64,000 nucleotides of DNA from an uncultured Gammaproteobacteria bacterium (GCA_964576435.1 CAZNUP010000001.1:611030-675029), one strand, 5' to 3'; shown: positions 1 to 64,000, counted from the first letter of the stretch. Made by a program: numbers and translations. The notes: a model not told the origin generated them from the sequence alone.

Positions 1-37934: not shown

Positions 37935-38558
37935 TTATTTTCCTAAAAGATCCGCTGAAATCATTTGAGATAAGGTTTCCCTTGGTCCTATTTTGCCTGC
38001 TGGAGCATTTACAGCCCTTGAATAACCTAATTGGCTGGTAATTTCATCCAAACCGCTCTCTCGAGACATTCTCATCCTATCAATTGCCTTATTTTGCCAG
38101 CTAGAAAATTTTAGTGTAAAAATTTTACCTCTTCGAGATCCTAACAAGGTTCCAGACGAATTATAGTTATTGGCAAAACAATAATATATATAAAATGGCC
38201 ACATCGCCTCGCTCTCCAAAGAGTCATAAGCTGTAGCAGCAATCTCTCGAACAGCGTCTATTTTTTTGCCCCGACTAGGCATCCCATCTATAGCTCCAAC
38301 CAGTTTAATATTGCCGGACCCAGAAATTATTTCCTCGTAAGCCATCTTCCTCACAAAATCCAAATTTAGCATCAGTGGGGCAAGTGTGTTTGGAGCAATA
38401 TTATTAGCTTTGTAAAATCTTTCTGCTATTTTAAATCCAAAAACAAACGCTATTGCTCGTATTTTTTCTAAACCATATTGATCACTTATAGATTGAAGGC
38501 TATTAAATTCTGGCTGATCAAACAAGTTTTCTCCCGAAGATAAGTTCTCTTCAAACAT
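37935..38558 (-). CDS. hypothetical protein, paralog B of a tandem pair (207 aa)
   Basis: See paralog A; no recognised domain. Confidence 0.4.
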   Translation of the reverse strand: MFEENLSSGENLFDQPEFNSLQSISDQYGLEKIRAIAFVFGFKIAERFYKANNIAPNTLAPLMLNLDFVRKMAYEEIISGSGNIKLVGAIDGMPSRGKKIDAVREIAATAYDSLESEAMWPFYIYYCFANNYNSSGTLLGSRRGKIFTLKFSSWQNKAIDRMRMSRESGLDEITSQLGYSRAVNAPAGKIGPRETLSQMISADLLGK

Positions 38559-38590
38559 AAGAGAATTATACTATAGGGAATCTCAGGTGT

Positions 38591-39184
38591 CTAATTTCGC
38601 CACCCTTCATAGGCATAATAGTTACCATACTTTTCAACGCAAACAAATGGTGTGTCTGCACGCATGTTTTTAGCGTGCCCCGAAGAATTAATCCAAGCTT
38701 GAACTACATTTTTATAATTTGAATTCATGGCGATATTTTCGGTTATGTAGTGATATGAAGGATAGGGAAGTGTCTTGTTATCGATTCTTGATTGGAACCC
38801 ATCATGGCTAAAATTAGAAGCCACTTCTTTAGCTCTGGTAGCGGCAAACTCACAAGTATATTTATCAGTTTTAACTTCTGAAAGTCCTTGGGTCAACCTG
38901 TATTTATTAATCTCTCCCATAATATAAGTTTTAACATCAGCTGTATTTTGAATGGGGGTTGGTGTCACAGTTGGTTTAGATGTTGGGGAAGATTTTAAAA
39001 CTGGTGACGGTTTAGGTGTGGGAGAGGGTTTGGGTATTGGAATATTAGTAGGGGTTTGGGTTGGGCCAACTTGCTGCCTAGCTTCATTTTTAATTCTCTC
39101 AACCTCTTGATAATAGGCAGTTAAATCAGGCTTTGTTATTGATAGTGTAAATCCTGTTATAAGTCCAAGAAACATGAGAGGCAA
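38591..39184 (-). CDS. secreted CAP/SCP/PR-1-like (YkwD-like) domain protein
   Basis: N-terminal TM, Pro/Thr/Ser-rich linker (PIPKPSPTPKPSPVLKSSPTSKPTVTPTP), C-terminal ...NIAMNSNYKNVVQAWINSSGHAKNM... CAP-domain blocks. Confidence 0.5.
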   Translation of the reverse strand: MPLMFLGLITGFTLSITKPDLTAYYQEVERIKNEARQQVGPTQTPTNIPIPKPSPTPKPSPVLKSSPTSKPTVTPTPIQNTADVKTYIMGEINKYRLTQGLSEVKTDKYTCEFAATRAKEVASNFSHDGFQSRIDNKTLPYPSYHYITENIAMNSNYKNVVQAWINSSGHAKNMRADTPFVCVEKYGNYYAYEGWRN

Positions 39185-39213
39185 AGATACTGTGTATTAA
39201 TATCAATGTCAAA

Positions 39214-40173
39214 TTAATTTTGCCTCTTAAACTCTAGGACTTCTTGGCGTATTTGCGCCACATTTTTACAAAGCATCAGCCTCTGGCGAAGTTCAGCAGC
39301 CTGATCAAAATCTTTGACATACATCTTTATAAATTTCTTAACAATTTCAAAATTTTTTCTATTTCCCCAAGTTTCCACAAAAAGCTCCACATGCTTAAGC
39401 ATTACATCAATTTTTTCTTCTGGAGTATGTTCAATATTGTTGTCACTAAATACCCATGGGTTATGAAAAATCCCACGCCCAATCATAATTCCATCTAGTC
39501 CAAGGTCTTTTACTTTTTCTTTACCCTCACCAATACTTCTAATATCACCATTTCCGATAACAACTGTTTCTGGTGAAATGCTATCACGAAGCTTAACTGC
39601 TTTGCCAATTTCTTCCCAATTAGCAAGTCCTTCTGACATTTGTTTGGCAATTCGACCATGAACCGTCAAGGCCTGAATTTTTTGTTCCAGTAAAAATCCA
39701 AGCCACTCTTCAGTCATAATTGATTTAATGCCTAGCCGAGTTTTGACACTAACTGGAATATCATTAGCCCCCTTTTTAACTCCGTCAATAATTTCAGAAA
39801 CTAGTGGATAGTTACCAATAAGTCCAGAGCAATATCCTTTTCGAACTAAATTTCTTTCAGGACATCCCATATTAATATCAACGCCTGAAAATCCTAAATC
39901 TTGCACAATTTTTGCCGCCTCAAACATTTTTTGTGGATCATTCCCCCAAAGCTGTGCTACAAGTGGAAATTGCTCGTTAGTAAATTTAAGTTTGGTGGAA
40001 ACTCTTTCAAAGCCTTGAGAGCATAGTCCGTCAGAACTAGTAAACTCGGTAAAAAGGACATTAGGTTTAGGTAAAACCGTACTTACTATTTCTCTAAACA
40101 CCAAATCGGTAACGTCCTCCATTGGAGCTAGCACAAAAATGGGTGATGGAAGCTTTGCCCAAAAATTCGTCAT
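39214..40173 (-). CDS. dus: tRNA-dihydrouridine synthase (Dus family)
   Basis: FVLAPMEDVTDLVFREI N-terminal motif, TIM-barrel FMN-binding blocks (DINMGCP, VSVKTRLG, catalytic C in GYCSG). Confidence 0.8.
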   Translation of the reverse strand: MTNFWAKLPSPIFVLAPMEDVTDLVFREIVSTVLPKPNVLFTEFTSSDGLCSQGFERVSTKLKFTNEQFPLVAQLWGNDPQKMFEAAKIVQDLGFSGVDINMGCPERNLVRKGYCSGLIGNYPLVSEIIDGVKKGANDIPVSVKTRLGIKSIMTEEWLGFLLEQKIQALTVHGRIAKQMSEGLANWEEIGKAVKLRDSISPETVVIGNGDIRSIGEGKEKVKDLGLDGIMIGRGIFHNPWVFSDNNIEHTPEEKIDVMLKHVELFVETWGNRKNFEIVKKFIKMYVKDFDQAAELRQRLMLCKNVAQIRQEVLEFKRQN

Positions 40174-40868
40174 ATATTTTGTGATTTTGGATTATTTTTA
40201 GCCCAAGAAAGAAGCCAGTCTCTTTGCCAATCATCAACGCCACCTTCAAAAAGCCTAGACTCAGCGATCGCCTTATCCATAGGCCACTTATCAACTTCAA
40301 ACCTATAAAGGGCAACTAAAGTTCCAGTTCTTCCATATCCACCTCTACAATGAACATGAACTAATCCCTTTTCATTTTTAACTATATTTAAAAACTGTTT
40401 AGCTTGTTCATTTGTGGGTATGCCACCATCTTCAATTGGGAGTTCAACATAATTAAAATTATCACCATGTTGTCCAGCAATTACTTTATCTTCTGTTTCT
40501 TCATCATATTCACCTGGATATCTAAGACTAATTATCGTTTTGTACCCAGCTTCTTTAAGATAAGCGAAATCCGTCAGATTTGGCTGGCCAGACCGACTTA
40601 ATTTCCCATCTTTAACTACAGCAAAAGACCAAAACCCATATTCATTAGGAACTCCATTAGCTCCAAATCTGGGACCATGAAATTCAGGAGTTGATTTTTT
40701 TGTTTGTGTTGAAATGTACCTTTTAATTGCAATTTCGGACTGAATTTCTGGCTGCTTCTTTTTTAAAGAAAAAAGTCCAAAAACCCAAACACCGCAAAAA
40801 AATACGGCTAAAGCTAGCTTCACTTTATTTTTCATAAAAACATCATTTATGCACGTATTATATGACAA
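40170..40868 (-). CDS. secreted protein-tyrosine/dual-specificity phosphatase-like protein (CX5R)
   Basis: VHVHCRGGYGRTGTLVALY = HCxxGxxR(T/S)G P-loop; N-terminal TM (likely true start at MKNKVKLALAVFF, rc 40835). 4-nt overlap with dus. Confidence 0.6.
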   Translation of the reverse strand: MSYNTCINDVFMKNKVKLALAVFFCGVWVFGLFSLKKKQPEIQSEIAIKRYISTQTKKSTPEFHGPRFGANGVPNEYGFWSFAVVKDGKLSRSGQPNLTDFAYLKEAGYKTIISLRYPGEYDEETEDKVIAGQHGDNFNYVELPIEDGGIPTNEQAKQFLNIVKNEKGLVHVHCRGGYGRTGTLVALYRFEVDKWPMDKAIAESRLFEGGVDDWQRDWLLSWAKNNPKSQNI

Positions 40869-41074
40869 ATCAGGGTTATTCTTTAAACTTCCTCTTGAAT
40901 CTTATTTAGAATTGTAAGAAAATGTATTTATGAGCAAAAAGTGGTTAAAGGTGATAATAATCTTAGTAATTGTGGGACTAGTTCTTTCGAGTATCCTTTT
41001 TACTTTCTCTAGTGTTTTTCTCCCAACAAGTCAACAAATCTATTAATAATCTACAAAGGAGGTGACATAAATTT

Positions 41075-41584
41075 ATGGCAGCAAACGTAATGGAACTCAT
41101 GCTTCTCGTGTTTAAGGATGAAAATTCCGCAAAGGAAGCATTGAATAAGCTCAAAGAAGATCAAAAAGCAAAATTGATCGATATTTTGGACGCCGCTATC
41201 CTTAAAAAGGACGAGAACGGAAAAGTTCACTACCAAGAATTGGTCGATATGGAATACAGGAAAAAAGGCCTACTCGTTGGAGGAGGCGCTGGTGTTCTTT
41301 TGGCTCTACTTGGTGGACCAGCAGGTCTTTTGGTCTCTGCAGCAATTGGTGCAGGAGCTGGAGGTCTTGTTTCGAAACTTAAAGACAAAGGTGTACCAAA
41401 TGAAACCCTTAAAGAATGGGCAAATGAACTCGACAAAGGTTCTTCAGCCCTCGTTGCTCTCGTTGAGCACATTTGGGTTGATAAAGTTATCGACGATGTC
41501 GCTGATTACACAGCTTCAGTTGTGAGAAAACAACTTGAAGATGAAGCAGCAACAACGATCCTAACTGTTTCTGAAGAAAAGTAA
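41075..41584 (+). CDS. DUF1269-like general-stress membrane protein
   Basis: 169 aa; Gly-zipper TM pair GGGAGVLLALLGGPAGLLVSAAIGAGAGGLVSKL between soluble segments; strong SD AAAGGAGGTGACATAAATTT. Confidence 0.5.
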   Translation: MAANVMELMLLVFKDENSAKEALNKLKEDQKAKLIDILDAAILKKDENGKVHYQELVDMEYRKKGLLVGGGAGVLLALLGGPAGLLVSAAIGAGAGGLVSKLKDKGVPNETLKEWANELDKGSSALVALVEHIWVDKVIDDVADYTASVVRKQLEDEAATTILTVSEEK

Positions 41585-41607
41585 TATTTTCAAGGAAATT
41601 GGGATTT

Positions 41608-41637
41608 AAAAAACGGGGCGCAAGCTCCGTTTTTTTA
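41608..41637 (+). terminator. rho-independent terminator (ACGGGGC-GCAA-GCTCCGT + T6)
   Basis: 7-bp stem with one G-U pair followed by TTTTTT just after the 41584 stop. Confidence 0.5.
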
Positions 41638-41730
41638 TGTTACTTAAAGAAAATTAAGAGAAGTGTTTAAAAAGACCCATAAAATAAACTTATTGACATT
41701 TAATCTCCTGTGCACAGATACTAATAGGAG

Positions 41731-43671
41731 ATGAGAAAGTTTTTACCATTAGTTTTAATTGTAACAATTGTAGTTTTTACTCTAATACTAGTTGGAAAAC
41801 AAACTTCCTTCTTCAATAAAGCTAGCGAACCCACCGATACAGTAATCACTATTGACAATAGTAGTAAAGAAGTAACTTATGAAGGAGTTTGGAATAAAGT
41901 TAAAACACCATTAGCAACGAATGGGTATTATAGTCAATCTAAAGTAGCAAGTAGTACTGCTCAAGTAAAAATTCCTGGAGGAAATCAGTTTACAATTGAA
42001 TCAATAAAGTGGAGAAACGCTGGAATCGCAAACATTTATATAGATGGAAACCTTTTAGAAACTGTTGATCTTTATGCACCTGGAAAAGAGTATAAATTCA
42101 AAATTGGACCCTTTTCATTGCCACCAGATTCAGACATTCACACTGTAACAATTGAGGTGACTAATCAAAAGAACCCAAAAAGCACGGATTATTTGGTATT
42201 CTTTGATTCCGTTTTATATTCAAAAATTTACACAATCACACCTACCCCAACACCAATTATTGACGCTTCACTAACCATGTCACCGAGTCAAACACCTGTC
42301 CCATCAAAATTGGTTTCTTATGATGACAAAAGCAAAGAATTGTCTTTTATGGGCAAATGGACTGAAGCAAAAACCTCACTAGCAAACGGTGGTACATATA
42401 AATATTCAATAATTCCATTCAACAAAATTAACTTGACCATTGATGGGAAAGGATTTTTTTCTGTAACTACAGTCAAAGAGAAAAAAAACGGGATAATGAA
42501 CATTTTTGTTAATGACCAGCTTGTTGAATCTTTTGACACTTACAACACAGCAAAGTTGTATAACATCAAAACGCCTCTGATTGATCTACCAAATTTAGAC
42601 AAAAATACAATTTCCTTGGAAGTCTCAAGTCAAAAGAATCCTCTAAGTAACGGTTATCTAGTTGCTTTTGACAAAATAGACATTGCCTATAGCCCACCTA
42701 TAACATCGCCATTACCACCCACACCGACCGTATCACCATTACCTGCGGGACTGACTCAAAAGCGAGTTCAAGTTGTTATTTTTGATCCCATTTTAGAGAG
42801 CCAAGGAAATAAAAGACTGTCTCAATATTTAGGCTTTAAAAACTCACAACTAATGACTAACGAAATTATTGATGCCCTAAAAAAAGCAAGTAAAGGGCAG
42901 GTCAATTATGTTATTAACGAAACACAAGTTCTCGACGAATTTGTCCCATATACGGATGGCTATAGGTATACAGACAGTGAATATTTAAACGATTATCAAA
43001 ACGGCACTTTTGACCATGGAGACAATGGAAAGGATCAACCAATGTTTGACTATAAGAAAGTAATTAACGACAAAGCTTGGTGCACCAAAAGAAATTCTGG
43101 TGAAATTGATGAAGTATGGATATGGGGATATCCAAATGCCGGACTATGGGAGTCAAATCTCGCGGGTCCCGGAGCATTCTGGTACAACTCTTCACCCACA
43201 ACAGGAACAACCTGCCAAAAACTTCTTCCGACTATGGGTTTTAATAATAACGTATCTACAGACCTAGCACTACACAGTTATGGGCATAGAATTGAAAGTA
43301 CAATGGAAAACATATTTAATGGGTGGAACTCTGTAACGGGATTTTCTCCTTTTGACACATTTACAAAGAAAAATATAGATTCAACTGGACAATCCCGATG
43401 TGGAAATATTCATTTTGGACCAAATAGTAGCACTGAACATGATTATTCAAACCAAAGCACAGTTCAATCTGCTTGCGATGATTGGTATGAATACCCAAAC
43501 TTACCAAGTACACCCAACTTTAAGGCAACAAACTGTTCCGCTTGGGGTTGTACACAGTTAGGGTTTATGACATGGTGGATGTCACACGTCCCAAACAAAG
43601 ATGGCTTTTTGGATGGAAAATCAACAAACTGGTGGCGCTACATTGTTGACTACGAAAACACTCCTAAGTAA
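41731..43671 (+). CDS. secreted multidomain protein: two tandem ~130-aa modules (paralogous to 33001-33840) + Pro/Thr linker + unknown C-terminal domain
   Basis: Signal/TM MRKFLPLVLIVTIVVFTLILVGKQ; module 1 TDTVITIDNSSKEVTYEGVWNKV...NAGIANIYIDGNLLETVDLY; module 2 LVSYDDKSKELSFMGKWTEA...NGIMNIFVNDQLVESFDTYN; C-terminal Trp/Gly-rich domain (WIWGYPNAGLWESNLAGPGAFWYN). Confidence 0.5.
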   Translation: MRKFLPLVLIVTIVVFTLILVGKQTSFFNKASEPTDTVITIDNSSKEVTYEGVWNKVKTPLATNGYYSQSKVASSTAQVKIPGGNQFTIESIKWRNAGIANIYIDGNLLETVDLYAPGKEYKFKIGPFSLPPDSDIHTVTIEVTNQKNPKSTDYLVFFDSVLYSKIYTITPTPTPIIDASLTMSPSQTPVPSKLVSYDDKSKELSFMGKWTEAKTSLANGGTYKYSIIPFNKINLTIDGKGFFSVTTVKEKKNGIMNIFVNDQLVESFDTYNTAKLYNIKTPLIDLPNLDKNTISLEVSSQKNPLSNGYLVAFDKIDIAYSPPITSPLPPTPTVSPLPAGLTQKRVQVVIFDPILESQGNKRLSQYLGFKNSQLMTNEIIDALKKASKGQVNYVINETQVLDEFVPYTDGYRYTDSEYLNDYQNGTFDHGDNGKDQPMFDYKKVINDKAWCTKRNSGEIDEVWIWGYPNAGLWESNLAGPGAFWYNSSPTTGTTCQKLLPTMGFNNNVSTDLALHSYGHRIESTMENIFNGWNSVTGFSPFDTFTKKNIDSTGQSRCGNIHFGPNSSTEHDYSNQSTVQSACDDWYEYPNLPSTPNFKATNCSAWGCTQLGFMTWWMSHVPNKDGFLDGKSTNWWRYIVDYENTPK

Positions 43672-43677
43672 GCACTT

Positions 43678-44367
43678 ATGAAAATACTCCACTGGAACAT
43701 TTGGATAAAAGAAAATCCAGAGAATATAGTTAACTTATTAAAAGAGCTTGATCCAGATGTTGCTTGTTTAGAAGAATTATCTCCGGGAGTTCCAGAAGTC
43801 ATAGAAGAAAGTAGAATTTTTAAAGACTACTACTATCATGATGCTCAAGTCTGGAAAGATAGGAAACAAGGTAATGCCATTTTTTCAAAATTCTCAATTA
43901 GTGACAGGTCATTTACTTATATAGTTGAACCAAAATCCGGTTCAGACAGGCCAGGTTCCGAGGGGAGAGTTTACCTAGAAGTCAAAACAAATAATCTCAC
44001 AGTTGGCACAACTCATCTCTCTTATGAACCAAAGTTTGTTGACAACAAAGTAAAAACCGACGAAGCAAGCAGACTCGAGCAAATAATTAAGACTAAAAAT
44101 GAAAACTATGTTCTTACTGGAGACTTTAATTCGGCTTCAAGTGGAATAGTTCTAAAGACTATAGAGAAATATCTAAAAAATCTTGGGCCAGATTTAAATT
44201 TAAATACTTGGACTACGAAGTATTTTAATTACAATGGTTTCGAGGAAAACAAACTTAATTGGAGATTGGATCATGTTTTTGGGACTAGTGACATCAAAGT
44301 TGAGAACTCTGAAATTATAAAAACAGAATTTTCTGACCATCTTCCAATTTTAGTTTCATTTATTTAG
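43678..44367 (+). CDS. endonuclease/exonuclease/phosphatase (EEP) family protein
   Basis: N-terminal KILHWNIW...DVACLEEL and C-terminal SDHLPILVSF catalytic blocks. Confidence 0.7.
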   Translation: MKILHWNIWIKENPENIVNLLKELDPDVACLEELSPGVPEVIEESRIFKDYYYHDAQVWKDRKQGNAIFSKFSISDRSFTYIVEPKSGSDRPGSEGRVYLEVKTNNLTVGTTHLSYEPKFVDNKVKTDEASRLEQIIKTKNENYVLTGDFNSASSGIVLKTIEKYLKNLGPDLNLNTWTTKYFNYNGFEENKLNWRLDHVFGTSDIKVENSEIIKTEFSDHLPILVSFI

Positions 44368-44416
44368 AACACGATTAATCTATTGTATTTTTTCTTACAA
44401 ATGCTAATATCAGATT

Positions 44417-44641
44417 ATGGTAATGGATTTTCTCTGGTGGATCATAGGTTTAGCAATTTGGATAGCAATCGCCTTTTGGCCAGCACGAGTTGCAAGTAGA
44501 AAAGGTCATAGTTTTTGGATGTTTTTTATCCTAAGTTTAATTTTCTTTCCCCTCTCAATAATATTGGCTTACGTTGTTAAAGATAAGAAAGCCCCTAAGC
44601 AAGCGGCAGCACCAACTGAAACTTCTCCGAAGGAAAACTAA
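44417..44641 (+). CDS. small two-TM membrane protein
   Basis: 74 aa, two hydrophobic helices, Lys-rich tail. Confidence 0.35.
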   Translation: MVMDFLWWIIGLAIWIAIAFWPARVASRKGHSFWMFFILSLIFFPLSIILAYVVKDKKAPKQAAAPTETSPKEN

Positions 44642-44677
44642 TTATTTGCTGAAGGGGTAGCAGACTTACCACTGATT

Positions 44678-46204
44678 TCATCTAATTGTTCTTGCTTGCG
44701 TCAAAAGAACCCATGGAGAACTATCAGGACTTGATGTGGAAGCAGCTGGACTTTCTCCCTCAGTCCACCATTTAGCTTGATAAGGCACTCCGTCAAAAAG
44801 CACTCGTTGTCCAGCTTCATAAATCTCTTTCCCTGACCAATTTGGGTAAGTTCCAACAGGCAATTTAACTTGTGGGATAGGTTTTTCACCAGGCATAACC
44901 GGTCCTATAAGTTTCCAAGGTGTTTGCCAAACTTGTAAAACTGGATTATCTGGTAAATCTCCCTTAGTCCACCATTTAGCCTGATAAACATTGTGGTGCC
45001 AAACTACTTTAGTTCCTTCTAAGTAAGTTCCATTCTTGGTCCAAATTTGGTATGGACTTTTTTGTGGATCATCTGGTTTTTGTTTTGTATTGTTTGACTT
45101 TGTAACAACTTGGATAGATCCAATCTTTCCTGTAAGTCCGTTACCAAGTGTTTTAGAAAACTGTAGCTTGTTTTGATTAACTCCACTACATGAATCAGAA
45201 ACGATTGAAAGATCAACAAAGTTTTCCCCACACTTAATATCCCTATTTGCTGACCACATAGACACTCTAGCAATTCCTTTAGAAATCGCAAACTTGTTAA
45301 GTCCAGTTGCGTTTTCTGTGGTGAATATTTCGTCAATCACATCATTTTGACCAATCATTGGAGTAGCACCAATCTTTGCCCAAATAGAACCACTATCAAA
45401 GTTAAACCCAGCTTGCTCGTAAATAATCCCCAGCTGTCTATGAGTTTCAGTTAATGCCTCTTCTGAAGCTTCAAGCATACTTTGGTTCTTTGATTTACTT
45501 GCACCATAGTCCATTGTCATAACATTAACTCCAGCCAAATTGACACCATTAGCTAATGTCTCGCTAACTCCATTAGTTCCATCCTCTGTGAGTCCTTGAG
45601 GGGCAACAGGAAGTGTAAGCCAAACTTCAAGCTTCTTCTTTTTATCTTTCTGAATTTGTTGGATTTTAGAAACAACCAAAGCTCTTTTCTTTAAAGCCTC
45701 TTTGTTTGTAAGACCTTTACCCTCAAGATCAAAATCGACTGTATCAATATTGTATCTATCAATAACAGCTTGATAGGCTGCTTGTAGTTTCTTTGAATCA
45801 CTACAACTTGTAGAGAGTTCATCATTTAAAAGTCCTCCAAATGAAATAGCAACATTGCCACCTTTTTGTCTAAACCTAGCAATTCTCCTGTCAAGATCAA
45901 ACTGACTATTAGCTTCATCTAAAGTATAAACCCCTCCCCAAGATGGCGTACAAGGTTCATATTTTGACGCTACAACAAATGCCAAAACCACATTTTTTTG
46001 CCCAGTGGTCATGTCAGTTTGTTCAAATGCATAAGTTGGTGTTGCAGTCACATCAACGTAAGGAGCAAACCATTGGCGAGGTGTAGCATCAATTTCTGGT
46101 TTTTGAAACTTGTTCCAGCTAAGAAACCCGCCAAAACAAAGCCCTATTAAAATAAGGACCACTAAGATAAGCCTTGGCAATGATAATCGTCTATTCTTTT
46201 CCAT
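44678..46204 (-). CDS. GH18 chitinase-like glycoside hydrolase with two C-terminal CBM5/12 chitin-binding modules
   Basis: N-terminal TM; GH18 catalytic DxxDxDxE (DTVDFDLEGKG); two CBM5/12 signatures (YLEGTKVVWHHNVYQAKWWTKGDLP and YEAGQRVLFDGVPYQAKWWTEGESP). Confidence 0.75.
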   Translation of the reverse strand: MEKNRRLSLPRLILVVLILIGLCFGGFLSWNKFQKPEIDATPRQWFAPYVDVTATPTYAFEQTDMTTGQKNVVLAFVVASKYEPCTPSWGGVYTLDEANSQFDLDRRIARFRQKGGNVAISFGGLLNDELSTSCSDSKKLQAAYQAVIDRYNIDTVDFDLEGKGLTNKEALKKRALVVSKIQQIQKDKKKKLEVWLTLPVAPQGLTEDGTNGVSETLANGVNLAGVNVMTMDYGASKSKNQSMLEASEEALTETHRQLGIIYEQAGFNFDSGSIWAKIGATPMIGQNDVIDEIFTTENATGLNKFAISKGIARVSMWSANRDIKCGENFVDLSIVSDSCSGVNQNKLQFSKTLGNGLTGKIGSIQVVTKSNNTKQKPDDPQKSPYQIWTKNGTYLEGTKVVWHHNVYQAKWWTKGDLPDNPVLQVWQTPWKLIGPVMPGEKPIPQVKLPVGTYPNWSGKEIYEAGQRVLFDGVPYQAKWWTEGESPAASTSSPDSSPWVLLTQARTIR

Positions 46205-48493
46205 TTAGTTTAAACGTAAAAATGTATGTGGCATAGCTTGCTTCAAGTCCCCATGATAAAGAACCGCTCTCCAGTTAATGTCTTGTTTCTCTTCCATCTT
46301 TTTCTTAGAAACTTTAGGCTTATTTTCAACAAATAACCAGTTCATAAATCCAACCCATACGTCTAAGGCAATATTTCCCAGTCCAATGTAAGCAATAATT
46401 GCCCACGAGGCAACAAATGCGTTAAAGAATGCAAAAGCTGCATTTCCCCAGTTTTCTACTTCAACGTTTCGGTAAACCGTAAAAATTGAAAAGGCGACAA
46501 TTAAAAGTGGGGCGATCACATAAACTGGCGCAGTTACAGTTCTATTTTTAATCTTTGGAGTCCTTGCAAAAGGAATCTTTTTACCAGTTAGTGCTTGTTC
46601 CAATGATTTTAAGATACCTGCAAGGTTAACTGGCAACATAATAAGGTTAAAACCATAAATTCTAAAAATATCGCTTCTATTGTATCCACAATATTTAAGA
46701 TCAGACGCCATTGCTAAAAAGTAGGGAAGTGCCGCTAAGATAACGAGTGGACTCAAAAGTCTTCCGTCGTATGGGTAAGCAAGAAGGAAGATGAGTCCAA
46801 ATGTGGCCCAGGCAATTGAGGCAATATAATTAAGTCGAAGCAGAAATTCCATTCTGGTCATAGTCTCTTGTCCTTTTCTGTTTCCCTTAAATTGTGACCA
46901 AAGTTTCCCCATCATGAGAAGTCCGCCATTTGCCCATCTTCGTCTCTGGACTACCAAAGAACCAAAATCCGGAGGAGTTGCACTATAACTAAGCCGTTCA
47001 GGGTAGTTGATGAGTTTCCATCCATGTTTTGTTAAGTCTATACTAGATTCAGTATCTTCAATAACTGTTCTGTCTTGGATGTATCTTTTAATTTCAAATC
47101 CTCTCTCAAATTCTTTTTCAACAATGTCGTTAAGTGCCGCTTTTCTAATAACAGCGTTAGCTCCGACCCAAAAAGTAGCTCCATAAAAAGTCATTCCTTG
47201 ATGGAGAATGTGTTGGATGTCTGTTGTCGCCCCAGCTAGTCTTTCAATTCTTGAATAGGCACCTCTAAATGAAGAGTATGGTGTTTGTGTTACAGCCACT
47301 TTTTCATTTCCAGGTTGTTGTAGGAAATAGACAAGTCTAAGGCAGTATTCTCGAAGAAGTATTGAGTCTGCATCAAGTGTAAGTAAAAACTCACTATCTG
47401 GAACATTTAAGTTACTGGTATTATGTGTTTTAGTTGGAGCAAGGACAGTTCCTCCCATTGTTTTCTCTTCCCTATAGCTCCCACCCATAAGTCCAATATA
47501 AACATTCAAGTTCATTGCTTTATTAAGTTCGTGAGAAACGGAGATGTACTTTTTTCGTTGGAATGCCTCTATATCTGCTTGGAATGTCCAAACCAGTCTT
47601 CTATAAAGTTGAAGGGCCCTGTCAAATGGAATGGCTTCATTGTCTTTAACTGCCATCTTGAGTGCTTTTGCCACAAGATCAAAATCAGAAGCAAGCTCAC
47701 CAAAAACTTGATCGGCAAAAAACACATCAACGTGATCCTCTATTTTTTCTTCTTTACTTTTTTGTCTAAGCCAACTGGATGCCCAAAGGTAACTTTCGGC
47801 AAGCTTAAGTGTTTCATGATTTGAAATCTTTCCTCGTCCTGAGTTTATCGTCTTAAAGTCATTAAAAGATTTTTTGAATTTTATATATGGTTCAGACAAG
47901 AACAATTTAATATCTTTGCCAATATTAAGTGTTTTTTCTTGTCTTTTAGCTTCATTTGGATCTGCTGGATTAGGCTTGTCATCAACTAACAGAACGATTT
48001 TGAGACTTGGATATTCTTGAAGAGCTGCAGAAAGTAATGTTTTTCGAATAACTTGATATTCTTCTCTAAAAGAAGGAACTAAGACTGTAATTCCAGGTTG
48101 TTTATCAGAAAAATGCTTATCAAGAAGTGCTCTAGGAACTCTCATGTGACCATTAAATCTTTGAAGTGCTCCTAGTCTAGTTACTAGATAGATTAAAGAT
48201 GACAATGTAAGAAGCGAAACGACTAGGGCGTAACCAAAAGCCTGCATTGTAAAATGATAACTTTGTGGTCCATCAAAAAGCTGTCTAATTATGATTGAAA
48301 AGATATAGAGAACCCAGAAAAAGACTGTAGCAACAATAGCAAGTCTTCCAAGAGCTAAACTCCAAGTAGATGGCACATCATGTAAGGCGGGAAGTGGGGT
48401 AAAACTTTTTTCAGTTCCCCATTGCCTCTTGTGCTTGTCATTAGATTGGACAACAATTTCTTTAAAATTTCCCATTAGGCAGTAATATAGCAA
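46205..48493 (-). CDS. processive family-2 glycosyltransferase (cellulose/chitin-synthase-like, QxxRW) integral membrane protein
   Basis: Multiple TM helices flanking a GT-A domain with D, DxD (LLTLDADS) and QRRRWANGG motifs; stop abuts the chitinase start (46205/46204). Confidence 0.8.
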   Translation of the reverse strand: MLYYCLMGNFKEIVVQSNDKHKRQWGTEKSFTPLPALHDVPSTWSLALGRLAIVATVFFWVLYIFSIIIRQLFDGPQSYHFTMQAFGYALVVSLLTLSSLIYLVTRLGALQRFNGHMRVPRALLDKHFSDKQPGITVLVPSFREEYQVIRKTLLSAALQEYPSLKIVLLVDDKPNPADPNEAKRQEKTLNIGKDIKLFLSEPYIKFKKSFNDFKTINSGRGKISNHETLKLAESYLWASSWLRQKSKEEKIEDHVDVFFADQVFGELASDFDLVAKALKMAVKDNEAIPFDRALQLYRRLVWTFQADIEAFQRKKYISVSHELNKAMNLNVYIGLMGGSYREEKTMGGTVLAPTKTHNTSNLNVPDSEFLLTLDADSILLREYCLRLVYFLQQPGNEKVAVTQTPYSSFRGAYSRIERLAGATTDIQHILHQGMTFYGATFWVGANAVIRKAALNDIVEKEFERGFEIKRYIQDRTVIEDTESSIDLTKHGWKLINYPERLSYSATPPDFGSLVVQRRRWANGGLLMMGKLWSQFKGNRKGQETMTRMEFLLRLNYIASIAWATFGLIFLLAYPYDGRLLSPLVILAALPYFLAMASDLKYCGYNRSDIFRIYGFNLIMLPVNLAGILKSLEQALTGKKIPFARTPKIKNRTVTAPVYVIAPLLIVAFSIFTVYRNVEVENWGNAAFAFFNAFVASWAIIAYIGLGNIALDVWVGFMNWLFVENKPKVSKKKMEEKQDINWRAVLYHGDLKQAMPHTFLRLN

Positions 48494-48669
48494 TTAACTA
48501 TATATAGTACTGTAGGTAAAGATACGCTACAGAAAGACTATTATAGGTTATTAGCATTTTAAATGCAATGATTTTTACCAATAATATAGAACTTAAGAAG
48601 ATTGCAGACATAATTGAATAAGACCAGACCTCTTGAAATTGTAATATCTTTATGTAAAAGTTAATTTAT

Positions 48670-49104
48670 ATGCATAAGATGTTAGTAGGCCTAGTTGTGG
48701 TCTTTGTAGCAATCACAGGGTTCTTTATTGGTACCCAGAAACCAGATTCGCAGGCAGTATTTGCCCAAACCACGACACCATCCAAAACAAATGCAGGAAC
48801 CGTGGCTTCTGCTGCTTACGCTAAGTGTATTCAAAACGGAGGGTTTGTTACTACAGACAGAAGAGGTTCAAGTGGTTTTTACAACATTTGCAATTTCTCA
48901 GACGACATGACATGCGAACTATATGCTCTTTATGAAGCCCAGTGTCCTATTGGTGGAGTTCACACAATCGGCTACAACACAAAACCACAAGTCTTTTGTG
49001 CCTTAAGGGGAGGTACCCCTCAAGGAAAAGATAATGGCCAATGTAAAATGCCAGACGGAAAAACTTGTTCTACAAGCCAAGTCTACAAAAACTTTTCTTG
49101 CTAA
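48670..49104 (+). CDS. Cys-rich secreted DUF333-like (putative hemolysin-like) protein
   Basis: N-terminal TM then a Cys-rich domain containing CIQNGGF...C...C, typical of DUF333. Confidence 0.4.
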   Translation: MHKMLVGLVVVFVAITGFFIGTQKPDSQAVFAQTTTPSKTNAGTVASAAYAKCIQNGGFVTTDRRGSSGFYNICNFSDDMTCELYALYEAQCPIGGVHTIGYNTKPQVFCALRGGTPQGKDNGQCKMPDGKTCSTSQVYKNFSC

Positions 49105-49383
49105 AAGATGCCTGAAACAATTCCCTCAACTACATTACGTTAGTTTAGCCCCTACCGATTAATAAAAATTACACAATGATATTCCAGAAATCAAAGTAAG
49201 AAGAGTCGTTTAAACTAGTTTTTAAAAAACACTCCCACAAACCTATTCAACCCTATCAAGTAATTTAGTTTAACAGTATTATTTTGCTGGCTCTGGTTGA
49301 TGATTTCCGAACCGTTAAATGGTCAGAAATCATTCCTTACCCCGAATTAGTATATCAAAAGTCCCAACAATACCTACAGCTCT

Positions 49384-49650
49384 ATGCACAGAATTAACTA
49401 CTTTTTCATTGCTGCATTATCCTTATTTGCTGGATTATTCATTGGGATGTTTATAACAACCTGGCATTACCTTGACCATCCTGTGATAAAAGAAGTTGAG
49501 AAGCAGCCTGTAAATGTAGAAAACAACTACTACCTTAAGCGAGAGGAAAACTACATAATAATGCCGACCCCCTATACCACCCCATTTTTTGAAAACCAAA
49601 ACCAGGCAAGACCCCGAACAAGTCTGCGATATATTTTTAGAAAAGGGTAA
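49384..49650 (+). CDS. small hypothetical membrane protein
   Basis: 88 aa, one TM helix. Confidence 0.25.
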   Translation: MHRINYFFIAALSLFAGLFIGMFITTWHYLDHPVIKEVEKQPVNVENNYYLKREENYIIMPTPYTTPFFENQNQARPRTSLRYIFRKG

Positions 49651-49665
49651 TCGCTGAATTGATGT

Positions 49666-50967
49666 TTACTTCCAAATCTTCCATTCTTCTTTAAATTGTT
49701 GAGCTAAATATTCATTACTTCCAGGTTTTGAAGTTGCCATAGCATGTTCAGCCATATCAACAACTACCTTTGCTGACAAGAATTCTGATCCTATTCGTAA
49801 TAAAACTTCTCTAGGAATTTTGTATACAAAGCTACCTTTTGATAGAACAGGAAAGTGTTTGCTATCTTTCACTAATGACTTTCTTTCAGCAATTGTTTTT
49901 GCATTCCACATTAGTTCTAATATTTCATTTGAATATTGCAAATGCCACCCCTTACCTTCAAGAGACTTAACAAGATTACTTTTACTGATAAATGAGACAA
50001 GTCTTACCTTCCCCATCATGATATCCGCAACTAATGATTCCTCAAATGGGAAAATAGAATACGGGGCTGCATTTGGACTGAAGCTGTCAAAAAGCATAAA
50101 GTTGTCTATGGCAGCTGAAAATGCATCGCTAGGTTTGAATGGATTGGATGGAAATATAGACATCTCGTCAGTCTTTTTGAAATAACTGTTTACATTGTCA
50201 AAATACATACAAATCACCCATAGATAAGGTGCAACTCTCATTGAGCGAATACCATTCTCACTTTGCTTTGCCTTTATCAAAAGTTTTTCAACTTGAGGCA
50301 AAAAGTTTTTGGGGTATCCGTCTATCTCGACATACTGTGCATTCATGTCAGCTATCCGAATAGTTTTACTATTTAGTTCTTCAATCAAAACGCTTAATTT
50401 TTTCTTTTGATTTCCTTTAGCTTTTCCTTTTAGTTTTATTTCTTTAATAATCAACTTATCTTTATAAAATCCAGTTATGTCTCCATATCTCAAAAAGTTT
50501 GTGAGGTCATTTAAGATAACAATACTTTTTAAATTTCGGACAACTAGTTCTGCATATCTTGCTTCTTCAAAAAAACCTTTCAAGTTAAGATGACCAGTTT
50601 GTGGGTGTCCTGCAAGAGCTCTTAAAAGAGGTCTATTAGTTTTCAATAATCTCCATGCAACACCATCCATTACTTGCATAAGAACTCTTCGTTGGGCTTT
50701 ATATATTTCCCTAGAAAGCCACTCAATATTTTGAGATTCTCTATCAGCCTTGTCCTTTAACAGCTCAATATCTTGCTCAAGGGGAATAATCTTTTTAACG
50801 ATATTTGCCTGAACCTTCAATAATTGAAGTGGGGTGATTTTTGGTTTTCTAGTTTCCTTTAAAGTTTTTACAACGAACTCATAAATACTTTGGAATGAGG
50901 AATGGTCAACAATCTTTATAATCTCTTCTGAGGTCAAAAATCTTTCATCTTGCATAAGCAATATCAA
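49666..50967 (-). CDS. hypothetical 433-aa protein downstream of the MerR-family gene (weak PD-(D/E)xK-like D...ExK block)
   Basis: No recognised family; GDITGFYKDKLIIKEIKLK has D-x13-E-x-K spacing. Track start is a TTG; an in-frame ATG lies 4 codons in. Confidence 0.4.
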   Translation of the reverse strand: MILLMQDERFLTSEEIIKIVDHSSFQSIYEFVVKTLKETRKPKITPLQLLKVQANIVKKIIPLEQDIELLKDKADRESQNIEWLSREIYKAQRRVLMQVMDGVAWRLLKTNRPLLRALAGHPQTGHLNLKGFFEEARYAELVVRNLKSIVILNDLTNFLRYGDITGFYKDKLIIKEIKLKGKAKGNQKKKLSVLIEELNSKTIRIADMNAQYVEIDGYPKNFLPQVEKLLIKAKQSENGIRSMRVAPYLWVICMYFDNVNSYFKKTDEMSIFPSNPFKPSDAFSAAIDNFMLFDSFSPNAAPYSIFPFEESLVADIMMGKVRLVSFISKSNLVKSLEGKGWHLQYSNEILELMWNAKTIAERKSLVKDSKHFPVLSKGSFVYKIPREVLLRIGSEFLSAKVVVDMAEHAMATSKPGSNEYLAQQFKEEWKIWK

Positions 50968-50980
50968 ATTCAGGAATTAA

Positions 50981-51778
50981 CTATTCTATCGGCAAATATA
51001 TTTCAAAAAACTGCCTGGTATTATCCGAATCAACCTTACGATAGATTTCAAAGTCAGGAACATTTTTTTTAACTTTCAACTTATGGATTCGGCAATATTT
51101 TTCTAACTCTTTCCAAAAAAGTGATAGCAAACTACCAGAGCCATTGTGTGTATAGGTAACCACCTTGCCTGGATTAAACTCAAAATACTTAACCTCACTT
51201 TTAAATTGTCCTTTCACTTTCATTTGCTTATTCGCCAGAGCCCCTATCCTAATCTTGCTTTGCTTAGGCTGGTAAGTGGGATTATCAAATATAGCCAAGG
51301 TCGTGAAGTCTTGACCCTTATTTTCAAACATTTCTTCTAACTCTTCGCAATAGTCACCAATCTTGGAGTAAGGTCCAACTTTCTCAATGTAATAAACTCC
51401 AAACGATTTCAAGGTTTTAATCTCAGGCTTAACCATTGTGCCATTTAACTTCATGTTCCCTAAAAACTTATCGAGACTAGTGAGGTTAAATTCGAGCTGT
51501 TTTATCTGCTTTTTAATAAGGGACTTTTTGCTATTAAAAAGCCCTGTTAAGTTTCCTTTATTCTTTAGGTAAAGTTTAATCTCATCTAACGAGATACCGA
51601 GAGTGGTCAGTAAGAGGATCATTTGATAGTCAAGAACTTGTTCTTCAAGGTAATAACGATACTTCCGACTATTAACCTTAACAGGCTTCAAAACGCCCTT
51701 TTCATCATAGAAATGGACTGTCCTTTTGGTTGTGTTAGCCAGCTTCGCAAACTCGCCTGGAGTGATATAGTTGCTCAT
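50981..51778 (-). CDS. MerR-family transcriptional regulator with C-terminal GyrI-like effector-binding domain (BmrR-like)
   Basis: N-terminal MerR HTH (YITPGEFAKLANTTKRTVHFYDEKGVLKP), coiled-coil linker, C-terminal GyrI-like fold ending ...FFEIYLPIE. Confidence 0.75.
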   Translation of the reverse strand: MSNYITPGEFAKLANTTKRTVHFYDEKGVLKPVKVNSRKYRYYLEEQVLDYQMILLLTTLGISLDEIKLYLKNKGNLTGLFNSKKSLIKKQIKQLEFNLTSLDKFLGNMKLNGTMVKPEIKTLKSFGVYYIEKVGPYSKIGDYCEELEEMFENKGQDFTTLAIFDNPTYQPKQSKIRIGALANKQMKVKGQFKSEVKYFEFNPGKVVTYTHNGSGSLLSLFWKELEKYCRIHKLKVKKNVPDFEIYRKVDSDNTRQFFEIYLPIE

Positions 51779-51780
51779 AT

Positions 51781-51811
51781 TTGACTATAACGTTACGTTA
51801 TACATTATTAT
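51781..51811 (+). promoter_or_regulatory. MerR-type promoter for uvrA2: TTGACT - 19 bp spacer containing the palindrome TAACGTTACGTTA - TATTAT
   Basis: -35 at 51781-51786, -10 at 51806-51811, perfect 13-bp palindrome 51788-51800 centred in the 19-bp spacer. A divergent TTGACA(rc 51831-36)-18-TATAAT(rc 51807-12) on the minus strand overlaps it and would drive the MerR gene. Confidence 0.55.
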
Positions 51812-51841
51812 ATCCTATAAAGTTAGGAGGTGTCAAGCTTT

Positions 51842-54085
51842 ATGGATACTATTGTCATAAAAGGAGCCAAAGAGAACAACCTTAAAAAGGTCGATTTAAA
51901 GATCCCCAGAAATAAGGTTATCTGTTTCGTGGGTGTCTCAGGCTCAGGAAAGTCAACAATTGCTTTTGACATTGTAGCTAGAGAAGGTCAGAGGCAGTAT
52001 TTTGAGTCTTTACCCGCATTTGCTAGAAGGTATCTTCAAAAGGCTAATAGACCAGACGTTGAGGAAATTAGAGGTATCTCTTCAACCATTATTATTAGCC
52101 AAGACAGAGTTGCTAGTAACCCAAGATCAACTGTTGGCACACTAACAGAAACATATACTTATTTGCGAATGCTCTACTCCAGAGTAGGTTTGCCATCGTT
52201 AGATTCTTCTTATTATTCCTTCAACCATCCGAATGGTGCATGTCCAAAATGTAAAGGGCTTGGCAAGGCATTAGAACTTGACCCCAAAAAGCTTATTGAC
52301 TTTAATAAAAGCTTGAATGAGGGAGCTCTGTTGCACAGTGAATGGAAGGTTGGAGGCAGAATGTGGTCAATTATTAAGGCTACCCATTTTTTTGAGATGG
52401 ATAAGAAAATTAAGGACTTTGACAGTGAGGACATTGAAAAGTTGTTATATGCACCAAAGCAATTATGGCAAGATGAAAGCGAGTATGGAGCTAATAAATG
52501 GACTTATCAAGGGATTATAACCAGACTTCAAAGTAGAGACCGCCATGACCGAGATGAACTGGGTTATGTTAAGGAGTCCGAATGTAGTGAGTGTAATGGG
52601 GGCAGACTTAATAGCAAAGCTTTGAGCGTAAGGTTAAATGGTAAGAATATTGGAGAGGTTGGCAACATGTCCTTGCCAGATTGCCTTGGATTTGTGCAGT
52701 CCATTGATCTTCCCCAAGCTATGATTATTAGACCACGACTAGAAGAACAACTGCAGAACCTTGTAGATGCTGGGGTTGGATATTTGTCTCTTAATAGGTC
52801 AACTGACACTTTGTCAGGTGGGGAAGCTCAAAGAGTGAAATTGGCTCGTCAGATGGGTTGCGACTTGATTGAGACAATATATGTTCTTGATGAACCTACA
52901 GCTGGACTTCATCCAAGAGATGTAGATAAAGTAATTAAAAACTTAACAAAGCTACGAGACTCTGGTAACACCGTGCTAGTCGTGGAGCATGATCCAGCTG
53001 TAATAAAAAGTGCTGACTATATAGTTGAAGTCGGACCAGGTGGTGGCAAAAATGGAGGGACAATCATTGCTCAAGGATCGTTGAAAGAAATATATGATAG
53101 CCCCAAGTCTGTATCGTCTTCCTATTTGAAAAATGGTTTGCACACAACTAAGAGAGACTCACAGAGAGAACCAACTGGCTCTCTGAAAGTTATAAATGCT
53201 AATAGAAATAACCTTAAAGGATTAGACGTAAGCATCCCCACTGGTGTTTTGGTTGCACTCACAGGTGTTTCAGGATCAGGAAAAAGTTCACTTGTTGAGG
53301 AGATTTTAGCTCAGCATGGAGAGAAAATTGTCATGATTGATCAAAGCCCTGTTGGTAATAATAAAAGAGGTTGTATTGGCACCTATACAGGAGTATTTGA
53401 TATTGTCAGAAGAATATTTGCAAAAGAACATGGCATGTCTGAAAGCCTATTTAGCTTCAACTCACATGGTGCTTGTGACGAATGTGACGGGCTTGGCTAC
53501 ATTGATATGGAAATGAATTTTTTAGGTAATGTAAAGATACACTGCGAGACCTGTAATGGCAGTAGATATAAAGAAAAGGTTCTTCGCTACAAATATAAGA
53601 AAAAGAACATTGCAGAAGTGCTGGGTATGACCGCAGCTGAAGTAAGTGAATTATTTGACAACAATGAAATTAAAAGTAAAACCAGCCTTCTAGTGGAGGT
53701 GGGGCTTGATTATATGGAGTTGGGGCAAAGCTTGGACACTCTATCTGGTGGCGAGTCTCAACGACTAAAGCTCGCAAGCAGGCTGCAAAATAAAGGAGAG
53801 TTCTACATTTTGGACGAACCCACATCTGGCTTACACTTCGCTGACATAGAGAAGCTAATGCGACTTCTTAATAAGTTAGTTGACAATGGCAACACAGTAT
53901 TAGTGATCGAACACAATTTGGATGTCATTAGTCAGGCAGATTGGATTATTGACTTAGGACCTGAGGGAGGAGATAAAGGTGGAGCGATTGTTGCTCAGGG
54001 AACTGTTAAAGAAATTATGAATGAAAAGAGCTCATACACGGGTCAATATCTACTGAAAAGCTTTAACCACCAATCTTCTTCCTAA
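51842..54085 (+). CDS. UvrA paralog, class II (UvrA2/DrrC/Ecm16-like), lacking the UvrB-interaction domain
   Basis: 747 aa from ATG 51842 (SD GGAGGTG at 51826-32; track starts at GTG 51830). Two ABC modules (GVSGSGKST; GVSGSGKSS; [16 protein letters not shown]), zinc-finger Cys pairs (CPKCKG; CDECDG...CETCNG), about 220 aa shorter than the canonical UvrA at 2951. Confidence 0.85.
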   Translation: MDTIVIKGAKENNLKKVDLKIPRNKVICFVGVSGSGKSTIAFDIVAREGQRQYFESLPAFARRYLQKANRPDVEEIRGISSTIIISQDRVASNPRSTVGTLTETYTYLRMLYSRVGLPSLDSSYYSFNHPNGACPKCKGLGKALELDPKKLIDFNKSLNEGALLHSEWKVGGRMWSIIKATHFFEMDKKIKDFDSEDIEKLLYAPKQLWQDESEYGANKWTYQGIITRLQSRDRHDRDELGYVKESECSECNGGRLNSKALSVRLNGKNIGEVGNMSLPDCLGFVQSIDLPQAMIIRPRLEEQLQNLVDAGVGYLSLNRSTDTLSGGEAQRVKLARQMGCDLIETIYVLDEPTAGLHPRDVDKVIKNLTKLRDSGNTVLVVEHDPAVIKSADYIVEVGPGGGKNGGTIIAQGSLKEIYDSPKSVSSSYLKNGLHTTKRDSQREPTGSLKVINANRNNLKGLDVSIPTGVLVALTGVSGSGKSSLVEEILAQHGEKIVMIDQSPVGNNKRGCIGTYTGVFDIVRRIFAKEHGMSESLFSFNSHGACDECDGLGYIDMEMNFLGNVKIHCETCNGSRYKEKVLRYKYKKKNIAEVLGMTAAEVSELFDNNEIKSKTSLLVEVGLDYMELGQSLDTLSGGESQRLKLASRLQNKGEFYILDEPTSGLHFADIEKLMRLLNKLVDNGNTVLVIEHNLDVISQADWIIDLGPEGGDKGGAIVAQGTVKEIMNEKSSYTGQYLLKSFNHQSSS

Positions 54086-54279
54086 TCAAAGGTGTCTTCC
54101 CAACTACCATCATGGAGATGCTCTAGGCACGATTATCCTTATATATACATGTTAATACATGATCTATATGAACTATAAGTATAAATAAACTTACGGGGGC
54201 AAGATGGAGAGGTAAGAGGTATGAGGTTATCTAAAAGTGTTCGATTGTTGATTTCCTACTTGCCGAGGTGGTAGTAGTT

Positions 54280-54321
54280 GTAGTATTACTACTTGACATA
54301 CTAGTTGTTGTGTGATATTGT
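54280..54321 (+). promoter_or_regulatory. palindrome GTAGTATTACTAC abutting TTGACA-17-TATTGT promoter; ATG of the first ORF lies ~7 nt after the -10 (leaderless-like)
   Basis: 13-bp perfect palindrome 54280-54292; -35 54293-98; -10 54316-21; ATG 54328. Confidence 0.35.
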
Positions 54322-54327
54322 TTTATT

Positions 54328-54642
54328 ATGGCAAGCACAAAAGATACATTAAGACAAAAATCTAATGAAGTCCTCGAAGGAATTTTGGTATTCCTCTCAA
54401 AGAAAGACAAAGAAATTTCGTTTGAAGATTTGGAAGATAAGTTCCCCAACATTAAAGGTAAACAGCTCGGCAGTTTATTCTCTGGCATTACCAGAACACT
54501 TATTAATGGTAAGAGATTAACCATCTCCATTCCCCAGTTCGGTAGCCGTAGAAAGGTATGGAAATTGAGTAAAGAATTAACTGACAAAGAACTAGAAGAG
54601 GTCGAGGTTACAGTTAAGGAAATACTGGAGGAACGAAAATGA
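54328..54642 (+). CDS. hypothetical protein (first gene of element module)
   Basis: 104-aa ORF directly after the promoter; overlaps next ORF by 4 nt. Confidence 0.4.
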   Translation: MASTKDTLRQKSNEVLEGILVFLSKKDKEISFEDLEDKFPNIKGKQLGSLFSGITRTLINGKRLTISIPQFGSRRKVWKLSKELTDKELEEVEVTVKEILEERK

Positions 54643-54833
54643 AAATTCTAACTCAAATGGATTTTTTGATTACAGCCTTTATGCATTTTCTAAAAGCAAA
54701 TTTAGGCATGGCAAACGATTTAGCTGGTAAAGGTAAATTCGTTCTTGAAATTACAGACTCACAAATTAAAGGAAGATATATCAGTGAAGGTAAAACTGAA
54801 AAATTAAAAACAATAAGTTATCAGTCAAAATAA
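54639..54833 (+). CDS. small hypothetical protein
   Basis: 64 aa, ATGA overlap with the upstream ORF. Confidence 0.3.
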   Translation: MKILTQMDFLITAFMHFLKANLGMANDLAGKGKFVLEITDSQIKGRYISEGKTEKLKTISYQSK

Positions 54834-54901
54834 ATAGCCGTTAAGATTCGCAGAGGAACTGGGCTGAAAAAGTAGTTTCTCGCCAGACATGAAGGGAACA
54901 A

Positions 54902-54929
54902 GGCATGCAAGTTAAAGCATGCCTTTTTT
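54902..54929 (+). terminator. rho-independent terminator (GGCATGC-aagttaaa-GCATGCC + T6)
   Basis: 7-bp perfect stem followed by TTTTTT. Confidence 0.6.
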
Positions 54930-55089
54930 AATACCTTTATGTTAAGCAAGGAACTAATAAACGAATTAAAAATAATACTAAAAGAGGAATATAACCTCGA
55001 ACTTACTTATGGTGAGCTTGTTAACCTTGCAACTAGACTTGTCGGATTCTTTGATTTGCTTGCAAAACTTAATTTTAAGGAGGAGCAGC

Positions 55090-63337: not shown

Positions 63338-63423
63338 TGGTGCGGACGAGAGGAGTTGAACCTCCACAACCTTACGGTCACATGCACCTCAAGCATGCGT
63401 GTATACCATTTCACCACGTCCGC
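63338..63423 (-). tRNA. tRNA-Leu(GAG): tRNA-Leu (anticodon GAG), 3' CCA encoded
   Basis: Acceptor GCGGACG/CGTCCGC, anticodon stem CATGC/GCATG with loop TTGAGGT, long variable arm, T-arm GGAGG-TTCAACT-CCTCT, ACCA at the 3' end. Confidence 0.8.
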
Positions 63424-63455
63424 TTATCTTTTTTTTGCATTCTATCAGAATTTTG

Positions 63456-63538
63456 TGCCGAGGGCGGGACTCGAACCCGCATGCCCTGTTGGACACAAGA
63501 TTTTAAGTCTTGCGTGTATACCATTCCACCACCCCGGC
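63456..63538 (-). tRNA. tRNA-Leu(UAA): tRNA-Leu (anticodon UAA)
   Basis: Acceptor GCCGGGG/CCTCGGC (one G-U), anticodon stem CAAGA/TCTTG with loop CTTAAAA, long variable arm, T-arm GCGGG-TTCGAGT-CCCGC. Confidence 0.75.
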
Positions 63539-63543
63539 TTTTG

Positions 63544-63617
63544 CGCTCCCGACAGGAATCGAACCTGTAACCTAGTCGTTAGAACCGACGTGCTCTATCC
63601 AATTGAGCTACGGGAGC
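63544..63617 (-). tRNA. tRNA-Arg(UCU): tRNA-Arg (anticodon UCU)
   Basis: Acceptor GCTCCCG/CGGGAGC, D-arm GCTC-AATTGGATA-GAGC, anticodon loop GTTCTAA on a 4-5-bp stem, T-arm ACAGG-TTCGATT-CCTGT. Confidence 0.7.
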
Positions 63618-63726
63618 AATACTTCTATTTTACCAAACGCTTACTTTTCTTGCTTTCCCGATATTAAAAGCTAAAATGTCCACAAAAGAGAAAACCTAAA
63701 CAAAATTATTTATGGCTTTACACTAG

Positions 63727-63975
63727 TTAATTGGCGGAAGGTCCTTGAATTGCCCAAATCTCTTTTATTTGTCCTTTTTTGCTCTCGTCCACGTTATCAA
63801 CAAGTTGTGTTATATAGTCATCAAATATTGCTGTTAACTCCTTAATAAAAAGTGACTGAGTATCCTGGTCAAACACGCTATCTAACGAGGTGGTGTTTTC
63901 AAATGTTAAGGAGTTGGTATCAATGGATTTTAATTTCTCGGCCATATCTGGCCTCTTCTCTAAAGTTCTAGCCAA
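63727..63975 (-). CDS. hypothetical small acidic protein
   Basis: 82-aa ORF, no recognised motif. Confidence 0.3.
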   Translation of the reverse strand: MARTLEKRPDMAEKLKSIDTNSLTFENTTSLDSVFDQDTQSLFIKELTAIFDDYITQLVDNVDESKKGQIKEIWAIQGPSAN

Positions 63976-64000
63976 AGCTAGCTTAAATACGCCATCAATA

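Follow-up and report, generated by a model that had tools for sequence, protein, structure and literature searches.

Chitin synthases of bacteria have been described in Proteobacteria, which gained them horizontally, and their genes lie there in operons with DUF1501, DUF1800 and epimerase genes and without a GH18 partner (Gonçalves et al, 2016; PMC5122149). In Streptomyces, MatB is a GT2-CE4 fusion (PMC5972031), and the product of the CslA-GlxA-CslZ system has been described as 'cellulose- or chitin-like' (PMC5972031). For a GT2 synthase encoded beside a GH18 chitinase, we found no published characterisation in the literature. Here we describe such a pair in a 64-kb stretch of DNA, the whole of which we refer to as the window, and argue that it is on balance probably a self-contained, horizontally mobile synthase and hydrolase module for a chitin-like, β-1,4-GlcNAc-containing surface glycan.

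Organisation of the gene pair

The minus strand of the window carries both open reading frames where the first-pass annotation had placed them (Table 1). The GT2 frame is open further upstream, to a TTG at 48493; the 756-aa product read from the ATG at 48475 exactly matches a database protein (P0001), and GT2 homologues start at the corresponding site. The GT2 stop codon (TAA, 46205-46207) is followed directly, with no gap, by the GH18 ATG at 46204, in line with the operon initially proposed; in many homologous loci, too, the two codons touch or overlap. A serine recombinase and a tRNA gene are located about 10 kb from the pair.

Table 1. Positions of the two genes and of their domains and motifs within the window.
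Feature	Residues	Coordinates	Strand	Remarks
GT2 gene, 756-aa predicted membrane-integrated processive glycan synthase		46205..48475	-	start ATG 48475
GT2 N-terminal TM helix pair	~37-109	48149..48367	-	AF2 helices H37-68, H73-109; hydropathy peaks 45-63, 80-98
GT2 first Asp motif LLVDD	162-166	47978..47992	-	D165 invariant, D166 nearly invariant
GT2 family-specific helical insertion in GT domain	~173-300	47576..47959	-	AF2 helices H173-297
GT2 HELNKAMNLN motif	315-324	47504..47533	-	N-K-A-M-N-L-N invariant
GT2 DxD motif LDADS	367-371	47363..47377	-	invariant in 107 sequences
GT2 IEDTESS, TED-type catalytic-base motif	472-478	47042..47062	-	invariant
GT2 QRRRW, QxxRW signature of processive synthases	510-514	46934..46948	-	
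GT2 C-terminal membrane domain	~541-714	46334..46855	-	AF2 helices, hydropathy, invariant columns
GT2 FARTPK loop, inside C-terminal membrane domain	636-641	46553-46570	-	invariant
GT2 conserved cytosolic C-terminal motif (D/N)WxAVLYHG	734-742	46250..46276	-	
GH18 gene, 508-aa membrane-anchored putative chitinase with two CBM5/12 modules		44678..46204	-	
GH18 N-terminus: juxtamembrane R(R/K)LSxxR motif, then single TM anchor	anchor ~9-34	46103..46192	-	
GH18 (β/α)8 catalytic domain, ~310 residues	~44-352	45149..46075	-	
GH18 catalytic motif DTVDFDLE	154-161	45722..45745	-	D157, D159, E161 invariant
First CBM5/12 module	~383-425	44930..45058	-	YQAKWW 407-412
Second CBM5/12 module	~452-500	44705..44851	-	YQAKWW 475-480; PF02839 best stretch 455-496

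A predicted processive GT2 below curated family cut-offs

The upstream product matches PF13632 (E 7e-35). The multi-TM architecture and the D, DxD and QRRRW motifs ascribed to it at first pass were all located, together with an ED motif, and among 107 aligned homologues D165, D368xD370, E473-D474 and Q510-R-R-R-W514 are invariant or nearly so. Its AF2 model (pLDDT 87.3, pTM 0.87) has two N-terminal and about six C-terminal membrane or interface helices, and a Foldseek search with this model returned BcsA, plant CesA, HAS and CHS as best matches with probability 1.0. Judged by its motifs and modelled overall fold, the protein is a membrane-integrated processive GT2 synthase with a predicted translocation channel. 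The insertion in the GT domain (about 130 aa) has no Pfam match and holds invariant residues, including EDHVD at 246-250. In the C-terminal motif, W735 and G742 are invariant, and L739, Y740 and H741 nearly so.

Identity to any solved synthase is 10-15% in Foldseek, the nearest structures being cellulose synthases at about 14%. TM-scores are 0.45-0.54 for BcsA and plant CesA and only 0.27-0.30 for the chitin synthases Chs1 and PsChs1, the weakest among the processive synthases. Among NCBIfam profiles, CelA scores best (78.9 bits), ahead of PgaC (45) and NodC (23). An assignment to BcsA was rejected at 78.9 bits versus a cut-off of 699.1 (TIGR03030) and 42.6 versus 992 (NF008558), with no PilZ domain in Pfam at E≤0.01 and a C-terminal tail of about 40 aa; a BcsB partner was likewise rejected, as no third gene is conserved across 81 loci (see below). 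The same applies to the PNAG synthase PgaC/IcaA (TIGR03937; 45.2 bits versus 422.3), to the chito-oligosaccharide synthase NodC (TIGR04242; 23.2 bits versus 550, and 756 aa versus about 400 aa) and to eukaryote-type chitin synthases (no match to Pfam Chitin_synth_1/2, and the low TM-scores given above). GT2 is below every curated family cut-off tested, and its own motifs and nearest structures are of the cellulose-synthase type. Firm clustering with cellulose synthases, which the first-pass annotation had named as a sign against its proposal, was not observed. We take the HELNKAMNLN motif to resemble the H-x-K-A-G-N-x-N nucleotide-binding motif of cellulose synthases, and KAMNLN and FARTPK presumably resemble motifs of these enzymes as well.

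The GH18 partner and its chitin-binding modules

The downstream product scores 32.0 bits against PF00704 (gathering cut-off 29.6). It shares 38% identity with Streptomyces venezuelae chitinase 1 (9buf; phmmer E 3e-56; Foldseek TMt 0.93, rmsd 2.0 Å) and 30% with Pyrococcus furiosus chitinase AD2 (2dsk; TMt 0.85-0.87). The DxxDxDxE motif noted earlier is present as DTVDFDLE; its D157, D159 and E161 do not vary among the CPR, Lactococcus and Arthrobacter sequences, and the alignment pairs them with DFDIE of 9buf. The catalytic glutamate, on which the distinction between an enzyme and a lectin had been made to depend, is therefore kept and aligned to solved chitinases, and the remaining catalytic apparatus is kept too, with the MxMDY, MIGQND and W317 positions also conserved. 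By its sequence, GH18 is catalytically intact and a putative chitinase. Catalysis in this family is substrate-assisted and requires an N-acetyl group at subsite -1.

The membrane anchor previously suggested is supported by one hydrophobic stretch, spanning residues 12-30. Positive residues lie N-terminal to the single TM helix, and the ectodomain contains four near-invariant cysteines. In the juxtamembrane motif, S8 and R11 are invariant across CPR, Lactococcus and Arthrobacter. The duplicated chitin-binding modules were recovered as two stretches matching PF02839 (42 bits versus 26.2), each with a YQAKWW, and aromatic residues are retained in both. In the first module, Y407, K410 and W412 are invariant, and W411 is invariant in a 29-sequence alignment and nearly so in one of 74 sequences; in the second, W479 and W480 are invariant in both alignments. 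Modules of the CBM5/12 type can bind cellulose besides chitin.

Co-inheritance and spread of the pair

The GT2 and GH18+CBM genes are adjacent in all 81 related loci, drawn from CPR/Patescibacteria, Actinobacteria, Bacillaceae and Ktedonobacteria, and the pairing is therefore far beyond chance. In Arthrobacter the orientation is inverted, with divergent genes, and the pair is still side by side. No third conserved gene was found in the flanks of the 81 loci, where only GT2 and GH18 are retained, and no outer-membrane exporter in the GH18-paired clade examined (CPR, Actinobacteria, Bacillota, Ktedonobacteria). Pairwise identities of GT2 and GH18 correlate across loci (r=0.86, Mantel p=0.001), and the GC content of the pair loci spans 32 to 72%. 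A metagenomic protein (P0130), 41% identical to the window GH18 over 504 aa, combines GT2, anchor, GH18 and two CBMs in a single polypeptide, in which the juxtamembrane motif and anchor are also kept. Because the two genes abut, this fusion could be an assembly or stop-codon artefact.

The pair occurs in at least 574 species-level genomes and also on plasmids, 13 of them dairy plasmids of Lactococcus and one a plasmid of Arthrobacter, where the copies adjoin IS elements or transposases. Its carriers include Arthrobacter, Leifsonia, Bacillaceae and dairy Lactococcus. Such a system had been thought uncommon in bacteria; given these numbers, it is instead widespread but uncharacterised.

Distant relatives of the synthase

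The domain scan took in 17 long GT2 relatives, of which five carry a fused CE4 domain, two LCP ligase domains and four EAL. All three fused CE4 domains scanned with NCBIfam are PgaB/IcaB/NodB-like, and neither a cellulase nor a cellulose-type CBM was found in the 17 relatives. A CE4 gene is adjacent in two of the three proteobacterial GT2 relatives inspected. The CE4-associated subfamilies are more distant from the window GT2, and their product may differ. Occasional matches of GT2 relatives to PF03142 are below threshold.

A proposed function and its alternatives

The coupling of synthase and hydrolase put forward at first pass is supported by the invariable adjacency, which survives inversion, by the correlated divergence, by the fusion and by the GT2 relatives that are fused to deacetylases of GlcNAc polymers. 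The chitin-like product is one that we infer, because GH18 is chitinase-like with predicted intact catalysis, the CBM5/12 aromatics are retained, relatives are linked to CE4 domains and cellulases are absent from the relatives examined; the cellulose-synthase type of the nearest profile and structures is a point against GlcNAc. In the mechanism that we propose, GT2 would reside in the cytoplasmic membrane and polymerise a UDP-sugar, most likely UDP-GlcNAc, with its cytosolic GT-A domain, and the nascent β-linked chain, like the products of cellulose, hyaluronan and chitin synthases, would exit through a channel built from the TM helices of the enzyme itself. GH18, made from the abutting cistron, would be tethered by its N-terminal anchor to the outside of that membrane, grip the emerging chain with its two CBM5/12 modules and cleave β-1,4-GlcNAc linkages. 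This cleavage would free, shorten or remodel the polymer, comparable to the action of cognate hydrolases in synthase-dependent systems of other kinds. Direct contact between GT2 and GH18 is presumed in this scheme.

The pair might leave no lasting polymer at all, with GH18 yielding soluble chito-oligosaccharide signals or primers, or working mainly by transglycosylation to attach the chain to the cell wall. GH18 enzymes are known to transglycosylate, an endo-type GH18 (about 310 aa, its closest structures being compact chitinase domains of about 300 residues) is obligatorily coupled to the synthase, and the LCP wall-ligase domains of some GT2 relatives suggest wall attachment as a family theme. 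We nevertheless consider this outcome unlikely: two CBM5/12 modules indicate an insoluble or polymeric ligand, the GT2 model predicts the full channel architecture of polymer synthases, and the flanks contain no Nod-type acyl-transferase, deacetylase or exporter.

That cellulose synthases provide the nearest structures and profile of GT2, that we take its motifs to be of their type and that cellulose binding is known for CBM5 modules would fit a synthase of cellulose or another β-glucan. The co-inherited GH18/CBM protein would then leave the GT2 product uncut and might tether the glucan via CBM5/12 or attack exogenous chitin or fungal walls. This is quite unlikely in our assessment, as GT2 is far under the family cut-offs and has neither PilZ nor BcsB, and its relatives pair with N-deacetylases, with no cellulase pairing among those examined. 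Moreover, an intact GH18 is kept beside GT2 in every locus, even in tiny CPR genomes, an association difficult to account for unless the two share a substrate.

The window comes from a member of the CPR, and a rough neighbour-joining tree places a Saccharibacteria clade as the sister group of the actinobacterial one, a hint of epibiont-host exchange. A host-interaction cassette, in which GH18 would be a weapon or feeding enzyme against host or neighbour glycans and GT2 would make a protective or adhesive coat, is very improbable, however, since the same pair and architecture occur in the free-living Arthrobacter, Leifsonia and Bacillaceae and in dairy Lactococcus, and GH18 is membrane-anchored rather than secreted. 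The idea that two unrelated genes were merely carried along by one mobile element, suggested by the plasmid location, the IS or transposase neighbours and the recombinase and tRNA gene in the window, has a next to negligible chance of being correct, as adjacency holds across phyla, across the GC range and through inversion, only the two genes are kept while the flanks vary, their stop and start codons touch or overlap, and the two are joined in the fusion protein P0130.

It is possible, at somewhat below even chance, that several phyla natively produce chitin proper or a β-1,4-GlcNAc glycan resembling it by means of a synthase of bacterial origin, unrelated to eukaryotic CHS and always accompanied by a membrane-tethered chitinase. 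The lineages concerned would be many CPR lineages, Microbacteriaceae, Micrococcaceae, Bacillaceae and plasmid-bearing Lactococcus. In this reading, synthase and chitinase may also associate physically by way of the conserved anchor motif. Chitin would then be a widespread bacterial envelope or matrix polymer, and many 'chitinases' tallied in CPR and soil genomes would be biosynthetic accessories rather than chitin degraders.

Comparison with known systems

With the eukaryote-type CHS, GT2 shares the processive GT2 superfamily, the QRRRW pentapeptide and chitin as the predicted product. The Streptomyces CslA-GlxA-CslZ system, likened here by description only, is also a synthase-dependent β-1,4-glycan system, in a monoderm actinobacterium and with a hydrolase gene close by; it differs in its partners, a copper radical oxidase (GlxA) and an endoglucanase, and in its cellulase-sensitive product. 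The PNAG systems (PgaABCD, IcaADBC and Streptomyces MatAB) similarly combine a GT2 for a GlcNAc polymer with extracellular processing enzymes, and PgaB/IcaB-like CE4 domains occur as fusions in GT2 relatives more distant from the window protein. Here, in contrast, the partner is a putative β-1,4-specific GH18 with chitin-binding modules instead of a deacetylase or β-1,6 hydrolase, and the predicted linkage is β-1,4 rather than β-1,6.

Plant CesA and CslF6 give the highest Foldseek TM-scores for GT2 (0.50-0.54; identity 12-14%) and likewise have a helical insertion between the first Asp motif and DxD, which we liken in position to the plant P-CR. Unlike plant CesA, GT2 has neither a zinc-finger N-terminus nor a class-specific region, and is bacterial and chitinase-paired. 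The window GH18 shares the catalytic DxDxE with the chitinases 9buf and 2dsk by alignment, but differs from them in its N-terminal membrane anchor, its conserved cytosolic R(R/K)LSxxR and its invariable location beside a synthase gene.

BcsA provides the best structural matches of GT2 (4p00, 4hg6, E ~1e-13), and both are processive membrane GT2s with D, DxD, TED and QxxRW motifs and a TM channel, which for GT2 is predicted. The window pair is without PilZ, BcsB and BcsC and has a GH18 with CBM5/12 modules in place of the GH8 endoglucanase; GT2 identity is about 14%, and the helical insertion of about 130 aa is additional to the BcsA fold. As in the Bcs operon, the synthase is encoded together with a hydrolase whose role would be cognate, and the two genes are co-located and co-inherited as in systems of the Bcs/BcsZ, Pga/PgaB and Alg/AlgL type.

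Gene organization

The minus strand of the window carries two directly abutting ORFs (see the table), which encode a processive GT2 synthase and a GH18 chitinase. This is the arrangement described by the first-pass annotation, and every motif named there was located. The synthase reads from an ATG, has exactly the sequence of a database entry (P0001) and aligns collinearly with its homologues; its ORF can also be read from a TTG at 48493. It matches PF13632 in Pfam (E 7e-35), and LLVDD, LDADS and QRRRW account for its D, DxD and QRRRW signatures. The ATG (46204) of a second ORF, 508 aa long, comes directly after the TAA stop of the synthase; the product of this ORF matches GH18 (PF00704, above the gathering score) and contains two CBM5/12 stretches. 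The proposed membrane anchoring of this protein and the duplication of its chitin-binding modules also hold, as it features a single N-terminal hydrophobic segment (residues 12-30) with Arg/Lys residues ahead of it, the DTVDFDLE motif, and two copies of YQAKWW.

Features of the gene pair, its surroundings and compared loci (window coordinates unless residues or another locus are named)
Feature	Coordinates	Strand	Description
GT2 gene	46205-48475	-	ATG at 48475; 756 aa
GH18 gene	44678-46204	-	508 aa, anchored
GT2 motifs	residues 162-166; 367-371; 472-478; 510-514		LLVDD; LDADS; IEDTESS; QRRRW
GH18 motifs	residues 154-161 (DTVDFDLE)		DTVDFDLE; YQAKWW x2
uvrB, uvrA, uvrC	296-8907		canonical genes
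HlyD-like and RND genes	28205-32954	+	membrane-fusion protein; AcrB-family transporter, 1091 aa
Small membrane protein	44417-44641	+	74 aa, two predicted TM segments
DUF333-like protein	48670-49104	+	144 aa, secreted, cysteine-rich
MerR/GyrI-like regulator	50981-51778	-	divergent to UvrA-like gene
UvrA-like protein	51830-54085	+	751 aa, double-ABC (compare 2909-5830, +)
Large serine recombinase	56119-57621	+	Resolvase, Recombinase, Zn_ribbon_recom domains
tRNA-Gln gene	57609-57680	-	overlapped by recombinase 3' end
Locus L085	7001-13218		Sulfurirhabdus autotrophica, proteobacterial GT2 cluster
Locus L087	5692-12309		Gallionellaceae MAG, proteobacterial GT2 cluster

Both proteins occur unchanged on an NCBI contig of 709,729 bp. 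The nearest named homologues are labeled 'Patescibacteria group bacterium', the GT2 copy groups with a Woesebacteria MAG in a rough neighbor-joining tree, and the GC content is about 37%. The genes around the pair have unrelated housekeeping or miscellaneous functions (uvrABC, a ClpB-like protein, Dus, a phosphatase, DUF1269, an Exo_endo_phos protein, a secreted DUF333 protein, a MerR regulator, and a UvrA-like ABC protein), and no polysaccharide genes were found among the neighbors of the pair in the window. Promoter and terminator scans gave counts below shuffle expectation.

The gene for the small membrane protein is convergent with the GH18 gene, at the latter's 3' end, and is also called in a Logan assembly (L001); elsewhere it is not conserved with the pair. 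Likewise, the DUF333-like gene (a weak match), divergently upstream of the GT2 gene, is not conserved beside the pair in other genomes. The UvrA-like protein is shorter, has a weak match to the UvrA DNA-binding domain and comes on top of the canonical uvr genes; the HlyD-like protein and RND transporter are encoded in a small candidate phyla radiation (CPR) genome. The overlap of the serine recombinase and tRNA-Gln genes, about 8 kb from the GT2 gene, may mark the edge of an integrated element.

Conservation and spread of the pair

Scanning one genome for each GTDB species with a degenerate pattern identified at least 574 GT2 relatives, the best 80 of which share 55-67% identity with the window protein. 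These 80 come from CPR bacteria (Saccharibacteria, Woesebacteria, Collierbacteria, Dojkabacteria, WWE3, Moranbacteria, and Paceibacteria), Actinobacteria of the Microbacteriaceae (Leifsonia, Cryobacterium, Frigoribacterium, and others) and Micrococcaceae (Arthrobacter), Bacillaceae (Gottfriedia, Neobacillus, and Paenisporosarcina), and one Ktedonobacteria MAG. With the window GH18 as tblastn query, a GH18 homologue was found to adjoin the GT2 gene in 81 of 81 loci, and the CBM region is present at every locus whose contig reaches far enough. In most loci the GH18 gene lies directly downstream of the GT2 gene on the same strand, the stop and start overlapping or abutting in many; the Arthrobacter group keeps the adjacency but transcribes the two genes divergently. 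Clustering of all flank ORFs from the 81 loci revealed no shared third gene, and additional apparent clusters were rejected as partners, being shadow ORFs inside the GT2 and GH18 genes.

Across 76 loci, pairwise identities among the synthases track those among the hydrolases (Pearson 0.86, Mantel p=0.001), and locus GC ranges from 32 to 72%, which argues that the genes have long resided in very different genomes. A profile search against 1.84 billion cluster representatives further yielded a natural fusion (P0130), a single 1345-aa polypeptide comprising the GT2, then the anchor, the GH18 domain, and both CBMs, with 41% identity to the window GH18 over 504 aa. A second candidate fusion (P0123) was dismissed, since its C-terminal 440 aa form a low-complexity Pro/Gln-rich tail. 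We conclude that the two genes constitute a functionally coupled, horizontally mobile two-gene module, and the two proteins very probably work together. Both the spread of the module and the tightness of its coupling go well beyond what could be appreciated from the window alone.

The pair also resides on 13 mobilizable dairy plasmids of Lactococcus lactis/cremoris, directly downstream of prtP and prsA(prtM). Among the loci compared, pUC063A (NZ_CP016715.2, 42-46 kb) has an IS6 transposase after the pair, and pG323 (NZ_AP024213.1) represents a second such plasmid. The Lactococcus GH18 shows 43% identity and is labeled 'hypothetical protein' on one plasmid; differing annotated starts had raised the suspicion of decayed copies, which was discarded as both genes are intact. 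On plasmid pNicSoilB8 of Arthrobacter sp. NicSoilB8 (NZ_AP024656.1, 186.6-204.8 kb), the pair is divergent and flanked by transposase genes; nearby are a GGDEF-domain gene and another GH18 gene that stands alone.

In a neighbor-joining tree of 76 GT2s, the actinobacterial clade is sister to a Saccharibacteria clade that includes the Ktedonobacteria copy (L004, L005, and L008-L012 versus L023-L081); in this distance tree, Actinobacteria do not fall outside all CPR sequences. Because the hosts of Saccharibacteria are Actinobacteria, the tree may record gene exchange between epibiont and host. Seven MAGs (L002, L006, L014, L016, L020, L028, and L042; locus GC 37-50%) are labeled 'uncultured Gammaproteobacteria', 'Bdellovibrionales', or 'Pseudomonadales', and their GT2 and GH18 copies cluster among CPR; the taxonomic labels of these bins look doubtful.

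The GT2 synthase

The catalytic signatures of the GT2 are invariant among 107 homologues. Its confident AlphaFold model (pLDDT 87.3, pTM 0.87) has two TM helices at the N-terminus and about six membrane helices at the C-terminus, together with interface helices and a GT-A domain in the cytosol, and Foldseek matched it to membrane-integrated processive synthases in the PDB with probability 1.0 throughout. Similarity was highest to cellulose synthases (BcsA, E about 4e-13, TM 0.45; plant CesA and CslF6, TM 0.50-0.54), followed by hyaluronan synthases (E 1e-9 to 1e-7) and chitin synthases (E about 1e-6, TM 0.27-0.30), with sequence identities to all these solved proteins of only 10-15%. A sequence search of the PDB matched BcsA alone, over residues 360-523.

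Assignment to known families was rejected in each case, as the protein scores far under the NCBIfam equivalog cut-offs for CelA (78.9 versus 699 bits), PgaC (45 versus 422), NodC (23 versus 550), and MdoH, and Pfam detected no PilZ domain in it. The family is marked by a helical insertion of about 130 aa with invariant residues, which occupies residues 173-300 and separates the first Asp motif from an invariant NKAMNLN motif; by a FARTPK loop that is likewise invariant; and, at the C-terminus, by the conserved motif (D/N)WxAVLYHG. Given these features, the failed cut-offs, the missing PilZ domain, and the processive-synthase fold, the GT2 is a distinct family within the processive synthase superfamily, closest to cellulose synthases and outside every characterized family. 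We take its KAxNxN and FxxTxK motifs to resemble those of cellulose synthases rather than the GKR and WGTR of hyaluronan and chitin synthases, and presume the insertion to occupy the topological site of the plant P-CR; both are leads rather than tests.

The GH18 hydrolase

Phmmer searches linked the GH18 to the hydrolase domain of Streptomyces venezuelae chitinase 1 (9buf, E 3e-56) and to Pyrococcus furiosus chitinase AD2 (E 1e-27), and its AlphaFold model (pLDDT 83.9) superimposes on 9buf (TMt 0.93, rmsd 2.0 Å) and 2dsk (TMt 0.87). The catalytic DFDLE aligns to DFDIE with E161 retained, so the refuting condition named in the first-pass annotation, a lectin devoid of the catalytic Glu, does not apply. 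The domain spans about 310 residues, and its closest structures are compact chitinase domains of about 300 residues. Processive exo-chitinases typically bear an extra α+β insertion; the length suggests a possible open-cleft, endo-type enzyme.

In 74 CPR homologues, D157, D159, E161, SxGG, MxMDY, MIGQND, W317, and the CBM aromatics are invariant or nearly so, and the same positions are kept when the Lactococcus and Arthrobacter plasmid copies are added. C85, C134, C325, and C339 are invariant in the 74 CPR homologues, which fits an extracytoplasmic domain. The Arthrobacter plasmid copy keeps the first three and carries Gly in place of C339; all four are replaced in the Lactococcus plasmid copy, in keeping with the tendency of lactic acid bacteria to avoid disulfides in the proteins they export. 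An R(R/K)LSxxR motif ahead of the anchor is invariant and recurs in the P0130 fusion, arguing that the helix has been kept as an anchor and serves a specific role, which may be contact with the synthase.

Domain partners in the wider GT2 family

The wider family comprised 697 representatives at E<=1e-30, of which 17 long proteins were scanned for domains. Fusions involve CE4 deacetylases in five (P0149, P0150, P0155, P0159, and P0224), C-terminal EAL domains in four (P0126, P0131, P0134, and P0136), LytR-CpsA-Psr (LCP) glycopolymer-to-peptidoglycan ligases in two (P0162 and P0198), and in one each an amidase-like, N,N-dimethylformamidase-like DMFA2_C domain (P0169) and the GH18-CBM unit. No cellulase or cellulose-type CBM was found among the 17. 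In the three CE4 fusions scanned with NCBIfam, the CE4 domains are nearest to PgaB, IcaB, NodB, and PgdA; a MatB-like identity of the CE4-fused relatives was rejected, as their GT2 parts reach only 30-40 bits to PgaC.

Among proteobacterial relatives, a CE4 gene lies adjacent in two of the three inspected, and MBOAT and GGDEF genes also occur. This branch has a different conserved cluster, in which the GT2 is joined by a CE4 deacetylase, an acyltransferase of the MBOAT type, and a roughly 435-aa unknown protein; it may represent another uncharacterized exopolysaccharide system. A PAS-GGDEF gene lies beside the cluster in S. autotrophica, and in the Gallionellaceae MAG the nearby genes include one for a PAS-rich sensor protein and one with a PEP-CTERM domain.

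Probable product and proposed mechanism

The donor sugar is not derivable from the GT2 sequence alone, and the inference about the polymer rests on the partners. GH18 catalysis is substrate-assisted, requiring an N-acetyl group at subsite -1, and characterized members cleave β-1,4 linkages after GlcNAc; CBM5/12 modules are typical chitin binders. Together with the CE4-fused and CE4-adjacent relatives, these properties point to an N-acetylated, GlcNAc-containing polymer, and we consider the presence of GlcNAc probable. In the clade that has a GH18 partner, the linkages they point to are β-1,4, as in a chitin-like glycan, with about an even chance that it is a homopolymer of this type. A regulated polysaccharide of the envelope or matrix would be consistent with the LCP fusions and with the EAL and GGDEF associations.

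We propose that the synthase would polymerize UDP-GlcNAc, its presumed substrate, in the cytosol and pass the chain through its own channel, as expected from the modeled fold. The co-translated GH18, anchored beside it, would catch the emerging chain with its two CBMs and cut it endolytically for release, sizing, or remodeling. BcsZ, the hydrolase domain of PgaB, AlgL, and PssZ play the equivalent role in other synthase-dependent systems. Neither an outer-membrane exporter nor a third conserved partner was found in the GH18-paired clade examined (CPR, Actinobacteria, Bacillota, and Ktedonobacteria).

An endo-acting hydrolase would also be compatible with oligosaccharide production, or with grafting to the wall through transglycosylation; we regard this as unlikely, if the least so of the alternatives. 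Slightly less plausible is cellulose or another β-glucan as the product, with a non-cognate GH18: the affinities of the synthase lean that way, while the CelA score falls far below its cut-off and an intact GH18 is kept with the synthase everywhere, including in genomes of about 0.7 Mb. A host-attack cassette of CPR bacteria is very improbable, the pair also occurring in Actinobacteria, Bacillaceae, and on dairy plasmids, and mere co-transfer of unrelated genes, which plasmid carriage might suggest, is the least likely reading beside the invariable adjacency and correlated divergence. The finding of the pair itself is real, and the chitin-like product suggested by the first-pass annotation is supported as a hypothesis by the partners, with the cellulose synthase-like affinities of the GT2 weighing against it.

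Relation to known systems

Chitin is regarded as a eukaryotic polymer, and one of the known bacterial cases is that of NodC oligomers. The other is a few uncharacterized chitin synthase (CHS) genes in Proteobacteria, acquired from eukaryotes (PMC5122149). If confirmed, the present pair would establish native bacterial chitin-like synthesis through a compact two-gene route, widespread in CPR and soil bacteria. Bacteria that lack an outer membrane would also gain a new synthase-dependent exopolysaccharide system, and minimal-genome CPR bacteria a defined surface glycan, with a bearing on their attachment to hosts. Metagenomic GH18 genes would then need another reading, as the 'chitinase' label in JGI and NCBI reads as degradative. 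Direct tests of the hypothesis are possible with the plasmid copies from Lactococcus and with strains of Arthrobacter and Leifsonia, which can be cultured.

A search of the full-text literature found no published description of the GT2-GH18 pair, and public annotations of the proteins read 'glycosyltransferase family 2', 'cellulose synthase (UDP-forming)', 'chitinase', 'carbohydrate-binding protein', or 'hypothetical protein'. The chitin synthases reported earlier from Proteobacteria (Gonçalves et al, 2016; PMC5122149) are division-1 CHS of eukaryotic origin; they belong to a different family with different neighbors, and that study was rejected as a description of the pair. The GT2 belongs to none of the BcsA, PgaC, NodC, and CHS families, whose defining features, where tested, it lacks. 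In its logic, the pair works like the synthase-hydrolase type represented by Bcs/BcsZ, and the nearest monoderm analogues in concept are the CslA and MatAB systems of Streptomyces.
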